From a virus (Duplodnaviria > Caudoviricetes), in the IMG/VR virus record IMGVR_UViG_3300032218_003007, positions 1 to 64,000 of that record: 64,000 bases of DNA; one strand, written 5' to 3'. The position numbers and the translations under genes are program-made. Shown here one piece after another: positions 1 to 64,000 of this stretch; positions within the stretch are counted from its first letter, which is position 1, and each line of letters starts with the position of its first letter. The notes under the pieces are model-generated. The model did not search any database and had not been told where the DNA came from. It saw nothing but the letters and a program-made list of their open reading frames with translations.

Positions 1-31
1 CGACGATGTTTTCTTGAAATAGCCAAGTCAT
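1..31 (-). CDS. 5' end of a gene running off the window (MTWLFQENIV...), possibly a GIY-YIG/endonuclease II-like protein
   Basis: ATG at 31 on the - strand, preceded by late-type CATAAGTA (55-62). Only 10 codons are visible, so the product is a guess from N-terminus style and position after gp46. Confidence 0.3.
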   Translation of the reverse strand, partial: MTWLFQENIV

Positions 32-81
32 GTGTGTGCTTACCGTGTATCATTTACTTATGCCTGTGCTTGAGCCATGAT

Positions 82-1854
82 TTATTTTATATCTAAATCC
101 GTGTCGAATCTAGTGTATCCATTTTCTTTAATGACCTTTAATGTGTTATTAACTCGTCCTGAGAGTTCATCTCGATGTGACACGAGCCAAACACTTTTAT
201 TATGATTTCTACTGAGTTTTTTCAAAATAGTAATGGCGTTTTCTACACCTATCGCATCAAGACCGTTATCTAATAACTCATCAATGAAAACAAGATTAAT
301 TGGTTGGTATAAATTTTCAAAAACATCTCTGAATGCTAAACTCAGTGATAATATCAATCTAGTTGTCTCGCCACGAGAAAGATTACCAGGATCTAAATCT
401 CTACCAAGTTCGCTGATACTTACTGTGAGATCATTGTTGAACTTCACAGTATGAGGCAAGCCGATTCGATCTAGATACTGTCCAAGTCTGCCATTCAGAT
501 AGCTGAGATTTTGATCGATAATACTCTTGCGAATGAAACTGTCTTTGTTGGTCAGTAGTTTCAGTAGAAACTCTTGATGGTCTCTGACATTAGAAAGGTC
601 ATTTAGGATGCCATAATCTATTTCTTCAATAGCTTTGGCAGTCATTTCTTCGATTTGCTCAGAATAGGGATCTATATCTTCTGATTTGGCAGCGATTTGC
701 TCTTGCAGCTTGTTTACTGTGCTGCGATGGTCATAAGCATCTCGTTCGTGATCGTAGAAAATCTTAGGCTGAACCCCTAGTTCACCTAGGTCATTTAATG
801 CTTCTGACAGTTCAAGCCATTGACTGTTGGCAGCTAGTGCACGACCTGCTGCTTCTTCTAGCTGAAGACGATGTTCTGCTAGTACTTGTTCATGTTTGGC
901 ATCATGAAACTCTTGTCCACAGGTATGACAAGTGTGATTTTCTAGACTTTGGATTTCTTTGGCTAGTCGATCTACACTGCGAGTTTCTCGGTCTTCATCC
1001 AGCTTACAACGCTTGATTGCAGATTGTAGCTCAGTGATATCTCTGTTTTTTTCATTGTATGCAGCCAGATCTTTGTGAGCTTGAATCTCAGCATCAATGT
1101 CGATTTCTAGCAATGACGCCAGTGATTCTGCTAGACTTTCCAAATCTTCTTGATGCTTGATTTCCCACAGTCGCTTGCGCTTGCGCAGACTTTCAATTTG
1201 TTCTTCAATACGCTTGTTAGCATCAGTCACTGCCTTGATACGAAACTCTTCTTGACTGATGGCATCTTTGGTCAGGCGAATCTGTTCTTTTAATGCTTCT
1301 GCTTTTTCACTGAGTAGCGTAATACCCAGCAACTGCTCGATAATAGTTCGTTGATCGTTAGCCTTCATGTTCAAAAAAGGCTCAGTATAGGTGTTCAGTG
1401 CAATAATATGCTGAAACATATCATGCTTCATGCCTAGTACCTGTTCAATATCAGCTTGTGTTTCTCGGCTGTCACCTTGGGCTTCATCAGTGATTTCTTT
1501 TTCTGAACCTGCTACCCAGAACTTCATGACAGCAGGTTTTCGGCCGCGCTCGATACGATATTCAACGCCGTTTTTTTCAAACTCTACTGTGACTAACATG
1601 TTTTTAGCATTAGTCTTGTTTATTAAATTATCACGCTTTATGTTGTTTAGTGCTTGACCAAATAAACCATAACTCACAGCGTTCATGATAGCACTCTTGC
1701 CAACACCATTTCGAGCACCAGCATCATCGCCGCCTAGATCTAGATTCTCACCTAGAACAAGTGTTAAATCCTTACGATCAAAGTTTATAGCTTGGGTAGC
1801 ATTTCCTACCGATAGGAAATTTTTTAGCGTAACAGTTTTTATTTTTAACATCAC
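82..1854 (-). CDS. gp46: SbcC/Rad50-like recombination nuclease ATPase subunit (T4 gp46-like)
   Basis: LKNFLS N-terminus, Walker A NGVGKS, coiled coil with CHTC zinc hook, LSRGE signature, VFIDE Walker B, SH switch. Confidence 0.95.
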   Translation of the reverse strand: MMLKIKTVTLKNFLSVGNATQAINFDRKDLTLVLGENLDLGGDDAGARNGVGKSAIMNAVSYGLFGQALNNIKRDNLINKTNAKNMLVTVEFEKNGVEYRIERGRKPAVMKFWVAGSEKEITDEAQGDSRETQADIEQVLGMKHDMFQHIIALNTYTEPFLNMKANDQRTIIEQLLGITLLSEKAEALKEQIRLTKDAISQEEFRIKAVTDANKRIEEQIESLRKRKRLWEIKHQEDLESLAESLASLLEIDIDAEIQAHKDLAAYNEKNRDITELQSAIKRCKLDEDRETRSVDRLAKEIQSLENHTCHTCGQEFHDAKHEQVLAEHRLQLEEAAGRALAANSQWLELSEALNDLGELGVQPKIFYDHERDAYDHRSTVNKLQEQIAAKSEDIDPYSEQIEEMTAKAIEEIDYGILNDLSNVRDHQEFLLKLLTNKDSFIRKSIIDQNLSYLNGRLGQYLDRIGLPHTVKFNNDLTVSISELGRDLDPGNLSRGETTRLILSLSLAFRDVFENLYQPINLVFIDELLDNGLDAIGVENAITILKKLSRNHNKSVWLVSHRDELSGRVNNTLKVIKENGYTRFDTDLDIK

Positions 1855-2867
1855 AGATTCCTATAGATGTCTAATAGTAGCTTGGGATCGTATTGATTGC
1901 TATCAATGTTGGTCAACTGTCCTGTGACGATTTGATCTACACTCTTGAAATCAATATTGCCCTGCAACTGATATTCAGTTAAGTCAGTAGTTTTAGCAGG
2001 AATCAAGGTGATTTCTCGCAACTTATAAGTGTCGATAAAAGTTTCCTTGATAAAGCTAGCCTCTTCATAACTGATATCAATGTCCAGATTCACTCGAACA
2101 TGCATGTTTGGCTGCAACATTGCTTCAGTATGTCTCAGTACATCACTGAGTTGAAACACACGATACATAGGTTGTTCTGGCCAAGCATGAAACTCAGGTT
2201 TAGCTCCCCATTCTAGAATCATAATACCGCGATCATCATCACCTGCATCCGCATAGTTATGTGGGAAACAGTTGCCTACATATGTGATGTTGCGCTGAGT
2301 TTGCCGTTTGTGAAAATGTCCAGTGTACACATGTTCAAAGCCTTGGAAATGGTCGCCACGCAGTTCACCGTGTTCAGGCATTGCTACCATAGCATTCATT
2401 AAATAGCCTGGCAACTCGAAATGCCCAAACATATACTTGCCTCGGAGCTTGGGAATACGTCGGTGATCTTCGCCAACTAGCCAAGGAGCAATGACCACAT
2501 CACCATCGTGAAACCAATCATTAACGATGCGTACTCTAGAAAGGTGGCGTGCCCATTGGACGCTTTGTACATCACGCTTGTCGCGATAATAGAGATCGTG
2601 ATTGCCCGGAATAAACAAGACTTGATCAAAGTTATCATTTAAATGCTCCAATCCTTGCAAACTATAGTTTAAGGTTAGGATATTGATTGACGCCCGATTA
2701 TTATGGTAGTCACCCAAGAAAAAACAAGTTTCGCAACCTTCTTCTCGGGCGCGTGCTGTAGCCCATTTGATAAATCGCAGACAATCTTCGTTGTGGACGG
2801 TACTATTTGACTTTAATCCAAAGTGAATATCAGTCAGTACCATGGCTTTTTTGAATAATTTACTCAT
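1851..2867 (-). CDS. gp47: SbcD/Mre11-like nuclease subunit (T4 gp47-like)
   Basis: Metallophosphoesterase motifs TDIHFG, LGD, PGNHD, GHFH; 4-nt overlap with gp46. Confidence 0.95.
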   Translation of the reverse strand: MSKLFKKAMVLTDIHFGLKSNSTVHNEDCLRFIKWATARAREEGCETCFFLGDYHNNRASINILTLNYSLQGLEHLNDNFDQVLFIPGNHDLYYRDKRDVQSVQWARHLSRVRIVNDWFHDGDVVIAPWLVGEDHRRIPKLRGKYMFGHFELPGYLMNAMVAMPEHGELRGDHFQGFEHVYTGHFHKRQTQRNITYVGNCFPHNYADAGDDDRGIMILEWGAKPEFHAWPEQPMYRVFQLSDVLRHTEAMLQPNMHVRVNLDIDISYEEASFIKETFIDTYKLREITLIPAKTTDLTEYQLQGNIDFKSVDQIVTGQLTNIDSNQYDPKLLLDIYRNL

Positions 2868-2873
2868 ACATAG

Positions 2874-2902
2874 ATTATACGAGATTCAATCAGCAATATC
2901 AA
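2874..2902 (-). promoter_or_regulatory. sigma70-type promoter for gp47, probably giving a leaderless mRNA
   Basis: TTGATA-17 nt-TATAAT, then only 6 nt to the ATG and no Shine-Dalgarno. Confidence 0.65.
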
Positions 2903-3777
2903 TCATCTATGTGACCTGGTTTATCCAATCCCCATTCATATTGTCTGGTAAAGCTGGGTGTCATGCCATTTGCTTCCAGGATATCATCACGAATACTTTG
3001 GTTACGTTTTTCAGCATGTAAGATGCGAGTGAAACTATTGGTTATAGCTGCTGTATAATAGGCAAAAGGATTCTGACTTTTGCTTTCGTCGAATTTCAAA
3101 CCATTGTAGCTAAGCTGAAGCAATGCTTGTCCTCGCATTTCGTCATTGTAAGTATAACCTCTCCAATTACTTCGGGTAGCATACTTTTCGCAGAGTTTAA
3201 TAAACATTGTGGCTAATTTTCGGGTAATTTGACCATGTTCTTTGCAGAATTCGCCTGTTTCTAAGTCACCCCGCCAGTGGCTCTTGCCTACACAGTAAAG
3301 TTCTCCTGATTCATCAACTTTATAATGCATAAACGGAGGAAAGTTTGATTTAACGTATTTGTTATGGGTGGTATCTGCTTCGTCGTAATCTATTAGAAGT
3401 GGATCTTCGTCATCTTCGATCTCTAGTGCTACCATTCTTGCTCGTTTGGTCTTAGCATCATCTAATGGTATATGTTCCCATGTCATTACACGAAAAACTA
3501 CGTCAGTGTCTTTGATAGACTCCACTGGTATCTCGAACTCATCAAGTTTTCGCTTATCATTTTCGTCATCTTTAACCGCTTCTGAAAATGCAATTTTCGC
3601 TAATCTTGCAGCTCTGTTGATTCTTGCTTCGGCAATAATGTCTGAATCTATCTTTTTGACATCATCTAGGATCATATCATAATCTGCATACGCAGAATCA
3701 ATGAAGCTACAGTAAGTATTTTTGCTTTTATGTATTTCTTTTAATATGTCTTTATTGTTTAGATAGTTTGTCTTCAT
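2899..3777 (-). CDS. gp55: Late-transcription sigma factor (T4 gp55-like)
   Basis: NYLNNKD N-terminus; YATRSNWRGYTYNDEM and KFDESKSQNPFAYYT motifs typical of gp55-family proteins; adjacent to gp47 as in T4; AAGGA RBS. Confidence 0.85.
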   Translation of the reverse strand: MKTNYLNNKDILKEIHKSKNTYCSFIDSAYADYDMILDDVKKIDSDIIAEARINRAARLAKIAFSEAVKDDENDKRKLDEFEIPVESIKDTDVVFRVMTWEHIPLDDAKTKRARMVALEIEDDEDPLLIDYDEADTTHNKYVKSNFPPFMHYKVDESGELYCVGKSHWRGDLETGEFCKEHGQITRKLATMFIKLCEKYATRSNWRGYTYNDEMRGQALLQLSYNGLKFDESKSQNPFAYYTAAITNSFTRILHAEKRNQSIRDDILEANGMTPSFTRQYEWGLDKPGHIDD

Positions 3778-3856
3778 CCGGTTTCCTTTATTGGTGGATT
3801 ACAATATCATACTACTTGACAGTAGTCAAGCATTAATGTTAGCCGTTTATTCAAGC

Positions 3857-3864
3857 AATAAATA
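3857..3864 (+). promoter_or_regulatory. T4-type late promoter (AATAAATA)
   Basis: Resembles T4 TATAAATA and starts the structural operon; the same TAAATA core recurs before many structural genes. Confidence 0.65.
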
Positions 3865-3889
3865 GTCTTATATAGATGGAATATATTTA

Positions 3890-4801
3890 ATGGCTTTGAC
3901 CACGGCAGAACTTTTAGCAATCCACGCAGAAGAAGGAATAGCTGCGCAAGCAGCAGTTAACGCATTATCACCCGAATATGCTGACGGTAGATTAGCTGGT
4001 CCGCCGGCTTCTGCGTATAATCCAGCGTTTTTTAATAACACTCCTGGTGGATTTATATCTAATCCAAGCGATCTGCGATTACAAGCAGCTGGATTATTTC
4101 CTGGTGGTGCCAATACTAACATATCACCGGGATTAAATGTAATTCCAACAATGGGAAGTAGCACGCAAAAAGATTGGCGTGTAAAGATAACTATTGCAGA
4201 TTGGGGGATTTTTAGCACTGCACCGACAGATTTGATCAGCCCGTTAGTTCGTACTAATGGAGTAATATTTCCATATGTTCCGAGTATTTCAGTGACACAT
4301 AATGCTAGATATCAAGAACAAGCATTGACACACAGTAATTATAAGAATTACTTTTATGAAGGCTCAGATGTAGCACCAATTTCTATAGCTGGAGATTTTA
4401 CTGTACAGAATGTTGAGGAAGGTAGATATCTACTAGCTGCGATATATTTCTTTCGTGCAGCTACTAAGATGTTCTTTGCAAATGGAGAGAATCTGGGTAA
4501 TCCGCCGCCATTGGTATTTTTAGACGGATTTGGCGAACATTATTTTCCTCATGTTAGTTGTGTTTTACAACAGTTCGTGCATACAATGCCAAATGATGTA
4601 GATTATATTCAAATACCTGTGACAACCGGTGGCATACCTAGTACAGCTACTACCAGTGGCCAGACTGTACGACTGCCGACTACCAGTCAGATACAGATTC
4701 AAGTTCAGCCAGTGTACAGTCGCAAGAATGTCTATGATAAATTTAATCTACGAGACTTTGCACAAGGCAAACTATTACGCAGCAATGGAGGATTTATCTG
4801 A
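3890..4801 (+). CDS. Baseplate/tail-tube-initiator-like virion protein
   Basis: GVIFPYVPSI...FFRAATKMFF...GNPPPLVFL pattern of tail-tube-fold baseplate proteins; first gene of the baseplate cluster. Confidence 0.55.
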   Translation: MALTTAELLAIHAEEGIAAQAAVNALSPEYADGRLAGPPASAYNPAFFNNTPGGFISNPSDLRLQAAGLFPGGANTNISPGLNVIPTMGSSTQKDWRVKITIADWGIFSTAPTDLISPLVRTNGVIFPYVPSISVTHNARYQEQALTHSNYKNYFYEGSDVAPISIAGDFTVQNVEEGRYLLAAIYFFRAATKMFFANGENLGNPPPLVFLDGFGEHYFPHVSCVLQQFVHTMPNDVDYIQIPVTTGGIPSTATTSGQTVRLPTTSQIQIQVQPVYSRKNVYDKFNLRDFAQGKLLRSNGGFI

Positions 4802-5103
4802 TGGCTGCAAAATATAGTAAAACTAGTGCATATTATAACACCGGCACATTCAGCAACTTTCTCGATATTTTAACGTACCGGCCTATCACTAGGTATTCAG
4901 ACGATGTGTTATATACGATCGATAAGTTTTATGAACTTAGGCCAGATTTATTAGCATACGATTTATACGGCGATGCAGCATTGTGGTGGGTATTCCGAGA
5001 AAGAAATCCCAATACAATCGATGATCCTGTCTTTGATTTTCGTGCAGGTTTGAATATCTATCTTCCTAAGAAACAGAATCTCGCATCAGATTTAGGTATC
5101 TAA
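4801..5103 (+). CDS. LysM-type baseplate wedge protein (T4 gp53/P2 gpX-like)
   Basis: RPDLLAYDLYGDAALWWVF...NP...IYLP degenerate LysM motif; 100 aa. Confidence 0.8.
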   Translation: MAAKYSKTSAYYNTGTFSNFLDILTYRPITRYSDDVLYTIDKFYELRPDLLAYDLYGDAALWWVFRERNPNTIDDPVFDFRAGLNIYLPKKQNLASDLGI

Positions 5104-5107
5104 CAAT

Positions 5108-8068
5108 ATGGCTACTGACTACGAAGTCACAGATAAACTTAGGCTTCTAAACGCTCAAAAAACTCAACTAGAAGCTCAACTAACAGAGCTTGACGATTTA
5201 TATAATCGTTTAGATGCAACGTCTGAACAAGCAAAAAATGACGAAGAATCTAATTCTATTTTTCAGCAAAAATTAGCTATTAGCGAAAAAATAACCAATA
5301 TTCAGAAAAATGTTGATGCTGTATCAAATCAGATAGCCGATCTAAATAATCGAGCAAATACTCAAGCTACACCAGCTACGCAAGCAGAGAAAGATAATGC
5401 AGCCGTAAACACTGCATCAGAATCACAAAATACTACAACAACCGGCACTGGATTTACTTCAGTTACATTGCTATCTTCTGATGAACAAAAGAAACAAACA
5501 GACAGTTTATATCCTACTGATCCCAATGCAACTGAGCCTGATCCTACAGCAATTAAAAAATCAACCGAAGATGCTGCTAAAACAGAAAAACCAGCAGCTG
5601 AAATTACTTCTATTGACAAAAAACAAAAAGCTGAGCCGATACCTAATCCGTTACATGAATACCCTAGTTACACTTACGGCATTAGTTTACACGCATTAAC
5701 AACAAAAGATTTTAATGACTTATCAACCAACGGTCCAAAAAAATTCAAGATAAGCAAGACTCTGATCAGTTCAGCTAGCAGATATCATGATACTCGTATA
5801 CCAAGTTTCCGTGATGATTTCTACTTTGAAGACTTAAAAATGGAAACAATTGTTGGCATGAATTCTCATGCACAAGGAACTAATGCTATTCAGTTGAGCT
5901 TCTCTTTAATTGAGCCGTATGGATTAACATTGTTGAATCGATTGATAGATGTTAACATCAGTGAGTTTGAAGCTACTAGTTACCTCGAAATACCATATTT
6001 GTTAGAAATCAATTTTTTTGCTTACGATGACCAAGGTAATATAGCAGATCTTAAAGATCATACGAAATTTATACCAATAAAACTAGTAGACATGAAAATA
6101 AAAGCCTCAGTCAAAGGAGGCGAATACGAAATATCTGCAGTGCCATTTAGTCATTCTGCACTTAGCGAGACAACCAACGCTAGTCCTGCTAACTTTGAAG
6201 TTGTCGCACAAACAGTGCGAGGATTTTTCAATTCACAAACATTAGCTATAAATGAATTAAAACAGATTAATGATTCTGTGCCTAAATCACCTAACTCTGG
6301 CAGCAATGGTACAAATACAGCCGGATCTGATGTAAGACAAGCTGATACTGCTAACAAAAGCAACAATGAAACTGGAGCTGCAACTACACCACCTGCAATA
6401 AGCATCACTAGTTATGTAGCAGCATATAATGCATGGCAAATACAAGCTGCTAAAAACGGAGTTCAACAGTATGCCGATGAGATAAAAGTTATAGTTGACG
6501 ATGCTATGCAGACAAATATAGTTTTTCCTAGAAAGAATCCATCAGACAAAGCACCAATAAAAGATAAATTAAGTGCTAGTAAGAGAGAAGCTAGTAATAA
6601 TGTCGCTACACAATCATCTACTCCTGTGACAGGACCAGATTTTGAAAGATCCACTTTTAATGTTAATGCAGGAACATCTATTCTGGCTTTGATAAATCAA
6701 GTTTTATTAAACAGTGAATACATAACCAAACAAATTATCGATCCAACTGTACAACAAGATATTAATTCATTGACCTCAGACGGATCTCCGGCAGCGTTAG
6801 CAGCGAAACTAAAAAAAGAGACATTTAAATGGTATAAGATTATTCCTCAGGTTATTCTTGGGCCATATGATACTGTGAGAAATCAATATCAACGATCAAT
6901 CGTGTATCATGTGAAAACGTTTGAATATCATAATAGTAAAGATAATAGAGCAGTACAATCTTTTCCAGATGGTTACGCTAAAAAATATGATTATATGTTT
7001 ACCGGACAGAATAATGATATCATCGATTTTGAAATAGATTTCAATAGTTTATATTATACGGCAGCCCAAAGCGACCTTGCTAAAAATGAACAAATTTCTA
7101 AACAGCAAGATAGTGGTGCATCAGCAAATTCAAAATCAACTGTTGGTAGTAATCCAAGTTCAGGTGTCACTAAGATTTCAAATATTCCTGTGGCAGGTCA
7201 AGCAGGTGCAGGCACATTGGGCGCAGGAACAGATTCTACCAAAGTACAAGCTCGTCTAGTATCGCAAAGTATATTGAGTGGCGCTAAAGGCGACATGTTA
7301 AATTTAAAACTTAAGATACTAGGAGATCCACAATTCATTAAGCAAGATGATGTCTTCATCAATCCGGGCCATCCTGATTACGATGATACCAAAGTTTTAT
7401 CAACGACCACCAATAGCCTAGTTATGGATAGTGGCGAAATATATTGTTATGTTACTTTTAAAACTCCTGTTGATATAGATGAAACCACAGGATTGCTTAG
7501 AAAAGATTCAAAATATGTAGAAAGTGTTTTCAGTGGATATTTTAGGGTCATGACTGTGCAAAGTGAATTTCAAAACGGCAAGTTTGTACAGACTATTGAT
7601 TTGATTCGGCAATTCAATCAACCAGGCGACGATAAGTCTTCCGATTCAAATCAGTTAGGAGATAAAAACGCCGCAGATAACCGTATCACTGATAAAAATT
7701 TAGTCAATGGTAATAAAGCAGCAGATCCTAAGGTAAATTCTACTGCGTCAGGAAATCCAGATACGGTAGTAGTAGATAAAAAAACAACTTCCACGAATGA
7801 ATCAAATGCTGCCGGCACAGTAGTAAGTAGAAAAGAAACTTCTTCTACAACAACAGCTATGGTATCAGGTGGTGGTGTGACACTAAGAAAAGCAGATGGT
7901 ACTACACAATATCTGCCAGATGATCCAAACGAGAGACAAAAGGCTATATCACAAGAAACTAAAGATCTGAACGCACTGGCTGATGAAGCCAATGACCAAG
8001 TAAATGTGGATAAAGAGTTAGCACAAATAGTAAACAGCGGCCCACCGCGAGAAAATCAAGACTTCTAA
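5108..8068 (+). CDS. Probable baseplate hub protein (gp27-like position) with N-terminal coiled coil
   Basis: 986 aa between the gp53-like and gp5-like genes; LKILGDP...FSGYFRVMTVQSEFQNGKFVQTIDL C-terminal hub-like motif. Confidence 0.55.
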   Translation: MATDYEVTDKLRLLNAQKTQLEAQLTELDDLYNRLDATSEQAKNDEESNSIFQQKLAISEKITNIQKNVDAVSNQIADLNNRANTQATPATQAEKDNAAVNTASESQNTTTTGTGFTSVTLLSSDEQKKQTDSLYPTDPNATEPDPTAIKKSTEDAAKTEKPAAEITSIDKKQKAEPIPNPLHEYPSYTYGISLHALTTKDFNDLSTNGPKKFKISKTLISSASRYHDTRIPSFRDDFYFEDLKMETIVGMNSHAQGTNAIQLSFSLIEPYGLTLLNRLIDVNISEFEATSYLEIPYLLEINFFAYDDQGNIADLKDHTKFIPIKLVDMKIKASVKGGEYEISAVPFSHSALSETTNASPANFEVVAQTVRGFFNSQTLAINELKQINDSVPKSPNSGSNGTNTAGSDVRQADTANKSNNETGAATTPPAISITSYVAAYNAWQIQAAKNGVQQYADEIKVIVDDAMQTNIVFPRKNPSDKAPIKDKLSASKREASNNVATQSSTPVTGPDFERSTFNVNAGTSILALINQVLLNSEYITKQIIDPTVQQDINSLTSDGSPAALAAKLKKETFKWYKIIPQVILGPYDTVRNQYQRSIVYHVKTFEYHNSKDNRAVQSFPDGYAKKYDYMFTGQNNDIIDFEIDFNSLYYTAAQSDLAKNEQISKQQDSGASANSKSTVGSNPSSGVTKISNIPVAGQAGAGTLGAGTDSTKVQARLVSQSILSGAKGDMLNLKLKILGDPQFIKQDDVFINPGHPDYDDTKVLSTTTNSLVMDSGEIYCYVTFKTPVDIDETTGLLRKDSKYVESVFSGYFRVMTVQSEFQNGKFVQTIDLIRQFNQPGDDKSSDSNQLGDKNAADNRITDKNLVNGNKAADPKVNSTASGNPDTVVVDKKTTSTNESNAAGTVVSRKETSSTTTAMVSGGGVTLRKADGTTQYLPDDPNERQKAISQETKDLNALADEANDQVNVDKELAQIVNSGPPRENQDF

Positions 8069-8080
8069 AAAGGATAAACA

Positions 8081-11000
8081 ATGGCAGAAGATAGGCGACA
8101 AGGCAGAAAAACTCCGGCTCACACAGACCGAGAAAAAGTTGCCGGTACGAAATTAGACGCAGCTACCTATATAGGAGTAGTCAAAGATAATTATGATCCA
8201 ACTCGCAGCGGTAGACTACAGGTATGGATACCTGACTTTGGTGGTACCCAGGACGAAAAATCTGGTAATAATCCTGCGTTCTGGAGAACAGTAAGCTATG
8301 CAAGTCCTTATTTTGGTGCAACTTATCAACCTAGCAAGTATGAAAAGAATAGCTTTGACACAGTAAATCATACGTATGGGATGTGGATGATACCACCTGA
8401 TATAGGAAACCAGGTATTGTGCACATTTGTAAATGGAGATCCAGGTAGAGGATACTGGTTTGCGTGTATTAATCCTACTCTAAGTCATGGCATGGTACCT
8501 GGCATAGCTACAAACCCTAAGGCAGATACAACGACGGTTGACGATTATCTTAAACCAAGTCTTGACCCTAACGGGCCAAAACCTCAGGTACTGCCGGTCG
8601 TCGAGTTCAATGAAAATGCTCCAGATGCAATATCAGATAACTTTTACAATAACCCAAGACCTATACATGAATGGCAAGCTAATGTGTTACTCAGGCAGGG
8701 GTTGGACATCGATGGTATTCGCGGCGCAATAAGCAGCAGCAGTCAGCGTGAAACACCAAGTCACGTATTTGGTATATCTACACCTGGACGTGCTTACGGA
8801 AATGATCCTGCAGATGATCCTGAGTACCAACAAAAAGTCAATCAGGGTTTGATTGATGATAATACGTATGCTGTTCGTGCTCGTAAAGGTGGTCATCAGT
8901 TTGTAATGGATGATGGCGATAGCACAGGCAAAGATCAGTTAATACGCCTACGCACATCATCAGGGCATCAAATTCTGATGAATGACTATGAAAAGATTGT
9001 GTATATTGCTAACAGCGAAGGCTCAGTCTGGATAGAATTAGCTGGCTCAGGGCACATGCATATTTTCACCGCATCCGGCTTCAATCTTCATACTCAAGGC
9101 GACATGAATCTTCACTCCGGCAAGAATGTCAACATACACGCTGAAAATAATGTTAACCTGTTTGCAACTAATGAATTTAATGTCAATGCTTCTAAAATCA
9201 ATGCAACTGCTTCAGATAGTATATTAGCTTTTGGTGGCAAAGTAAACATTGGATCTGGTAGCTTTATGAATATCGGAGCTAGTACGATAAACATGGGTGC
9301 CGGTGGTGCAATACAAATTAATGGCAGTAAGATAGATCTGAATAAGACATCGGGTGGCAATACAATTACAGGTGCTTCGATTCAGCAAAACACGCACAAT
9401 GCAACTGGATTTATAAGTGATCCCAATGTTACGCCAAGAAATGTTTGGCGAGAACAAATAGCTGCAGCACAAAGTATTGTATCAGTGTTGCCACAACACG
9501 AACCTTGGACACGACAAGGTGCAGGCATTCAAGTAACAGGCGATGCTCCATTAACAGTTGTAAACAGCAGTATCTGTCCACCTAAGAAAGGTGCACCGCC
9601 TAGCTATACTCTACCGCCGCCGAATAACGCCGCTGATCGAGGTAAAGTTAAAGGTCAACCATATCCTTGGTCTACTGATAAACCTTTTCTTGACAAAGTA
9701 AAGAGTATTAGTGAAACGTTAAATCTAAACTATATTGACATGTTAGCCTGCATGAATTTAGAAACAGGAGGTACGTTTGATCCAGCGATAACAAACAGCT
9801 TAGGTTATACTGGTTTAATTCAGTTTGGCGCAGATGCTTGTCGGGCATGTGGTACAACTACTAACGCGATAAAAGATTTGACTCGGCAGGATCAGTGTGA
9901 CTTTGTTTTGAAATATTTTCAAGTTAATCAACTTAATCAAAAAGCACCAACACCTAGACTAGTTGACATTTATCTAACGATATTATGGCCAGCTGCAGTG
10001 GGTAAGCCTGACGATTATGTAGTTTTCCAACCAAATAGTGCTGCACAAAGAGCTAATTCAGGATTTGACACAGATAAAAAAGGTTATACTACAGTTGCTG
10101 ACGTAGCAGCTAAAATTAAACAGAATCAAGATTCAGTTAAACAATTGTTGGCTAATGCAGGCGAGCAGTCACAAACACTGCCAGAAAACAAAGAAGTTTC
10201 TGATGGAACCGGCAATGTATTGTCAAGCACCGGTAGTACTACCATTTCTAATGTAGACACCGGCATCACTCAGGCTTCTGCTAAATCTCTACAGGGAGAC
10301 ACATGCCCTGCTGAATATCTGAATAAATCTGATAACTATAGCCCACCAGGTGGAATCGGTGATACCTCGCCTCAGTTTAGTCAACTGCAAGTTAAAGCTA
10401 TGATGAGTGAGCTAGGCTATCTTGAGAGTAAATGGGATTACGCTAAAGTAGCTAACGATACAGTCATTGGCAAATATCAAATCGATGCTTTTTATCTCAC
10501 AGATACTGCGCGAGCATATATTAAGCCTGATGCTTACAAGCAATATAGTGATTCTGCTGTGATATATAACGAAAGTTGGACAGGCAAAGATAAAATAAAC
10601 AGCGAAGAAACGTTCTTTGAATACAAGAGTACCCAAGATCAAATTCAATTTGATGAATTTACCACAAACTACGCTGCGTTAATAGCTAATGGTGGAATTA
10701 AGAATACTGATGATATTTGTACCGCAGCAGGCATGCTGTTCGTAGCACATTATTACCGAGATGTTGATAAAGCTAAAAAATGGCGAGATCAAGGTGGTGA
10801 TGATACTGCTGCGAATTACTTCAATCACGGGCGTTACTCTATTGATATTCTGGCAGCTAACGGTGCAGTGACACCTACTGTAGGCAGTGGGCTTGCTAGC
10901 GAAAATACCAGTGGTATTAATCCAGACGACGTATTAGTGTTCACCTCAGGCAGTGGCGACAGGTCACATTTCGATCAGTTGGATGGTAGTTTCAAGAGCG

Positions 11001-11347
11001 CCATGCTTAGACTTGCGCAAGATTATAAAAATAAGACTGGTAGCAAAGTCACAATAACCAGTGCCTATCGCAGCCAAACTGAACAAACAGCTATATATGA
11101 CAAATGGCAAGCTGCAGGTGGTAAAAAACCAGAAAACCCTTCTGCTGCAGGAATCACTACGCCTGCTTTACCCGTTGTTTACGGCGGAAAATTAAACGCT
11201 CACGGCCAAGGCATTGCTATTGATAGTAGCCAGGCTCAGATATTGAATTCTACTTTCACTATCAGTGATTACGGGTTGAGTTGGGGCGGAAACTATTCGC
11301 CAGCAGATCCAGTGCATATCTACTTGTCAACATATCAACCTAAATAA
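8081..11347 (+). CDS. Baseplate central spike (gp5-like) fused to two lysozyme-like domains and an M15 peptidase
   Basis: GVVKDNYDPTRSGRLQVWIP/PDIGNQV OB-fold, beta-helix repeats, NLETGG...GLIQFG, YLES...IGKYQI, and TSAYRS...HGQGIAID...DPVH. Confidence 0.85.
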   Translation: MAEDRRQGRKTPAHTDREKVAGTKLDAATYIGVVKDNYDPTRSGRLQVWIPDFGGTQDEKSGNNPAFWRTVSYASPYFGATYQPSKYEKNSFDTVNHTYGMWMIPPDIGNQVLCTFVNGDPGRGYWFACINPTLSHGMVPGIATNPKADTTTVDDYLKPSLDPNGPKPQVLPVVEFNENAPDAISDNFYNNPRPIHEWQANVLLRQGLDIDGIRGAISSSSQRETPSHVFGISTPGRAYGNDPADDPEYQQKVNQGLIDDNTYAVRARKGGHQFVMDDGDSTGKDQLIRLRTSSGHQILMNDYEKIVYIANSEGSVWIELAGSGHMHIFTASGFNLHTQGDMNLHSGKNVNIHAENNVNLFATNEFNVNASKINATASDSILAFGGKVNIGSGSFMNIGASTINMGAGGAIQINGSKIDLNKTSGGNTITGASIQQNTHNATGFISDPNVTPRNVWREQIAAAQSIVSVLPQHEPWTRQGAGIQVTGDAPLTVVNSSICPPKKGAPPSYTLPPPNNAADRGKVKGQPYPWSTDKPFLDKVKSISETLNLNYIDMLACMNLETGGTFDPAITNSLGYTGLIQFGADACRACGTTTNAIKDLTRQDQCDFVLKYFQVNQLNQKAPTPRLVDIYLTILWPAAVGKPDDYVVFQPNSAAQRANSGFDTDKKGYTTVADVAAKIKQNQDSVKQLLANAGEQSQTLPENKEVSDGTGNVLSSTGSTTISNVDTGITQASAKSLQGDTCPAEYLNKSDNYSPPGGIGDTSPQFSQLQVKAMMSELGYLESKWDYAKVANDTVIGKYQIDAFYLTDTARAYIKPDAYKQYSDSAVIYNESWTGKDKINSEETFFEYKSTQDQIQFDEFTTNYAALIANGGIKNTDDICTAAGMLFVAHYYRDVDKAKKWRDQGGDDTAANYFNHGRYSIDILAANGAVTPTVGSGLASENTSGINPDDVLVFTSGSGDRSHFDQLDGSFKSAMLRLAQDYKNKTGSKVTITSAYRSQTEQTAIYDKWQAAGGKKPENPSAAGITTPALPVVYGGKLNAHGQGIAIDSSQAQILNSTFTISDYGLSWGGNYSPADPVHIYLSTYQPK

Positions 11348-11364
11348 ACTTGGTAAATATTAAT

Positions 11365-11754
11365 ATGTCAACATACAATGGTTTTTCTACATTTAATAGA
11401 GTCAAAAAGTTTAAAGTCACCGATTTTGAATTAGCTAAACAAGATCTCATAAACCACTTCAATACAAGAAAAGGTGAAAGAGTAATGCATCCTGATTTTG
11501 GAACAATGATATGGGATAGTTTATTTGAACCATTTACTGAAGCTCTCAGACAAAGTATTATAGACGATGTTAATAGTATTGTTAGATATGATCCTCGTTT
11601 AGGTGTGACTCAATTTGATATTACAGAACAACTTTACGGTATACAAATCATATTGACTTTAGTATATCTAACAACAAATCAAACTGAAACATTGATGATG
11701 CAATTCGATAAGAATTCTCCAGGAACTACTAAAGTATTTTCATCAAGCCAATAA
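11365..11754 (+). CDS. gp25: Baseplate wedge subunit gp25-like
   Basis: TRKGERVMHPDFGT...LFEP...YDPR motif. Start moved to ATG 11365, 5 nt after TAAATA (11354-11359). Confidence 0.9.
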   Translation: MSTYNGFSTFNRVKKFKVTDFELAKQDLINHFNTRKGERVMHPDFGTMIWDSLFEPFTEALRQSIIDDVNSIVRYDPRLGVTQFDITEQLYGIQIILTLVYLTTNQTETLMMQFDKNSPGTTKVFSSSQ

Positions 11755-11773
11755 AACCCCTGTTTCTAACAGT

Positions 11774-11781
11774 CATAAATA
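11774..11781 (+). promoter_or_regulatory. Late promoter (CATAAATA)
   Basis: Intergenic, upstream of the AGGA RBS of the gp6-like gene. Confidence 0.65.
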
Positions 11782-11803
11782 AGAGATACAGGATATTTAA
11801 AGA

Positions 11804-14800
11804 ATGGCTATCACTAGACGTCAGACCAATCTATTAGTAAACCAGGACTGGAAGCAAGTATACCAGTCCTTTAAAGAAGCTGATTTTCAGAGCTACGACT
11901 TTGAAACTATTCGCAAGTCGATGATCGAATATTTGCGAACATATTATCCAGAAGATTTTAACGATTACACTGAGAGCAGTGAATATATTGCTTTGATTGA
12001 TTTAATTGCGTTTTTAGGTCAAAGTCTTGCTTTTCGCACGGATCTAAATGCTCGTGAAAACTTTTTTGATACAGCTGAACGTCGTGACAGTGTACTGAAA
12101 TTAGCACGCTTAATTAGTTATAACGCTAAGCGCAATGTGCCAGCAAACGGATTACTTAAAATAGACAGCATTACGACCACTGAACGAGTTATAGATTCTA
12201 ACGGCTTTGATCTCAGTAACCTGATTATCAGCTGGAACGATACAACTAATCCAGATTGGCAAGAACAATTTGTAACTATATTCAATGCAAGTTTAGTAAA
12301 CAGTCAGATGATTGGAAAACCCGGAAATAGTCAATCTATTAACAGTATTCAAACTGATGAATATACAATAAATCTTGTGCAGGGTGTATTGCCAACTTAC
12401 GGATTTCGGGCCACGGTTGACGGCAGTGTCATGAATTTTGAAGCAGTCAGTGCTACCACCGTGAATCAGAGCTACATCTATGAACCTGAGCCTAAGCCCT
12501 CAGGTAAATTCAATGTATTATATCGTAATGACAATCAAGGCAACAATAGCGCAAACACTGGCTATTTTGTCTACTTCAAACAAGGCACACTAAGCACTAC
12601 TACATTCAATTTAGCTCAAGCATTAGCTAATCGTGTCGTGAATGTAAATTTTGATAACATTAACAATAGTGATATATGTTTATATCAGCTAGATAGCACA
12701 AACACACCAACAACACTTTGGACTAAAGTACCAGCATTAGCTGGCATAAATGTCATTTATAATCACAGTACAGATCGAAATTTATATCAAGTAAACACTC
12801 GTGCTAATGATCAAATTGATCTAGTGTTTGGCGACGGATCATTTGCAAATGTACCGCAAGGTGTATATCGATTATATTACAGAGTTAGCAACGGCCAACG
12901 CTATAAAATAACGCCTGACGAAATGCAGGGAATAATAGTATCTATTAACTATGTCAGTCGAAATAATAGGGTTGAAACTCTTACTATTCGCGCCAGCTTA
13001 CAATATACAGTAGCAAATTCTGATATACGTGAAGTATCTGATGATATTAGAGTCAAAGCACCGCAGCAGTACTATACACAGAATCGTATGATCACTGGTG
13101 AAGATTATAATATCTTTCCTTATGTAAATTTCAATAGTATTCTTAAAGTAAAAGCAGTGAATCGTTCTAGTGCTGGTGTAAGCAGATTCTTGGATGTGTT
13201 AGACGCAACTGGAAAATACTCTAGTACTAACATATTTGGCAGTGATGGTTTCATATACCAAAATCAACCAATCAAAAGTGTAAATTTTAGTTTCACTTCA
13301 CCTAACGACATTAATAATGTTGTTTACAACATAATTGATCCACTGTTGTCTACAACAGAAATGAAGCAGTTTTATTATGCAAACTTTCCCAGAAAGAATC
13401 AGCCTTCTGATTTTAACAACGTTTTATGGTCACAAATATCTATAGATACCAACTCTAGCAGTGGATATCTACGGTCTGGTAACGCACAGACTGGTGCAAT
13501 CATGAATATTGGTAAAATCACTGCTAGTGCACTAAAATATATTACGGTAGGTTCATTGCTTCGATTTGTAGCAAGTACGGACAATACCAAATATTTCGAT
13601 ACACAGAATCAAATTCAAATTGGTACCCCCGTATACGAAGGTGAAAAATTATATATCTATGCTGCGGTGACTTCTACCTTGTCCAATAACGGTGTGAATC
13701 TCAGCGTTAAAGTGCCTACAGGTGCTGTGCTAGATCAAATAATACCAGTTTTTAATAATACATTACCTGGTAAATCAATGACAGATGAAATGACTCGCTT
13801 GATCCAAAGCTACAAAAACTTCGGTATCAGATATGATGTCAACTATCAAACTTGGAAAGTCATTTATCCACAAGATTTAAACCCAACCAGCATATTCGAT
13901 CTTACTAACACCGGCAATACATCAGGCAATGCGTTAGATGCTAGCTGGTTAGTAAGATTTAGTTTTAACGGTACTAGTTATTCTGCACTGTATAGAACGC
14001 AAGAATATATATTTGGTAGCGTTGATCAAACAAGATTCTATTTTGATCCAAAAGTTAATGCATATGATCCAAGACTCGGTATAATAGTGCATGATCAAAT
14101 AAAAATTTTGAAAATCAATAATAAACCTGATAGTGCATCTCCATTGACCCAAGATCAAACTTGGTATATCTATAATACATTAATAGACAGCACTGGATTT
14201 CTTGATAATTCCAAGTTGTTAATAACTTTCACTGATTCTAATTTTGATGGTGTTCCGGACGATCCTGATTTATTTGATAATATAGTTGCACCAACTGTAA
14301 ATCTTAGTAAGAAATATGTATTCTTTCAGCATCAATTGACCACTGATAACTATGATATTCTTGTGCCAATAGATAATACAACAGTAGTAACTACATATAC
14401 CACACAGTCATCTATATCAGCTAATAAGAGCCTTTATGCAGCTGGCCAAATATTTTATGCAACCTCTGAACAGCTATTTTATAAGTTGAATTCTACTGGT
14501 CAATTGAACAACGATACTAGTTATGTTGCTGAGATTGGAAGACAAAGCGTATATTTTCAGCATCGTCATAATAGTCCAAGTGAACGAAGAATTGATCCTA
14601 GCCCAAATAATATTATGGACTTTTATATTCTTACTAAGCAATATTCCCAAGATTACATTGCTTGGATCAGAGATACTAGTGGCACAGTTATTGAACCAAC
14701 TAGACCTACTAATGAAGAACTTAAAATGGCTTATGGCGCAGGTTCTACTAGTCTAGATAATTATAAAGCATTGAGTGACACTCTAGTCTACAACTCAGGA

Positions 14801-15202
14801 AAATTTAAACCAGTGTTTGGATTAGATACTAATAAAGTAAGAATTGAATATCAAGCTGTATTTAAAGTAGTAAAGAATCCTAATGTTATCGTTAGTGATA
14901 ACGATATCAAGACCAGCTTGATTACAGCTATTAATACTTTTTTTGATACTAACAATTGGGATTTTGGTGAGACATTCTATTTTAGTGAACTCAGTACCTA
15001 TCTTCATAATATGTTATCTCCTAATATAGCTAGCGTTATAATTGTCCCTTCTTCCAACAATCAGGCTTTTGGAAGTTTGATGCAAATTAATGCACAACCA
15101 GACGAAGTGATCATTAGCGCAGCAACAGTAGATAATGTGGAGATTATCAGTGCAATAACAGCTACACAGCTGAATCAAAGCCTAGCAAACGTTATACCAT
15201 GA
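11804..15202 (+). CDS. gp6: Baseplate wedge protein gp6-like
   Basis: YDFETIRKSMIEYL...FNDY..SS...LIDLIA...ENFFDTAERRDSV, LVFGDG and QNRMITGEDY motifs. Confidence 0.85.
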   Translation: MAITRRQTNLLVNQDWKQVYQSFKEADFQSYDFETIRKSMIEYLRTYYPEDFNDYTESSEYIALIDLIAFLGQSLAFRTDLNARENFFDTAERRDSVLKLARLISYNAKRNVPANGLLKIDSITTTERVIDSNGFDLSNLIISWNDTTNPDWQEQFVTIFNASLVNSQMIGKPGNSQSINSIQTDEYTINLVQGVLPTYGFRATVDGSVMNFEAVSATTVNQSYIYEPEPKPSGKFNVLYRNDNQGNNSANTGYFVYFKQGTLSTTTFNLAQALANRVVNVNFDNINNSDICLYQLDSTNTPTTLWTKVPALAGINVIYNHSTDRNLYQVNTRANDQIDLVFGDGSFANVPQGVYRLYYRVSNGQRYKITPDEMQGIIVSINYVSRNNRVETLTIRASLQYTVANSDIREVSDDIRVKAPQQYYTQNRMITGEDYNIFPYVNFNSILKVKAVNRSSAGVSRFLDVLDATGKYSSTNIFGSDGFIYQNQPIKSVNFSFTSPNDINNVVYNIIDPLLSTTEMKQFYYANFPRKNQPSDFNNVLWSQISIDTNSSSGYLRSGNAQTGAIMNIGKITASALKYITVGSLLRFVASTDNTKYFDTQNQIQIGTPVYEGEKLYIYAAVTSTLSNNGVNLSVKVPTGAVLDQIIPVFNNTLPGKSMTDEMTRLIQSYKNFGIRYDVNYQTWKVIYPQDLNPTSIFDLTNTGNTSGNALDASWLVRFSFNGTSYSALYRTQEYIFGSVDQTRFYFDPKVNAYDPRLGIIVHDQIKILKINNKPDSASPLTQDQTWYIYNTLIDSTGFLDNSKLLITFTDSNFDGVPDDPDLFDNIVAPTVNLSKKYVFFQHQLTTDNYDILVPIDNTTVVTTYTTQSSISANKSLYAAGQIFYATSEQLFYKLNSTGQLNNDTSYVAEIGRQSVYFQHRHNSPSERRIDPSPNNIMDFYILTKQYSQDYIAWIRDTSGTVIEPTRPTNEELKMAYGAGSTSLDNYKALSDTLVYNSGKFKPVFGLDTNKVRIEYQAVFKVVKNPNVIVSDNDIKTSLITAINTFFDTNNWDFGETFYFSELSTYLHNMLSPNIASVIIVPSSNNQAFGSLMQINAQPDEVIISAATVDNVEIISAITATQLNQSLANVIP

Positions 15203-15212
15203 TGGAAATAAG

Positions 15213-18200
15213 ATGGCCATAAAGACAGTAAATTTTCTACCAGAGATATTTCGTTCAGATACTAACAAGAAGTTTTTGAACGCCACATTAGACCAGCTAG
15301 TTAGTCAACCTGATCTGAGAAAAATCAATGGATATATTGGGCGCAAGTTTGCGCCTACTTATAAGAGTACAGATAATTATCAGCCAGAACCTACTGTAGA
15401 ACGGCAGAATTATCAGCTAGAGTCTAGTATTGTAGTTAGAGATAAAACTAAGAAAACTCAATTTTTTAGTAGCTATATTGACCTACTCAATCAAATCGAA
15501 CATAACGGTGGCAATGTTTCTGATCAAAGTAGATTATTCAGTAATGAGACTTATAGTTTTGACGGAAGATTTGACTTTGATAAATTTATAAATTTTAGTC
15601 AATATTACTGGCTTACTGATGGCCCAGACCCAGTAGACGTTTACGGAAGTTCTATAGAAAAGGAACAAACCTTTGTTGTTACTCGTGATCCTTCGACTGG
15701 TAGCTATCATTTCAGCAGCTTAGGTTCGACGCAGAATCCTGCTTTACACTTAGGCTATGGTGGCACATACAAATTCATAGTTGATCAACCTGGATTTCCG
15801 TTCTGGATACAAAGTGATCCAGGAACCTTAGGCTATAAAACAAATCAAAAAAATATATCTACACGAGACGTATTAGGTGTAGCTAATAATGGCATAGATC
15901 GCGGTACAATAACTTTCTCAGTGCCTCAGCCGACACAACAAGATCGATATTTACAAATGCCAATGGTAGCTTCAGCAGATCTGAGTACTGATGCGCATTT
16001 TAATGATATACAACATATTAAGTTAAGTGATTTGAAAAAATCGCCCTATTTTGGTTTCGATAAAGTGACTGCTAGTCTAGCAGGCAAGACTGTAGTATTC
16101 ATCAATAATGATACAGACGATGTTTTCTGGACAGCTAATGATTTATATGATAGTGAGTTATATGCTGAATCAATGACTCGACAGTTGACATCAGCAACAG
16201 TTGCTACTGACACAACGATCTATGTTGAAAATTCAAACGACTTAACGGTAGGAATGTATCTTAGTGACGAACAGCTATTGCATACCAATATAAGAATTAA
16301 ACAGATAAATGGAAATCAACTTATTCTTACTAATCCAATTGGTATTGAACTTAGCTCAGGTACAGCTATTTTGTTTACTTCTTATAACTATTCTTCATAC
16401 CCTACTGTACTAGAAAGTCAGAGAAGAAGTTTATGGCGTATTAATCTAGTTGGTATTCCTGGCAATGAAATAGTGAAACTAGTTCCAGACGTCCAGGTAA
16501 GCGTAAATCAAAGAGTTTTTGTTCGCAATGGCAGTACTAGAAGCCAATTAATATATTATCTAGATGCAAATTCTGGTCTTTTGGAACGTGTGCCCCATAT
16601 TACTGCACCTTTACCTGTATTGTATTATCAGGACGGTTTAAAATCTGGATTCCAAGGAGAAATATTATTATCTGAGATATTTAATAATTCGATTGATATC
16701 AGCAAGATACTGAATAGCAAGACTTATAAGAGTCCTAACGGTGTAGAATTTACCAATGGTATGAAAGTCAAATTTGGCAGCGGTGTTATTCCTGCATCAT
16801 ACATAGACAACACATATTATGTTGAAGGCGTTGGTACTTCTATTAGATTAATAAATGTAAATTACTTTGTCAGTCCAGAAGGATTTGGTAAACAGAAAGA
16901 TTATATAACTATTAATCGTGGTAGTCAGGATTTAAATTCATGGACTAGAAGTAATCGCTGGTTTCACATTGATATAATCAAAAAAACTGCTGAGTATAAT
17001 AATACCATTGCATTGATTGATCAAACCCTGCGAGCTAACAGACCTATTATCGAATTTGAACCTGATATTCAGTTGCAACAATATGGCCGAAAAGCCAAAG
17101 AACCAATCAATATTTTATTATTGACTAGTACATTTACCGATGCATTCAATGGCATTGAGCTTAAAGAAACAGTAACTTTACCGCACAACGTAAAGTTAAA
17201 AGATGGTCAAAGAATAATATTTGGTAATGACATAGACTATACAGTTAGAAATAAAATCTATGTAGTTAAGTATTCATACATTAACGAAAAATACTTGATT
17301 ACATTACAGCCATCAACCGATACTGAAGTATTTGCATATAACAATCTAATTGCATCTGATGGAGTCATCACTGATAGTGCAGTTATTACAGGTGTAGAGT
17401 ACTATTTTGACGGAACAAGCTGGCTACCCTGTCAATCTAAAACTTCATTAAATCAAGCGCCATTATTCGATGTAATTGATCAGAATGGATATAGTCTAGG
17501 CGATACAGATGTATATCCTGATAGTACATTTGTCGGCACTAATATATTTTCTTACACAACGGGCACCGGCCCCGATGATCCAATATTAGGATTTCCGTTA
17601 AGTTATCGTAATTTTAACCAAATTGGTGATATACAGTTTACCAATAATTTTGATAACGACACTTTTACGTATTTGAACACTGATATAGACAATAATGTTA
17701 CCACGAATATCAATTCTGTAGGTTTGTTGCGTGTCAACAATGGTCTTAATGATTATGCTGTGCGTAATATGTGGATAAAAGAAATAGAGCCTAGTCAACA
17801 GTTTCAAATTATCAGTGGAGTTTTTGACGGACTAAATCGATATTTTATCATAGATATATTGCCAAATGAAACAGACAATACGGTGCCACATTTAAGAGTA
17901 TACAAAAATAGTAATTTGGTGATACCTTCTTTATATGCTCAAATCAAAGTTGGTGCAAATACTTATATTCGTATAGATGATACATCTCTCGTAGCAGGCG
18001 ATAAGATTGACATCAGAATATACAGTGATACTGTTAGTAAAATAGGTTATTATGAAGTACCTAAAAATCTAGATCTGAATACTGAAAATAAGAATTTTAC
18101 TACTTTAAGCTTGGGTCAAATGCGTAATCATTTGTCTCGTCTTGCTGAAAATACAACTCGTATTGTGGGCACATTGCCGGGTGATAGTAATCTAAGAGAT

Positions 18201-21200
18201 GTTCCTATTAAACGACAGGGTGGTAGCATAGTTCAACACGCTAGTCCAATTCTGTATAGCGAATTGTTTTTGGTAGATACAGATGCAAATCTGATAAAAG
18301 GTATTGATTTAGCTAGGCACGAATTTCAGAAGATCAAAAACAAATACATAGAATCAGTATCAAAACTATCTGATTCAGTAGCTCTTACAGATATACCGGG
18401 CATATGCGACTTGATTCTGAAAAATATGAATCAAGTAAAGAATAAATCTTTTCCATGGTACTATAGTGATATGATTCCTTACGGAGATATCAAAAATACT
18501 ATCACTTATACAGTATTGGATGCTGAAATTAGAGACTATGAAATCAGCAGAATATTTGATGATACTAAACTAAGCAATAACGCTGTATTAGTTTATATTA
18601 ATAATAGACAGCTAACCAAAGGCACTGACTATGTTTTTGATACCACAAGGGCTGGCGTAACAATCAATACTTCCTACATATTAAATGTTGAAGATACAAT
18701 CACAATCAATGAATACGATAATACAGATGGAAACTATATTCCAGAAACACCAACTAAATTAGGTTTGTATCCTAAGTTTACACCAATGATATATTTGGAT
18801 GATACATATCAAGATCCAGTATACGTTATCCAAGGTCATGATGGCAGTATTACTCCTGCATTTGGTGATATGCGAGATGATCTTCTTTTAGAATTTGAAA
18901 AAAGAATCTATAATAACATTAAGATTAATTACAGTAAAAATGTATTTGATATATTTGATCACATACCAGGTAAATTTCGTTCAAGCAAATATAGCCATAC
19001 AGAATTTACGCAGATATTAACTCGCAGCTTCTTGAAATGGGCAGGTGCTAACCGAGTTGATTTTACTACGAATGACTATTTCCAAGTCAGTAATCCATTT
19101 ACTTGGAATTACAGGATATACAATGACAGTATAGATGGAGAACGGCTTACTGGAACATGGAGAGCTATTTTTGATTATTTCTATGATACATATAGACCTC
19201 ATACTAATCCATGGGAAATGTTAGGATTTTCTGAAGAACCAGACTGGTGGCAAGACCGTTACGGCGCACCTCCGTATACCGGCGGCAACACAGTAATGTG
19301 GCATGATTTAGAAAAAGGATATATTTATGCAGGTCCTCGAGCCGGTTTCGATACTAGGTTTGCTAGGTCAGGACTAAGCAAAATTATTCCTGTAGATGAT
19401 CATGGCGAACTTAGACCACCAAATCAATTTGCAGTAGCTGGAATCGATAGTAGTAATACCAGTGCGAGTTATGTAGTTGGCAACCAAGGACCAGTTGAAT
19501 TCGCGTGGCGTCGTAGTAGTGACTTTCCTTATGCTTTACAACAAGCGTTAGCAGTTGCATTCCCTGCATTTTATTTTGGAACTCTGATCAATGTAGGCGA
19601 ATACTTCAGAAATGTTGAGCTTGATCAATATACATTAACAAGTAATCTGCAACGTATAACACCAGCGACAGTAACACTGAACGGCGACACCACTGGTGGA
19701 AGTATTAAACGAGTAGCTGGTTATATAAACTGGGTGTCAGATTATTTACGTAATAACGGCATAGATCCTATTACTAAAATAAACACTTATCTTCAATATG
19801 TGTCAGTGCAACTAGCTTATAAAATGGCTGGCTATACAGATCCAACGATGATAGAAGTGATCGCTGAACAAAGTAGTCCTACTAGCACTAATCAAGGCGT
19901 TGTGATTCCAAAAGAGAATTACACAATCGAACTCAATAAATCTACACCTATCAACACTATAACATACAGTGCTGTTATTGTAGAAAGAAGCGAAAATGGA
20001 TATACAGTAAGCGGATATGATGTGGATAATCCATATTTCACAATCATACCTAGTTTAGCTAATAACAACGCCTATGCTATCTCAGTGCTTAATGATCGTG
20101 CAGTTATCTATAAAGATTATCAGAAATATAAAGTTACTATTCCTTATGGATTTGAGTTTACCAATAAACAACAGTTAGTAGATTTTTTAATAAGTTATGG
20201 AAGGTATCTTACTGGCTTAGGCATACAATTTGTTGATTATGATACTGATTTGACTGAGCAAAGAGATTTTGTGCTCAGTAGTAAAGAATTTCTAAATTGG
20301 AGTCAGCAAAGTTGGCCACTGGGTAGCGTACTTGTACTCAGTCCAATTCTGAATACTATTAAAATCAATACTACTTCTGGCGTTATAGATAACATTAAAA
20401 ATGCGCCTGGGTCTAGTAGAATTTTAGATACTAACTTTACTTTTATCAAGTCTAATCAGTTCACAGTGCTTAGAGATGAAGGAAATTTTAAACTTACTGC
20501 TAACTTTGTACAGACTATTGCGTTGGCAGTTCTAGATGTGGTTGAATTTGAACATGTAATGGTATTTGACAATACCACAGTATTCAATGACATCATTTAT
20601 AAACCAGAATTAGGTAATAGACAATACAGAATGAAGCTGGTCGGTAGCAAGACTGGCAATTGGACAGGTTCTCTGAATCCTGGAGGTTTTATTTATAATA
20701 GCCCAATAGTACCAGACTGGAATAGTGGAGTTGATTATAAGAAAGGTGAACTAGTAAGCTATAAAAGTTTTTATTATGCTGCTTTGTATGACATCGTGGC
20801 AACAGTAGAGTTTGCGCCTTCTCAATGGAGACAGATACCTACTAATCAAATAAAAACTGGATTGTTACCTAACTTCACATTTAATGCTGGAAAGTTTAAT
20901 CAGTTCTTTGACCTAGACGATCCTTCTACAGAAGGAGGTTTCGATGAGTTTTCAGATAGAGTTATAGGATTCCAAGAACGTCAGTATATGACTGATCTTG
21001 GTATTAATAAATCTATACAAGCTAAGTTCTATCAAGGTTTTATTAAAGAAAAAGGCACAATCAATTCTGTAAATGCATTCACTGCTGCTGGATTTAACAG
21101 TGTAAGTAGCACAGTTAATTTATATGAAGAATGGGCATTACGCATTGGCGAATATGGTGCATTAAACAACAATAAGTTTGTTGAAGTTCAGCTGATTGAA

Positions 21201-24200
21201 GGTGAATACACTGGCGATCCGATCGTTCTTACTTTACTTCCTAATAATGGATCGTCTGTTGATCAAATCATTGGTATCACTCCAGATAAAACATATCGTA
21301 CAGGCACAGATTATAAAGCTAATATCTTCCTGAATCGGGATGCTCATAGTATCTACGAAAATGATATTCATACTGCTGGATATGTCAGTATGAATGACAT
21401 AAACACCACTATATACGACATTGCAAATTATTCTTCTCTCAGCAACAAAGTTGCTCAAATGGGTATAGGATATAAAATCTGGTGTGCTAAAGATTTTAAC
21501 AATGATTGGAATGTATATCGCCTAACGGAGACCGAAGGCAGTATCATATCACTATCATATAACATTGATAATATTTCAACTGTAACTACTGATCGCAGAG
21601 TGTCACTTGCATATGGAGATTTAATTGTTATAAAAGCGTTTGATACACGAGTTGACGGCATATACCAAGTTTATAGCGTCGATAGTCCTACTAAATTTAA
21701 TATTGCTACAGTGGCTATTGCACCTACAATTAAGCAATTACAGACTATCACAGGTACTGGTTCTTTATTTAAGTTTATAAGTTCTCGGTTGAAGACAGCT
21801 ACTGATTTAAATTCAATAACACCGCTCAGGGGCTGGATGAACGGTGATAAGTTGTGGGTAGACAATGATATAAATTCAGGTAAATGGTCTGTTTATAACA
21901 AAAGTGATCCATGGCAAGGAAATGTCAGCAATTTTAATGCTAACATGAAGATGTCAGCCAATGATTACGTTACCGACGGTGGCTTTGGTACAGTAACAAC
22001 TATCAGTCAAGACGGCAAATTTGCTGCAGCTGGTATGCCGTCAGCTGACTCAGGTCGAGTGATGGCGTTTGTGTCGAACGTCGTAAACGGCAGTACATTT
22101 ACATTGGTAGCTAACATATCTTCGTCAAATACTGGACTTAGTAATTTTGGTGCTAGTTTAGATAGTGCTGCAAATGTACTTTACGTCGGTGTGCCGGGCG
22201 ACGGTTCTACTCAAGCAGGTAATGTATTTGTTTACAGTTTTGATGGCAACGCTACGTTTACTAAACTTCAGCAGATAAGCAGCCATTGGACTTCTATGCT
22301 AGGAGTATCTAATATCGGCGATACATTTGGGCAGAGTATAAGCGCAAGTACTGATGGTCGTTGGTTGTTCATAGGTGCTCCAAACAAAGGTAATGTTGAA
22401 GTATTCCATGCAAACACTGCTGGAGTGACACAATACATTTATGCAAATACTATATCAAACAGCAGTGCTGCTAAATTTGGATACACAGTTAAGACTACAA
22501 GTGATGCTAGCCAAACAATAATCAGTGCTCCATATGAGACTGTAGATGGTGTAAGTTCAGCCGGCGCAGTATATGTCTATGACAGAAGTATTGAAACTTT
22601 TATAGCTAATACAAGTGCAAGTTATGCTACTCAAAATTCTTTTGACCCGTATACCATTAGAATAACGATTGATGGTAATCTACAAACTATAACTACTCAC
22701 TATACTATATCTGGTAATGTTATAACTTTCAAAAATACACCGATCATTGGTAGTCGTATCGATATAGAAACTAGTAAATTACAATTTATGGAAAGAATCG
22801 TTTCTGATTCTCAGACCAGTGGTGCTACTTTTGGCATAACATCTCATATCAGTGGTAATGATGCTGATATCTATATTGCTAGCCCTGGATACAGTGAAAT
22901 AGGTTATTACAGTGGTATTGTTTATAGATTTGTTAATGAAGGTGCAGCTTATGGTGTGATAAGCAGCAACAAGTTCTCTCCAGCTGTTACGGTGGGCGAT
23001 TCTATTAGACTCAATGGCCAATTAGTCACATTTACTCAAACAGACGTTGCAAATGTAGCAGTCAACATTAATAGTGTTGGAATATCTGGCGTTACAGCTA
23101 GCGTGTCAGATATAGGTGTATTGTCTATCACCAGTAATGTATTGACACCTTACCAGAGATTGGTCGTTAGCCCTGGTCCGGGTACTGCACTTAGGGATCT
23201 AGGATTAAATGTCTATCAAGCAGCACAAACATTGAAACATCCAGCCAATGACCAAGTTAATAATTTTGGTGCACACGTAGTGTCTAGCAGTGATTCACGT
23301 AAGTTAGTAATTGGTGCTACTGGTGGCACAACATATAACTCTCTTACTTTAGATACTAATACTACAACATTTGATCAAGACAGCACAAATTTCTTAGACA
23401 GTATATATGGTTCTGGTTCTGTATACGTCTATGGGCTAGTTGGTGGAGATTTAGCTGGTGTAGCACAAGATCAATATGTGCTAGTTCAACGTTTAGAAAA
23501 CAATAGTCTAGTTAATAATGACTTGTTTGGTAGCAGTCTTGCTATGAATGACAATACATTGTTAGTTGGTGCTCAAAATGACAGTGGAAATAAAATAATA
23601 CCTGATCAAGTTAGTGGTCTTCTCACTGCTGTCCCACGCACTGGTACATACTATATCTATAAGGATATATCAGGTAATGTAGGGTGGGACATCATTCGTT
23701 CAGAAATGCCAAAAGTTGATACTAGAAGTATCACTAGTTTTTATATCTACGATAAAAATACAGATGTAGTCCTGTCGAGATTGGATCATATCGATCCAGC
23801 TAAAGGCAGAATATTAGGCGTTGCAGATCAAGATATTGATTATCGTACACCATACGATCCAGCAATTTATAACGCAGCTGGAGCTGCTGACGAAACTGCA
23901 ATGGAACTGTCAGTGAATGTTAATAGTCATTGGGGTATGAATCAGGTTGGAAAAGTATGGTGGAATTTGTCAACCATGAGATATCTTGATTATGAACAGG
24001 GTAGTCTGGTTTACCGTGAAGCAAATTGGGGAGAACTGTTTCCTGGCAGCTCAGTTGAAGTTTATGAATGGATAATGAGTGATGTTCTGCCAAACAGTTA
24101 CACTGGTTCAGGCACACCTAAGTATCCAAACAATACTGCTTATGTAGTAGAGAGTTATGTAGATGCAGTTAGTAAAACAACACGCAGTCGATATTATTTC

Positions 24201-27200
24201 TGGGTGCGCGGTAAAACTACCATTGATCAAGACAGTAACAAAAATATCAGTGTAGCTGCGATCGAAAACATGATTATGAATCCTTCCCGGCAAGGTATTC
24301 CTTATGTCCAGGTTCTTCGTTCTGATACTATTAGTCTGCACGGCATAACAAACAAAATCACTGCTAATAATACAATCTTGCATATTAATTACGACACGCT
24401 TAAGAATACGGATGTGATTCATAGTGAGTATGCATTGATACAAGAAGGCAATGCTACTAGTTTAATACCCCCTCGATTTATCAATAAACTCAGGGATAGT
24501 TTATCTGGTGTTGATAGTCACGGTCAGAACGTGCCTGATCCTACACTAAGTCCACAAAATAAAATAGGTATCTATGACAGACCGCGACAGTCTTTCTTTG
24601 TCAATAGATTTGCTGCATTGAAAAACTGGATAGAGTATCTCAATGACGTATTGATCAATGTACCTGTGATTGAAGAATTTCGAATAGATTCATTATACAA
24701 TGGCGAACCTCTGCCGTCAGACGAGACTTATGATATTACAACTGATACCAAAATTGAATTAGATTACATTGATCTATCAAAGATTTCATCTGGATATACT
24801 GTTTTAGTATTGAGTGACGAATCTCAACGAGGTATATGGGCTCTGTATGTATATTCAGGTAATATCAATAGTCCTTGGACATTATCAAAAACTCAGAGTT
24901 ATAATGTACCATTTTATTGGACTAAAGCAGACTGGTATGATAGCACATATGATCCTACAGTCAAGACAGATTATGTTGTTGAAACATCAAATGATCTTCT
25001 GAAATTTTCAAACTTGCCTGAGACTACTACGATTAAAGTAATGAATAATGGCCATGGTCAATTTGAAGTTTATCGTTATAATGCATCAGGCACTCGTGAT
25101 CTAGTGGGCATCCAAAATGGAACAATTCAGTTTAAATCGTCTTTATATGATTCAACTGTAAATGCTACAACTGAAATTAGAATTATATTTGATGTAATAT
25201 TGAACGATATATTCATCAAGAGTCTACAAAAAAATCTGAATCAGATGTTTTTCTTTATGATTAATTACGTGTTAACTGAACAAAAAGACGTAGACTGGAT
25301 TTTCAAAACTAGCTTTGTTAGCGTTATACAGCAACTCAGAAAATTAGAGCAGTTTCCAAATTATATTCGTGATAATCAGACCTATTACGAAAGCTATATC
25401 AATGAAGTCAAACCATACAGAACTAGTATACGTGAATATATTGTTGATTATCAAGGAAAAGATGATTACCAAGCTGACATGACAGATTTTGACTTACCTA
25501 GTATCTATAATCAAATTACTAGCAATTATCACAGTCCAGATGGATCAGTAAGCACAGATGCATATCAACTAGAGAATTCAAAAGTGTACAGTCAGTGGCG
25601 AGATAACCACACTTATAGTATTAAAGAAGTTTTGGTAGCTAACGTCGGTAGCAGCATACAATCACCGATTATTTCATTGTTTCTTAGTAGCCCTGTTGTG
25701 CTTGAAGTTGGAAACACAGTTACACAAAGCAGCAACAGTGCTTCAGGTACGGTTATTAGCAGTAGTGACACTGGTATTTTAAATTTATCAGGTGTAAGTG
25801 GCACATTCGATACTACAAATTATATCTATGATAATGGTGCTAATACCTATGCTACAGTAAGTTCGTTAACAACTTTGTCAGATAATGGTTATTTCTTAGA
25901 ACCAAGCGTCACTGTGAAAGGCGGTGGTGGTAGTGGTGCAGAGATCAGAGCAGTGATAAATGCTGGCACTAATACTATTCAAAAATTCGAAGTAATAAAA
26001 CCAGGAGAAGGATATACTAGTACACCACAGATATTCATTAACGGCACCGGCACAGGTGCTGCAGGATATCCAATGCTCACAGGTCAATACTACTTAGAAA
26101 CTATACCGACAATAAACTTGTCATTAGAACGAGCAGTTACTGTTTATACTGGAAATCTAATATATCAACCTAATACTAATGCATCTGGTACAGTCTATAC
26201 AAGTTCAAATGGAAATGTGATAACATTAGTAAATGTGGTAGGTGCGTTTCAAAGTAATTCATACATATTCTCAGAGTTTGCAAACTTATACGTCAAGCCA
26301 GCAGTTGCTACTCAGATAATATGGATATCCGGCAATGCAACTGTTTACGCAGGTAATACGTTAACTCAAGGTACCTGGGCATCCGCAACAGTATTTTCAA
26401 ACGCTTCGGGTGCGTATGAACCTGAGGTAACAAGATGGATAACTAAAGTGCCGATTTGGAATGTTCGTGGCACGTTCTATAGTAATGCCTCCATAGCCAA
26501 GGATAATTATAGTTTAGGTTTGTATAACATAAGAACCATATCAACTAATCGTACATCTCCTATGATTTCATTTAATCAAACGGTGAATAAGAGTTATAAT
26601 AAAGTTCGTACATTTGATACAAAGCTGAAGTTTGATCGTGTCAGTTATGGTACACAAGTGATAGATTGGACTCCAAATGTTACGATTACTGCTAATACTA
26701 TTGTAAGTTATCGAGGAAAAGCATATCGGGCATTAACTGATGTGTATAGCTCAGCTGTATTAAAACTCAGCGGAAATATTTATGTATCAGGAAATCTTCC
26801 TTTACAAGCTGGTGTAGCTATTTGGCAGTCTGGTCAAACAGGTAATGCTACTGTATTAACAACAGTTACTGGCGGCAATATTGTTACTGTCGCTAATATC
26901 AGTGGTACATTCGTTAAGAGACTTGGAAATATTAAATATGCCAATAATGTAGATAGCAGAGTAAGGCCAGTTCGTGTAACAAATATATTTGATTATACGA
27001 AATATGTATTAGTCTCAGCTGATGAATTTGATAATGCTAACGATAGAATATGGGCTTCTTATCAGCCAGACAACACAATGTTATCTAAAGACTTGAAAAA
27101 GTTAGTCTACGGTATCGAATATCCTGGTGTAAAAGTGCAAGGTATTAAATTTGATGAATTAACTTCTTCTGCAAATACTTCTGTAGTGCACACTGGTACT

Positions 27201-29051
27201 ATAACTAATACTCTTAATATGGTAGTAGATGACCTAACAAAACTAACTAGTGATGATATCGCTGTGTTTAATTTTACTGAACATGGATATAGCAGAGGTC
27301 AATATCTGACAGTTATAAACAATGATGTTAACATTGTAAAACTGTCTGGTGCTGTGATCGTCAAAGAAGGCGATTATATCAAGCAAGGAACAGCTAATGT
27401 CAAAGTGTTGACTCAATCGTCTAGTAATGTAGTGACAGTATCTGCTCCTGGGCTAACAACGTCTGGTGGTGTTATTACTATATACAATCGTATACCTACT
27501 GTTGGTAATATAAGACTAAATTCTAATATAACTACACTTAGTGGTAATGTGTTAACGCAGCTTTCTTCTGGTGCAACTGCTATAGTTTCTGCTGATACTA
27601 CAGATAGCAACGTAATACCAGTGGTCAGTATAACCGGCACTTTCTTAGCAAATAGTTATTTGTATGATCAGGCAGCCAACACTGGTGTCAAGGTGTCATC
27701 ATTGACGTTCAGCTTCTCTGCACTGCCAACATCTGTTGAACCAACTAGTATCGCCTTAAACACAAATCAAGTGTTAATTGAAGAAGTTACTGAAGGAAAT
27801 CTGTATATAACTGGTCAGCTTGACTATATTGCACCAAGTGCTAATATCACACTTAATTATTATGATCAAAATAATCCGTTATTTACTGACACGAATATTC
27901 AAAGCGATTACGGGCATCGCACTGTTGAAATTACATTGCCGTCAAATATTACTGCTTCATATGGTAGCATAATAGGACAAGTTGGCGGTAACGCTACAGC
28001 AATATTGAGATCAACGGTTGTAAACACAAACTTCATAACGCTGTCAAATGTAGCAGGAATATTTGATACTGTGAAAAATTTGTCATTGGATGGCAATGAC
28101 CTCGCGATAGCACCTGTTAATATATCTACCATAATAGATACACAAAGTACACTTGGCACTAGAGCTGAAGACATTATAGTGTCAGGTGGTGCTTATTACG
28201 ATACTTTCAGTAGTCATGCTCCAGAAGAACTAGTGCCAGGTGTGACATACGACACAATGGTTATGAGAGTTTACAGTAATATCTATACAAACACTACTAC
28301 ATTAGCACATTCAGTCGTGCAGGGCATGAATGCAAATGTTATGTCATCTGACAGTAAACAATGGCCTAGTTATTATAAGATAGACGCTAATACTTTTGCT
28401 AAAACTACATTCTTGACTGCTAATTTGCATATAACTGACACTGATATATTTGTAGCAGATGCAGCAGTATTGGCATCTCCAAATCCAAGTTTAGTTTCGC
28501 CGGGCACTATATATCTCAATGGTGAAATCATAACTTATTATGAACGAGATATAGTTCAAAATAGATTGGGGCAGATTCGTCGTTCAGTAAATGGCACAGG
28601 AGCGCCGCTAGTACACTTGGCTGCACCGTATGTCACGCACGCGAATAAGTTGTTCTATTCAAATGCTGCGATAGTGCAAGATATGACATCTCGTCCGATT
28701 CCAGGTACTCCTCATAAAGATACTTGGTATACTGCACCAGCTACACAGACTTTGACTATCTCTGTTGCTAATACTGTTACAGCGGGCGACACTATTACTC
28801 AAGCTATAACTGGGGCGACAGGTATAGTAGCAGTGAACAGTACTGGTACAACCATTACATTAGTGAATAGCAGTGGAGTTTTTGCTAATTGTAAATATCC
28901 AGACAATGATGTTACCAAACGTTTTTATCTATATAAAAATGCGTCGAATCTACGAGTATATCCAACTTCACCTATTAACTTCTTAGCAGGCAATGGTTTC
29001 CAGGGTAGTAAGTCTACCGAGGTAACATACCTAAAGAACAACGTCACATGA
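15213..29051 (+). CDS. Giant (4612 aa) baseplate/wedge structural protein with FG-GAP propeller repeats and a CBM5/12-like motif
   Basis: Uninterrupted ORF after gp6; FLPEIF N-terminus; repeated FG-x-S...IGAP motifs; WNSGVDYKKGELVSY; YINEVKPYRT motif. Confidence 0.75.
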   Translation: MAIKTVNFLPEIFRSDTNKKFLNATLDQLVSQPDLRKINGYIGRKFAPTYKSTDNYQPEPTVERQNYQLESSIVVRDKTKKTQFFSSYIDLLNQIEHNGGNVSDQSRLFSNETYSFDGRFDFDKFINFSQYYWLTDGPDPVDVYGSSIEKEQTFVVTRDPSTGSYHFSSLGSTQNPALHLGYGGTYKFIVDQPGFPFWIQSDPGTLGYKTNQKNISTRDVLGVANNGIDRGTITFSVPQPTQQDRYLQMPMVASADLSTDAHFNDIQHIKLSDLKKSPYFGFDKVTASLAGKTVVFINNDTDDVFWTANDLYDSELYAESMTRQLTSATVATDTTIYVENSNDLTVGMYLSDEQLLHTNIRIKQINGNQLILTNPIGIELSSGTAILFTSYNYSSYPTVLESQRRSLWRINLVGIPGNEIVKLVPDVQVSVNQRVFVRNGSTRSQLIYYLDANSGLLERVPHITAPLPVLYYQDGLKSGFQGEILLSEIFNNSIDISKILNSKTYKSPNGVEFTNGMKVKFGSGVIPASYIDNTYYVEGVGTSIRLINVNYFVSPEGFGKQKDYITINRGSQDLNSWTRSNRWFHIDIIKKTAEYNNTIALIDQTLRANRPIIEFEPDIQLQQYGRKAKEPINILLLTSTFTDAFNGIELKETVTLPHNVKLKDGQRIIFGNDIDYTVRNKIYVVKYSYINEKYLITLQPSTDTEVFAYNNLIASDGVITDSAVITGVEYYFDGTSWLPCQSKTSLNQAPLFDVIDQNGYSLGDTDVYPDSTFVGTNIFSYTTGTGPDDPILGFPLSYRNFNQIGDIQFTNNFDNDTFTYLNTDIDNNVTTNINSVGLLRVNNGLNDYAVRNMWIKEIEPSQQFQIISGVFDGLNRYFIIDILPNETDNTVPHLRVYKNSNLVIPSLYAQIKVGANTYIRIDDTSLVAGDKIDIRIYSDTVSKIGYYEVPKNLDLNTENKNFTTLSLGQMRNHLSRLAENTTRIVGTLPGDSNLRDVPIKRQGGSIVQHASPILYSELFLVDTDANLIKGIDLARHEFQKIKNKYIESVSKLSDSVALTDIPGICDLILKNMNQVKNKSFPWYYSDMIPYGDIKNTITYTVLDAEIRDYEISRIFDDTKLSNNAVLVYINNRQLTKGTDYVFDTTRAGVTINTSYILNVEDTITINEYDNTDGNYIPETPTKLGLYPKFTPMIYLDDTYQDPVYVIQGHDGSITPAFGDMRDDLLLEFEKRIYNNIKINYSKNVFDIFDHIPGKFRSSKYSHTEFTQILTRSFLKWAGANRVDFTTNDYFQVSNPFTWNYRIYNDSIDGERLTGTWRAIFDYFYDTYRPHTNPWEMLGFSEEPDWWQDRYGAPPYTGGNTVMWHDLEKGYIYAGPRAGFDTRFARSGLSKIIPVDDHGELRPPNQFAVAGIDSSNTSASYVVGNQGPVEFAWRRSSDFPYALQQALAVAFPAFYFGTLINVGEYFRNVELDQYTLTSNLQRITPATVTLNGDTTGGSIKRVAGYINWVSDYLRNNGIDPITKINTYLQYVSVQLAYKMAGYTDPTMIEVIAEQSSPTSTNQGVVIPKENYTIELNKSTPINTITYSAVIVERSENGYTVSGYDVDNPYFTIIPSLANNNAYAISVLNDRAVIYKDYQKYKVTIPYGFEFTNKQQLVDFLISYGRYLTGLGIQFVDYDTDLTEQRDFVLSSKEFLNWSQQSWPLGSVLVLSPILNTIKINTTSGVIDNIKNAPGSSRILDTNFTFIKSNQFTVLRDEGNFKLTANFVQTIALAVLDVVEFEHVMVFDNTTVFNDIIYKPELGNRQYRMKLVGSKTGNWTGSLNPGGFIYNSPIVPDWNSGVDYKKGELVSYKSFYYAALYDIVATVEFAPSQWRQIPTNQIKTGLLPNFTFNAGKFNQFFDLDDPSTEGGFDEFSDRVIGFQERQYMTDLGINKSIQAKFYQGFIKEKGTINSVNAFTAAGFNSVSSTVNLYEEWALRIGEYGALNNNKFVEVQLIEGEYTGDPIVLTLLPNNGSSVDQIIGITPDKTYRTGTDYKANIFLNRDAHSIYENDIHTAGYVSMNDINTTIYDIANYSSLSNKVAQMGIGYKIWCAKDFNNDWNVYRLTETEGSIISLSYNIDNISTVTTDRRVSLAYGDLIVIKAFDTRVDGIYQVYSVDSPTKFNIATVAIAPTIKQLQTITGTGSLFKFISSRLKTATDLNSITPLRGWMNGDKLWVDNDINSGKWSVYNKSDPWQGNVSNFNANMKMSANDYVTDGGFGTVTTISQDGKFAAAGMPSADSGRVMAFVSNVVNGSTFTLVANISSSNTGLSNFGASLDSAANVLYVGVPGDGSTQAGNVFVYSFDGNATFTKLQQISSHWTSMLGVSNIGDTFGQSISASTDGRWLFIGAPNKGNVEVFHANTAGVTQYIYANTISNSSAAKFGYTVKTTSDASQTIISAPYETVDGVSSAGAVYVYDRSIETFIANTSASYATQNSFDPYTIRITIDGNLQTITTHYTISGNVITFKNTPIIGSRIDIETSKLQFMERIVSDSQTSGATFGITSHISGNDADIYIASPGYSEIGYYSGIVYRFVNEGAAYGVISSNKFSPAVTVGDSIRLNGQLVTFTQTDVANVAVNINSVGISGVTASVSDIGVLSITSNVLTPYQRLVVSPGPGTALRDLGLNVYQAAQTLKHPANDQVNNFGAHVVSSSDSRKLVIGATGGTTYNSLTLDTNTTTFDQDSTNFLDSIYGSGSVYVYGLVGGDLAGVAQDQYVLVQRLENNSLVNNDLFGSSLAMNDNTLLVGAQNDSGNKIIPDQVSGLLTAVPRTGTYYIYKDISGNVGWDIIRSEMPKVDTRSITSFYIYDKNTDVVLSRLDHIDPAKGRILGVADQDIDYRTPYDPAIYNAAGAADETAMELSVNVNSHWGMNQVGKVWWNLSTMRYLDYEQGSLVYREANWGELFPGSSVEVYEWIMSDVLPNSYTGSGTPKYPNNTAYVVESYVDAVSKTTRSRYYFWVRGKTTIDQDSNKNISVAAIENMIMNPSRQGIPYVQVLRSDTISLHGITNKITANNTILHINYDTLKNTDVIHSEYALIQEGNATSLIPPRFINKLRDSLSGVDSHGQNVPDPTLSPQNKIGIYDRPRQSFFVNRFAALKNWIEYLNDVLINVPVIEEFRIDSLYNGEPLPSDETYDITTDTKIELDYIDLSKISSGYTVLVLSDESQRGIWALYVYSGNINSPWTLSKTQSYNVPFYWTKADWYDSTYDPTVKTDYVVETSNDLLKFSNLPETTTIKVMNNGHGQFEVYRYNASGTRDLVGIQNGTIQFKSSLYDSTVNATTEIRIIFDVILNDIFIKSLQKNLNQMFFFMINYVLTEQKDVDWIFKTSFVSVIQQLRKLEQFPNYIRDNQTYYESYINEVKPYRTSIREYIVDYQGKDDYQADMTDFDLPSIYNQITSNYHSPDGSVSTDAYQLENSKVYSQWRDNHTYSIKEVLVANVGSSIQSPIISLFLSSPVVLEVGNTVTQSSNSASGTVISSSDTGILNLSGVSGTFDTTNYIYDNGANTYATVSSLTTLSDNGYFLEPSVTVKGGGGSGAEIRAVINAGTNTIQKFEVIKPGEGYTSTPQIFINGTGTGAAGYPMLTGQYYLETIPTINLSLERAVTVYTGNLIYQPNTNASGTVYTSSNGNVITLVNVVGAFQSNSYIFSEFANLYVKPAVATQIIWISGNATVYAGNTLTQGTWASATVFSNASGAYEPEVTRWITKVPIWNVRGTFYSNASIAKDNYSLGLYNIRTISTNRTSPMISFNQTVNKSYNKVRTFDTKLKFDRVSYGTQVIDWTPNVTITANTIVSYRGKAYRALTDVYSSAVLKLSGNIYVSGNLPLQAGVAIWQSGQTGNATVLTTVTGGNIVTVANISGTFVKRLGNIKYANNVDSRVRPVRVTNIFDYTKYVLVSADEFDNANDRIWASYQPDNTMLSKDLKKLVYGIEYPGVKVQGIKFDELTSSANTSVVHTGTITNTLNMVVDDLTKLTSDDIAVFNFTEHGYSRGQYLTVINNDVNIVKLSGAVIVKEGDYIKQGTANVKVLTQSSSNVVTVSAPGLTTSGGVITIYNRIPTVGNIRLNSNITTLSGNVLTQLSSGATAIVSADTTDSNVIPVVSITGTFLANSYLYDQAANTGVKVSSLTFSFSALPTSVEPTSIALNTNQVLIEEVTEGNLYITGQLDYIAPSANITLNYYDQNNPLFTDTNIQSDYGHRTVEITLPSNITASYGSIIGQVGGNATAILRSTVVNTNFITLSNVAGIFDTVKNLSLDGNDLAIAPVNISTIIDTQSTLGTRAEDIIVSGGAYYDTFSSHAPEELVPGVTYDTMVMRVYSNIYTNTTTLAHSVVQGMNANVMSSDSKQWPSYYKIDANTFAKTTFLTANLHITDTDIFVADAAVLASPNPSLVSPGTIYLNGEIITYYERDIVQNRLGQIRRSVNGTGAPLVHLAAPYVTHANKLFYSNAAIVQDMTSRPIPGTPHKDTWYTAPATQTLTISVANTVTAGDTITQAITGATGIVAVNSTGTTITLVNSSGVFANCKYPDNDVTKRFYLYKNASNLRVYPTSPINFLAGNGFQGSKSTEVTYLKNNVT

Positions 29052-29052
29052 C

Positions 29053-29083
29053 CATAAATATACGATATAGAAGGTAATAAATA
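29053..29083 (+). promoter_or_regulatory. Two tandem late promoters (CATAAATA 29053-29060, AATAAATA 29076-29083)
   Basis: Both match the recurring TAAATA core; the second lies 6 nt before ATG 29090. Confidence 0.6.
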
Positions 29084-29089
29084 CTTATT

Positions 29090-29227
29090 ATGAAAGACCT
29101 CACTGAAGAATCTAAAAAAGCAGCACCTGAGCGACGTCCTGACGAACTTGGCGGCATGTATGTGCAAGGACATATAAAGATTTTTGATCCAGAATCTGGA
29201 AAAATTATCGTTGATAAGCGAGGATGA
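29090..29227 (+). CDS. 45-aa small protein absent from the ORF track (MKDLTEESKKAAPERRPDELGGMYVQGHIKIFDPESGKIIVDKRG)
   Basis: Translated by hand; follows a late promoter; shares GHIKIFDP...I.VDK with the N-terminus of the 29350 gene. Confidence 0.75.
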   Translation: MKDLTEESKKAAPERRPDELGGMYVQGHIKIFDPESGKIIVDKRG

Positions 29228-29228
29228 A

Positions 29229-29360
29229 ATGCCAAACATTTATATCACAGTGAATAATTATAAAAAAGATAATAATATGAAGATATATAGAACTACTGAT
29301 GGCTGGAAATCAATCAAATTTGGCAATAGAAAAAGTGGTAGAAATAAACATGCACAATAA
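29229..29360 (+). CDS. 43-aa small basic protein absent from the ORF track (MPNIYITVNNYKKDNNMKIYRTTDGWKSIKFGNRKSGRNKHAQ)
   Basis: Starts 1 nt after the previous stop with AGGA upstream and overlaps the next ATG by 11 nt, filling the gap exactly. Confidence 0.5.
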   Translation: MPNIYITVNNYKKDNNMKIYRTTDGWKSIKFGNRKSGRNKHAQ

Positions 29361-29973
29361 ATTAGATGCGCTAATAACAGGTCACATTAAAATATTTGAT
29401 CCATCGAACTCAGAAATATTGGTGGATAAATTCAATAGTATCCACTATGAAAACATTTCAGAAGCCATCGCTTATTCTCTGTCAAATAAAGGACAGAGTT
29501 ATATCTATGAGATGCATTTTGGAAACGGAGGCACAAGCGTGGATCCAACCGGCGTGATCAATTATCTACCAGCCAATACCAATACTCAAAATTCTAATTT
29601 GTATAATCCTACATACGCTAAAATTGTGGATAATACTGCAGCCGCGAATCTGAATCCTCTTTATAACAAAATGGAAGTGAGACACGTACCTGGACAAGTG
29701 TACACAGATATATTAGTGTCTTGTCTTCTTGATTATGGCGAACCTGCAACACAACAAGCATTCGATAACACTACTAATTTGAATGACACTTATACTTTTG
29801 ACGAACTAGGACTCAAAGCTCGAAGTACTGACGGCAGTAGTGGTTTGACTACAACGGGCAAGCTGTTAACTCATGTTATATTCCATCCAGTTCAAAAGAG
29901 TTTAAATCGACTGATACAGATAGATTATACTGTCAGAATACAAACACTGACTAATTTAAGTACAATAGGATAA
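29350..29973 (+). CDS. Virion/baseplate protein (tail-fibre-attachment-like)
   Basis: FGNGG...FDELGL...LLTHVIFHPVQKSLNR pattern. The likely start is ATG 29350 (MHNKLD) rather than 29299. Confidence 0.65.
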   Translation: MHNKLDALITGHIKIFDPSNSEILVDKFNSIHYENISEAIAYSLSNKGQSYIYEMHFGNGGTSVDPTGVINYLPANTNTQNSNLYNPTYAKIVDNTAAANLNPLYNKMEVRHVPGQVYTDILVSCLLDYGEPATQQAFDNTTNLNDTYTFDELGLKARSTDGSSGLTTTGKLLTHVIFHPVQKSLNRLIQIDYTVRIQTLTNLSTIG

Positions 29974-29979
29974 TAAACG

Positions 29980-31173
29980 ATGGCAAATAGCTATACGATA
30001 AACAACAGCAGAGGACAACAAGTAGTCGTACTTTATGATGGTACAGCAGATGGTCCTGACGTTAATTCACCAAATAATAATACTTCTTTGAATTTAATCG
30101 GCAGAAACTATCCAAACTATGGACTAATTCAAAACGAAAACTTTGTTAAGATATTGGAAAATTTTGCTCAAACTACTAGCAATCCTCCGTCTAAGCCTAT
30201 CACTGGTCAGTTGTGGTATGATACGACCTTAAATCGACTGAAAGTATATAATGGATCCGACTTTAAACTAGTAACAGGTTCAGCCTTCACTAGCAGCACA
30301 ACAGCACCATCAGGTGCATCAACTGGCGACCAATGGTGGGACACAGCTAACGATCAATTTAAATCATATAACGGCAGTGCATGGGTAACTGTAGGTCCTG
30401 CATATAGCAAACTCAATGGGTTTGGTGGTGCTATACCAAGTTTAGATGGCGCTCATCCAATCCTAAAAATGTATGCGAACGGAAATCTCATTGCTATTTT
30501 TAGCTGGGATTCTGCGTTTACATTTACTCCGATAACAGGATTTACAACCAGTGATGCTAAATTATATCCTGGACTAAATTTGAATGCTTCAAACAGTGGT
30601 ATATTCAACGGTCAAGCCACTGATAGTCAGAAATTAAACAGTATATCAGCATCTAGTTACGCTAGAAAGGATATTACTGAAACTTTTGCAGCTAATATCA
30701 ATCTCGGTGGTAGCAGTGCTGGTTTAATTACATCAGCTTCGTCTGGCACAGGTGATATGGCTATACGCAACGCTGTTCTTAATGCAGATTTGAGCTTATA
30801 TGTAAATGTTGGTGCGGTAACAACAAGAGCATTGAGAATTTATGGCTCAACAGGCGAGGTGCAGCTAGGTGCTTCTCCAAGTACTACCTATGGAGCAGCT
30901 ACCAAAGGATACGTTGATACTGCGATATCTAGTCTTAGCTCTACATATGCGCCTATCAATAGTCCTACATTGACAGGCACGCCATTGCTGGCTTCGACAC
31001 CAGCAACTGGTGATAATTCAACCAAGATTGCTACTACTGCATTTACTAAAGCTGCTATTACTGCAGCTACAGATTCAAAATGGCAAAGTAGTGCAAAATA
31101 TGTGAGAAGTACTATACCTACTGGCACAGAAGCTTCAGCTGCTGCAGTAGGAGATTTTTGGTTTCAAGTCTAA
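29980..31173 (+). CDS. Short tail fibre / baseplate-anchored fibre
   Basis: LIGRNY..YG..QNENFVKILENFA anchor domain, GQLWYD/GDQWWD repeats, ATKGYVD, KIATTAF, C-terminal GDFWFQV. Confidence 0.75.
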   Translation: MANSYTINNSRGQQVVVLYDGTADGPDVNSPNNNTSLNLIGRNYPNYGLIQNENFVKILENFAQTTSNPPSKPITGQLWYDTTLNRLKVYNGSDFKLVTGSAFTSSTTAPSGASTGDQWWDTANDQFKSYNGSAWVTVGPAYSKLNGFGGAIPSLDGAHPILKMYANGNLIAIFSWDSAFTFTPITGFTTSDAKLYPGLNLNASNSGIFNGQATDSQKLNSISASSYARKDITETFAANINLGGSSAGLITSASSGTGDMAIRNAVLNADLSLYVNVGAVTTRALRIYGSTGEVQLGASPSTTYGAATKGYVDTAISSLSSTYAPINSPTLTGTPLLASTPATGDNSTKIATTAFTKAAITAATDSKWQSSAKYVRSTIPTGTEASAAAVGDFWFQV

Positions 31174-31185
31174 AAGATACAAAAC

Positions 31186-34100
31186 ATGGCGATTAATAGT
31201 AAACTAGGAACGATATGGATAAAAGATCCTGCAACTGGAAATTGGAAACCAGTGCAAAATATGTGGATCAAGAATGCAAGTGGTTGGCAACCTGTTCAAA
31301 AAGCATGGACAAAGGTCGGCATTGAAGAGTGGGAACAGATCTATCCTACTCCGTCAGGTTCACTAAACACTAATATTTCTTCGTTATCATTTACAGTTTA
31401 TCAGAATCATGATAGTGACACTCAGACAGTTTCTATCACTAATAACGGCACTGCTAATCTTTCGATAACTAATATCGTTGCATCCAACAGCAGTTATTAT
31501 ACATCAGTATTTTCAGCTGGCGCAACTTTTCCTATTACTGTAAATGTTGGTCAATCAATATCTATTACTATAAAAGTACGTGGTGTGTTGTTGGGGAAAG
31601 ATACGTCTGGATTACTGGTTATAACAGCAACAGTGGGTACATTAGGAACAAGCACGTTGACAATACCTATCTCAACGACTGTGATTCCAGAATTTAAGAC
31701 ATTATCACTTGCACAGTCTAGCATAAAGACTACTTCTGCTTCAACTCTGACAATGTACTATGGAGACAGTCTGCCTAGTACTAGTATTCCTTTATACAAT
31801 AACGGCAACGGCGCGACAGTCAATATATTAAGTGTTTCAAGTCTGAATGGTACAATAAACGTTACTAGTTATCCAGCTTCTATTGGTTCACCAGCTGGCA
31901 ACGGCACTCTAGTTCTCAGTGCTACATCAAAAGCAATAGGTACATATGTAGATACAATAACGATCACCAGTGATGATCCAGTAAATTCAACTATTACTGT
32001 CTACCCAGTGACTTTACAGGTCAATAAAAAACAACCAATAATTAGAGTGCAAAATACTTTATCAGATACATATAATGATATCGCTGCCAGCGGAAACTTA
32101 AAAAGCGTAACCATTTATAATGACGGTATAGGAGTTTTGAATATTTCCAATCTGAGTAGCACTGGAAAATGCATTATAACAAATAAACCAACTTCAATAC
32201 CGGCTGGTAGTAATGCTACATTTAATGTAACTGGTATTCAGTTAGCTGCCAGTGCCACAGACACGATAACAATCAGCTGTGATGACCCAGCGAGTACTAC
32301 TAAGACAATAGCTGTTGAATATACAATAATTAAGCAACCTGTTATTTCTGTGCCTGCTTCAGTAACAGATTCCTACAATGATATTGATAACACCGGTGCA
32401 GATAAAACAGTTACTATTACTAACAACGGTGCTGGTGAACTAAGAATCACCAGCATAACAACTGCTTCCGGCGGCGCAAAAGCTAAAGTCAGCATATCAC
32501 CTGTTCCAAGCACTACTGCGCCGTTGATTATAGCAGCAGGCGCTAGTGCAAATTTTAAAGTCACTGGTCAGAAACTAACTAACAGTGACACCGATACTAT
32601 TACAATTACTAGCAATGATCCAATTAATTCTAGCAAGACTATACCAGTCACATATACAATAACTCAGCAACCTATTATTGCTGTTACCCCTTCGCCTGTC
32701 ACAGATACATATAAAGATACTGATACAACAGGTCATACTGTAACAGTTACTATTACTAACGGAGGCGCAGGAACATTAAACATAAGCAGTATATCCACTA
32801 CTTCAGGTGGCTCAGTAGCTGCTGTCAGTGGCTTAGCTACTCCTACTACTGTAGCAGCAGGCGCATCTAAAACATTTAATATAATCGGACAAAAATTATC
32901 AAAAACTACAAATGATACAATCAACATTATTAGTAACGATCGTGGAATACTAGATCAGTTGACTGTTGTGCCAGTTACTCTAACTATATCTGCAGTACCT
33001 GTTATTTCTGTGCCTGCTTCAGTAACAGATTCCTACAATGATATTGATAACACCGGTGCAACTAAAACAGTTACTATTACTAACACTGGAACAAGTCCAT
33101 TATCAATCACCAGTATTACGACGGTTTCTGGTGGATCTATTGCTAGAGTTAGCGTATCTCCTGTGCCTATTGCTAGCTCACCATTATCTATAGCACCAGG
33201 CGCTAGTGTAAATTTCAGTGTCACTGGTCAGAAAATAACTGGCACAGCAACTGATACAATTGGAATTACAAATAATACCAACGGTGTTCCTGGCACACTC
33301 ACTACGATCCCAGTTACATATACTATAACTAACTTACCAGTTATTGAGATAAGTCCAACAAGTTTAACAGATTCATATTATGATGATACTGCTGGTACTG
33401 TTAAGACTCTTACGATTTATAACCGCGGCCCAGTTGCTTCTTTAACTATCACCAATCCTATAACTATCAGTGATAATTTAACAATAGTAACAGCGCCCGG
33501 TAGCTATACTATTGCTGGGGGTGGAAGTAATTTTATTACACTTACGGTCAAAGGAAATCAATTAGCAGGTGCTGTTACTCAACCTTTCGTACAGACTTAT
33601 AATGAAAAGATCAGTGTTTATAGCAATAATCGAGGCAATGCTGGTAGTTTATCTGAAATACCTTTTTTATTGAATGTTACTAAAAAAATTGCAGTAATAG
33701 GAGTTAGTCCAACAACATTAACAGATTCATATTATGATACAGATGCAGGTGGTACAGGCAAACTCATAACAATCAAAAACACTGGACTGCTAGACTTAAC
33801 TGTCAATAGCATAGTATCTAGAAATAGTAAATCTACAATAAGTGGCATCAGTTTGCCTGTTACTGTAACGAAGAATGGTGGTACCGCAACATTTACTGTA
33901 ACTGGCAAAAAAATAACTACCGGCGGCACTATCTTAGATTTTATAGATATTACTAATACTGGTGACCTCTCAAACCCAATTGTCACCGTAAATTTACAAT
34001 ATAATATCACAGTGAAACAAGCTGCAATACAGGTATATCCGGCAATAGCAACGCCGACAGCTGGTACAGTAGTTACTCCTATAAGTTCGTGGACATTAAA

Positions 34101-35745
34101 CGCTGATACGAATAAGCCAAATTCACAAACTATAGTAATAAAGAATATTTCACCAGCAGTAGCAGGCTCAAGGAGCATTACGATCAGTGATATTTCTCCG
34201 AGTGGAAGCTGCACAGTATCTGCACTTTCCACAACGGTAATAGCACCGCAGCAGACTGCAACAGCTATTGTATCAGCAGGAGATGATTGGCCGACAACTG
34301 GACAGCAACAAATTGGAACATTAACCATTAATAGTGACACAACCACCACTGGATATACATCGTTAGCAGTGCCGGTACTTTACACGTATATACCTAAGTA
34401 TCCCAATATTCTTGTATATCTTGGTGGCACTACAACTAGCTTATCAACTATAAGCCTCGGCACTATAAAACAAGGCGATACACCTACGAGTGTCAAAGTG
34501 TGGATACAGAATACCCAAGCAGGTTCATCACCATTGAGTGTGACAGCAATTAACAGTACCAATGGATACACATCCTATTCAGACATTACGCCAACAGTCA
34601 CAATAAATCCTGGTACTAGTTTGTCATTTAATTTAACATTTTCTGCATGGAACGCATTAGCTACTGGTACATATACTGACACAATGACCATAGTCAGTAA
34701 TGATCCTGATACACCAAACAAACAGATAACCATAACTGGAACAGTTATAGCGAAACAGCCAAGTCTGAATGCAAATAAATCATCATTGTCTCTAACTAAT
34801 GTAGCTGGTACTGACTTGCCTACGACGACAATTGTATTAAAAAATAATGGAGATAATCCCTCGACGCTGAATATTTCCAGTATAAGTTCAAGTCTTGGTA
34901 ATTTTACCGTATCACAAAGCAGTGCTTCATTAAACTATAATGAATCAATTACATTGACATTGACAATGGTCAGTACTACTGATGTGGGCTCTTATAATGA
35001 TTCTTTAATTATAAAGAGCAATGCAGCAAACGGAGAAACACAAAATATTCCTGTCTCTATCAAGGTGACACAACCAGCGTTTAGTGCAGAATATACCGCT
35101 GGAACACACATAATTACTCATCCTGGCTATTCTGTTCGTAATTTAACAATTACCCTGGTTGGTGGTGGCGGTGGCGGCGGATCAGGAACAGAAGGTGGCA
35201 ATGGCGGTGGTGGTGGCGGTGGCGGCAGCGGCGCAGCTATTGTCAATTGGGTATATCCTACCACTGTATCAAAAGATCATGCTATCTCTATAACTGTTGG
35301 CGCTGCTGGTCTAGCCATAGATTTGGTAGGAGACCGTGATCACGCCGGTAGGAATGCACGAGCAGGTGCTGGTGGAGTTAGTAGTTTAAGTATTGCAAAC
35401 ATAATTGTTGCATCTGTAAATGGTGGAACAGGTGGCGTTGGCGCTGACACTGACAGAGGTGGCGCACAGGGAGCAGGCGGCACAATCGTTAAGGGTGGCA
35501 TCACTACTGATACTAACATAAACAAAGCAGGAAAGAGTGGTACAGCTGGTATAAAAGGCACAAGAGATGATTCAAGTTCTAACGGCGGCGCAGGTGGCAC
35601 TGGCACTTTATTAGATAATAAATATTATGGAACAGGTGGTAATGGCGCAGATGCACCTGACAGAACAGCGCCTTATGATTTCCAGGGTAGTAATGGTCAA
35701 GGCGGCTATGTAAAGATCAGTTGGCCTGCTTATACGCCGCCGTAA
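31186..35745 (+). CDS. Fibre-tip adhesin with about 11 Ig-like (ASH/choice-of-anchor-D-like) repeats and a glycine-rich C-terminal domain
   Basis: Trp-rich N-terminus, 11 repeats of (V/I)xIxNxG..L.I..I, C-terminal VGGGGGGG...GQGGYVKISW. Confidence 0.7.
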   Translation: MAINSKLGTIWIKDPATGNWKPVQNMWIKNASGWQPVQKAWTKVGIEEWEQIYPTPSGSLNTNISSLSFTVYQNHDSDTQTVSITNNGTANLSITNIVASNSSYYTSVFSAGATFPITVNVGQSISITIKVRGVLLGKDTSGLLVITATVGTLGTSTLTIPISTTVIPEFKTLSLAQSSIKTTSASTLTMYYGDSLPSTSIPLYNNGNGATVNILSVSSLNGTINVTSYPASIGSPAGNGTLVLSATSKAIGTYVDTITITSDDPVNSTITVYPVTLQVNKKQPIIRVQNTLSDTYNDIAASGNLKSVTIYNDGIGVLNISNLSSTGKCIITNKPTSIPAGSNATFNVTGIQLAASATDTITISCDDPASTTKTIAVEYTIIKQPVISVPASVTDSYNDIDNTGADKTVTITNNGAGELRITSITTASGGAKAKVSISPVPSTTAPLIIAAGASANFKVTGQKLTNSDTDTITITSNDPINSSKTIPVTYTITQQPIIAVTPSPVTDTYKDTDTTGHTVTVTITNGGAGTLNISSISTTSGGSVAAVSGLATPTTVAAGASKTFNIIGQKLSKTTNDTINIISNDRGILDQLTVVPVTLTISAVPVISVPASVTDSYNDIDNTGATKTVTITNTGTSPLSITSITTVSGGSIARVSVSPVPIASSPLSIAPGASVNFSVTGQKITGTATDTIGITNNTNGVPGTLTTIPVTYTITNLPVIEISPTSLTDSYYDDTAGTVKTLTIYNRGPVASLTITNPITISDNLTIVTAPGSYTIAGGGSNFITLTVKGNQLAGAVTQPFVQTYNEKISVYSNNRGNAGSLSEIPFLLNVTKKIAVIGVSPTTLTDSYYDTDAGGTGKLITIKNTGLLDLTVNSIVSRNSKSTISGISLPVTVTKNGGTATFTVTGKKITTGGTILDFIDITNTGDLSNPIVTVNLQYNITVKQAAIQVYPAIATPTAGTVVTPISSWTLNADTNKPNSQTIVIKNISPAVAGSRSITISDISPSGSCTVSALSTTVIAPQQTATAIVSAGDDWPTTGQQQIGTLTINSDTTTTGYTSLAVPVLYTYIPKYPNILVYLGGTTTSLSTISLGTIKQGDTPTSVKVWIQNTQAGSSPLSVTAINSTNGYTSYSDITPTVTINPGTSLSFNLTFSAWNALATGTYTDTMTIVSNDPDTPNKQITITGTVIAKQPSLNANKSSLSLTNVAGTDLPTTTIVLKNNGDNPSTLNISSISSSLGNFTVSQSSASLNYNESITLTLTMVSTTDVGSYNDSLIIKSNAANGETQNIPVSIKVTQPAFSAEYTAGTHIITHPGYSVRNLTITLVGGGGGGGSGTEGGNGGGGGGGGSGAAIVNWVYPTTVSKDHAISITVGAAGLAIDLVGDRDHAGRNARAGAGGVSSLSIANIIVASVNGGTGGVGADTDRGGAQGAGGTIVKGGITTDTNINKAGKSGTAGIKGTRDDSSSNGGAGGTGTLLDNKYYGTGGNGADAPDRTAPYDFQGSNGQGGYVKISWPAYTPP
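32337..33060 (+). repeat. 64-nt exact direct repeat (32337-32400 and 32997-33060) inside the Ig array
   Basis: ACCTGTTATTTCTGTGCCTGC...AACACCGGTGCA is identical in both copies, 660 nt apart. Confidence 0.95.
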
Positions 35746-35759
35746 GCCGACGCACTGGG

Positions 35760-35767
35760 CATAAATA
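35760..35767 (+). promoter_or_regulatory. Late promoter (CATAAATA)
   Basis: Intergenic, upstream of the AGGA RBS of the long fibre gene. Confidence 0.65.
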
Positions 35768-35791
35768 CATGAACAAGTAGGATAACGACAA

Positions 35792-38700
35792 ATGGCTTAT
35801 TTTTTGACATTAACGAATGGTACAGCTCTTCTTACACTGGCTGATAGTACATCTAACCAGACAGCTACTAGTATCAATCTAATAGGTAAGAACTATGCAG
35901 GTTATGGTCTGCAGATCAATGAAAACTTCATCAAGATGCTGGAAAACTTCAGCAACTCATCTGCTCCAACAAATCCACTAAGTGGACAGTTGTGGTGGGA
36001 TAGTCAAAATAAACTGTTAAAGACATATGTAAACAGCACAATAGGCTGGAAATCAACATCTTTTTCACAGAGTTCGATTGCAGCACCGTCTAATCCTCAG
36101 GTAGGAGATCTTTGGTGGGATACAAATAAAGCATTATTGAATGTATATTCAGGTCCATCTGCTGGCTGGGTGCCCATTGGGCCAACTTCTAGTCTTGCTG
36201 TTGCACCTACTTCTTATGTAGCCAATATCTTAACAGACAGCACTTCTACTACTCATATTGTAGGAAATCTTACAGTTAACAACAAACTCACTGCAATACT
36301 GAGCAGTGATTCTACTGCATTTAACTTACAGCCAGGAGTCTCAATCTCTGGCCTGAGTACTATAAATCCAGGTATGAATTTTAGTTCTACTGCTGAGACT
36401 AGCATGATCAGTTCACCTAGTTTCAAATTTGGGGTTAGCAGTGGAAATGTAAACATTACTTCATTGGGAACAGCCAATGGCTTTAAGCTGTTTGTATCAC
36501 CAACATCAGTCACTACTTTAGAAGCTATGAAAGTCAATGGCACTAGTGGATTGATTGAAGTCTCAGGTAATCCAGTCAATGCGTTGGGAGTAGCAACTAA
36601 AGCATATACAGATTCAGCAGTAGTCACTGCAAATACTGCAATGAAAAATTATGTAGATGATGGCAATACTCGTCAGACAACATATACTTCATCTATAGTT
36701 ACCGTAGCAAATACATCAATGAAAAGTTATGTTGATGATAAAATAACGTCAGTTAGTACAAGCATAACTTCTTTAACTCTGGCTGCAACTAACACTGGAT
36801 TATTAATAAACGGCGGATCTAGTGCAACGATCACTGCACCTAGTGGAACACTAACGATCACCGGTACACTACAAGCAGATAATGGCGGGACAGGATTAAA
36901 TTCATACACTGCTGGTGATATAGTATATTCGGCATCTACTGGATCACCAACAGCATTGACTGCACTAGGAATCGGCACTAATGGATACGTGATGAAATCT
37001 ACTGGTTCTGCACCTAGCTGGGTAGCTCAAAGTTCTCTTGCTGTAGGTACTGCAACTAATCTCGCGAGCGGTGCTACTAATTCTATTCCGTATCAAAGTG
37101 GCTCTGGTGCTACAACTTTCTTAGGAATTGGTACTTCTGGTCAAGTATTGACAGTCAGTGCCGGTGGTGCACCAACTTGGACTACATTGAACACTACTAC
37201 ATCTGTTGCCTTGTCTGATGATACTTCTACTGCTTCTACTATGTATCCGTTATTTTGGAATACAACTACAGGTACAACAGGCACTGTCAAGACATCATCA
37301 ACTAAATTAACTTACAACCCTAGCACTGGTGTACTATCATCAACAACATTCTCTGGATCTGGTGCATCTTTAACGAATATACCAGCTGCCCAGATTACTG
37401 GCACTTTGTCCTCAGCCGTACTTGGTGCGTCATCAGTATATATCGGCACTACTGCTGTAGCGTTGAATCGTACTACAGGATCATTAAATTTAACTGGTGT
37501 AAGCATTGACGGCACTGCCGCAACTGCTACCGCTGCAACTAATCTTGCTGGTGGCGCTGCAAATCGAATACCATACCAAACTGGTACCAGCACCACTGGA
37601 TTTATAGATGCTACTGGCGCAAGTGGAAAAGCTTTGGTGTTTACCACAGCACCGGCATGGGGAACAGTTGCTATTGCTGGCGGAGGCACAAACAGTACTG
37701 CTACACCTGCCGCTGGTGGTATCGCATATGGCAATGGTAGTGCCTATCAATTTACTGCAGTGGGATCAAGCGGACAAGCCTTACTCAGCGCAGGCACAGG
37801 AATACCTACCTGGGGAACTGTAGGAATAGCTGCTGGTGGCACAAACAGTACTGCTACACCTACCGCTGGTGGTATCGCATATGGCAATGGTGGTACTGCG
37901 TATGCGTTTAGTGCAGCAGGTAGCAGTGGACAAGTTTTAGTTAGTGGAGGAACAAGTGCTCCCACATGGGCTAGTATAGGTTCAATTCCTGGCGCTGGCA
38001 CAGTAACACAAGTAACAGTTTCTAGTGTTCCGGCATTCTTGACTGCAAGCGTAGCTTCCGGCACTACTACACCTGCTATAACAATTGGTTACAGCGGCGC
38101 ATCATTGCCGATTGCCAACGGTGGTACCGCATCTACCGCTACACCTACAGCAGGTGGTATATCGTATGGCACAGGCTCAGCGTATGCGTTTAGTGCAGCA
38201 GGTAGCAGTGGACAAGTTTTAGTTAGTGGAGGAACAAGTGCTCCCACATGGGCTTCTGCCAGTACATTAACTGTTAGCGCAGCAACTAGCGCAACAACCG
38301 CAACTAACCTTGCAGGCGGAACAGCAGGTAAAGTACCATATCAGACAGGATCAGGTACTACCGGATTTACAGCAGCTGGATCAAACGGACAAGTTTTGCT
38401 CAGCGCAGGCACAAGTTCTCCTATATGGGGCAGTGTAGCAGTAAGCGTTGGCGGAACAGGCGCTATCGCAGTAGGATCGAACGGCTCAATTGCATACAGT
38501 GATGGTAGTGCATATGCATTCACTGCTTCAGTCGGAACAAGTGGCCAAGTATTACGCAGTGCAGGTGGTGGATCGCCTACATGGGGCAGTGTAGCAGTAA
38601 GCGTTGGCGGAACAGGCGCTATCGCAGTAGGATCTGCTGGTTCAGTTGCATACAGTGACGGGAGTAAATATGCTTTTACTTCAGCAGGCTCAAGCGGTCA

Positions 38701-39739
38701 AGTGTTAACTAGTCAAGGAACAAGCGCGCCAACTTGGACTAGTGTTGGTACTGTAACATCATTCACTGCAAGTTCTAGTACTACATTCCTGACTACAAGT
38801 GTAGCTACCAACACTTCAACTCCAGCTTTAACCATAGGATTTGGTGCTACACCATTGCCTGTCAGTCAAGGCGGTACCGGTGCAACAACATTGGATACTG
38901 CAGGCATCGTGACTAAATCAGGTACACAAAGTGATATTAGCGGTGCTAAAACTTTCACTAATGGTGTTACTATCAATAGTGGTTTGACACTGGGCACTCC
39001 ATTAAGTGTTACTAGCGGCGGCACTGGCAGTACAACATTAGATGGTGCAGATATAGTCACCAAAAGCCAAACACAAACAATATCGGGCGCAAAAACATTC
39101 AGTGGTGCAGTTACGCTAAATGGTGCAGTTACGCTAAATGGTGCAACTACAGCAGTTACTCAAACTTCATCTGACAGCTCTACTAACGTGGCTACTACCG
39201 CATTTGTTCAAGCAGTAGCAGTATCTGCAGGATTCTCTGATATGGTAGTGAAAACTAGTAGCGGTTCCTGGACGGTGCCGACCAATGTTACAAAATTTAA
39301 AGCTATTGTAACCGGCGGCGGCGGCGGCGGTGTTTACGATGGAACAAGTTCTCGTAGCTCGTCAGGTGGCGCTGGTGGAACAGCAATAAAAATATTCACT
39401 GGTGTCACACCAGGGACAACATATTATTGTGAAGTTGGCGGAGGGGGTACCAGCTCTTCTTCTCCATTATCGACTACAAATGGTGTTGGTTCACGGTTGA
39501 GGTTAAACAGTAGTTCGGGTCCAATACAAATGTTTGGTAACCTTGGTTCCCGAACTACCTCGGATACCGTGGGTGGAAATGGTGGTACTGCTGATTTGGG
39601 TCAGCTGGAACTCGCTGGCGCTGACGGCGTAGGAGGATGCCAAGACCCTGGCAATGCACCAAGTTTTTGGGGTGGTGGTTACGGCGCGGGCGGTGCACGA
39701 ACTAATGGAAAAGGTGGCGTTATAGTTATCGAATATTGA
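35792..39739 (+). CDS. Long tail fibre with GGT repeats and glycine-rich tip
   Basis: Same anchor domain as 29980 (NENFIKMLENF, GQLWWD), GQVL...PTW and GGTG repeats, TSSGSWTVP...GGGGGG...GGVIVIEY tip. Confidence 0.8.
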   Translation: MAYFLTLTNGTALLTLADSTSNQTATSINLIGKNYAGYGLQINENFIKMLENFSNSSAPTNPLSGQLWWDSQNKLLKTYVNSTIGWKSTSFSQSSIAAPSNPQVGDLWWDTNKALLNVYSGPSAGWVPIGPTSSLAVAPTSYVANILTDSTSTTHIVGNLTVNNKLTAILSSDSTAFNLQPGVSISGLSTINPGMNFSSTAETSMISSPSFKFGVSSGNVNITSLGTANGFKLFVSPTSVTTLEAMKVNGTSGLIEVSGNPVNALGVATKAYTDSAVVTANTAMKNYVDDGNTRQTTYTSSIVTVANTSMKSYVDDKITSVSTSITSLTLAATNTGLLINGGSSATITAPSGTLTITGTLQADNGGTGLNSYTAGDIVYSASTGSPTALTALGIGTNGYVMKSTGSAPSWVAQSSLAVGTATNLASGATNSIPYQSGSGATTFLGIGTSGQVLTVSAGGAPTWTTLNTTTSVALSDDTSTASTMYPLFWNTTTGTTGTVKTSSTKLTYNPSTGVLSSTTFSGSGASLTNIPAAQITGTLSSAVLGASSVYIGTTAVALNRTTGSLNLTGVSIDGTAATATAATNLAGGAANRIPYQTGTSTTGFIDATGASGKALVFTTAPAWGTVAIAGGGTNSTATPAAGGIAYGNGSAYQFTAVGSSGQALLSAGTGIPTWGTVGIAAGGTNSTATPTAGGIAYGNGGTAYAFSAAGSSGQVLVSGGTSAPTWASIGSIPGAGTVTQVTVSSVPAFLTASVASGTTTPAITIGYSGASLPIANGGTASTATPTAGGISYGTGSAYAFSAAGSSGQVLVSGGTSAPTWASASTLTVSAATSATTATNLAGGTAGKVPYQTGSGTTGFTAAGSNGQVLLSAGTSSPIWGSVAVSVGGTGAIAVGSNGSIAYSDGSAYAFTASVGTSGQVLRSAGGGSPTWGSVAVSVGGTGAIAVGSAGSVAYSDGSKYAFTSAGSSGQVLTSQGTSAPTWTSVGTVTSFTASSSTTFLTTSVATNTSTPALTIGFGATPLPVSQGGTGATTLDTAGIVTKSGTQSDISGAKTFTNGVTINSGLTLGTPLSVTSGGTGSTTLDGADIVTKSQTQTISGAKTFSGAVTLNGAVTLNGATTAVTQTSSDSSTNVATTAFVQAVAVSAGFSDMVVKTSSGSWTVPTNVTKFKAIVTGGGGGGVYDGTSSRSSSGGAGGTAIKIFTGVTPGTTYYCEVGGGGTSSSSPLSTTNGVGSRLRLNSSSGPIQMFGNLGSRTTSDTVGGNGGTADLGQLELAGADGVGGCQDPGNAPSFWGGGYGAGGARTNGKGGVIVIEY
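37685..39145 (+). repeat. Recent internal duplications in the long fibre gene
   Basis: 75-nt exact pair 37898-37972/38180-38254; 54-nt exact pair 38425-38478/38581-38634; near-exact pair at about 37685/37837; tandem 18-mer TGGTGCAGTTACGCTAAA at 39103-39138. Confidence 0.9.
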
Positions 39740-39866
39740 TTTAACAGGAGGCTTGAATAAATGAAAACACTTGTTGAACTTTATTTTTGCGACTAACGGT
39801 CACAAACTATAAAACCACTGTCTTATTGGTTGCAATAGATAGATTATCATCACAAGCATTCTATAA

Positions 39867-40526
39867 TTAGAAGCTAGAAGTCATAGGAAACACTGTGGAG
39901 ATCACCGCTGCGCAAGCAACAGCGATCTCCTGATGTTCTTTCTGAGTACCGTGAGCACTGCGTAATTCCATATAATGAATCCAACTACGTAGAGTACCAT
40001 TCATATACAAGCGACTAACAGTGTTTCCCTCAGGCAGTATTGCACGAGCTTGTTCTTTGGCAATGCCACGTGAAATAGCCTGAGCATAGATATCTTTAAC
40101 TAAGTTGATCACTGTTTTTTGCTGGTCCTGCCACCATGATTCCAGCTCATTATCATCCGTATCAATACTGTTTTGTCGATTTTTCAGGTCCCGGAGGCGT
40201 GCTTCTCGAACTACGAAGTCTAGATCTTGTGTAGGGTCTGCATATCTCTGGCTAAATTCCTGGAAACTGAAACTACGATGGCGCAGGATTTGTCGGGCAA
40301 TATCTCGCGTGGTTTCTATTTCAAGACAAGCAGAAACCATTTCCAACGGACTCCAATGCTGATTCTTGATCAGATATCGAATTAACTTTTCTGATGTTTC
40401 AGTGTTGAATTGATTTGCTGGATTACTGACTCGCGCACAGTATGCTACAAGTTCTTGCATATCATCAATGCCTAGATCAGAAAATTCTGAGGTAGATTGA
40501 CTGTAACTGATTAAACGAACGTTCAT
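39867..40526 (-). CDS. thyX: Flavin-dependent thymidylate synthase
   Basis: HWSPLEM, RQILRHRSFSFQEFSQRY (RHRx7S) motif, EQARAILP, TQKEH. Confidence 0.97.
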   Translation of the reverse strand: MNVRLISYSQSTSEFSDLGIDDMQELVAYCARVSNPANQFNTETSEKLIRYLIKNQHWSPLEMVSACLEIETTRDIARQILRHRSFSFQEFSQRYADPTQDLDFVVREARLRDLKNRQNSIDTDDNELESWWQDQQKTVINLVKDIYAQAISRGIAKEQARAILPEGNTVSRLYMNGTLRSWIHYMELRSAHGTQKEHQEIAVACAAVISTVFPMTSSF

Positions 40527-40540
40527 TAGATATTCTCCAT

Positions 40541-40567
40541 GTGTATACTGTGCAGCACAGTATACAC
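40541..40567. repeat. Perfect 27-bp palindrome upstream of thyX
   Basis: GTGTATACTGTGC-A-GCACAGTATACAC. Confidence 0.9.
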
Positions 40568-40571
40568 TGGT

Positions 40572-40913
40572 TTAGAGGTTTTTCAATAGTGAATCAGTGG
40601 CAGGCTGTATTGTTTTAGCCACATGCTCGATGCTGATTAAAAAATCAACATCTTCTACAATGCCGTCTAGTTCTTTTAGTTTGCGACTAATCTCTTGTTC
40701 GAGGAACTCTGCGTCAACGCCTTCAGTTAACAGATCTTGGACATTAATGTCTACACTAGTGCCGTCGATCAAGTTGACCGTGATAGCATGCAAGATAGAT
40801 ACCGGAGCTTCTGCTTTTTCAACTTCTTTCAGTATCTGTCGCCACTTGTCCCTCTCGGTGAGAGCTAGCTTAAGCCGTTTGCTTTTTGCTGGTTTTTTTG
40901 GGCTTCTTGCCAT
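40572..40913 (-). CDS. Hypothetical protein
   Basis: 113-aa ORF in the - strand gene run, overlapping the upstream gene. Confidence 0.7.
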   Translation of the reverse strand: MARSPKKPAKSKRLKLALTERDKWRQILKEVEKAEAPVSILHAITVNLIDGTSVDINVQDLLTEGVDAEFLEQEISRKLKELDGIVEDVDFLISIEHVAKTIQPATDSLLKNL

Positions 40914-41544
40914 CTGAAGAAACTACCTTATCAAATGATGCAGCTTCCTTCTCCAGACGCTCGGCTTCAGCTAATAGCTGCTGTGCCTCTAGTTTCATCT
41001 TGGCTGCTTGGGCGATACGTTGACTAGCTAACTGGTCATCGGTTAGTACTTCTTCGATAGTAGCATAAGTCGATACATCAGCTACAGCTGTTCTGCTAGC
41101 AGGATTAGCTCCCACTTCTTTAGCTTCCTTCTTACGAGTAGTCAATCCTTTGTTCTTATCCAGGTCAGCTAGTCGTCTGACTGCTTCTTCGCCTGTCTTC
41201 ATCTCATTCAAGATAGTATTAAGTTCATCTAAACGCACGTTACTCTTTGCATTAGGAGTAATGATTACCTGATTAGTTGCAACTTTCTTGAGAAAACCAC
41301 TGCGGTGCAAAGTATCTAAACAATTACGGCCGTCTTTCATTGTGACGCGAAACAAAGCATCCGACAATTCTTCTGCTGCTTGCCCTACTGGGCTTTCCAA
41401 GCACTGCATGACTTCATCATGCAGAAGCTGTGGCAAAGTATCACTATAGATAACGAGGCACATGTGTTCATCGCCTGGAACTTGCCTGAAGGCAAGCACA
41501 ATCCTCTTATCGTTGTGCCTACCTACGTGTTTTAATATCTGCAT
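40870..41544 (-). CDS. Hypothetical phage protein
   Basis: 224 aa, AAGGA RBS, coiled-coil C-terminus. Confidence 0.8.
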   Translation of the reverse strand: MQILKHVGRHNDKRIVLAFRQVPGDEHMCLVIYSDTLPQLLHDEVMQCLESPVGQAAEELSDALFRVTMKDGRNCLDTLHRSGFLKKVATNQVIITPNAKSNVRLDELNTILNEMKTGEEAVRRLADLDKNKGLTTRKKEAKEVGANPASRTAVADVSTYATIEEVLTDDQLASQRIAQAAKMKLEAQQLLAEAERLEKEAASFDKVVSSDGKKPKKTSKKQTA

Positions 41545-41554
41545 GATGATTTCC

Positions 41555-41809
41555 TTATTCAGCAGCTACAACAGCTTCATCTGCGGTAGTTTCAGCAGTA
41601 TCAGCAACAGGTGCAGTAAGTGCGCCTTGAGCTTCTAGGAAGTTCTTGAGACGATCATGCAAGTTACCGACGGCAGACATTTCTTCAGCACGAACTGCGC
41701 CACGCTGTGCAACTACTTGGATCATGTTAAGAGCGACCATAAGGTCGTTAAGGGTTAAAGATGGTGCTGCTGTTTCAGCAGTTGTTGTTTGAGTGACTTC
41801 TTCAGACAT
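41555..41809 (-). CDS. Small acidic hypothetical protein
   Basis: GGAG RBS; late-type ATTAAATA upstream (41846-41853). Confidence 0.8.
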   Translation of the reverse strand: MSEEVTQTTTAETAAPSLTLNDLMVALNMIQVVAQRGAVRAEEMSAVGNLHDRLKNFLEAQGALTAPVADTAETTADEAVVAAE

Positions 41810-41887
41810 AGTGTTATATCTCCATTGTAAAATTATAACTACACATATTTAATGTGTGGCGCAGAGTAAGAAAAAAAATTTGTTGAT

Positions 41888-42187
41888 TTAAAAATCGTAA
41901 GGACTGGTATTTATAGTGTCGAGCATTAAGGCAAAGTAACTAGCTTCGCTTGGTATTTCAAATGATAACCTAGTCTTAAGAACGACACTATTGTGTTCTA
42001 ACCTTTGTAACTCATCATAATAACTATCAAAGCAAAAACGACCTGATAGATTGGTATATACCCAATCAATGATATCTTTTTCGCTAGTCCGTATATCAAA
42101 TACAACTGATATAAAATGAGGAGGACAATGATTTATCCTCCTCAATTCAAATACCGACAATGGGTTTACTTCGCCGTATTTAAGCAT
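41888..42187 (-). CDS. Hypothetical protein
   Basis: 99-aa ORF overlapping the upstream stop codon. Confidence 0.7.
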   Translation of the reverse strand: MLKYGEVNPLSVFELRRINHCPPHFISVVFDIRTSEKDIIDWVYTNLSGRFCFDSYYDELQRLEHNSVVLKTRLSFEIPSEASYFALMLDTINTSPYDF

Positions 42188-42545
42188 CCAGATCGTCAGT
42201 TACAATAGTGATTTTCATCGGACCATTATCAGGTTGCTTAATCTGAATTTTTCCCTGTAGATATGTATCTGCGCTTTGTTTAAAGCTGTCTAGCATATCA
42301 ATATTGCGCATGACCGAAGCAATTTCTATTGCACGACTGAGGTCTTCCAATAGCATCTCAACCTGAAGTAATCGCTGAACGGCATCAGTCAGTTCATCAG
42401 GTGCATTTACATAGGTAGGACTAAGGCTTTGCCCTAAGTCTTTTTCTGCAACGTCAGTGGTACCTTTCATATCAATAGGTTCGCTCAGACCAAGATAGTC
42501 AGCCATCTTTTTTACTGAATTTGGTGACAAAGTAGTAATTTTCAT
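42180..42545 (-). CDS. Hypothetical protein
   Basis: Start reassigned to MKITTL (42545) with AAGGA RBS, avoiding a long overlap with the vWA gene. Confidence 0.7.
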   Translation of the reverse strand: MKITTLSPNSVKKMADYLGLSEPIDMKGTTDVAEKDLGQSLSPTYVNAPDELTDAVQRLLQVEMLLEDLSRAIEIASVMRNIDMLDSFKQSADTYLQGKIQIKQPDNGPMKITIVTDDLDA

Positions 42546-42555
42546 AGTTGATTCC

Positions 42556-43815
42556 TTACTTGACTTTCTTGGATGCAGTTTCATAAATTGCCCATACACC
42601 AAACGGCGGCTTGCACTCAGGGTTGCCCTTGATGATCCAAACTGTATCTGTGTAATGTTCATCGCCCCATTCGCCACAAGGATAACCGTCAGTAAACATG
42701 ATGAACTTCTTGGGTTCGATGCCGTTGTCTTTCATATAACGCCAGTTAGCCATGAAGTCAGTGCCACCACCACCTACAGGCACATAGTTGCCAATGTCTT
42801 CCATATTGTCACTGGTAAACTCTTGATCAGCATAAATTTCAGTATCAAAGCACCAGACTCGAATATTGTATTCGTCATAGGCTTCCATGATACCTTTGAT
42901 TTCGCTCAGAAACACCTTGCTATCTGCTGTTCCAATTGAACCAGACTGATCGATGCCGATGCAGATATCAATCATTTCACCGTTTTTCATGCCAGGCAGA
43001 ATAGCATCCATATGCCAACCGCGACGACTAGGACGAGCAAATGTGAAGTCATTTTTAATTGTACTTTGAATCTGTTGCTCCAGCAATTCCTTCCAGCCAA
43101 TCATAGGCTGGGTAAGGTCCTTGATAAGACGTTTGACACCATTCGGAACATTGCCAGCACCAGCTGCTTGTGCAGCATTAATAATGGCTTCTTTAATTTC
43201 ATCGCGAATCTGGCGGCGATCTTCCGCAGTCAGTTTAACTGGACCACTGCCATTGATGGATTTTTTTCCATCATTGCCTTCAGTGTTGTCCTCGTTATCT
43301 TCACCATCCATGTGCTCATCCAAAAGCATTTTGGTAAGCTGTTCAATATTGATCTTGTCAGCATTTTTATACAGGTCATCATAGACCTCTTCCGCAGATT
43401 TACCAATATACTTTGTATCAAACAGCATGCCAACTACTGTAATCTTTTCACCTACACCGCTTTCAATAAGGTCAGCATTAACACAATAGTCGTCAGCAAT
43501 GTTCCATAATTTTGGATCGCGGTTACCACGACGACCCATGTGATCGTATACGACATGAAGCACTTCATGACCGCATAGAAACTCACATTGTTTCAGTGGC
43601 ATCTTATTAATGAATTCGCTGTTGTAATAGAAGTGACGACCATCAGTTGCAGCAGTCTGACACCAATCATCAGCATTGACCAGCTGAAGGCGAGTAGCAA
43701 GATTTCCATAAAAAGGTTGACGCAGTAATAGACCAATACGAGCTGTAACCAGCTTTTCACGGGCAGCAGCATCGACCTTCGGATTAGTTTTTGTGCGCTC
43801 AGCGATTGCTTCCAT
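42556..43815 (-). CDS. Metallopeptidase-vWA protein (DUF2201-type)
   Basis: TAATDG and HEVLH (HExxH) in the N-terminal half; DQSGS, GGGTDF and FTDG MIDAS motifs in the C-terminal half. Confidence 0.92.
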   Translation of the reverse strand: MEAIAERTKTNPKVDAAAREKLVTARIGLLLRQPFYGNLATRLQLVNADDWCQTAATDGRHFYYNSEFINKMPLKQCEFLCGHEVLHVVYDHMGRRGNRDPKLWNIADDYCVNADLIESGVGEKITVVGMLFDTKYIGKSAEEVYDDLYKNADKINIEQLTKMLLDEHMDGEDNEDNTEGNDGKKSINGSGPVKLTAEDRRQIRDEIKEAIINAAQAAGAGNVPNGVKRLIKDLTQPMIGWKELLEQQIQSTIKNDFTFARPSRRGWHMDAILPGMKNGEMIDICIGIDQSGSIGTADSKVFLSEIKGIMEAYDEYNIRVWCFDTEIYADQEFTSDNMEDIGNYVPVGGGGTDFMANWRYMKDNGIEPKKFIMFTDGYPCGEWGDEHYTDTVWIIKGNPECKPPFGVWAIYETASKKVK

Positions 43816-43842
43816 AGCATACTCCTTACATTATTTACAGAT

Positions 43843-43871
43843 ATTATACTTCTCTGAGGACAACTTGTCAA
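43843..43871 (-). promoter_or_regulatory. Consensus sigma70 promoter for the vWA gene
   Basis: TTGACA-17-TATAAT. Confidence 0.9.
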
Positions 43872-43886
43872 CCGCTTGATCCAATA

Positions 43887-43938
43887 AAAAAGAGGACTTA
43901 CAGCTTTCGCCTGCCTCTAGTCCGTGACTAAGGGACTC
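43887..43938 (-). terminator. Double-hairpin 3' UTR / intrinsic terminator after the AAA+ gene
   Basis: AGUCC-CUUAGUCAC-GGACU hairpin, then AGAGG...GC-GAAA-GC...CCUCU followed by a U run. Confidence 0.6.
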
Positions 43939-43939
43939 G

Positions 43940-45040
43940 TTACTTGCCGCTTGCAGCAATGATGTACTTGCCAAAACGCTGATGAAACTCATCGAAGTTT
44001 TTCATCTTGCCCGGCACCATCGGAAGGTTGTAGGTAGTCAGCGCCACTCGCGCACCCATAACTACCAACTCGGTGGTAAAATTATCCATCATAAACTTGA
44101 GAAAACAGTCAGCCATAGAGTGCCAAGCAGGCATCTTGTCCTTGCCCAATTTCTTATGCTGTTCCTGCAGTTCATAGCACATAGAGATAGTCAGCGAATA
44201 CATTGCCGAGATATCCTTGATCTTGAGTTCCTTGACCCTGCCACTGAGAACATCCTCGGGGTTAGGCATCTGGCCAGCCACCTTGCGATGAGCCATAAAC
44301 TTCACTGCCAATCCTTCACCCACAGTGCCTGAGATAAGGTCGGTAAGCTCAGCGTCGGTAGCATCATCATCCTCGAGAAACTGTGACACAAAGGTCCAGC
44401 TCCGCGGAGTAGCGAATGCCCGACTAGCACTCTTAGCATCAAATTCCATGAGGTCTTGCTTAGCAAAGCTGATATACCCAACAACATCCTTGTGGATGTT
44501 GTTGCCCACAGCCCACTGGAACCAGCTATCAAAGTCAGGTCGGACCTCAAGATGAACAAAACGATTGGCTAACGGACTCGGCATGCGATAGGTCACACCC
44601 TTGTCAGATTCGCGATTGCCAGCAGCTACGATAACCACGTTATCAGGCAGCTTGTACTTGCCGCTGCGACGATTCAAAATCAGCTGATAAGCAGCAGCTT
44701 GCACGGCGGGTGCAGCCGAATTCATCTCGTCCAAGAACAGCACTACAATCGGGTACTGCGAGGCGAGTTCCTCATCAGGCAGGTCAATCGGCGGCGCCCA
44801 ATCCATGACTTCATTGTTCTTATTGAAGAACGGAATGCCACGAATATCAGTAGGTTCCATCTGACCCATACGCAGGTCAATCATATAACCATTGAGGTCT
44901 TCAGTGAGGCCAGCCACCAATTCAGACTTGCCGATACCCGGAGGCCCCCACAAGAACACAGGACGTTTAGCCTTGAACGCCCGAAGAACACGCGAGCGAG
45001 CTTCAGACGGCGTAATAGTACGATTTTCAGTCACGGACAT
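43940..45040 (-). CDS. MoxR-like AAA+ ATPase
   Basis: GPPGIGKS Walker A, LFLDEMN Walker B, AAGNR sensor I, LANRF Arg finger, TPRSW; TAAGGAG RBS. Confidence 0.95.
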   Translation of the reverse strand: MSVTENRTITPSEARSRVLRAFKAKRPVFLWGPPGIGKSELVAGLTEDLNGYMIDLRMGQMEPTDIRGIPFFNKNNEVMDWAPPIDLPDEELASQYPIVVLFLDEMNSAAPAVQAAAYQLILNRRSGKYKLPDNVVIVAAGNRESDKGVTYRMPSPLANRFVHLEVRPDFDSWFQWAVGNNIHKDVVGYISFAKQDLMEFDAKSASRAFATPRSWTFVSQFLEDDDATDAELTDLISGTVGEGLAVKFMAHRKVAGQMPNPEDVLSGRVKELKIKDISAMYSLTISMCYELQEQHKKLGKDKMPAWHSMADCFLKFMMDNFTTELVVMGARVALTTYNLPMVPGKMKNFDEFHQRFGKYIIAASGK

Positions 45041-45071
45041 AAATTACTCCTTAGTCACAATTTGTGCAAGT

Positions 45072-45100
45072 ATTATAGCTTGCGTGCGGTAGCTTGTCAA
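45072..45100 (-). promoter_or_regulatory. Consensus sigma70 promoter for the AAA+ gene
   Basis: TTGACA-17-TATAAT. Confidence 0.9.
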
Positions 45101-45103
45101 CCG

Positions 45104-45355
45104 TTAAACGCAGCCAAACTCCGAAAAATTCACAACGGCTAGCGCCGCCAACGAACGGCTGCTGCCTACACAAAGCTTGTTGCCGACCACATCGGCGCTG
45201 TACCATTCACCTTTGTAATAGTGAACGCTGCCCTGAGTTTTGAGTTCCAAGTCCAACACCGAAAACGCAGTATCGGTAATCGGCCATAACCAGCAAGCCT
45301 GCTCAGCCTCATCCTCATACTCGCATTCCCACGCAATGGCAATCAGGTCACTCAT
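45104..45355 (-). CDS. Small early hypothetical protein
   Basis: Has its own sigma70 promoter and a GGAG RBS. Confidence 0.75.
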   Translation of the reverse strand: MSDLIAIAWECEYEDEAEQACWLWPITDTAFSVLDLELKTQGSVHYYKGEWYSADVVGNKLCVGSSRSLAALAVVNFSEFGCV

Positions 45356-45387
45356 GCTAGATGCTCCGTTTCGTTCAATATGTGCAT

Positions 45388-45416
45388 ATTCTATATAGCC
45401 AAACCAAGCTTGTCAA
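45388..45416 (-). promoter_or_regulatory. sigma70 promoter
   Basis: TTGACA-17-TAGAAT; shares CGGTTGACAAG with the two downstream promoters. Confidence 0.85.
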
Positions 45417-45494
45417 CCGTTTGGCAAAAATAATTTTAGGCGTATAGCAGCATCAATGTGCTGATTGGACAAGTTTCTTTCAAGCAATTTTAAC

Positions 45495-45563
45495 TAAGTG
45501 ATTGATTTTCTTAGATTTTTACTCAGGACTGAACTGTAGCACAGCTTATCTAAGTAATTGATT
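45495..45563 (-). promoter_or_regulatory. Two IHF consensus sites (45495-45507, 45551-45563)
   Basis: AATCAATCACTTA and AATCAATTACTTA both match WATCAANNNNTTR exactly. Confidence 0.6.
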
Positions 45564-45959
45564 TTATTGACTTTCTAGATTGTCTAGATATGAAGCTAAG
45601 TCTCCGGCATGGAGGTTAAGCATGATAGCGTCCTTTTCTCCGAGTACGTAAATATAGCGATTCAAGAGGTAATACGGTTCATCGAACAGGCGTTCTAGCT
45701 GTAGCATTATCTTTGGTGTGACAGTCTGGTTATTATGCAATTGAATTTCATGGAAATGAAATCTTGCCTTGCTACTGAAAAATTTAAATCCTACACGAGT
45801 CAAGCGTAGACTGATAGGATTGATAGGATTTTGCCACCATGCTGCGCGAACATTATCAATAACTGAGAAGTCTATACCAATTTTGGTTAGAACTAGCTCT
45901 TCGTAGAGTCGTTTTTTATCAGGGAAATATCTGTTCGCCTGCACGCAAAAGAACCACAC
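45564..45959 (-). CDS. Hypothetical protein (start uncertain)
   Basis: SLRLTRVG...LERLFDEPYY ORF in the operon. Confidence 0.7.
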   Translation of the reverse strand: MWFFCVQANRYFPDKKRLYEELVLTKIGIDFSVIDNVRAAWWQNPINPISLRLTRVGFKFFSSKARFHFHEIQLHNNQTVTPKIMLQLERLFDEPYYLLNRYIYVLGEKDAIMLNLHAGDLASYLDNLESQ

Positions 45960-46206
45960 TGAACTTATCAGTCTTATAAAGTGAGTTAAGTTTTTTAGCT
46001 AGGTTGATAGCGTGACCTTTGTTACTGAAGCTGACTTTTTTGTACTTAGGTCCTGGATAGTTAACCAGCATATTATATGTTTTGAGATTGATAGGCTGTT
46101 GATTATAAAATACAGCCCAAATCCCTTCACTTGCTAATACTTGATCACTCTTGTATGTAGTTTTGTTTACGTATTCTAACAACACGGTTGGCTTTGGTCT
46201 ACTCAT
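45919..46206 (-). CDS. Hypothetical phage protein (MSRPKP...)
   Basis: AAGGA RBS; late promoter GATAAATA at 46228-46235. Confidence 0.8.
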   Translation of the reverse strand: MSRPKPTVLLEYVNKTTYKSDQVLASEGIWAVFYNQQPINLKTYNMLVNYPGPKYKKVSFSNKGHAINLAKKLNSLYKTDKFSVVLLRAGEQIFP

Positions 46207-46251
46207 CGAATCTTATCCTTGATGAAGTATTTATCCAGATAACATCGTATA

Positions 46252-46479
46252 TTACTTAAAGCCACCGCCATCCATGCCAATCTTAACAACAGCATCAGTT
46301 TCTACTGCTGCTGGACGACGAGTTAAGTCTGCGATCTGAGCCAATAATGCAAACAATTCAGTGTGTAAATTGCGAGCCTCGATTGCAGATAGCACTACGT
46401 CTTTCTTTTGTGTTTGGTTCATTACTCGTACTTTGTCATTGAATAACTTAAGAGGAAGAGCTATGTTTTGATCATTCAT
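46252..46479 (-). CDS. Hypothetical protein
   Basis: ATGA overlap with the upstream gene. Confidence 0.75.
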   Translation of the reverse strand: MNDQNIALPLKLFNDKVRVMNQTQKKDVVLSAIEARNLHTELFALLAQIADLTRRPAAVETDAVVKIGMDGGGFK

Positions 46480-46937
46480 GGTTTGTTTTTCTGTAATTCT
46501 TGTTCTGTGTGAAAAGGTCCACGATGTTCATAGCGATTAACTGCAATAAGTTTTGGGCAGAATATTTCTGACCACACATCGCCCATTTTTATCCAGTAAT
46601 AACCAGCGCAGAAAAAACATTTACTCTTGCTAGATTTAGTATAAACAGGAATACGCTTTTGTAGGTCGTATACTGCATTGAATATCTTGCTATCAGTAGG
46701 ATATCCATAAATTTCTCTCAAACCTGTACTTAGATTCTTACGCTCCAGCCTACTGATCTCAATATTGTATTTTCTCTTCAACAGATTGAAGCTAGGAAAC
46801 ATCTCTCGTCTAGCACCGCTAACGAATGCTACTCCACCGCCTTCATCTACCGCTTGAATAGTAGCTACTTTTCGTCCACTATTTTCAACAATCCAGAATT
46901 TATTTTTCACAATTGGCTTTGCGATTAAAATGCTCAT
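46476..46937 (-). CDS. Hypothetical protein
   Basis: ATGA overlap; YTKSSKSKCFFCAGYY...FCPK motif. Confidence 0.8.
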   Translation of the reverse strand: MSILIAKPIVKNKFWIVENSGRKVATIQAVDEGGGVAFVSGARREMFPSFNLLKRKYNIEISRLERKNLSTGLREIYGYPTDSKIFNAVYDLQKRIPVYTKSSKSKCFFCAGYYWIKMGDVWSEIFCPKLIAVNRYEHRGPFHTEQELQKNKP

Positions 46938-47209
46938 TGGCTAATGATCTCCATACTTACGATCTGTGCAATACGTTCTGACAATGACTCTTCTTCACTG
47001 ACTACATATGTAAATGAACGATTTCGATCAGTTTTTCTTTCGTATTTGTGAACCTGTATTACAGTGCCGCCACGGGCAGGCAAAACTTTAAGAGAAAACG
47101 AGTCGGTCATGTTTATTTCGTCAAGAATAGAAATACTACCGAGTTTTGTGTTTTCATTCCCCCACGATTCTCTAACTTTGTTTTCAAACCAATCATTAAA
47201 CCATTTCAT
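46934..47209 (-). CDS. Hypothetical protein
   Basis: Start reassigned to MKWFND (47209) with AAGGA RBS. Confidence 0.7.
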   Translation of the reverse strand: MKWFNDWFENKVRESWGNENTKLGSISILDEINMTDSFSLKVLPARGGTVIQVHKYERKTDRNRSFTYVVSEEESLSERIAQIVSMEIISQ

Positions 47210-48206
47210 ATTTTTTTCCTTCAGGATAAGCAGCACATAGGAAATCTACATAGTTTTGTGCTTGATCGCTGATACGATTCAGCGCATATTTTCCACAAAA
47301 TTTTAGAAACTTGGTGCCTACTTGAGATACATTCTTGGGCACTGAATTAACTGTGATAGTTTCATTGATCCATTCACGCACTCGTGCAGGTTGCGCAGAC
47401 AAATCTACTAAAATACGATTTCGCTCATAATCATCTAATACTCGATGCTCTTCACCATTATGATCAACCCAACGTTGCAGCATCAGGTTATTCCACGCAA
47501 AACCTTTTCTGGACCTATCCTGATATGCTTCTTGCAATCCTACTTTGTTTTTCGTGCCTTTAGTCCTGACGCCGGGAAATGCACTGAATACGTTATCTGA
47601 TGGGTCGCCACGCATGCATTTTTCAAAAAGGATCCACTGTGGATCTGGGATTTTTTTTGGTTCCTTAGTTTTCTTATCTTGCACTGGGGCACCTTTTTTG
47701 TCAAAAATGCCTTCAATCGTGTGTAATTCATCGGTTATGCCATTATATTGTTTTACGTTCGGTGCTAGCAATTGATGAAAGTCAGTGTCACTGCTGACAA
47801 TAATGTGTTGATCATTAGTATGAGTCTGAATCCAGCCAGCAATAAGATCATCTGCTTCTAGTTCAGCATGACGCAGACAAGTGCAGTTAGTCTTTTCTTC
47901 TAGAAAAGTTTTTAGGTCATCTAGTCCTTGCCAGAATAGTTTGTCTTCAATCTGTTCTGATTCATTCAAGGCAGCACGCGCCACTGCACGATTCTTTTTA
48001 TAAGGTTCGTAAAAGTCTTTGCGCCAGCTACGACCTTCGAGACAGATAACCACATGATCAGCATGCTGTTCTCGCCAGGCTTTAGCAATACTGTTCAGTG
48101 TTACATGAACTGCAAAAGCTACTTTTTCTTCCGAGTCCTGCGAACGATGCGCAGAAAACCGAGCACGAAAATAAGTGTTTGTTAGGTCTACAAGTAAATA
48201 TTTCAT
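47196..48206 (-). CDS. rnh: T4-type RNase H / 5'-3' flap exonuclease
   Basis: YLLVD, SWRKDFY.PYK.NR, EADDLIA, SSDTDF.QL and GDPSDNV motifs. Start MKYLL (48206) lies 7 nt after TTGCCG-17-TATCAT. Confidence 0.92.
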   Translation of the reverse strand: MKYLLVDLTNTYFRARFSAHRSQDSEEKVAFAVHVTLNSIAKAWREQHADHVVICLEGRSWRKDFYEPYKKNRAVARAALNESEQIEDKLFWQGLDDLKTFLEEKTNCTCLRHAELEADDLIAGWIQTHTNDQHIIVSSDTDFHQLLAPNVKQYNGITDELHTIEGIFDKKGAPVQDKKTKEPKKIPDPQWILFEKCMRGDPSDNVFSAFPGVRTKGTKNKVGLQEAYQDRSRKGFAWNNLMLQRWVDHNGEEHRVLDDYERNRILVDLSAQPARVREWINETITVNSVPKNVSQVGTKFLKFCGKYALNRISDQAQNYVDFLCAAYPEGKKYEMV

Positions 48207-48251
48207 ACTGAACATGATAACATCATGAAAAAAGAACGGCAAAGATTTTGG

Positions 48252-48635
48252 CTAAGAAATACCAGATTTACCGTCGCCGTAGTCTTCATAGCCTGTTTTT
48301 CGCACGGTAGCATAGTTCGCTTCCCATTGTTCATAGTTTTCAGCTAACACATTTCGGCAAACATCTCTGAACCATAAATCTACCATATCAGAGTCAGTCT
48401 TGCCTTTGTATCCAGCTCGTACTAAATTGGTGATGAATTTATCATTCCAATCTAATTCAAAGGCGCCGTTGCCGATGTTGTCTGGATCTAGTTCGACATT
48501 GAGAATCGCTACATAAGGTTCGCCTTTTTTGGTAGCAATTTCTTTGGCAGTCTTCTTAGGTTTTGGCGCAGGGTTTGGTGATTCAGTTTGATCAGAAACA
48601 GGTTTCTTATTTTTAAAAATATCAAATAATGCCAT
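48252..48635 (-). CDS. Hypothetical protein
   Basis: Start MALFD (48635) immediately after the queE stop; GAFELDWN motif. Confidence 0.75.
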   Translation of the reverse strand: MALFDIFKNKKPVSDQTESPNPAPKPKKTAKEIATKKGEPYVAILNVELDPDNIGNGAFELDWNDKFITNLVRAGYKGKTDSDMVDLWFRDVCRNVLAENYEQWEANYATVRKTGYEDYGDGKSGIS

Positions 48636-48636
48636 G

Positions 48637-49467
48637 TTATGTACCCCAACTATTTTTGAAAAGTGGCACTTGTAAACGATCACTGTAACGAAGACCATGC
48701 TTCATTGCTAGATCTGCCACTCGACGATTATTTAGTGCATACACAGATTCAGTGCCCCCCACTGGCATTAAATACACTGGACCTTGAAATCCTGTGTCAC
48801 GATAAATGTCAATCACTTCCAATGCTTCAGCAGCGTCTTCTTCGGTAGCTATTACAAACTTCAAATATGTATAGCCTACATTTGCATATTCCTTTACAAT
48901 TTCAGGATTGATCGAATCTTTACGAGATTCTCCGCTACAGCTCAATTTAGGACTCACACTAAATGTGACTTCTTCCCAATCCCAAATATTTAATGCACTG
49001 ATTAATTCTCGACTTAGCGTTTGAGTTCCATTTGTCTCAAAAGTAATTTCTTGAACATTTCGCATTTTTTCGTGCATCAATAAATCAGGATAACACCGCT
49101 GCCACCCAAGTAGTGGTTCGCCGCCAGTGATGACTAGATGTTCATCTCGCCATTCACCATGTGGCAGCAGTGTCATGATCTGTTCTACGATCTGCTCTGA
49201 ATCCATTATAGGACTCATATGCTTGAAGTTATGATGCCAACTGGCATAACTATCGCAACCAGTGGATACCAACGGTAGATCTCGATAGTCTGCATACTTG
49301 TTGGCATCAATATCATCAGCTTCAGTGCTGAGTTGTCCTCGTGGCATACCGAAGCCCTTACAAGAAAAATTGCAGCCAAAGGTGCGCAGAAAGATACTAG
49401 GAACTCCCATGTATCTGCCTTCTCCCTGGATACTATAGAAGAGTTCAGAGATCTTGATCTTGCTCAT
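48637..49467 (-). CDS. queE: 7-carboxy-7-deazaguanine synthase (radical SAM)
   Basis: ELFYSIQGEG, FLRTFGCNFSC...GCD, ITGGEP, ETNGT, SVSPK, YLMP motifs. Confidence 0.95.
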   Translation of the reverse strand: MSKIKISELFYSIQGEGRYMGVPSIFLRTFGCNFSCKGFGMPRGQLSTEADDIDANKYADYRDLPLVSTGCDSYASWHHNFKHMSPIMDSEQIVEQIMTLLPHGEWRDEHLVITGGEPLLGWQRCYPDLLMHEKMRNVQEITFETNGTQTLSRELISALNIWDWEEVTFSVSPKLSCSGESRKDSINPEIVKEYANVGYTYLKFVIATEEDAAEALEVIDIYRDTGFQGPVYLMPVGGTESVYALNNRRVADLAMKHGLRYSDRLQVPLFKNSWGT

Positions 49468-49468
49468 T

Positions 49469-49894
49469 TTATACCTCTACCGTAACACTACATTTACGTG
49501 TTTCTTCAATGTCTACCCGAATCAATTTGGCATCTGTTCCAGACAACTGAATAGGACCAATAACATCTACCAAATACTGCCCCATATTTTCTGCAGTAGG
49601 ATTAAACGGAACGATAACTACACCATGTGGATCTAATGCTGAAATAGGTGATGCCCATGAATCCTGATCCCACAGAAGAAACTTATGATCCCAGTTGTCT
49701 TCTAGCCAGCTGCACAGCAATTCCTTGATCACACTAAAGTCTAGCACTCGACCAATATTGTCTAGCTGTGGCGCTTCAATCGTGAAATGAACACGATAGT
49801 TATGCCCATGCATATGAGCACATTTGCTTTCATGTTGAAAAACTCGATGCCCTGCACTAAAATCATGATACCGACTTGCTGTGATTTTAGTCAT
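49469..49894 (-). CDS. queD: 6-carboxy-5,6,7,8-tetrahydropterin synthase
   Basis: FSAGH, CAHMHGHNY (CxxxHGH), LDFS, WDH, PTAEN and ET motifs. Confidence 0.95.
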   Translation of the reverse strand: MTKITASRYHDFSAGHRVFQHESKCAHMHGHNYRVHFTIEAPQLDNIGRVLDFSVIKELLCSWLEDNWDHKFLLWDQDSWASPISALDPHGVVIVPFNPTAENMGQYLVDVIGPIQLSGTDAKLIRVDIEETRKCSVTVEV

Positions 49895-50087
49895 TGTTGG
49901 AACCCTTCATTGCATCGCCGATCGCATGATTACGATTGACACGAACTTTAGACTGTTCTTGCGTTGCTGTTACCCACATACGAATGAATAATTTAAACAT
50001 AGAAGGATCCTTTAGTGACAGTGACAGACCGCGTGCCTGACTCTTGATTGCCTTTGGTACATTTGTTGATTTGCTTGTATACGCCAT
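49887..50087 (-). CDS. Small hypothetical protein
   Basis: AAGGA RBS; overlaps the queD start. Confidence 0.7.
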   Translation of the reverse strand: MAYTSKSTNVPKAIKSQARGLSLSLKDPSMFKLFIRMWVTATQEQSKVRVNRNHAIGDAMKGSNND

Positions 50088-50164
50088 TTATTTTTCCTTG
50101 TGCTTGATTTTAGTACGTTTGTGCTAGATTTTAGCACAATTTAGTGTTGTCAATCAGTTGACTT

Positions 50165-50485
50165 TCAACATAAAATATTTTCTTCATGTAAAAGTTCTTT
50201 CATATTATGTTTCCATATGTGCTTATCGAACTTTAAAATAAACATCAATGCTACACTAGCATCTTCTGCACAAAAATACAAACGTACTGGCACCATATCT
50301 GGTCCTATAAAACACCATTTGCTGTTGCCATATGCTAGATAATGTTTAGTAAAAATTTGTCCCCATGAACCTGACTCTATTCTAGAATTTACCTTGCCGC
50401 CGATATTGCGATACCATTCAACTATTTCTTCTGTGATTGTATCAAGATCAATGGCAATAGGATTCAACCAGTTGCTTATGTTCAT
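50165..50485 (-). CDS. Hypothetical protein
   Basis: TAATG coupling to the upstream gene. Confidence 0.7.
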   Translation of the reverse strand: MNISNWLNPIAIDLDTITEEIVEWYRNIGGKVNSRIESGSWGQIFTKHYLAYGNSKWCFIGPDMVPVRLYFCAEDASVALMFILKFDKHIWKHNMKELLHEENILC

Positions 50486-50955
50486 TAACAGTCTTCACCT
50501 GAAGTTGCCGGTGGATTTAATGAATCCATATAAGGTTTGATATTTGGATCATCAGCAAGATTGCCCCCAAACAAACTAGGTTGATTTAACTTGGTATTCC
50601 AAGTGCCATAAGGATATGGTGGCATGGTATTTGGTGTGACGGTGATCGGCATGCTATATTGGTCTAAATCCCAACTTGGCTTCTGATTCATCTGATTCAA
50701 CATCTTTTCGTATATATCAGCGTGCTCGATTTTATTGAGTCTGCGATTGATATTATTAACATCATCAAACAAACGACGCAGCGGACCTTTTGTTACTTGG
50801 TCATGATCACTTTTAGTTCTAATTAATGCACTGATCACCAACAAATCTTGCAGCGCACGCTGCACACGAGGGTCATTACTGGATATAGCTTCATCAAACA
50901 ACTCGATGAATGTGTCTAGATCTAGATCTGCTTGATCCCTTTCTCGACTTGACAT
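50485..50955 (-). CDS. Hypothetical protein
   Basis: AGGAG RBS directly downstream of folE. Confidence 0.75.
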   Translation of the reverse strand: MSSRERDQADLDLDTFIELFDEAISSNDPRVQRALQDLLVISALIRTKSDHDQVTKGPLRRLFDDVNNINRRLNKIEHADIYEKMLNQMNQKPSWDLDQYSMPITVTPNTMPPYPYGTWNTKLNQPSLFGGNLADDPNIKPYMDSLNPPATSGEDC

Positions 50956-50966
50956 TATGATTTCTC

Positions 50967-51659
50967 CTAGTAATTGCCGCTGTGACCTTTCATGGTCTGC
51001 AGCAGTTGATAAAATTCTTGACGGAGTTCTGCGGATGTTCTGAATCGGCCTAGCATGATTGCTGTGCTCATGTCAGAGTTGTGTTCTCGAACACCACGCT
51101 GACTCATGCAAAAATGTTCTGCTTTTACGACCACAGCAACATTATCAGTTTTGGCATATTCTTTTAGTGCATCTGCAATCTGTGTGGTCATTTCTTCTTG
51201 AATCTGTGGACGCTCGCAAATGTGATGAACAATGCGATTAAACTTGCTCAGACCAATAACCTCAGATTCAGGCACAATACCAACCCAACAATTGCCAACA
51301 ATATTTTGGAAGTGATGAGCGCAGGTGCTGCGAATGCTGATAGGACCAGTGGTATACAAACTCTGATAACCCATGTTTGGAAATGCAGTGACCTTGGGCA
51401 TAGGACGATATCTTCCACTGAAAGTTTCTCGCACAAACATCTTGGCTACACGACGCGCAGTGTCTTGTGTGTTGTGATCTCTGTCGGTGTCAATCACCAA
51501 ACTATCCAACACATCTTGGAACTTGCCAGCTACTTCATTCACTAGTTCATCCAACTCATCAGAACTCAAGATAAATTCTGAAATATTGTCATTGCTGTGA
51601 TAACGAGAGCCAGCTGCTTCAATGCGATCTCGGATTCGTTGACTGATAGGTTGTTTCAT
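50967..51659 (-). CDS. folE: GTP cyclohydrolase I
   Basis: TARRVAKM, STCAHH, IGLSKFNR, RPQIQE and HFCMSQRGV motifs. Confidence 0.97.
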   Translation of the reverse strand: MKQPISQRIRDRIEAAGSRYHSNDNISEFILSSDELDELVNEVAGKFQDVLDSLVIDTDRDHNTQDTARRVAKMFVRETFSGRYRPMPKVTAFPNMGYQSLYTTGPISIRSTCAHHFQNIVGNCWVGIVPESEVIGLSKFNRIVHHICERPQIQEEMTTQIADALKEYAKTDNVAVVVKAEHFCMSQRGVREHNSDMSTAIMLGRFRTSAELRQEFYQLLQTMKGHSGNY

Positions 51660-51805
51660 GATAACTCCAAATTTGAATAATCGCTATAATAAAGTACTTA
51701 GGCACTGGTTGTCAATACACACCGGCAGAACTGCTGAATGATATAAATTCAGATCTCACCAAATGCGATTTACGACAACCAGCCCGGTACTGTCTTTATT
51801 AGTGA

Positions 51806-52012
51806 TTAAACTCTATCCATGCTAGCAGCTTCTTTGAAAAGTTCATAAAGCTCTTCTACAGTACTGACCATGATCTTTACAGTGGTATAATCATCTTTGC
51901 TATTACGACCAGTGAGTTCAAACATAAATCCATTGTCGTACATGTAAACATGAAACCCATCATCAACCTTGGTTAGTTTTTCATTGATCTTGTTGATAAT
52001 TTTTCTAGCCAT
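51806..52012 (-). CDS. Hypothetical protein
   Basis: AAGGAG RBS; YDNGFM motif. Confidence 0.75.
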   Translation of the reverse strand: MARKIINKINEKLTKVDDGFHVYMYDNGFMFELTGRNSKDDYTTVKIMVSTVEELYELFKEAASMDRV

Positions 52013-52023
52013 TGCAATCTCCT

Positions 52024-52272
52024 TTAACGAATATTAGTTGGACGGAAGTCGCGCCGCTCGCTTTTTGGACGAGCAGTCCAGTTATCCTTGGGTGGCTTGC
52101 CGTTCTTAACACGCTGCATTTCGCCCCAAGGCGTTTTTTCATTGTATAGATGGGATTCATCATAGATATAGCCTTGCCACTTGCAGAACTCCAAGTATTC
52201 TTCCAGGTCATCGAAGATTCGATTGACTTCAGGCTTGCGGTGTGTGTACTTTTTAAGCCATTCTTTTGCCAT
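52024..52272 (-). CDS. Hypothetical protein
   Basis: Start MAKEW with AAGGA RBS; IFDDLEEYLEFC...GY.YDE motif. Confidence 0.75.
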   Translation of the reverse strand: MAKEWLKKYTHRKPEVNRIFDDLEEYLEFCKWQGYIYDESHLYNEKTPWGEMQRVKNGKPPKDNWTARPKSERRDFRPTNIR

Positions 52273-52283
52273 TTTAATTTCCT

Positions 52284-52625
52284 TCAATAGTCTATAGTTG
52301 CATAACTGGTTACGTGACCAGTGTTTCCGTCTTGTGTGATTTCTATCACCATTTCTCTGTTAAAGAATTTATTGGTCAATAGGAGATAAAGCTCGTCAGA
52401 CATATCATTGTGTACTTTTAAAGATCCATCATAATATAATGATTCGATCCATGTTTTCAACTCTATTTCAGATGAGATTTGCCTATCTGTATTTTCGATG
52501 TAGATTTTGATCTGTCTGAGTATTTTTGGTTCATATGAATCTGCTAGACAGACTGCGGTCACGATCATTCTTTTAGATCTTGACTTGATTTGCTCTAGCA
52601 GTGCTCGTTCCTGCATGTTAATCAT
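52284..52625 (-). CDS. Degenerate T-fold (QueD-paralogue/DpdL-like) protein lacking the His cluster
   Basis: Coupled to the TGT-like gene by ATGA. Keeps DR.I...LK.W.ESLY...MSD.LY...IEI.QDGNTG, recalled from phage QueD paralogues, but has no HxH/HRH metal motif. Confidence 0.5.
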   Translation of the reverse strand: MINMQERALLEQIKSRSKRMIVTAVCLADSYEPKILRQIKIYIENTDRQISSEIELKTWIESLYYDGSLKVHNDMSDELYLLLTNKFFNREMVIEITQDGNTGHVTSYATIDY

Positions 52626-54280
52626 ACTTGACTAAACAAATCATTGAATGTTGAATGAATCTCAGGTTTATCAGAATCAATTTTTTCTAGATCGTTGGTC
52701 CAAGCATTGATATCTTGTTCAAAGTGTTGATTATACATTGTACTAGAGTTAATAGTTTTTTTACCAATGTTCCCACTTACACCAAGAATATTCATCCAAA
52801 AACTTCCATACCGATCAATGATCTCTAATGATTTAGCTTTGGTAGGAGCAGCGAAAACTTTTTCGATAACATCAGATACATATTCGTGATCTCCGCGAAT
52901 ATTTCTCAGCATTGCTGGATATCTACCATCGTCATATTCACGATTAGCCCGCTGTACAGATTCAATATGCATCCACACATTGTGCGCCTGCAGCAGCGGA
53001 TACGTAAAACCGTCCCAACTATTGTTAGTGCGAGTACCTACACACATATCGCTGATTTTAAGCCTAGAAGTGACCGGACTATCCTCAAAATGCCCGAAAT
53101 GATCCAAATAATCCGTGATTGCTACATCTCTGACGCTACGTGTATCTTTTGCATATTTGTGATTATCAATATGACGAGTCATTCGATAAGTCCACTTGGC
53201 AGCATCTTTCAAATCAATATGATGATAAATCTGTCCAGTTGCTGCTGCGAGAAAAGGACTCGCACAGTCAAAACTGATGGTAAAATCAGGATTCCAATGA
53301 CGTCGAATACTACGCTGCATCGCAGTGAGTAATACTGCCCACTCTAACCTACTAATACCCAACAAATGCATCCAATCATGCAATCCTTGTTCTAACAAGC
53401 CGTCGTAGCGAAGTAATACCAAACGCTTAAGCAACAAATGTACATCACATTTGTTTTGTCCGCCCATTGCCCATCCATCGAAATGGCGACCAGGATATTT
53501 CTTGGGATCACAATAATGTTTCATAGTATCATACCAGATTTCTGCAGATGCGTGGTTAATGCCATGCAACACATTCAGAAACTTGGTACCACCGTTGTCC
53601 TTGCCTTTGCGATTGGCAATGAAATATTCGTTATTGTATTTGGTGCCGTCTACTGCTTCTTTGAGAGTGGTAACGCAGGTTGCTTTCACCGCATTAGGAT
53701 CACGAATGATCCAATTAGGAATATCTAGTGTCATACTATAATCGGCAACGGTGTCTAGCCAGGTAAGAATCTGAGTTCGTTTATCATCAGCAGCTTTTAG
53801 CTTGTTCAACTGTTGCTGATAAGGATCAACTTGCACAATCTTTTTGCCTTTTTTAATGCTTACGGGGCCTGCAGACATTAAATCATTCAGAGTTTTCTTG
53901 ACTTCTGAACTATTGGGATCTCTCCAATCACCAGCCCACACACCTTTGCCAATCTGAAAGCCGCCGGAATCACCTACAATAAATGAACCTGGCTCTCGAT
54001 TGCGAATCATGTCTTCACTTTCATCAAATTTAGATACATCTAGATTTACATGTCCACCAGAACTCAAGGTCCAACGATATGGAAACAGTGCTTTCTTACT
54101 GTTAAGCCAATTCAATTGTTCTAAATCTTGAATTTGCGCAGGAAATCTGGCTGGATTTACAGCATTTTTAAATCTTTGTTCTGAAATAATTGATGAAAAC
54201 GACGGACTCAATGCAGGCAGAAAGATTGCATAATCCTTCTGCTTGGCTGTCAAGTTATCTTGTGGATATAGATCGGACAT
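52622..54280 (-). CDS. dpdA: TGT-fold DNA guanine transglycosylase (DpdA-like)
   Basis: GDSGGFQ, MTLDIP, GWAMGG, MHLLG and ISFDCASP TGT motifs; clustered with folE/queD/queE and replication genes. Start reassigned to MSDLY (54280). Confidence 0.8.
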   Translation of the reverse strand: MSDLYPQDNLTAKQKDYAIFLPALSPSFSSIISEQRFKNAVNPARFPAQIQDLEQLNWLNSKKALFPYRWTLSSGGHVNLDVSKFDESEDMIRNREPGSFIVGDSGGFQIGKGVWAGDWRDPNSSEVKKTLNDLMSAGPVSIKKGKKIVQVDPYQQQLNKLKAADDKRTQILTWLDTVADYSMTLDIPNWIIRDPNAVKATCVTTLKEAVDGTKYNNEYFIANRKGKDNGGTKFLNVLHGINHASAEIWYDTMKHYCDPKKYPGRHFDGWAMGGQNKCDVHLLLKRLVLLRYDGLLEQGLHDWMHLLGISRLEWAVLLTAMQRSIRRHWNPDFTISFDCASPFLAAATGQIYHHIDLKDAAKWTYRMTRHIDNHKYAKDTRSVRDVAITDYLDHFGHFEDSPVTSRLKISDMCVGTRTNNSWDGFTYPLLQAHNVWMHIESVQRANREYDDGRYPAMLRNIRGDHEYVSDVIEKVFAAPTKAKSLEIIDRYGSFWMNILGVSGNIGKKTINSSTMYNQHFEQDINAWTNDLEKIDSDKPEIHSTFNDLFSQV

Positions 54281-54281
54281 G

Positions 54282-55019
54282 TTATTTGGTCTGTGCTGGG
54301 ATGATGTACTCATAATCAGCGATTCCAGTATCGACTGTGATCTTGGCTGCACCCTCATCGCTGAACTTGAAGGTTTTATCGCCTGGCAAATTAAGAATGG
54401 TAATCACCGTGTTAACAGGCCATAACCAACCTTTGCTCAGATTTCCGCTAACATTAGGTTCAAATACAAAACTACCAGCATTGTTTGAAGGATCACCAAA
54501 ATAGAACTTCAGTGAGCCATTTTCAGTCTTGGCCATAAAAGTAGTTTCGTCACTGTTGGCCGATGCTTGAGCCTTTAGACGCTGCAAACCTAGAACACTA
54601 GGAGCGATATCTACATTCCATTTCACGCCTTTGAACTTGACGCCTTTGAGCTTTTCGTTCACGACCTTGCTGTTCATCAAACGATAATCATTTTTGAAAT
54701 CACCGTGCTTGTTTTCAAAATGAACACCGCTAAGCATATCTTCGCCTGTGTCTTCATCTTTCTTATAAGTCATGGTAATGTTTGCATCTTCACGATATTC
54801 GTCGATATTTAGAATAGTATTCAATCGAGATAGATTTGGTACACCAAATACGCCTTCAAATTCAGCGATTGGTGCTTTGAATTTGCCTTCGATGATTACT
54901 GTTCTATCTTCTGATACAGCGTTGATCAGTGTTTCTTCTGCAGAACCAGTGATCTTGAGCAGGTCAACTTTATTAAGTCCATAAGTATACTGCACTATAT
55001 TCTTGAGTATGTCTTTCAT
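54282..55019 (-). CDS. gp45: DNA polymerase sliding clamp (gp45/PCNA-like)
   Basis: 245 aa directly downstream of the polymerase; clamp-like pattern ending YEYIIPAQTK; GGAG RBS. Confidence 0.7.
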   Translation of the reverse strand: MKDILKNIVQYTYGLNKVDLLKITGSAEETLINAVSEDRTVIIEGKFKAPIAEFEGVFGVPNLSRLNTILNIDEYREDANITMTYKKDEDTGEDMLSGVHFENKHGDFKNDYRLMNSKVVNEKLKGVKFKGVKWNVDIAPSVLGLQRLKAQASANSDETTFMAKTENGSLKFYFGDPSNNAGSFVFEPNVSGNLSKGWLWPVNTVITILNLPGDKTFKFSDEGAAKITVDTGIADYEYIIPAQTK

Positions 55020-55084
55020 TAAATTCTCCGTGTAATGGATTTGATTATATAATAATATTTAGGCAATGCAAGTGATATGGTAAT

Positions 55085-56559
55085 TTATTCAAATGTAAAA
55101 AGACTGCGGAAAGTACTTTTGATATCAGTGCGTGATGTCATGTCCCAATTCAGCACGCCTAATAAATTTTCTACTTTCTGATCAACAATAGTTGATTCCA
55201 TCATATCATCATCGAACGGCAAATCTTTAAACCAAGAAGGAATATTTGATTCATCGATAGGATAACCTACACTTGTATATCCCAGTGGGTTATCCTTGAT
55301 CTTGCAAACAATAGTTTTCATACCGTCCACGATTTTCATACTATAGTTATCGTTGAACATTTGTCTTAGACGATTCCAATTCATTGCAGCACGTACATGT
55401 CCAGGCATATTAGTTTTTCCATGAAGAGTTTCTGCTGTGCTGTATTTGGTAAGATTGTTTACACGTTTAGGAGTTCCTTTCTGCCAAGCAGGAAGATCTT
55501 TAAACATCAATTTGAACTCTCGCACTTTCGCGACAACGGTATCACGTTCAGCGCCGGTCAGCACATCCAACAGAATTTTGCTGAGAAAGTCCTGCACAAT
55601 TTTAGGAGTATCCGAACGCTTTAAGTCTAATCCCATGGCTTTGACTTTTCCAGGTTTGCCATCGAAATCCAGTCGCTTGCCTTCAAGTTCATAGATCAAC
55701 ACAGCATAGCGCTTTTTCTTGATAAACAAACCTTTTTCTGCTACCAGTTCACGACCAGCCTGGATAATACTTCCCATATCTCGTGGGCAATGGCACGCAC
55801 GTTCCATAAACGCCGGAAATGAATCGTTCACAGAATCTGCGATGGTATCATACAGACCTACACAGATATCCTTGTTCCATTCCATGTTGCCTGCTTCTAC
55901 TTCTGACTTCACGATAGGCCATGCTGAGAAATATACAGAGTCTGTGTCACCGTAGATAATGCTGTCACCGACATGATTGTACTCGCCGGCGATGGCTTCA
56001 TTTACAAATGCATCCATGTGTTTGGCAATAATACGACCAGTGAGTGTTGTGCTTTGTCCAATACGATGGTCAAAGAATCTGCAGCCTGCATTTAGAATAG
56101 CGCCATATACATTTATGTTCAGCTAGTTTCACTATTGCTAGCCCGTTTATTAAAAAAACTGCCTCATATTTCTATAAGGATCAGACTATATCACCATCCA
56201 CTAAGTATGGATGCTCCCCATTTCGACTCGCTTGAGTCTACGTCTTTCGACTAGTCGTTGAACCTTCGCATTATGCGCTTGGCTGCTGATTGTCTTCAAC
56301 TTAATGGTAAGAGTTTCCAGCATTTAAAGGAGTTATTCAACCAATGTTGCCATTGGAGGTCGCAATAAGGTTACGAATTTAAGTTGATCTTCTTGACCAA
56401 CTGACGCTTATCCCAGAAAGCTACAGATTGTTTTACTGATTCAGTATCTGAGTGAAAAATTTTGCCGTCTTTTATAACAAGATTATTATTATGGCAAAAC
56501 TCTGTAAGTTCCTCTTTAGTTCCTGATTCCAGTATCGAATGTAACTTATTGAAGTCCAT
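55085..56559 (-). CDS. polB: DNA polymerase B, C-terminal subunit, spliced: join(56559..56373, 56109..55085), 403 aa
   Basis: Removing 56110-56372 restores KKINLNS-L-YGAILNAGCRFFD (motif B) in frame with YGDTDS (motif C) and KKKRY; GAGAGG RBS before ATG 56559. Confidence 0.92.
56110..56372 (-). ncRNA. ORF-less self-splicing group I intron (263 nt, IA2-like)
   Basis: Exon ends in U and intron ends in G. P1 UCGU/GCGA with U-G pair, P2 CCAAUG-GCAA-CAUUGG, P AAAUGCUGGAAA (56314-56325), Q AAUCAGCAGCC (56281-56291), R GUUCAACGACUA (56252-56263), S GAUAUAGUC (56184-56192), plus P7.1, P7.2, P8 and P9 hairpins. Confidence 0.95.
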
Positions 56560-57529
56560 TTATACCTCTCTTAAATAATATTTGTTGTGTATGCGCATCT
56601 TGTATCGCTTTACTTTCAAAAATGATCTCCGGGCAAAAATTATCGGATGATATTCTAATAAGTTGTATCTGATGTTCTACGCATATTTTGTGTTTGATTA
56701 TATCATTTTTTATAGATTGTTCTAACTGATGCCAATATTCTCCATCTACCTCAACTAATAATAACATATCATCTAGAAAAAAATCAAATTTTTTACTACC
56801 CAATACGTATTGTTTTTGGTATCTTATATTTTTACTCACTAAAAACTGTTCGAACTTCTTTTCAAGTTTGGTATCTTTTTTTGAAGGAAAAACAAATCCT
56901 GTTTCTGCTATATGTTCTTTTCTTCTAGAACTTAGTAAATTTAGATATTTTTTAAATTCTTCTTCGTTTTCTCTTCTACGTTTCCAAGAATCTTTTTGCT
57001 TCTGTGTTTTTTTTACTTTGACTTCCTCACTAAGATTGATCTTTTTACCAATTTTCGAATTAGATATTTTTTTCTTAGATTTCTCTGTATGAGGCCCTCT
57101 AGATATTCCTATCTTAGAATCAAAATAACACTGTTGGCATTCCATGCCATCGATAAAGTTTCCAATATTAACTTTATAGACACCGTGCTCTTTACAGCAT
57201 ATTTCTATTTGATCAGTTCTTGTTAAAAGTTTCAACGGCACAGAATGAATGGAGTATTTGTCAGTTTGTGCTTTATCCAGGGCATCTAATGTTATTACCA
57301 ATTTGGTATTTATGTGATCGCGACATCTCTTTTTTGCATCAGGGAGTCTGAATTTTTTACAAATGCTCAACGGTATATTGCACATTTCACAAGTAGGCGG
57401 AGGTTCTTTACGAAGATAAAGTTGTATTGCAGCATTAACATCAAAAATGTTTTTCTCTCCCCCGTAATACTCTTTTAAACGTTTAAATTGGCGAGGATAT
57501 CTTTTTTTAAAATCAATTGTTGAAATCAT
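56546..57529 (-). mobile_element. Free-standing homing endonuclease gene (Zn-ribbon/NUMOD3-like DNA binding plus Vsr/DUF559-like EDxHD nuclease)
   Basis: CEMC, CCKEHG, CQQC; HTEKSKKKIS; TKLEKKF...FDF...VEVDGEYWH...ND; visibly more AT-rich than its flanks; sits inside the polymerase locus. Confidence 0.88.
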
Positions 57530-57562
57530 AATGAAGTATTTATGCTCAACAGTTGATTTTAA
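57507..57562 (-). promoter_or_regulatory. 17-bp hairpin enclosing a late promoter and the endonuclease start codon
   Basis: Arms 57546-57562 and 57507-57523 (one mismatch). The 22-nt loop holds CATAAATA (57537-57544) and the ATG (57527-57529). Confidence 0.85.
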
Positions 57563-57571
57563 TCTTTTTGA

Positions 57572-59227
57572 CTAACTTTTTAATCTATTTGGAATAGGAA
57601 TTCCAGATTCTAAAGAAGTCCATTGTCTTTTAGTTTTCTGAAGTTCTTTGCGTTCTGAATACCAACGCTCTAAAAGACCAGGTATAATACCTTTTACATC
57701 GAATCGAAATATTGTTCCATTCGCGCTCAAAGTCCACGGTTGGTTGCCCTCAAATATCATTCGCCATACTTCATCAGCAGTATGGACTGTGCTATTGCCA
57801 TCTTCCCAGTCAATGGTAATTTCTGTTCCTACTTCTGCATTCATCACAGCCTGGTATTCTAAACTGCCAAATAAACCGTCCCATGCATCTGCAAACGTAG
57901 AACCGATTACTCGTTTGCCATTTATTGTCTTTTCTGCCATCTTTTCGTGAATATAATGATCTGTCATTATTGGGCGAAGTTGACCCACGATAGTTTCTGG
58001 CCCCATATTCAATGCACGCAGAGTTGACGGATAAAGACTGTTTAAGTCGATAGCTCCAATGTATTCATGCATGCCTTTTTTAGGGTGGGCAACATAAGCA
58101 CCAGCAGCTTTGTCATCAGTACTGCCATCTAAATGTTTTTCACTTTTGCGACGATTTGGAACTACCATGCCACGAGCGTGGGCTTCATTGATGATAGCCT
58201 GTTCAGTAACAGCCACTGCCCCCATTGTTGTTTGCAATAACACAGTGTTGTCATGAGCGAGTTCATTGGCAAGTTCCAAAAATCTTAACTTTTTATCTAG
58301 TTTAGCCAACAACATGGTATCTTGACGGTTGTAATCGATGAACTTTTCAAATTCTCGATTGTACAACTGATCTAGAGTTCCTTCATACGCTACTTTGCTG
58401 CCTACATCTTCATATTCACCAATGCTGTCTAGACTATAACTATGGCGTTCTTCGTATGTATACTTGCGATACAGTTGCATGTAGTCTAGATGAACCCGAC
58501 CTATCAGATCGAAGGTAACCATTTCTGCACCAAATCGTTCAAATATTTTTTGTTTGGGATATTGCCCCCATAAACAAAGTCTACGAGTATCGTCTTTGCT
58601 GAGAATCTTGTTTATACGCATAACAGTATACGGAATATCAAAACCTTCTGAGTTCCATCCACTCAAGATATCAGCATCATCAATAAGATCAAGAAAAGTC
58701 TCTAACATGTCTTCTTCTCGATCAAACAAAAAACAGTTGTCAAACTTAGCGCAGATTTCTTCTGCTGTTTGCCAGCTATAAGTTTTAGGTGGCAACACCA
58801 ATGTCACCATCTTTTCCATCCAGTTTAGATATACACTGATGCTGGTTATCTTGTTGAAAGGATCAGTGGTTGGTGCATATCCTCGTTCGCTGTCAAAATC
58901 TACCTCGATGTCGAAGAACGCTGTTTGCAGCTTAGGAGAACTTGCACCTAGATAGTTATCAGCCAAACATCGAAATATTGGATTGATATCTGATTCCCAG
59001 ATTCGTTTACCTGAATTTATCTTGAGTTCTTTTTGAAATTCTTTGTTATTACGAGTACTGAATCTACTCACTGGAGTACCGTAGATACTACGAAATTTTC
59101 CGCGAGGATCATCGTAATAGAACGTGTAATTGGCTGGATATTCTCTGTAAACTCGCTGGCCGTCTATTCGCTCAGCTACATGAATACGATCTTTGGCCCG
59201 ATCATAAAGGGCGTCTACATATGACAT
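57572..59227 (-). CDS. polB: DNA polymerase B, N-terminal subunit (exonuclease, motif A, first fingers helix)
   Basis: FFDIEVD, GWNSEGFDIPY and YNRQD exonuclease motifs, GAYV, DLNSLYPS, GIIPGLLERWYSERKELQK, then a 20-aa non-polymerase tail and stop. Confidence 0.95.
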   Translation of the reverse strand: MSYVDALYDRAKDRIHVAERIDGQRVYREYPANYTFYYDDPRGKFRSIYGTPVSRFSTRNNKEFQKELKINSGKRIWESDINPIFRCLADNYLGASSPKLQTAFFDIEVDFDSERGYAPTTDPFNKITSISVYLNWMEKMVTLVLPPKTYSWQTAEEICAKFDNCFLFDREEDMLETFLDLIDDADILSGWNSEGFDIPYTVMRINKILSKDDTRRLCLWGQYPKQKIFERFGAEMVTFDLIGRVHLDYMQLYRKYTYEERHSYSLDSIGEYEDVGSKVAYEGTLDQLYNREFEKFIDYNRQDTMLLAKLDKKLRFLELANELAHDNTVLLQTTMGAVAVTEQAIINEAHARGMVVPNRRKSEKHLDGSTDDKAAGAYVAHPKKGMHEYIGAIDLNSLYPSTLRALNMGPETIVGQLRPIMTDHYIHEKMAEKTINGKRVIGSTFADAWDGLFGSLEYQAVMNAEVGTEITIDWEDGNSTVHTADEVWRMIFEGNQPWTLSANGTIFRFDVKGIIPGLLERWYSERKELQKTKRQWTSLESGIPIPNRLKS

Positions 59228-59239
59228 ACTGTTCTCCTT

Positions 59240-59284
59240 GTGCTACTTCTAGCTAGCACTGCTGCTTCGTGCTCGTGAGTGAGC
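59240..59284 (-). promoter_or_regulatory. Hairpins abutting the polymerase RBS (putative autogenous translational operator)
   Basis: GUGCUA-GCUAGAAG-UAGCAC immediately 5' of AAGGAG; second hairpin GCUC-6nt-GAGC. Confidence 0.5.
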
Positions 59285-59288
59285 GATA

Positions 59289-59585
59289 CTATACTTGATT
59301 ACTTAGTAATCTAAACAAACCTACACTGTCAATTGTCACCAACAGCAAATAGTTGGCTAGCATACCAAAACTATGTCTGGTCCAAGCTGCCCATGCATAG
59401 ATAGAGCAACCTAGCATCCAAAAAGGATACATATAGACCAGTGGTGGAGTGGGTACAGTCAAAGCCATGATCAAAGCACAGCCTATGCTCAGTGCCCATG
59501 CAAATACTTCTAAGGCAAAACGCATAGGCCAATCACGATAATCACCTTTGACAAAACGCCAGGTACTATCGAACCAATCTATCAT
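59289..59585 (-). CDS. Small membrane protein
   Basis: Three hydrophobic segments; ATGA overlap with the upstream gene. Confidence 0.75.
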   Translation of the reverse strand: MIDWFDSTWRFVKGDYRDWPMRFALEVFAWALSIGCALIMALTVPTPPLVYMYPFWMLGCSIYAWAAWTRHSFGMLANYLLLVTIDSVGLFRLLSNQV

Positions 59586-59845
59586 AGAGTACGACCTACA
59601 GTCTCCAGGATTGTGTTCAATTCTTCATGTTCAGCATTGGTATCAGTGAGCTTGCTCTTCTGTGCAATCTTGATAGCCTTTTTCAGCAGAGTTGGCTTGA
59701 TTTCCATTTCTTCAGCTACCGCCTTGATAGTATCAGACAATCCTTCATTGAGGTCTTCAATTTCCTGATACACACCGATTGCTTCATTGAAAATCTGTAC
59801 CAATTTTGCTTTTTGCTCTTGGGTAAAAACTCGATCCGCAGACAT
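59582..59845 (-). CDS. DsbA-like dsDNA-binding protein (T4 dsbA family)
   Basis: Size and helical pattern resemble T4 DsbA. Start MSADRV (59845) with GAGGAG RBS and an upstream TATAAT. Confidence 0.65.
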   Translation of the reverse strand: MSADRVFTQEQKAKLVQIFNEAIGVYQEIEDLNEGLSDTIKAVAEEMEIKPTLLKKAIKIAQKSKLTDTNAEHEELNTILETVGRTL

Positions 59846-59913
59846 AATATTCTCCTCTTTGAAAGACAAATTATACATTCGATACTATGGAAAACGCAAG
59901 TTGAATGGATAAA

Positions 59914-60867
59914 TCAGCTTGCTGTTTCTTCTGATTGATATGACCGTGGAAACTTGTTTTTTATTTTTTCGATTTCAGAATCGACATCATAGTCAGAAAA
60001 ACTTTGTATTTCTTGAGTTTTTTGATGCATGGCTTGTGTGATTTGTTTTAACAATCCTGGAAACAACTCAGCAAATTTTTGGTCTGACTGAGTTAAGCTT
60101 GAACTGGTTTGCAGAGCATTTTTCATTTGGTTACTGGGCGCATGCAGTTGCCATTTGCCGTTAACATCGTTTGAATTGTTTTTATCTATGATGCTGATCA
60201 ACACCCCTTCTGGTGCATATCTGCTGAACCACGTTTCTCCAGAACTGCTGCCAGTGCAGAAACTGGCTTGAATTCCCATTGAATTATTAAAATAATAGCA
60301 AGATCCAAAATTCAGTGGCAACACAACCAAAAATCTGTCATTGTCTATCAATACTATTTCTTTTTTGTTTTTCTTGGCAGCTTTTATTTTTTCTTGGTTT
60401 CTTATTTTTTTTAGTGCTTCGCTATAATTGCTGTCGCGAAGCTTATCTCGTATAGACCTTATATCTTTAAATTTGTTCAGATCTTGGTGAGCAGGAATTA
60501 ATAGATTTCTGACTTTCAAAACTTTCCACATGCCTAATACATCAGCTTCACCAGAAATATCTTCATAATCGATAGCAAATTGAATATAACGATTAAATAA
60601 CCATTCTTCAAAATATCTGCCAGCACTCATGTCACCGTAATCAGTGTTGACAAGAGCTTTGTCAATCATTTCTCGCCAGGCTAACAATGAATTTTTTGCA
60701 CTTGATTTTCCCTTGCTTACTAATAAAGCTCTTGAATTTAGTGGAATCGATGTATCGTTACGAAATGCTATTTCAAAAGCTTTTAGTTTAGGATCTTTGT
60801 CATCTGTATTTTGGGATAATAGTTGATCAACTATTCTAGATTCAAACAAAAATTCATATGCTTTCAT
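59914..60867 (-). CDS. Probable internal head protein with a PcfJ-like domain
   Basis: MKAYEFLFES N-terminus; DLNKF, PLNFGSC...SFCT...F.RY...KWQL. Confidence 0.55.
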   Translation of the reverse strand: MKAYEFLFESRIVDQLLSQNTDDKDPKLKAFEIAFRNDTSIPLNSRALLVSKGKSSAKNSLLAWREMIDKALVNTDYGDMSAGRYFEEWLFNRYIQFAIDYEDISGEADVLGMWKVLKVRNLLIPAHQDLNKFKDIRSIRDKLRDSNYSEALKKIRNQEKIKAAKKNKKEIVLIDNDRFLVVLPLNFGSCYYFNNSMGIQASFCTGSSSGETWFSRYAPEGVLISIIDKNNSNDVNGKWQLHAPSNQMKNALQTSSSLTQSDQKFAELFPGLLKQITQAMHQKTQEIQSFSDYDVDSEIEKIKNKFPRSYQSEETAS

Positions 60868-60879
60868 AAGCGCAGATTC

Positions 60880-62031
60880 CTAAGCTGTCATTAATGCTGA
60901 CTGTTTGAAAAAATATAAAACAGTGGAAAGTTTTTGCATATCGCCTTTTCGTATGTCTGAAAAAAGTCGATCAACGTAGTCATGGTTAATTCCCTGAGTT
61001 AACTCACGCCAATTATGTTTGTCGTAAACAATTTGCGAAAATTCCACGTCGGGATCTCGTGAGTCAGGATAATGATGGTAGGTAGCCAATAACACAGCGT
61101 ATTTAATCATCTTATCTAAGCTATTGCCAACTTTTTCTGCATCAGTTTCGGAGTCTAAATATTCTATCAAATCATTTATATCACTTAGTTTGCGAATTTT
61201 GTTACTAACGTTGCGATATGCATCGTTTTTTACCATGATGTTGATGGAATTTTTAAGCTCACCTTTTGCAGATTCTAAAGTTCGCCGCCAAATTGGTTTA
61301 AATCGTTCCAACAACCAAGAAAAAGAAACGTTTTCAGATGTATTGTCTTTTTTGGCATTCTTTCTAGCTTTGAATTTATCAAAGGAAGCAGAATACTGCG
61401 CTGCAATATATACGTCTTTCTTTTTGATGTTGCCCAAGGTATGTTTTAAGCGATCTAGAAAATTCTTTTTACCTGTTGTTTTAAAAAAAACTATGTCATC
61501 TATATCGTCCGCAGGGAATAATAGTTCACCTTTGTTAGTTCTACGATCAAAAGTAGCATAAATTTTACGTGTGGGATCATTTGGTAGCCAATAATTGACA
61601 AATTGCCCAGTATCACTCCAACTGTACTCCCATCTGGGGTTATTGGTTGTGTTTATCAAAATAAATAATTCTTTCAGCAAATTATCAAAATTAGAGGCTG
61701 ATGTTGTTTTAATTATGGTTTCTGCATCACTGCGGGGATTGGTATACCATACATGATAGACTGTATCTGCAGGGTGCGATCCAAACTGGGGAGTCTTTGC
61801 CGCTATACCAGCAACACCTTTTTCAAATTCAATTAAAAGCAATGAATTGTTTGGAATACTTGATTTAATATCGTATTGTGTGAAATCTGCGTCATGCAGT
61901 ATAACATTATTTTTATGCAGATGTTGTATAATCTCGATTGCCTTAGGTGATTTGGAAAAAAACTCCATAGGCTTGCTGTATTCAACAAGTGTGCTTTCAA
62001 TTAATTGTATATGTCGTCTTATATCGCTCAT
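60880..62031 (-). CDS. Probable internal head protein, unknown function
   Basis: MSDIRRHIQLIESTLVE N-terminus with (L/I)xE sites. Confidence 0.55.
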   Translation of the reverse strand: MSDIRRHIQLIESTLVEYSKPMEFFSKSPKAIEIIQHLHKNNVILHDADFTQYDIKSSIPNNSLLLIEFEKGVAGIAAKTPQFGSHPADTVYHVWYTNPRSDAETIIKTTSASNFDNLLKELFILINTTNNPRWEYSWSDTGQFVNYWLPNDPTRKIYATFDRRTNKGELLFPADDIDDIVFFKTTGKKNFLDRLKHTLGNIKKKDVYIAAQYSASFDKFKARKNAKKDNTSENVSFSWLLERFKPIWRRTLESAKGELKNSINIMVKNDAYRNVSNKIRKLSDINDLIEYLDSETDAEKVGNSLDKMIKYAVLLATYHHYPDSRDPDVEFSQIVYDKHNWRELTQGINHDYVDRLFSDIRKGDMQKLSTVLYFFKQSALMTA

Positions 62032-62037
62032 AATCTT

Positions 62038-62817
62038 TTATTTATCTTCCAAAAGATCTTTTATTGCCGACATACTGGTGAAACGTATCAGCAAACAAGG
62101 GTCGCCAACCCAACATTCATTGTCTGAATAATATTGGCGGGTTGCAGCAAATTCGCTCGTGCTTAGTAGTTCCCAATGGGCTCGCTGCGGAGACAAAGCG
62201 TGATATAAGTACTGGTAAAAGTATTTTGGATTTAAGCCAAATTTTTTACAGTAGTTTTCTGCTTCTGGTGTTAAAACTTCTTGTGCAACATCTCCAGCAC
62301 TTAAATTCAAATAATCTTCGAGCCAATTATTGAATGCCTGCATGCTGGTATAACCATAAAAATGAAGATTGGGGTCAACAGTAATTGGCGTTCGCCATAT
62401 ATCATTTTGTGGACAAATTCCAATCTTGCTGCCATTAAATGGAATAACGGCATAAGTATCACCAGAACTTTTTTTCCCGATAGGATCAGCAAATCCTTGG
62501 GCGTAATCAAAGCCGGCCGAGCAAATTAGGCTTTTACTGCGACGAGGATACTCTTTCATATATGGACTATTATCCAGCAGAACAGTATAATGGTTGGTAG
62601 TGTTTTGACTGATTCTTGATCCGGAACTTGGATATACAATTCTGTAATCCCCAAAATCAGTCATGCCACGATACAATGTTTTTTCACCTTTTTGTTGAAC
62701 CAGCGGTAAAAAATCACTGCACTTGGTTTTTAAAATTTCCACAGCCTGATCTTGTGATAAATCTTTGTGCTGATAGGCTTGTACGCCAGCCTCAATGATG
62801 AATTCTTGATATCTCAT
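62038..62817 (-). CDS. Probable internal head protein with an ADP-ribosyltransferase-like fold
   Basis: MRYQEFIIEA N-terminus; LYRG...SLICS...YAVIPFNG...NECW. Confidence 0.55.
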   Translation of the reverse strand: MRYQEFIIEAGVQAYQHKDLSQDQAVEILKTKCSDFLPLVQQKGEKTLYRGMTDFGDYRIVYPSSGSRISQNTTNHYTVLLDNSPYMKEYPRRSKSLICSAGFDYAQGFADPIGKKSSGDTYAVIPFNGSKIGICPQNDIWRTPITVDPNLHFYGYTSMQAFNNWLEDYLNLSAGDVAQEVLTPEAENYCKKFGLNPKYFYQYLYHALSPQRAHWELLSTSEFAATRQYYSDNECWVGDPCLLIRFTSMSAIKDLLEDK

Positions 62818-62818
62818 T

Positions 62819-64000
62819 TCAATAAACTAAATTAAGTTTTTCAAATATCAAAGGCAACACTTTATCACGATAAAAAGTGTAATCAACACGATAATAATAT
62901 AAACTACTTTCGTTGTTTGGTGGATAAATCATGATTTCATTGTGTGATAAAATTGCTTCAGATAAAAGACCGGAGTTTTTGCTAGAACCGTATTCATAAT
63001 CTGCTTTGTTATATAAATCGTCGATAAATTCAAAAGCTGTATCCAGGTCATTGTTGTTTCTAGCCATAGTCTCTATATAAGCTGGTATTTTACCGTATAA
63101 ATCTCTGATTTTTGGACTATAACAAAACTTAAATCCATTCATTGGAAAAATCACACTCAATTTTCCATATTCAGTAGCGTCCAGCGCGTCGCCGGTGCAA
63201 AACATGCCGTATCTAAAAGGTAACCCACTGTCTGCACTGTGATTAAGATTCATTCTTTGATTAAGTAGCTCTGGGGTATCTGTACTTCCCTGCTCAATTT
63301 TTTTCTGACGGTTACCGATATCATATCTTGTAAGTGAAAAATTTGGTGTGCTGCGTTTGCTACCTCGATACAAATTTAATCTGGTATCTTTCTTAAATAT
63401 TGACATCATATCACTGCAATTTTTAAACAACTCACGTATAAAGATCGACAGATCATCTTCTTTTGTTAAATTTGATGCAGCTTCATCAATGTAAGGTAAG
63501 CGAACATTTTTATTCTTTTCAGGATCAAATGGCTTGACTTCTTTTTTCTTGGTCGCGCCTCGCCAACCACGTTCCCATGCTGCAGCACCTGCAGCAGCAC
63601 TTTTACCCTGCTTAATAAAATGAGCGATTACTTCTTGCTTGCTGTTAAAGCCTTCTGAAATATCTTTGTTGGAAAAGCGAGGATTATAAAAATTGCCTTC
63701 TATGTACCAATCTAAATATTGATATCCTTGTTCATAGTTATCTCTGACATCGCTGACAATTACGTTATATCCAAGATCGTCTAAAAACAGTTGAACTTCG
63801 CGTATCAACCACTCTTTAGATTGCTGATTCCAGTTCATTACTTGCCCTACATCAAAGTCATTCCAATCCTCGCCAATGATACCGGCTAGCTGAACGTCTG
63901 TATACCATCTACCATTTTTGTCATTGTTGCCATCGCCATCTACCGCAAATTCATATAAACTTTCTGGATATATTTCACGAGATTCTTTGTGCTTCTTTCG
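62819..64000 (-). CDS. 5'-truncated multidomain (polyprotein-like) head protein with C-terminal ART-like domain
   Basis: The frame stays open from the window edge (RKKHKESREIYPESLYEFA...) into the listed ORF; internal LYE/ISE/IDE sites; LYRG...MFCT...YG...IFPMNG...NEIM. Confidence 0.6.
   Translation of the reverse strand, partial: RKKHKESREIYPESLYEFAVDGDGNNDKNGRWYTDVQLAGIIGEDWNDFDVGQVMNWNQQSKEWLIREVQLFLDDLGYNVIVSDVRDNYEQGYQYLDWYIEGNFYNPRFSNKDISEGFNSKQEVIAHFIKQGKSAAAGAAAWERGWRGATKKKEVKPFDPEKNKNVRLPYIDEAASNLTKEDDLSIFIRELFKNCSDMMSIFKKDTRLNLYRGSKRSTPNFSLTRYDIGNRQKKIEQGSTDTPELLNQRMNLNHSADSGLPFRYGMFCTGDALDATEYGKLSVIFPMNGFKFCYSPKIRDLYGKIPAYIETMARNNNDLDTAFEFIDDLYNKADYEYGSSKNSGLLSEAILSHNEIMIYPPNNESSLYYYRVDYTFYRDKVLPLIFEKLNLVY

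Follow-up and report, generated by a model that had tools for sequence, protein, structure and literature searches.

Can a finished phage message close on its own start region? This question is raised by a gene for a MoxR-like AAA+ ATPase located in a 101.6-kb uncultured virus record, the first 64,000 nucleotides of which were analyzed here (hereafter the window). An earlier note on this DNA had claimed that an element directly behind the stop codon of the gene is complementary, in two alternative registers, to the ribosome-binding region 1.1 kb upstream, and had proposed a self-closing mRNA translated only while nascent, with covariation in homologous phage AAA+ loci and folding of the full transcript as ways to check it. 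Both were pursued here, together with chance controls within the window and a comparison with known cases of mRNA self-pairing.

Organization of the ATPase Locus

The gene and its surroundings comprise the following features:

45100-45072, minus strand: sigma-70 consensus early promoter, TTGACA-17-TATAAT
45040-43940, minus strand: coding sequence of the MoxR-like AAA+ ATPase, 366 aa (Pfam AAA / AAA_3 / AAA_5; phrog_1297, E 3e-99)
43871-43843, minus strand: second perfect consensus promoter, which serves the downstream DUF2201 gene and marks the end of the AAA+ unit
43815-42556, minus strand: DUF2201 gene (VWA-like and putative metallopeptidase domain), the next gene after the ATPase gene

The consensus promoter said to bound the transcript was recovered by the promoter scan with 12/12 matches. 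The predicted transcription start is located near 45065, which results in a leader of 25 nt carrying the SD sequence AAGGAG (45052-45047), and the coding sequence ends with a TAA stop codon at 43942-43940. A TATAAT-like -10 box is also present in the homologues, approximately 30-40 nt 5' of the ATG. Since the ATPase gene has its own promoter, is preceded by the terminator-like hairpin of the upstream unit (45150-45133) and is followed by the second promoter, it represents its own transcription unit of approximately 1.18 kb.

The two 12/12 promoters have common -35 flanks (cggTTGACAag; 45093-45105 and 43864-43876, minus strand), and each of them follows a hairpin and a U-run. Terminator-plus-early-promoter cassettes have reportedly been described in T4-type phages, and the two window promoters resemble those. 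The DUF2201 protein (42556-43815, minus strand) matches phrog_1314, which is labelled 'HNH endonuclease'; as the Pfam domains lend no support to this label, it looks like a naming error of the library.

Complementarity Between the Tail and the Start Region

The features involved in the proposed pairing are located as follows:

45060-45049, minus strand: 5' site of register 2, UUGUGACUAAGG, overlapping the SD sequence; partner 43933-43922
45038-45027, minus strand: 5' site of register 1, GUCCGUGACUGA, from the G of AUG through codon 5; partner 43931-43920
43919-43937, minus strand: hairpin 1, 5-bp stem and 9-nt loop, carrying the core 43933-43920

All three coordinates claimed for the 14-nt element and its two complements proved exact, base for base. 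The tail element CCUUAGUCACGGAC (mRNA sense; 43933-43920, minus strand) is located just after the stop codon and is perfectly complementary to GUGACUAAGG (mRNA sense; 45058-45049), which ends within the SD sequence, as well as to GUCCGUGACU (mRNA sense; 45038-45029), which begins at the G of AUG and covers codons 1-4. When G·U pairs are included, register 1 is a helix of 12 bp with -19.0 kcal/mol and represents the top helix along the whole mRNA; register 2 likewise has 12 bp, two of them G·U, with -16.4 kcal/mol. The description of the element as largely displayed in a hairpin loop was also borne out: 43937-43933 pairs with 43923-43919, enclosing a loop of 9 nt (-5.3 kcal/mol), and the long-range helix takes up this loop together with the 3' arm. 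In the homologues a small hairpin is present at the same place, with stems that differ.

In the window, the 3' arm of hairpin 1 could furthermore pair with GUCC of the following hairpin 2 in an antiterminator-type alternative. This candidate was rejected, as the pairing is not conserved in other classes.

In a 64-kb window, it is not unusual for some gene to show a lone 10-nt match of its start region to its 3' flank (by our own estimate about 0.15), and a functionless chance match had to be considered. Searches of the 64-kb window on both strands, as a 10-mer with up to one mismatch and as a 14-mer with up to three mismatches, found as the only matches besides the element itself those in the start region of this gene. 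Moreover, the AAA+ gene ranked first among the 82 ORFs of the window with regard to complementarity between start region and 3' flank, with a score of 29 as compared to a mean of 14 and a standard deviation of 4.7. Chance is contradicted by the presence of two registers in one gene, and further by the compensatory changes and the conservation in dozens of loci as well as by the folding results presented below, which makes this explanation exceedingly improbable.

Conservation, Covariation and Site Migration in Homologous Loci

Three protein-seeded scans of viral contigs yielded 240 loci; when each combination of start region and 3'UTR is counted once, 102 distinct loci are left, which span 68-95% protein identity. 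In approximately 70 of the 102 distinct loci, the 3'UTR contains a sequence complementary to the translation initiation region of the same gene, and at least 12 different sequence solutions for this self-pairing, with compensatory changes, were found among the homologous loci. The 3'UTR of about 70 loci is built of two parts, namely a short element or hairpin located 1-30 nt past the stop codon and a second hairpin with an invariant UAAG.CC in its 3' arm. The place of the 5' partner is not fixed: it may be codons 1-5, the spacer between SD and AUG, or the 5' end, while every 5' site lies within -30 to +15 of the AUG.

The covariation of the 5' and 3' elements was clearly positive. In the group with the codon site, CCGUGACU pairs with AGUCACGG, and a switch from C-G to A-U gives CAGUGACU with AGUCACUG; a switch from U-A to C-G (GUGACC with GGUCGC) is brought about by a synonymous ACU-to-ACC change, and one from U-A to G·U comes with a Ser-to-Ala exchange in codon 2. 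Among 24 aligned loci of this kind, 90.4% of cells were paired and double-sided changes were present in 3 of 13 pairs, with a covariation score of 0.197 as compared to 0.103 in shuffles (0/500), whereas slid registers were paired to only 20-46%. In other clades the codon site has disappeared and the SD-AUG spacer carries the partner (CCCGUGA with UCACGGG), elsewhere as CCUGUGA with UCACAGG, where the tail carries the matching G-to-A change. Fifteen loci (class F) have new sequence on both sides, UCACACG with CGUGUGA, and their partner is located at the predicted 5' end of the transcript. In two loci (L241 and L230) the site is found at codons 3-6, and the difference between them is a compensated U-A to C-G change; in a further one (L029) the pairing covers the SD and the block upstream of it. 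In the most distant clade, which has no first hairpin, the anti-SD sequence CUCCUUU is placed in the loop of the second hairpin. The SD register of the window was present only in the window locus (WIN), L001 and L003, with a 7-bp version in the spacer of L009; it is real in its lineage, yet it is not a general feature.

In the protein tree the pairing solutions are interleaved, and well-supported sisters differ in their solution (L010 vs. L019, the latter with a leader site, and L009 vs. L029); the spacer clade includes both lineages with the site at codons 3-6. Furthermore, in several lineages of the tree the whole tail is exchanged for a plain GC hairpin without complementarity. The fact that these lineages carry a plain terminator instead of the structured tail indicates that the feature is dispensable.

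The replacement of the tail by a plain GC-rich terminator occurred repeatedly and independently (L011-L017, L014, L025, L295, L299/L300, L234, L287). In those loci of the plain-terminator lineages that were inspected, the GUGAC-type site of the start region is gone too. Gain and loss of the two partners of the pairing appear to go together.

The kind of pairs that extend the helices bears on the nature of the molecule under selection. When G·U pairs were allowed, the Watson-Crick helix was lengthened in 25 of 44 loci (+68 bp), whereas allowing A·C, the equivalent of G·U on the other strand, lengthened it in 2 of 44 loci (+4 bp). As G·U extends the helices far more often than A·C, the selected object is the sense RNA and neither double-stranded DNA nor an antisense transcript. 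This result bears on the alternative that had been offered in the earlier note, namely three GTGACT-containing sites at which a protein binds the DNA, for instance a regulator that connects start and end of the gene in a loop. Three copies of GTGACT do occur within 1.2 kb and hairpin 1 is an inverted repeat at the DNA level; however, tolerance of G·U but not of A·C is meaningless for double-stranded DNA. GTGACT is moreover not enriched in the window (29 occurrences vs. 27 expected), other lineages devoid of GTGACT stay complementary with unrelated sequences, and the arms of the repeat vary while its loop covaries with the partner. This explanation was rejected and is judged very improbable.

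Position and Stability of the Long-Range Helix

To locate the pairing along the message, the tail element was trimmed at the start of hairpin 2 and the best contiguous helix was sought along the whole mRNA. This procedure, in combination with full folds, replaced an RNAduplex energy scan with a 28-nt element, in which the background was too high since many windows of the coding sequence are bound by the G-rich start of hairpin 2. The best contiguous helix was located inside -45 to +25 of the AUG in 37 of 65 loci (42 when ties are included), where about 6% would be expected, and in 6 of 13 sequence classes the majority of members place their best helix at the start (binomial P 6e-5). Solutions of 7 bp fail in this simple test, as a stretch of 1.1 kb commonly offers helices of such length and equally good chance helices therefore exist in the coding sequence.

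Full-length MFE and partition-function folds were computed for 14 representatives of different classes. The long-range helix was present in all 14 MFE structures and its pair probability was at least 0.9 in 13 of them. For the 1182-nt window transcript, full-transcript thermodynamic folding confirmed that the helix forms, with a pair probability of 0.95 for register 1 and an ensemble probability of 0.05 for register 2. When the codon site was blocked in the folding, which mimics an initiating ribosome, the SD register took over in the MFE structure, which cost 4 kcal/mol. Replacement of the 3'UTR by that of another class abolished the helix in 9 of 12 chimeras, and the three chimeras that kept it had received a 3'UTR for the same site or one carrying an anti-SD. 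In natural relatives with plain terminators the folds contained no such helix, and in two of four relatives of the anti-SD type the SD was paired at P 0.9-0.97. Taken together, the pairing is selected, is maintained by covariation and site migration, operates at the level of the sense RNA and is thermodynamically dominant; covariation and full-transcript folding thus support the self-closing mRNA as a selected RNA-RNA interaction.

Hairpin 2 and the End of the Transcript

The part of the 3'UTR that follows the tail element consists of:

43918-43891, minus strand: hairpin 2, with covarying lower stem, internal loop and variable upper stem
43890-43883, minus strand: U-run after hairpin 2, probable transcript end in the window phage

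The terminator-like hairpin that had been placed at the end of the transcript is thus present and is followed by a U-run; the local fold of the 3'UTR, comprising hairpins 1 and 2, has -13.0 kcal/mol and precedes 5-6 U. The terminator scan did not call hairpin 2 on account of its internal loop. This loop is asymmetric, with GGC on the 5' side and UAAG.CC on the 3' side, both invariant or nearly so (GUAAGUCC at 43901-43894), and the upper stem is often capped by a GNRA loop. Since MAFFT cannot align the variable upper stem, the pairs of hairpin 2 were counted on fixed columns: 95% of cells were paired, five pairs showed double changes, and the covariation score was 0.387 as compared to 0.171 in shuffles (0/500). 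Covariation was found in the lower stem (in one pair A-U 23 vs. G-C 22) and in the first pairs of the upper stem. The motif occurs once in the window and once in the 101-kb record. To our knowledge, none of the k-turn, loop E and UAA/GAN motifs fits the internal loop, and Rfam returned nothing near the gathering score over 43700-45200 on both strands. When viral contigs were scanned for the two-hairpin motif with a loose DNA pattern, one true locus in 120 was obtained, nearly all hits being due to chance. Hairpin 2 represents an uncatalogued covarying 3' RNA motif linked to phage MoxR-type ATPase genes.

A sub-threshold Rfam match to COG2908 RNA (43765-43810, plus strand; 21 bits as compared to a gathering score of 58.7, E 0.01) lies on the strand opposite to the beginning of the DUF2201 gene and probably reflects chance.

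In relatives (e.g., L039:2650-2943 and L006:2661-2924), an ORF of approximately 97 aa is located between the ATPase and DUF2201 genes, for which neither a Pfam nor a PHROG match was obtained. In many relatives this ORF begins a few nt past hairpin 2 without an SD of its own, and the sole GGAGG near its start is the 5' arm of hairpin 2. The window does not contain this ORF; a promoter stands there instead.

The architecture of the 3'UTR also raises the possibility that it is processed into an sRNA, in which hairpin 1 would provide the seed while hairpin 2 with its U-tail would form a stable body that may bind Hfq, and which would pair in trans, so that each decayed message would silence the start region of another copy. 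A seed in a loop or single strand next to a terminator-type hairpin with U-run is the layout of 3'UTR-derived sRNAs and is found in the window; moreover, the conservation of hairpin 2 far exceeds the needs of a terminator, and pairing in cis and in trans cannot be separated by covariation. However, typical seeds are held constant by several targets, whereas the seed here is variable and its changes are matched only in the start region of its own gene. The U-run is broken in many homologues, where the ATG of the next gene comes directly after it, so that no defined 3' end is evident, and pairing in cis is favored entropically, as is also reflected in the P of 0.95 obtained by folding. Taking both sides into account, we consider an sRNA unlikely.

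Comparison With Known Systems

The closest resemblance is to icaR of Staphylococcus aureus, in which a segment of the 3'UTR base-pairs with the mRNA's own ribosome-binding region and blocks formation of the initiation complex (PMC3868564). Similarly, the phage 3'UTR is complementary to its own SD and start, with 12 bp to codons 1-5 and 12 bp over the SD, and distant relatives even carry the plain anti-SD CUCCUUU in the loop of the 3' hairpin. The icaR duplex is cleaved by RNase III; the phage helix, which may or may not be a substrate, has a length of 10-13 bp and directly adjoins hairpin 2 in several loci. Unlike icaR, the gene belongs to a phage and is not a bacterial regulator, the 3'UTR has only about 55 nt with the element 1-11 nt after the stop codon, and the main target in the window is codons 1-5 rather than the SD. 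Moreover, icaR rests on experiments, whereas the phage case shows a migrating target site and extensive covariation.

In hok, the 5' end and the 3' end pair with each other (fold-back inhibition, fbi/tac); the full-length message is thereby kept inert, and translation takes place only in another state of the RNA (PMC9841398). The 5'-3' fold-back that folding predicts for the full-length phage mRNA is alike, although the analogy is one of mechanism only: there is no small toxin ORF, antisense RNA or sign of activation by 3' trimming as in hok/sok, the gene encodes a 366-aa AAA+ ATPase, and the promoter scan found no antisense promoter that stands out at this gene. Furthermore, fbi of hok pairs with tac at the 5' end and not with the start codon itself.

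In Bacillus subtilis hbs, a helix of 14 bp between 5' and 3'UTR modulates RNase Y cleavage and stability (PMC5737220). A helix of 10-14 bp between leader and 3'UTR of one mRNA is likewise present in the phages, and the class F relatives pair their extreme 5' end, whereas most of the phage helices cover the start codon region. The hbs case suggests a further explanation, namely that the 5'-3' helix mainly protects the message by hiding its 5' end or an early cleavage site and anchoring its 3' end, thereby prolonging the life of the mRNA without translational repression. The 15 class F loci, in which the partner begins at the predicted +1 upstream of the SD, are in line with this; their site, 5-7 nt upstream of the SD at the extreme 5' end, fits 5'-end protection as well as occlusion. 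The helix could also block RegB, which in T4-type phages cleaves early mRNAs at SD sequences (PMC3014915). On the other hand, most classes cover the AUG, the first codons or the SD-AUG spacer and leave a leader of 24-36 nt free, as needed for occlusion, and the distant clade has a plain anti-SD. Protection as the main role is thus improbable.

Kinetic control with 'nascent-only' translation is known for the maturation gene of MS2. In the T4 genes e, soc, 49 and I-TevI, local hairpins sequester the RBS (PMC3014915). As in these cases, the SD or AUG of a phage gene would be hidden in a helix here and only certain transcripts or nascent chains would be translated; however, the helices in T4 and MS2 are local (tens of nt) and promoter-dependent, whereas the partner in the ATPase mRNA is located 1.1 kb downstream, past the stop codon. 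With regard to distance, anti-RBS sequences located hundreds of nt downstream have been reported to pair in vivo, block initiation and speed decay, and such sequences are depleted from natural genes (Gill et al. 2025; PMC12697547). In contrast to this depletion, an anti-RBS is positively maintained at the phage ATPase locus.

Proposed Role in ATPase Expression

The pairing of tail and start is a selected fold that most likely shuts off translation of the finished message. In the model that we propose and regard as moderately probable, the finished message closes in cis on its own start region, which would cap the output of ATPase in time. The strong early promoter would give rise to the separate ATPase message of approximately 1.18 kb, in which the first 20 nt after the stop codon would initially be held in a weak local hairpin. 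The tail would then pair with its own initiation region, i.e., with codons 1-5 in the window phage or alternatively with the SD, and the helix of 10-13 bp would outcompete the 5-bp hairpin 1 and mask the start region. As the tail is the last part to be synthesized, the nascent chain would still be open to ribosomes, whereas the finished message would close. Finished messages would consequently be translated poorly, and the ATPase output of a very strong promoter would be limited and confined to active early transcription. Occlusion of the start region is the common denominator of the different solutions, since all 5' partners lie within the stretch needed by the 30S subunit (-30 to +15 of the AUG). 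An influence on translation or decay is put forward by analogy with icaR, with fbi of hok, with the distant anti-RBS sequences and with the local hairpins of T4; action in cis is likewise a proposal. Ribosomes on a well-translated mRNA could hold the start open, and the net effect might then be small or conditional. Furthermore, the start-masking model leaves the invariant loop of hairpin 2 unaccounted for.

A more speculative variant, which we consider possible albeit unlikely, is a circular translational self-coupling. The masking helix begins only 1-11 nt past the stop codon, within reach of the footprint of a terminating ribosome, so that, in this reading, every terminating ribosome would melt it and re-expose the start of its own gene, whereas a message free of ribosomes would lock shut. 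If this were true, translation would be self-sustaining and a bistable, time-limited switch would reside inside one mRNA; the invariant UAAG loop of hairpin 2 might in that case be the place where a phage or host factor docks to set the switch.

Distribution and Biological Meaning

The pairing of tail and start belongs to a clade of uncultured phages. When cultured phages were searched with the nucleotide sequence of the 3-kb region, no match was obtained, and the protein search retrieved only relatives with at most 51% identity. Among public sequencing runs, no RNA run was listed as containing the sequence. A convincing helix between start and tail was absent from PA5oct, Phosso, Atu_ph07, S-TIM66, S-TIM54, SCTP-2, Vibrio 2.275.O and Munch, eight cultured phages whose MoxR-like ATPases are more distantly related; this indicates that the pairing is specific to the uncultured clade and not general to the protein family.

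Two observations were made among these cultured phages. In the terminator loop behind the MoxR-like gene of Agrobacterium phage Atu_ph07 (L366, MF403008.1 203255-205176), 9 nt are perfectly complementary to codons 4-6 of this gene; the match ranks second among the helices along the mRNA and, as a single case, could be due to chance. In the cyanophages S-TIM66 (L367) and S-TIM54 (L368), the leader of the MoxR-like gene contains GCUCCU approximately 25 nt upstream of the SD GAGGAGC, so that the SD could be sequestered by a local hairpin instead of by a tail element.

Full-text literature searches retrieved no description of such start-to-tail pairing in phages. Natural 5'-3' self-pairing of bacterial-type mRNA is known from a handful of experimentally dissected cases (icaR, hbs and hok), none of which rests on broad phylogenetic covariation, whereas the helix described here, with a range of 1.1 kb, is backed by many independent compensatory solutions in uncultured phages. 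Promoter, leader, first codons and the 55-nt tail form a compact model that should work in E. coli reporters and could be used to measure translation of completed as compared to nascent messages, as well as the reopening of the start site by terminating ribosomes. For the phages themselves, the finding means that an anti-RBS element can be kept under selection even when it is located at the opposite end of the message.

Follow-up and report, generated by a model that had tools for sequence, protein, structure and literature searches.

The window, a stretch of 64,000 nt, belongs to a 101.6-kb contig of an uncultured freshwater jumbo phage. At positions 55085-59227, entirely on the minus strand, it encodes a T4-type family-B replicative DNA polymerase whose essential gene, polB, lies in three pieces, cut by an endonuclease gene and by a group I intron. 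The parts follow each other in the order polB-A, 42-nt spacer, endonuclease, subunit B exon 1, intron and subunit B exon 2 (Table 1). The features of the family (T4 gp43-type) are present: PF03104 and PF00136 match above cut-off, motif A (DLNSLYPS) is found in A and motif C (YGDTDS) in exon 2, and motif B (KKINLNS-L-YG) is whole only after the modelled splice. No second polB was found on the 101.6-kb contig, which is 29% complete as estimated by CheckV; another polymerase gene could lie in the remainder of the genome. A first-pass annotation had described an N-terminal polB frame, a 327-aa endonuclease frame and a new ATG with its own ribosome-binding site, and had placed motif A and motifs B/C on different chains; its sequences and coordinates are correct, and the motifs are distributed as described. 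The assembly is sound. A contig of the source run covers the region with 0 differences, the endonuclease-bearing form is present in a second sample, and L005, a separate contig from IMG/VR, shows 99% identity.

Table 1. Features of the interrupted polymerase locus; positions are those of the window.
Feature	Position	Strand	Evidence
polB subunit A (gp43A-like), 551 aa	57572..59227	-	ORF; PF03104 E 3.3e-16, PF00136 E 2.4e-11 (Pfam)
tip-N, last ~19 codons of A (W-x2-L-x2-G-[IL]-x-[IL]-P-x-R-L)	57575..57631	-	alignments; coding-type substitution
Intercistronic spacer, 42 nt, with late-promoter-like ATAAATA at 57537-57543	57530..57571	-	
RNA hairpin spanning promoter-like motif and endonuclease start codon	57507..57562	-	folding vs shuffles
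Free-standing homing endonuclease, 327 aa, EDxHD (Vsr-like) family	56546..57529	-	ORF, Pfam, phrog, AF2/Foldseek
939-nt segment absent from natural endonuclease-deleted variants	56612..57550	-	L005 alignment; X4/X5 contigs
polB subunit B exon 1, 187 nt: tip-C and second fingers helix up to motif B (KKINLNS)	56373..56559	-	
tip-C, B codons 1-44	56428-56559	-	
Group I intron without ORF, 263 nt, with P7.1/P7.2 hairpins (subgroup-IA-like), interrupting motif B at NS^LYG	56110..56372	-	Rfam RF00028
polB subunit B exon 2: rest of motif B, motif C (YGDTDS), palm, thumb	55085..56109	-	

Subunit A comprises the exonuclease domain, motif A, the first fingers helix and the tip-N tail, ends in ...ERWYSERKELQKTKRQWTSLESGIPIPNRLKS and is 69-82% identical to unsplit relatives. 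Within tip-N, residues W536, L539, G542, P546, R548 and L549 are invariant in 6 lineages. The 42-nt spacer contains no Shine-Dalgarno sequence ahead of the endonuclease. Its ATAAATA lies 7 nt before the endonuclease ATG and is kept in 5/5 otherwise divergent spacers. Across the window this motif is depleted (15 found, 27 expected), and for 6 of the 15 copies a long ORF, in one case the endonuclease, begins 5-25 nt downstream; a seventh hit of this type (57313) falls within the endonuclease ORF itself. The predicted hairpin reaches -17 kcal/mol (z -5.1), and 0/200 shuffles fold as well. Comparable hairpins are predicted for two of the related loci, L086 (z -3.6) and L089 (z -2.9); that of L085 is not significant (z -1.7; 10/200 shuffles as good), and L092 has none.

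The endonuclease matches phrog_559 at E 1e-19 and, weakly, the Pfam families Vsr and MTES_1575 (E 6e-6, below their cut-offs). A search with its AF2 model (pLDDT 83) returned chains A and B of 3r3p (I-Bth0305I; target TM 0.66, probability 1.00) as the best Foldseek matches, followed by the Vsr structures 1cw0 and 1vsr; judged from this model, the C-terminal part is a Vsr-like nuclease fold, as in the EDxHD enzyme I-Bth0305I (PMC3239194). Enzymes of the EDxHD family, most of them located in phage replication genes, are known as free-standing inserts, from group I introns and from the gap between the halves of split inteins (PMC3239194; PMC2677866). In contrast to the 'fractured genes' described for the family (PMC2677866), no intein halves flank the endonuclease here, and its N-terminal region carries two Cys/His clusters. 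The putative catalytic residues E260, D262, H267, D276 and H280 are invariant in 13 homologues (46-57% identity), all of which have an intact ORF, and 8/8 other endonuclease clusters examined occupy the same polB arrangement.

Natural variants that have lost the endonuclease were found in freshwater metagenomes of two other studies, where contigs of runs X4 and X5 join position 56611 to 57551. L005 is a further case. These variants keep the intron and are still split, with the two cistrons 87 nt apart. The earlier proposal that a free-standing endonuclease splits the gene at the fingers tip and that A is not spliced to B is supported.

Subunit B starts at the ATG at 56559 and encodes MDFNKL...AFWDKRQLVKKINLNS; its ribosome-binding site, GAGAGG at 56565-56570, lies 5 nt upstream of the ATG within the endonuclease codons K-R-G-I. 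The first-pass annotation took this to be the start of a separate downstream polymerase gene. The new ATG with its own ribosome-binding site was seen correctly, but the frame stays open for only 62 codons: it stops at 56371-56373, directly after KINLNS, and the remaining polymerase (VYGAILN...YGDTDS...) follows about 260 nt past this stop in another frame. Exon 1 is exactly 62 codons long in 9 lineages. The sequence in between matches RF00028 at 56162-56382 over the full model (1-253) with 73.7 bits (E 5.6e-18; gathering threshold 50 bits). The intron thus recognised lies 186 nt beyond the endonuclease stop codon, contrary to the earlier statement that no intron core flanks the endonuclease, and its 263 nt hold no ORF beyond a 40-codon stretch. 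Its boundaries are those of a group I intron model: U is the last base of the 5' exon and G that of the intron (...AAATG), and the exon sequence UCGU pairs with the guide GCGA in P1. The modelled splice gives TCG-TTA-TAT (S-L-Y), which restores NS-L-YG at a predicted ligated junction of ...AAATTCGT joined to TATATGG..., and yields a spliced B of 403 aa.

Homologous introns support this model. All 9 (254-268 nt) sit at the identical site; each has G as its last nucleotide and follows a 5' exon with a final U, and their 3' exons begin with TA or TG, so that the bridged codon is always Leu and S-L-Y-G results in 9/9 homologues. Compensatory changes on both sides were found in 15 of the 75 predicted intron pairs, and P1 itself covaries: L097 combines the exon sequence GCGU with the guide GCGC, where the others have UCGU and GCGA. 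Among RNA runs, none contained the locus. We infer that the intron self-splices and thereby restores K-x3-NSLYG.

The endonuclease and the intron are found at the same two sites in 10 lineages, nine of them further diverged ones, and are linked in 10/10 despite about 50% endonuclease divergence; no empty allele with the intron alone was seen among the unsplit alleles. The element-bearing polymerases do not form one clade (p-AU 0.0035). For clade pairs picked post hoc, after viewing the identity matrices, host and element trees disagree: the host tree groups L089, L090 and L096 with 100% support and rejects a clade of L086, L089 and L090 (p 2e-5), whereas the element tree groups L086 with L089 (100%) and rejects L089 with L096 (p 0.004). 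Incongruence tests on smaller data sets were non-significant (p 0.07, 0.34 and 0.16), as was the element/host conflict between the window's own locus and L097 (p 0.24). In a sliding window L089 switches partner at about nt 1500-3180, and the resulting mosaic tract of about 1.7 kb spans the tail, endonuclease, tip-C, exon 1 and intron. Because element and host trees disagree and the mosaic tract covers the whole unit, sequence comparison argues that the unit has moved between polymerase genes.

A design of this kind is already known from one T4-like phage. Gene 43 of Aeromonas phage 25 (Petrov, Ratnayaka and Karam, 2010, J Mol Biol 395:457; reviews: PMC2988022, PMC2993671), which we read in L093, has the same order: 43A to the fingers tip, a spacer with a hairpin, an endonuclease, exon 1, an ORF-less intron in motif B and exon 2. 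The spacer measures 44 nt there and 42 nt here, and 43B exon 1 has about 55-62 codons. According to the review, the polymerase halves of phage 25 co-purify and are active (PMC2988022; PMC2993671), and its intron is predicted to rely on the free-standing gene in order to move (PMC2993671). The differences are equally clear. The endonuclease of phage 25 is a GIY-YIG enzyme (seg-like, 267 aa) and not an EDxHD/Vsr-like one of 327 aa, its intron follows NSLYGAL^G, about 12 nt downstream of the NS^LYG site used here, and its genome is that of a T4-like phage of about 161 kb, whereas our unit belongs to uncultured jumbo phages of one clade, recurs across at least 10 diverged lineages and is accompanied by a tip segment missing from close unsplit relatives. 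From the different endonuclease family and the shift of the intron site by about 12 nt, we conclude on comparative grounds that the origin of the unit is independent of that in phage 25; the known design has arisen here again with different parts. An EDxHD endonuclease combined with a separate ORF-less intron in a polB split at the fingers had no precedent in the literature searched.

An intron that lacks its own endonuclease and adjoins a free-standing endonuclease gene is also found in cyanophage psbA with F-CphI (Bonocora and Shub, 2009, as cited in PMC2988022; PMC6083498). In the model of collaborative homing, cleavage by the enzyme hits the insertion site of alleles without the intron, and the intron shields the donor; trans-homing by T4 mobE is a further case. 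Unlike in psbA, the endonuclease here lies inside the same gene, which it splits, it belongs to another family, and its cleavage is putative.

We consider it probable that the locus is a collaborative-homing unit interrupting the replicative polymerase, with a putative endonuclease cut site and a putative role of the tip. A and the 403-aa spliced B would assemble non-covalently into an active enzyme. The endonuclease would be expressed late from its own ATAAATA promoter, and on read-through polymerase mRNA the hairpin would hide its start codon. In mixed infection the enzyme would attack related phages whose allele lacks the intron; the cut would most probably fall on the intron insertion site or beside it, a position suggested by analogy with the phage 25 and psbA systems. 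The intron would disrupt the cleavage site in the donor, and the ensuing repair would transfer the intron along with the endonuclease and the adjoining tip codons, the course of events proposed for gene 43 of phage 25.

The endonuclease could instead target its own insertion site, the short fingers tip, with the motif-B intron as an independent passenger co-converted only because some 50 nt separate it from the tip module. Cleavage close to the site of its own insertion is common for a free-standing phage endonuclease (PMC2988022), cassette insertion alone would destroy such a target, and the mosaic tract, being roughly symmetric about the whole unit, does not point to the intron site. However, a mere passenger does not sit well with its linkage to a strongly diverged endonuclease in every lineage, with its survival of endonuclease deletion or with the lack of empty alleles carrying it alone, and in the closest known system the reported target of the endonuclease is the 43B site without the intron. 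We therefore regard this reading as rather unlikely.

Alignment to unsplit relatives, which the first-pass annotation had proposed, shows that about 13 residues at the end of tip-N and 44 at the start of B are missing from 47 closely related unsplit, intron-less polymerases with a short fingers tip. These residues are conserved and present in 10/10 element-bearing lineages, and the tail and tip-C show coding-type substitution (third position > first > second, no indels). The tip halves follow the endonuclease and not the host gene: L086 and L089 share 71% tip identity and L089 and L096 48%, with polB-A identities of 75% and 81%, respectively. All this could be expected had an endonuclease entered the gene de novo and given the two halves new tails, one C-terminal and one N-terminal, that form a module dedicated to heterodimerisation. 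The model for this is Aeh1 nrdA/mobE, where an essential gene is likewise split by a free-standing endonuclease without splicing. According to PMC3045599, the Aeh1 tails are absent from close unsplit homologues, needed for assembly and described as unique sequences arisen during insertion. The precedents first invoked for the split, phage 25/44RR gp43A/B and Aeh1 mobE/nrdA, do hold (PMC2988022). In contrast to those Aeh1 tails as described, the tails here resemble the native fingers tip of other polymerases. A tip-C profile matches the equivalent fingers-tip position of Sinorhizobium phage Phosso (unsplit, one CDS; E 0.0096) and PA5oct (E 0.12) and the extreme N-terminus of Agrobacterium phage Atu_ph07 B (E 8.5e-4), and the flanks of the A/B break align with contiguous Phosso polymerase sequence. 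In Atu_ph07, whose polB forms two adjacent CDS with an 18-nt spacer, no endonuclease and no intron, the split lies within two alignment columns of the break here (NQLK-stop / VEYDVNHL vs NRLKS-stop / MDFNKL), although Atu_ph07 and Phosso are only 46-51% identical to subunit A. Because the profile finds an equivalent segment in these three phages, we take the tip halves to be borrowed or ancestral polymerase sequence and not newly made; the similarity is weak and the position consistent. The extensions are thus an addition relative to close relatives, as first claimed, but probably not a novelty, and the de novo module, which also leaves out the motif-B intron, appears improbable.

The tip segment riding with the collaborative-homing unit may stabilise the split enzyme. 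More tentatively, the unit might be a self-contained gene-splitting cassette of endonuclease, protective intron and two tip halves from another polymerase lineage, which on converting a short-tip unsplit gene would install both the break and a reassembly interface; we see this as a possibility worth entertaining though short of an even chance. If true, it would explain the tolerated split of an essential enzyme and why, in this clade, the tip occurs only with the unit.

The element-bearers form a basal grade of the polymerase clade, and patchiness may therefore partly reflect loss rather than gain. Taken to its extreme, the unit would be an old immobile relic inherited vertically and patchy only by repeated loss, a view to which the long-tipped outgroups, the overall correlation of endonuclease and polB-A identities (Spearman 0.63) and the endonuclease-deleted forms lend something. 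On the polymerase tree, however, loss alone needs at least about 8 independent precise losses, each arriving at one and the same short tip; the conflict between host and element trees is significant for L086, L089 and L096, the mosaic boundaries are sharp, and 13/13 endonucleases have kept ORF and putative catalytic residues, which makes an immobile relic improbable. That A and B are joined after all, by a larger intron or split intein across the endonuclease, or that the split is an assembly artefact, is hardly credible: the tail, spacer and tip-C of the deleted variant do add up to an intron-sized stretch, and motif C of related polB genes does harbour split inteins accompanied by free-standing endonucleases, but a permissive Rfam scan (E <= 1) gives the motif-B intron only, tail and tip-C evolve as indel-free coding sequence, Pfam finds no intein in A or exon 1 (as first noted for the flanks) and the tail is only about 20 aa, the Atu_ph07 spacer measures 18 nt, and the region agrees with its source run and recurs in other samples.

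The locus thus represents a second, independent design of the phage 25 type: the polymerase is broken at the fingers tip, an endonuclease fills the gap, and motif B carries an ORF-less intron. With another endonuclease family and another phage group, it speaks for a recurrent way to parasitise a replicative polymerase and not for a one-off. For annotation, it means that without a modelled intron the polB of these jumbo phages will wrongly appear as three or four separate pieces, one of which can be a 62-aa 'hypothetical protein'. With 10 diverged copies, 47 empty alleles, variants that lack the endonuclease and a mapped conversion tract, the family provides natural material to study collaborative homing and the tolerance of EDxHD enzymes to synonymous target drift, and to test whether a split enzyme can owe its viability to protein pieces brought in by a mobile element.

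The polB unit, which lies on the minus strand, was read ORF by ORF. All sequences quoted in the first-pass annotation were correct, and its description of the gene layout had to be revised downstream of the endonuclease. The first polymerase cistron, A, ends in ...ERWYSERKELQKTKRQWTSLESGIPIPNRLKS* when its ORF is translated. The final 14 nt of the endonuclease ORF overlap the start of the second cistron, B, whose new ATG is preceded by GAGAGG at a distance of 5 nt; this ribosome-binding site is embedded in invariant K-R-G-I codons at the 3' end of the endonuclease gene. The second polymerase gene had been taken as continuous. We found instead that B reads MDFNKL...AFWDKRQLVKKINLNS and stops after 62 codons (exon 1), the remaining polymerase (VYGAILN...YGDTDS..., exon 2) lying in another frame about 260 nt downstream. 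The annotation had also reported no intron core flanking the endonuclease, which was overturned by a match to RF00028 in Rfam (73.7 bits, E 5.6e-18; gathering score 50), the sole RNA family match across the whole window.

Features of the split polB locus and its surroundings (window positions)
Feature	Position	Strand	Remarks
polB-A ORF	57572-59227	minus	551 aa; PolB exonuclease domain, motif A, first fingers helix
Intercistronic spacer		minus	42 nt, between A and the endonuclease ORF
Hairpin	57507-57562		-17 kcal/mol, z -5.1
Endonuclease ORF	56546-57529	minus	327 aa
Start of B	56559	minus	ATG
RF00028 match	56162-56382
5' splice site	after U56373		as placed
3' splice site	after G56110		as placed
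End of polymerase	55085	minus	exon 2
Segment absent from L005	56612-57550		939 nt
ATAAATA within endonuclease ORF	57313		seventh match
Other ATAAATA sites (examples)	62039-62045, 35761-35767, 11775-11781
ORF directly downstream of polB	54282-55019		245 aa; position of the Phosso sliding-clamp gene
Next ORF	52622-54358		578 aa

The splice sites as placed define an intron of 263 nt. The modelled exon join, AAT TCG T/TA TAT GGC, encodes N-S-L-Y-G, completes motif B and yields a spliced B of 403 aa; the ligated junction expected from splicing would read ...AAATTCGT/TATATGGC.... Eight homologous introns (254-268 nt) from other contigs occupy exactly the same site, all preceded by ...CG-T and all with a terminal G. 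Exon 2 begins with TG or TA in each case, so that Leu is invariably the codon bridged. Across the homologous introns RNAalifold identified compensatory changes at 15 pairs, and P1 covaries in locus L097, where the exon carries GCGU (not UCGU) and the internal guide GCGC (not GCGA). A pair of small hairpins separating P7 from the P3 3' strand is compatible with subgroup IA. Judged by these sequence features, the intron is predicted to splice.

The window comes from a 101.6-kb IMG/VR contig (29% complete by CheckV) on which no second polB was found; the only megablast match of this region in the phage collection was a chance one of 51 nt. The closest named relatives of the polymerase belong to the jumbo phages Phosso (51% identity), PA5oct (49%) and Atu_ph07 (46%). 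Phosso encodes polB as a single CDS of 1012 aa, and the PA5oct gene is interrupted at motif C, where a split intein and an endonuclease are found (PMC6892783). Atu_ph07 (L002:4001-6970) has its polB annotated as a pair of neighboring 'DNA polymerase' CDS that lie 18 nt apart, a state equivalent to that of phage 44RR; the break falls within two alignment columns of the window's and is accompanied by neither endonuclease nor intron. Among the best 80 of 367 matched IMG/VR loci, the complete loci at 69-79% identity were single ORFs of about 886-899 aa in which endonuclease and intron were absent. Once identical copies were removed, these relatives left 47 tree sequences, every one with a short fingers tip (...ERKEMQAKKKAAET-PEDTAFWDKRQL...) and each missing about 13 residues from the C-terminus of A (within the tail) and about 44 from the N-terminus of B (tip-C).

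The description of these segments as new terminal extensions was right in that the closest relatives lack them, but as sequence they are not novel. In each of three distant polymerases, the best match of a profile made from tip-C alone was the positionally equivalent fingers-tip segment: Phosso residues 598-625 (E 0.0096), residues 4-39 of Atu_ph07 B (E 8.5e-4) and PA5oct residues 572-605 (E 0.12). The three matches are individually weak and jointly consistent in position. No longer protein with a close tip-C copy was found. Pfam searches of the exon-1 peptides at E <= 10 gave noise only, such as SAP_new25 at E 0.094, and a reading of the tip as a SAP/HeH-like motif, for which there were otherwise Atlas leads only, was dropped as unsupported. 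In loci bearing the unit, the tail follows the consensus W-x2-L-x2-G-[IL]-x-[IL]-P-x-R-L and tip-C the consensus M-[DN]-[FI]-x2-L-x3-L-x2-G-x4-L-x3-C-x2-N-x-L-x-I-x-D-x-K-I. Substitutions favored the third codon position in tip-C (0.60 vs 0.40 and 0.30) as well as in the tail (0.65 vs 0.39 and 0.26), and neither segment had indels among the bearers compared, indicating that both are translated and constrained. Such a coding pattern speaks against an intron large enough to span the endonuclease, a reading that we reject. An intein at the A/B break is likewise rejected, with Pfam finding none in A or exon 1. Complex prediction with A residues 470-551 and exon 1, each with its own alignment, scored 0.25 (mark 0.32) and speaks neither for nor against an association.

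For eight separate clusters of endonuclease homologues (46-57% identity), the contigs encoding them were located. All eight share one order, polB-A, endonuclease, 62-codon exon 1, intron and exon 2, with introns 79-87% identical to that of the window. Ten lineages, the window included, carry the unit. These bearers are not monophyletic on the polB-A tree (delta lnL 133, p-AU 0.0035); the ten-bearer tree resolves them as a basal grade, with the window and L097 nested within the short-tip clade. The history of the unit is a mix of loss and gain.

Between loci L089 and L096, identity amounts to 81% for polB-A, 48% for the tip, 53% for the endonuclease and 82% for the intron, and the respective values for L086 and L089 are 75%, 71%, 71% and 95%. 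These pairwise identities show that the unit does not track its host gene. In the longer concatenated sets, the host tree recovered (L089,L090,L096) with 100% support and rejected (L086,L089,L090) (p 2e-5), and the element tree recovered (L086,L089) with 100% support and rejected (L089,L096) (p 0.004); these groups were picked post hoc from the identity matrices, and significance was confined to the longer sets. Neither polB-A nor the endonuclease protein gave a significant AU result when analyzed alone (p 0.069, 0.34, 0.16), and the host-element conflict of window and L097 was likewise non-significant (p 0.24). Sliding-window analysis located a partner switch in L089 at about nt 1500-3180 of its gene; the switched stretch opens about 140 nt ahead of the stop codon of A and closes about 90 nt past the intron, indicating that tail, endonuclease, tip-C, exon 1 and intron moved as a single conversion tract. 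When the identity of the window to the short-tip and bearer groups was followed in the same manner, no conversion tract was seen past about residue 520, a comparison in which gain and retention are not separable.

The endonuclease gave weak Pfam matches to Vsr and MTES_1575 (residues 217-299) and a match to phrog_559 in PHROGs (E 1e-19). Its AlphaFold model, built from 13 homologues (mean pLDDT 83), best matched the catalytic domain of I-Bth0305I in the PDB (3r3p, target TM 0.66), the EDxHD family prototype (PMC3239194), followed by Vsr. Searching the PDB by phmmer gave only a spurious VIK1 match for the endonuclease and no match for the last 122 aa of A. Among the homologues E260, D262, H267, D276, H280 and two N-terminal Cys/His clusters are invariant, and none of the 13 ORFs is disrupted (46-57% identity). 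A single-protein locus search for the endonuclease in IMG/VR yielded no relative; relatives were obtained via protein search instead. At the intron site of empty alleles the surrounding synonymous codons are very variable, and inspection by eye for a pseudo-palindromic target produced nothing convincing.

The spacer contains ATAAATA 7 nt ahead of the endonuclease ATG and no Shine-Dalgarno sequence. This motif is kept in five of five spacers that otherwise diverge. It is under-represented in the window (15 copies vs 27 expected); for six of the 15 copies a long ORF, in one case that of the endonuclease, begins 5-25 nt further downstream, and we regard the motif as a candidate T4-like late promoter of this phage. 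The spacer hairpin encloses both ATAAATA and the endonuclease start codon. Comparable hairpins occur in L086 (z -3.6) and L089 (z -2.9); the L085 hairpin leaves the AUG uncovered and falls short of significance (z -1.7), and the L092 spacer has none. T4 I-TevI and segB as well as Aeh1 mobE are silent on read-through transcripts until a late promoter releases expression (PMC2988022), and the similar arrangement of hairpin and candidate late promoter may regulate the endonuclease here in the same way.

Natural variants were found in several samples. L005, which is 99% identical, lacks 939 nt of the endonuclease region (junction region L005:8653-8740) and retains the split, the intron and the last 22 endonuclease codons including the ribosome-binding site of B. 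Freshwater metagenome runs (2017) of two other studies yielded contigs with the same join. This clean deletion is compatible with a homing-endonuclease cycle in its loss phase, and its existence in nature means that the split polymerase persists without the endonuclease. Both the source run and one further sample contained the endonuclease-bearing form; with this recurrence and the variants elsewhere, mis-assembly is ruled out and the assembly stands. A contig of an intron-less relative (run X2), from the same sample as the bearer phage, reads KKILLNSLYG across the intron site (window 56107/56387 joint), so potential recipient alleles co-occur with the bearer phage.

Other insertions were observed at motif C. 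In L070 (L070:2064-6144) a short-tip, intron-less polB is 'fractured' there, with YGD/SVTKDTL... (an N-intein-like half), a stop codon, a free-standing ORF of 316 aa containing a Vsr-like IEFNGDYWH, and a C-intein-like ...ILLHN/TDSVYF. Judged by its sequence, L070 carries a second endonuclease-based splitting element, different from that of the window, within this clade of polymerases. Intein-type insertions at motif C (Pfam Intein_splicing) are also present in the bearers L085 (6412-8886), L086 (6421-8121) and L097 (2484-4013), that of L085 holding an additional 321-aa ORF. In such bearers the polymerase is in three or four pieces, for which RNA splicing, protein splicing and non-covalent assembly would be needed.

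The locus of Aeromonas phage 25, read from its sequence, has the order 43A to the fingers tip, a 44-nt hairpin spacer, a 267-aa GIY-YIG endonuclease, 43B exon 1, intron and exon 2, its group I intron following NSLYGAL^G (RF00028, 64 bits). The free-standing enzyme of phage 25 is reported to cleave intron-free 43B targets. The gene 43 halves of phage 25 co-purify and are active (PMC2988022, PMC2993671), and the intron is predicted to rely on the free-standing endonuclease for mobility (PMC2993671). The window has the same design but differs in endonuclease family, intron site (about 12 nt away) and phage group. What lacks a clear precedent is the fingers-tip segment accompanying the unit. Its role may resemble that of the Aeh1 NrdA tails (PMC3045599); unlike those tails as described there, the tip segment probably derives from polymerase sequence.

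Follow-up and report, generated by a model that had tools for sequence, protein, structure and literature searches.

A free-standing EDxHD endonuclease gene and a group I intron without an ORF share a split DNA polymerase locus in jumbo phages: a candidate composite selfish cassette

We have analysed a 64,000-nucleotide stretch of viral DNA (the window) that contains the PolB locus of an uncultured jumbo phage. The locus lies on the minus strand and comprises, in order, an N-terminal polymerase gene (polA), a free-standing endonuclease gene, the first exon of polB, an intron and the second exon of polB (Table 1). The parts are closely packed: the polA stop and the endonuclease ATG are 42 nt apart, the endonuclease ORF and the polB ATG overlap by 14 nt, and the endonuclease stop codon lies 173 nt from the intron insertion site, on its upstream side. 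Each polymerase half has a stop or start of its own, and polB has its own ribosome-binding site. An earlier note, made from the sequence of this DNA, had described the intron and the endonuclease as nested within the polymerase gene; we find instead that the two elements are adjacent, with the endonuclease gene outside the intron.

Table 1. Features of the split PolB locus, in window coordinates.
Feature	Position	Strand	Basis
polA, N-terminal polymerase gene, 551 aa, TAG stop	57572..59227	-	exonuclease domain and motif A DLNSLYPS
Hairpin over endonuclease start codon, late-promoter-like CATAAATA in loop	57507..57562	-	folding, -17 kcal/mol
Homing endonuclease gene, EDxHD (Vsr-like), free-standing, 327 aa	56546..57529	-	Pfam, profile and fold matches
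polB Shine-Dalgarno GAGAGG, 5 nt ahead of the polB ATG and within the 3'-terminal part of the endonuclease ORF	56565..56570	-	sequence reading
polB exon 1, 62 codons and Leu codon base 1	56373..56559	-	aligns with Phosso polymerase residues 598-656
ORF-less group I intron, 263 nt	56110..56372	-	Rfam RF00028, 73.7 bits
polB exon 2, Leu codon bases 2-3, 340 codons and stop; motif B YGAILN, motif C YGDTDS	55085..56109	-	Pfam DNA_pol_B

The two halves together cover a B-family polymerase. polA has Pfam matches to DNA_pol_B_exo1 and DNA_pol_B and is 51% identical to residues 1-574 of the Phosso polymerase, while exon 2 of polB is 50% identical to residues 658-1012 of the same protein, the codon split by the intron corresponding to residue 657. 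The last 11-18 residues of polA and the first 37-44 or so residues encoded by exon 1 have no counterpart in unsplit relatives; Phosso and PA5oct possess a native, uninterrupted loop to which these tails are homologous. Polymerase sequence had been thought to resume about 55 nt before the intron. That distance holds for the part shared with unsplit relatives only; the polymerase sequence as such begins again at the polB ATG (56559), 187 nt ahead of the intron.

The endonuclease belongs to the EDxHD (Vsr-like) family, and its nearest solved relative is I-Bth0305I. Besides a C-terminal nuclease domain (residues about 217-300), in which the stretch VEVDGEYWH is similar to the core of Vsr, it has two Cys/His clusters and a basic linker that resembles NUMOD3. 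With a profile of 13 homologues the best sequence match in the PDB is 3r3p (I-Bth0305I; E 7e-6, residues 220-298), and an AlphaFold model (pLDDT 83) retrieves 3r3p as the top Foldseek hit, followed by the Vsr structures 1cw0 and 1vsr. The view that a Vsr-like enzyme splits the polymerase gene is upheld. Pfam matches to Vsr or MTES_1575 are weak and occur in 12-13 of the 13 family members, the enzyme of the window included, and NUMOD3 is matched in five of the 13 (best E 0.004). Across the 13 homologues, which are 46-57% identical to the enzyme of the window, T220, E223, D249, E260, D262, H267 and D276 are invariant, as are both Cys/His (zinc) clusters. Membership of the family and purifying selection on the enzyme are both shown. 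Six of these residues (E223, D249, E260, D262, H267 and D276) fit the composite EDxHD motif, with a residue-to-position assignment that is putative. The start codon of the gene lies in a predicted hairpin (z -4.6; equally good folds in none of 200 shuffles) with the late-promoter-like motif ATAAATA in its loop; 9 of 10 lineages have an ATAAATA motif upstream of the endonuclease start. The endonuclease is, on this ground, probably expressed late in infection.

The intron is a group I intron that encodes no nuclease. A covariance-model search of the Infernal type, as the earlier note had suggested, matches RF00028 at 56162-56382 on the minus strand (E 8e-17), well above the 50-bit cut-off used, and this is the only group I intron that Rfam finds in the 101.6-kb viral contig; homologous introns of relatives score 76.6-104 bits. 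The boundaries, read from the sequence, place the end of exon 1 at ...AAT TCG T (56373), the end of the intron at ...AAATG and the start of exon 2 at TA TAT GGC (56109), so that the predicted splice junction is AATTCGT|TATATGGC. Joining the exons gives T|TA (Leu) and restores the motif KKINLNS-L-YGAILN, whose NS-L-YG agrees with Phosso polymerase residues 655-659 and with every unsplit relative, bearing out the claim that an ORF-less 263-nt intron splits this codon. The ORF list contains no reading frame of homing-endonuclease size inside the intron: a 40-aa chance ORF (56201-56323) lies fully inside it, and a 49-aa plus-strand ORF (55977-56126) reaches it with its 3' end only. In P1, exon TCGT and intron AA pair with TTGCGA, with a U.G pair at the splice site, and a terminal G closes the intron. 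The U.G pair is invariant in 9 of 9 sequences, and the exon-guide pair beside it covaries, being UA in eight and GC in one (L087, in which the exon changes from T to G and the guide from A to C). Across the nine lineages, compensatory changes occur in 26 of the 72 intron pairs, and 97.8% of pairing cells are paired as against 34-44% when partners are slid, values matched by none of 500 shuffles; the intron of the window keeps 70 of the 72 consensus pairs. By this covariation the intron is under structural selection that includes the exon-guide P1 pair. It is predicted to self-splice.

All ten lineages that carry this endonuclease have the same order of polA, endonuclease, 62-aa exon, intron and exon 2 (all homologues examined; the L088 sequence stops within the intron). 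Conversely, neither the endonuclease nor the intron occurs in any of the 66 unsplit loci taken from the viral collection; the unsplit, intron-less polymerase occurs in about 55 related lineages, always with one uniform short linker, and among about 60 unsplit lineages we saw no allele with the intron only. On the polymerase tree, well-supported branches force at least five joint gains or losses. Linkage can be broken by loss of the endonuclease: a 98.7%-identical sister phage retains the split and the intron with the endonuclease deleted, and the endonuclease-deleted sisters L018 and L019 retain exactly the final 69 nt of the endonuclease gene, including the polB Shine-Dalgarno sequence, with a 76-nt gap between the halves in L018. 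Relatives of the endonuclease were drawn solely from a protein collection; the related-locus search of the viral collection gave no confirmed relative, and tblastn against 50,697 cultured phage genomes gave no match. For the whole locus, megablast found in cultured phages only a 51-nt match to the intron core, in one Klebsiella phage. A metagenome scan with an intron-core pattern, which is too general for an unbiased census of the polB intron, returned 120 loci; except for L107 and L114, every one is a different group I intron that lies in a different gene.

In a second clade the slot between the halves has other occupants. It holds an HNH gene in L107, L209 and L221 and a reversed EDxHD gene in L225, while L210 and L114 have the split and the intron and no remnant of an endonuclease; L222 is a split allele that lacks the intron. 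The alleles of L107 and L210 have identical introns (100%) and exons that are 96-97% identical, with the HNH gene in L107 only, and in L210 the polA and polB ORFs overlap cleanly as ATGA. The empty alleles of L210 and L114 suggest that an endonuclease may enter an allele that already bears the intron, and from the variety of the clade, together with L222, it follows that the intron goes with the split slot and not with this EDxHD enzyme in particular. We also note that split inteins with free-standing endonucleases are present at motif C in the relatives L225, L009 and L005.

Evidence for exchange comes from the trio L010, L005 and L086, the only informative one. L010 groups with L086 in the polymerase tree (100/99) but with L005 in the endonuclease tree (99/98), and AU tests reject the conflicting placements (p 9e-5 and 0.03). 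L005 and L010 also share the most similar introns (95%) and first exons (77%) of all pairs, and the endonuclease, exon 1 and intron trees each conflict with the polymerase tree. Sliding-window identity in the close pairs L005/L059 and window/L029 revealed no clear co-conversion tract. Endonucleases of different lineages share only 46-58% amino-acid identity, a divergence so large that most transfers must be old. Judged by these phylogenies, the endonuclease gene and the intron are one mobile block, inherited and exchanged between phages together. The expectation that the two spread jointly and co-occur across related genomes is borne out by strict linkage in 10 diverged lineages, a patchy distribution and exchange of the block.

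The insertion sites of the two elements differ in conservation. Across the intron site, a plausible target for the enzyme, cassette-less alleles carry the near-invariant ATTAAC TTG AAC AGT T^TG TAT GGT GCT, whereas the endonuclease gene is inserted in a variable linker, 75 nt 5' of the intron site. Within the intron-site sequence of cassette-less alleles, the pseudopalindrome AACT-N5-AGTT resembles the type of target preferred by I-Bth0305I, although arms of 4 bp are within chance. Cassette-bearing exons differ from most cassette-less targets by 5-6 bases just 5' of the insertion site (TTA AAT TCG as against TTG AAC AGT), a difference that could confer immunity without the intron. Moreover, elements 75-187 nt apart would be co-converted in nearly every case, so that linkage by itself is no proof that the intron determines immunity.

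We propose, with confidence that is about evenly balanced, that the locus is a composite selfish cassette whose endonuclease cuts cassette-less alleles near motif B, whose block is copied whole and whose intron protects it. The EDxHD gene occupies a surface loop just ahead of motif B and separates PolB into polA and polB, and the two polypeptides would assemble into the polymerase. During co-infection the endonuclease would cut cassette-less polymerase alleles, probably within a stretch of about 100 bp around motif B, and donor-templated repair would copy the polA tail, the endonuclease gene, exon 1 and the intron. The intron would serve as the immunity element, just as MobA of T4 is served by a 50-nt bypass. 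There are precedents for free-standing endonucleases whose cleavage falls where an adjacent ORF-less intron is inserted (PMC3984707; PMC2790892).

An alternative that we consider rather unlikely is trans homing, or hitch-hiking, in which the enzyme cuts elsewhere nearby (at the loop-less junction in unsplit alleles or the empty intercistronic site in alleles that are split already), immunity stems from the endonuclease insertion or from flanking polymorphisms, and the intron is an older resident of motif B that is co-converted passively. Trans and collaborative homing are separated by cleavage at the intron site and by the immunity of intron-containing alleles (PMC2790892). Such hitch-hiking would account for an intron that accompanies the split whether the slot holds an HNH gene, a reversed EDxHD gene or nothing, and for the L107/L210 pair, which with the ATGA overlap of L210 resembles invasion of an allele in which the intron was present before; moreover, MobE of T4 mobilises the nrdB intron while cutting away from its insertion site (PMC2790892). 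However, the linker around the loop-less junction is poorly conserved, so that the junction would make a poor target for spread among polymerases that are only 60-80% identical, the nucleotides at the intron insertion site being, by contrast, highly conserved, and the intron-only unsplit alleles that might be expected from an independent older resident are missing among the roughly 60 unsplit lineages.

It is improbable, in our view, that the locus is a vertical relic, in which split, endonuclease and intron were gained once long ago and then inherited, the patchiness reflecting repeated losses and the endonuclease being inactive or used otherwise. The low identity of the endonucleases between lineages would fit such a history, as would an L005-L010 nucleotide divergence that is similar in the endonuclease and the flanking polymerase, and loss of the endonuclease is directly observed in L018 and L019. 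Against it stand the highly supported incongruence of the endonuclease and polymerase trees, with its rejection in AU tests, the invariance of the catalytic residues and both zinc clusters in 13 homologues, and the uniform short linker of unsplit alleles, which is not what independent deletions would produce; each joint loss of endonuclease block and intron would also take two precise events. That the polymerase is not truly split, the endonuclease ORF lying inside a second intron or a (split) intein from which a single polymerase is restored, recalls the split inteins at motif C of relatives and the known fractured genes with Vsr-like endonucleases (PMC2677866), but we rejected it as extremely improbable, since Rfam finds one intron and Pfam no intein, no intein motifs are present, the 42-nt gap and 14-nt overlap leave no space for a ribozyme core, polA aligns with the Phosso polymerase up to its final residues, as polB does from residue 6 onwards, and L018 has a 76-nt gap and L210 an ATGA overlap at the same place.

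Returning to the composite cassette, its closest analogue is, by organisation, the MobA/gene 60 element of T4, in which an HNH endonuclease gene accompanies the split topoisomerase gene 39/60 and a 50-nt translational bypass (Bonocora et al. 2011, as cited in bioRxiv 10.1101/2022.08.31.505936), the bypass protecting against self-nicking (bioRxiv 10.1101/2022.08.31.505936). As that account describes the T4 element, both systems have an essential gene that a free-standing endonuclease divides into two ORFs bearing extra tails at their ends, and a phenotypically silent insert lies early in the downstream ORF, in a highly conserved stretch. Both, T4 on the same account and PolB in the alleles observed here, behave as a single moving unit of patchy distribution, lose the endonuclease progressively with the split and the insert kept, exchange it for endonucleases of other families and occasionally lose the insert while the split stays. 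They differ in that the T4 element pairs an HNH enzyme with a bypass in a topoisomerase gene, whereas here an EDxHD enzyme is paired with a group I intron in a jumbo-phage PolB gene, and in that the tails of the PolB halves are homologous to a native loop. The PolB cassette has no homology to MobA or to the gene 60 bypass cassette and is an analogue, not a member. To our knowledge, the MobA bypass element is the only gene-splitting endonuclease described as travelling with a separate protective silent insert. It follows the same logic (bioRxiv 10.1101/2022.08.31.505936), and the earlier description of the present arrangement as unusual was overstated. By analogy, the PolB cassette may be regarded as a variant of known composite selfish-DNA cassettes, in which the novelty would lie in a ribozyme that replaces the bypass and in an EDxHD driver.

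Collaborative homing offers a second comparison and rests on work in two phages (PMC3984707): the cyanophage S-PM2 psbA intron and its partner F-CphI (Zeng et al. 2009), and another phage system (Bonocora and Shub 2009), both summarised in PMC3984707 and PMC2988022. The PolB cassette shares with such pairs an ORF-less intron near a free-standing endonuclease gene, as well as co-inheritance and co-mobilisation. In both known pairs the endonuclease gene reportedly lies beside the host gene, whereas in the PolB cassette the gene it splits is also the one interrupted by the intron. For those pairs, according to these summaries, cleavage at the intron insertion site is demonstrated, and it is proposed here for the PolB cassette; F-CphI, in addition, has an Endo VII-type motif (PMC6083498), unlike the EDxHD enzyme of the window. 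MobE and nrdB of T4 are similar to the PolB cassette in that a free-standing endonuclease adjoins an intron that is unable to move alone and is mobilised through co-conversion, but the nick made by MobE is away from the insertion site, and a defunct endonuclease ORF persists in the nrdB intron, whereas the polB intron has no ORF at all.

Members of the EDxHD family and the fractured genes that carry them share with our enzyme the catalytic domain, an N-terminal part (in our enzyme putatively DNA-binding, with possible NUMOD-like motifs), a free-standing gene in a broken DNA-metabolism gene and a hairpin over the start (PMC3239194, PMC2677866). I-Bth0305I, however, is encoded within an intron (PMC3239194, PMC2677866), and in the fractured genes that Dassa et al. 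described the elements used are split inteins, none of which flank the endonuclease at the split of the window. A B-family phage polymerase divided between two genes is also known from the T4-related Aeromonas phages 25 and 44RR, whose gp43 is split as 43A and 43B (Petrov et al., cited by both PMC2988022 and PMC2677866) with a gap that, in these citing accounts, is either filled by an endonuclease gene or empty. The gene in that gap is a GIY-YIG seg gene, and the passages of PMC2988022 and PMC2677866 on these phages mention no intron there.

We tentatively suggest, at odds somewhat short of even, that the intron-interrupted motif B is a protected 'safe harbour' that has repeatedly recruited endonucleases (forward EDxHD, reversed EDxHD and HNH), which would each have settled in the neighbouring split slot independently and would all cut intron-less motif B, with the intron as their shared immunity module. 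If so, the MobA bypass element would have in it a ribozyme-based equivalent, and the stages observed (empty slot, occupied slot, decayed endonuclease and lost intron) would mark steps on the pathway proposed to lead from a free-standing endonuclease and a bare intron to mobile introns. More than 15 natural alleles now provide a comparative series, in which the endonuclease is present, deleted or swapped, the slot is empty, the intron is lost or the polymerase is unsplit, and with which it can be tested whether the intron determines immunity and how free-standing endonucleases and bare introns meet. Lastly, we note that jumbo-phage PolB genes that come in two to four pieces will be miscalled by annotation pipelines, given the split, the intron and, in relatives, the split intein.

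What is new at this locus is a combination, that of an EDxHD endonuclease gene splitting PolB into polA and polB and a bare group I intron in motif B. EDxHD enzymes were known earlier within introns and in split-intein fractured genes (PMC3239194, PMC2677866), and split gp43 was known in Aeromonas phages (PMC2988022, PMC2677866); we did not find the combination in any cultured phage genome searched. The nearest intron-based precedents are collaborative homing pairs and mobE trans homing. The MobA/gene-60 element is closest in logic, and its reported variations are mirrored in the window-type cassette, although the two are not homologous, differing in enzyme family, type of silent insert and host gene.

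The window covers the opening 64 kb of a 101.6-kb viral contig (completeness estimate 29%), and its polymerase is closest, at ~50% identity, to the B-family polymerases of jumbo phages such as Sinorhizobium phage Phosso, Pseudomonas phage PA5oct and Agrobacterium phage Atu_ph07. The Phosso polymerase is a single uninterrupted 1012-aa protein; for PA5oct the annotation shows two genes with a Hef-like endonuclease between them, at another place than in the window. We note that the PA5oct split (L002 3998-9224) is close to motif C rather than at the window's loop, and that the 560-aa 'Hef-like homing endonuclease' between the polymerase genes has DUF723 as its sole Pfam match. Downstream of the window's polymerase are a 245-aa gene (54282-55019), in the position where Phosso has its sliding clamp, and a gene of 578 aa (52622-54358) that has no Pfam match.

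Features of the split polymerase locus in the window, with Phosso residues as reference
Feature	Position	Strand	Description
polA	57572-59227	-	551 aa; aligned with Phosso residues 1-574; TAG stop
Endonuclease ORF	56546-57529	-	327 aa; 42-nt gap from polA
polB exon 1	ATG at 56559	-	62-codon ORF; Phosso residues 598-656; C-terminal ...KKINLNS
Group I intron	56110-56372	-	263 nt; last base G
Rfam group I intron match	56162-56382	-	73.7 bits
polB exon 2		-	begins TA TAT GGC; aligned with Phosso from residue 658

An earlier note had given the coordinates, length and junction of the intron and the Leu codon that it splits (T|TA), all of which are correct on the sequence and the Phosso alignment; the joined exons read NS-L-YGAILN. 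Its group I assignment is borne out by the Rfam model, and P1, as read from the sequence, consists of exon TCGT and intron AA paired with TTGCGA, with U.G at the splice site. The note also had polymerase sequence resume ~55 nt before the intron. The actual point of resumption is the polB ATG, 187 nt upstream of the intron; the ~55-nt point holds only as the start of the part common to unsplit relatives. The last 14 nt of the endonuclease ORF overlap the polB ATG, which is preceded by GAGAGG.

The predicted co-occurrence of intron, endonuclease and split across relatives was found: gene order is identical in every fetched context of an endonuclease homologue, amounting to 10 lineages (the window, L005, L009, L010, L014, L015, L017, L086, L087 and L088, the last with a sequence that stops within the intron), and the gap of ~254-268 nt in endonuclease-bearing lineages is the intron. 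A single uninterrupted polymerase is present in 66 of the 68 viral-collection loci related to exon 2, and these 66 are without the endonuclease, the intron and ~55 codons, those of the polA tail plus the initial 37-44 residues of exon 1. One uniform short linker is common to all unsplit alleles; the extra codons of split alleles have their homologue in a loop that Phosso and PA5oct possess natively. On the polymerase tree, well-supported branches force at least 5 joint gains or losses of the cassette.

On the polymerase backbone L010 pairs with L086 (100/99), but its endonuclease is placed with that of L005 (99/98). Polymerase data reject L010+L005 (AU p 9e-5), and endonuclease data reject L010+L086 (AU p 0.03, for a grouping picked after the tree was seen). 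L005 and L010 are the most similar of all pairs in intron (95%) and exon 1 (77%); for L010 and L086 these identities are 83% and 58%, though their polymerase flanks are 81-83% identical. The tree conflict and the L005-L010 identities mean that endonuclease, exon 1 and intron moved as a unit with respect to the backbone. The comparisons establish the cassette as a composite, horizontally exchanged block. Two loci with 98.7% nucleotide identity to the window, L018 and L019, lack positions 56616-57550, from the interior of the hairpin at the endonuclease start to about codon 304; in both, the split and the intron persist, as do the final 69 nt of the endonuclease gene, where the polB ribosome-binding site lies.

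Two Cys/His clusters are invariant across the 13 endonuclease homologues (46-57% identity to the window's enzyme), which also have in common a basic middle part, with a weak NUMOD3 match in 5 members, and an invariant C-terminal set (T220, E223, D249, E260, D262, H267, D276). The best solved relative of the family profile is I-Bth0305I (3r3p; E 7e-6), which also tops the ranking for the predicted structure (pLDDT 83); the Vsr structures 1cw0 and 1vsr come lower. On the conserved C-terminal residues, the profile match and the structure ranking, the enzyme is a member of the EDxHD family, as defined in PMC3239194 and PMC2677866. A computed hairpin (-17 kcal/mol, z -4.6) encloses its start codon and has CATAAATA in its loop, and in 9 of 10 lineages ATAAATA stands upstream of that codon, features that would link it to T4 late-promoter control. 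The hairpin matches the kind of start-codon control that Dassa et al. describe for free-standing endonucleases in fractured genes and call known from phage genes (PMC2677866).

Homologous introns occupy the same codon in 8 further lineages, 7 of them above the Rfam threshold; the exception, L015, is without a peripheral hairpin. In the alignment of nine introns, compensatory changes occur in 26 of the 72 predicted pairs and pairing holds in 97.8% of cells, against 34-44% with partners slid, and no shuffled control matches these values. The window's intron keeps 70 of the 72 pairs. The exon-guide pair beside the splice site covaries (in L087, exon T to G and guide A to C), and in keeping with what P1 requires the Ser codon is TCG in all intron-bearing exons (GCG in L087); it is AGT in most intron-less relatives. 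These patterns identify the intron as what is predicted to be a conserved ribozyme. Known introns of cultured phages resemble its core at ~72-79% similarity, with no record spanning 80% of it. Within the core, 51 nt (56216-56266) match Klebsiella phage vB_KpnP-Asterion 15407-15457 at 88%; the only annotation there is 'HNH endonuclease', and the match probably marks an unannotated group I intron of that phage. A 2.3-kb metagenome contig (L134:1264-1869) has three copies of the core pattern ~280 nt apart, possibly introns in tandem or an intron-derived element that is repeated.

A pattern scan and its follow-up revealed a second clade, the sister group of Phosso, in which the split is the same and a homologous intron interrupts the same codon (77% identity over the aligned core; Rfam 104 bits). 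Its slot between polA and polB holds a 400-aa HNH endonuclease in L107, L209, L211 and L221 (PHROG homing endonuclease, E 4e-26) or a reversed EDxHD-like gene, intact in L225 and in two pieces in L222, the sole split allele without an intron. The slot is empty in L210, where the polA stop overlaps the polB ATG, and in L114, which has a 32-nt spacer. Unsplit members of this clade have neither intron nor loop. The combination spans two deep jumbo-phage clades with interchangeable endonucleases, and the loci show an endonuclease life cycle of a familiar sort, in which invasion is followed by decay, loss and replacement.

Collaborative homing, in which the cut falls at the intron insertion site, is distinguished from trans homing, in which the endonuclease cuts nearby and the intron is co-converted (PMC2790892). 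Three points speak against collaborative homing: there are clean, empty split-plus-intron alleles, exon polymorphisms adjoining the site could suffice for protection, and tight linkage accounts for co-occurrence without a functional tie. We nevertheless favour collaborative homing, because the two insertions are only 75 bp apart relative to the recipient, because the insertion-site nucleotides are almost invariant in cassette-less alleles and the endonuclease insertion point lies in a variable linker, and because the analogous silent insert is what blocks self-nicking in the MobA element (bioRxiv 10.1101/2022.08.31.505936). In cassette-less L020-L085, whose polymerases are only 60-80% identical, the 27 nt at the insertion site (ATTAAC TTG AAC AGT TTG TAT GGT GCT) are nearly invariant even at synonymous positions, whereas the codons just upstream (FWDKRQLVKK) vary freely at such sites.

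Lastly, several relatives have an additional interruption at motif C (YGDTDS), at L225:3263-5882, L009:7502-9886 and L005:7421-9121, and also in L087, L114, L073 and L216-L221. An exon ending in an N-intein piece is followed by a separate ORF and then by an ORF opening with a C-intein piece that ends ...VHN|S; in L225 the separate ORF encodes 347 aa with a Vsr-like EFNGDYWH motif. This layout is what Dassa et al. describe as a split-intein 'fractured gene', and the L225 polymerase is accordingly encoded in four pieces.
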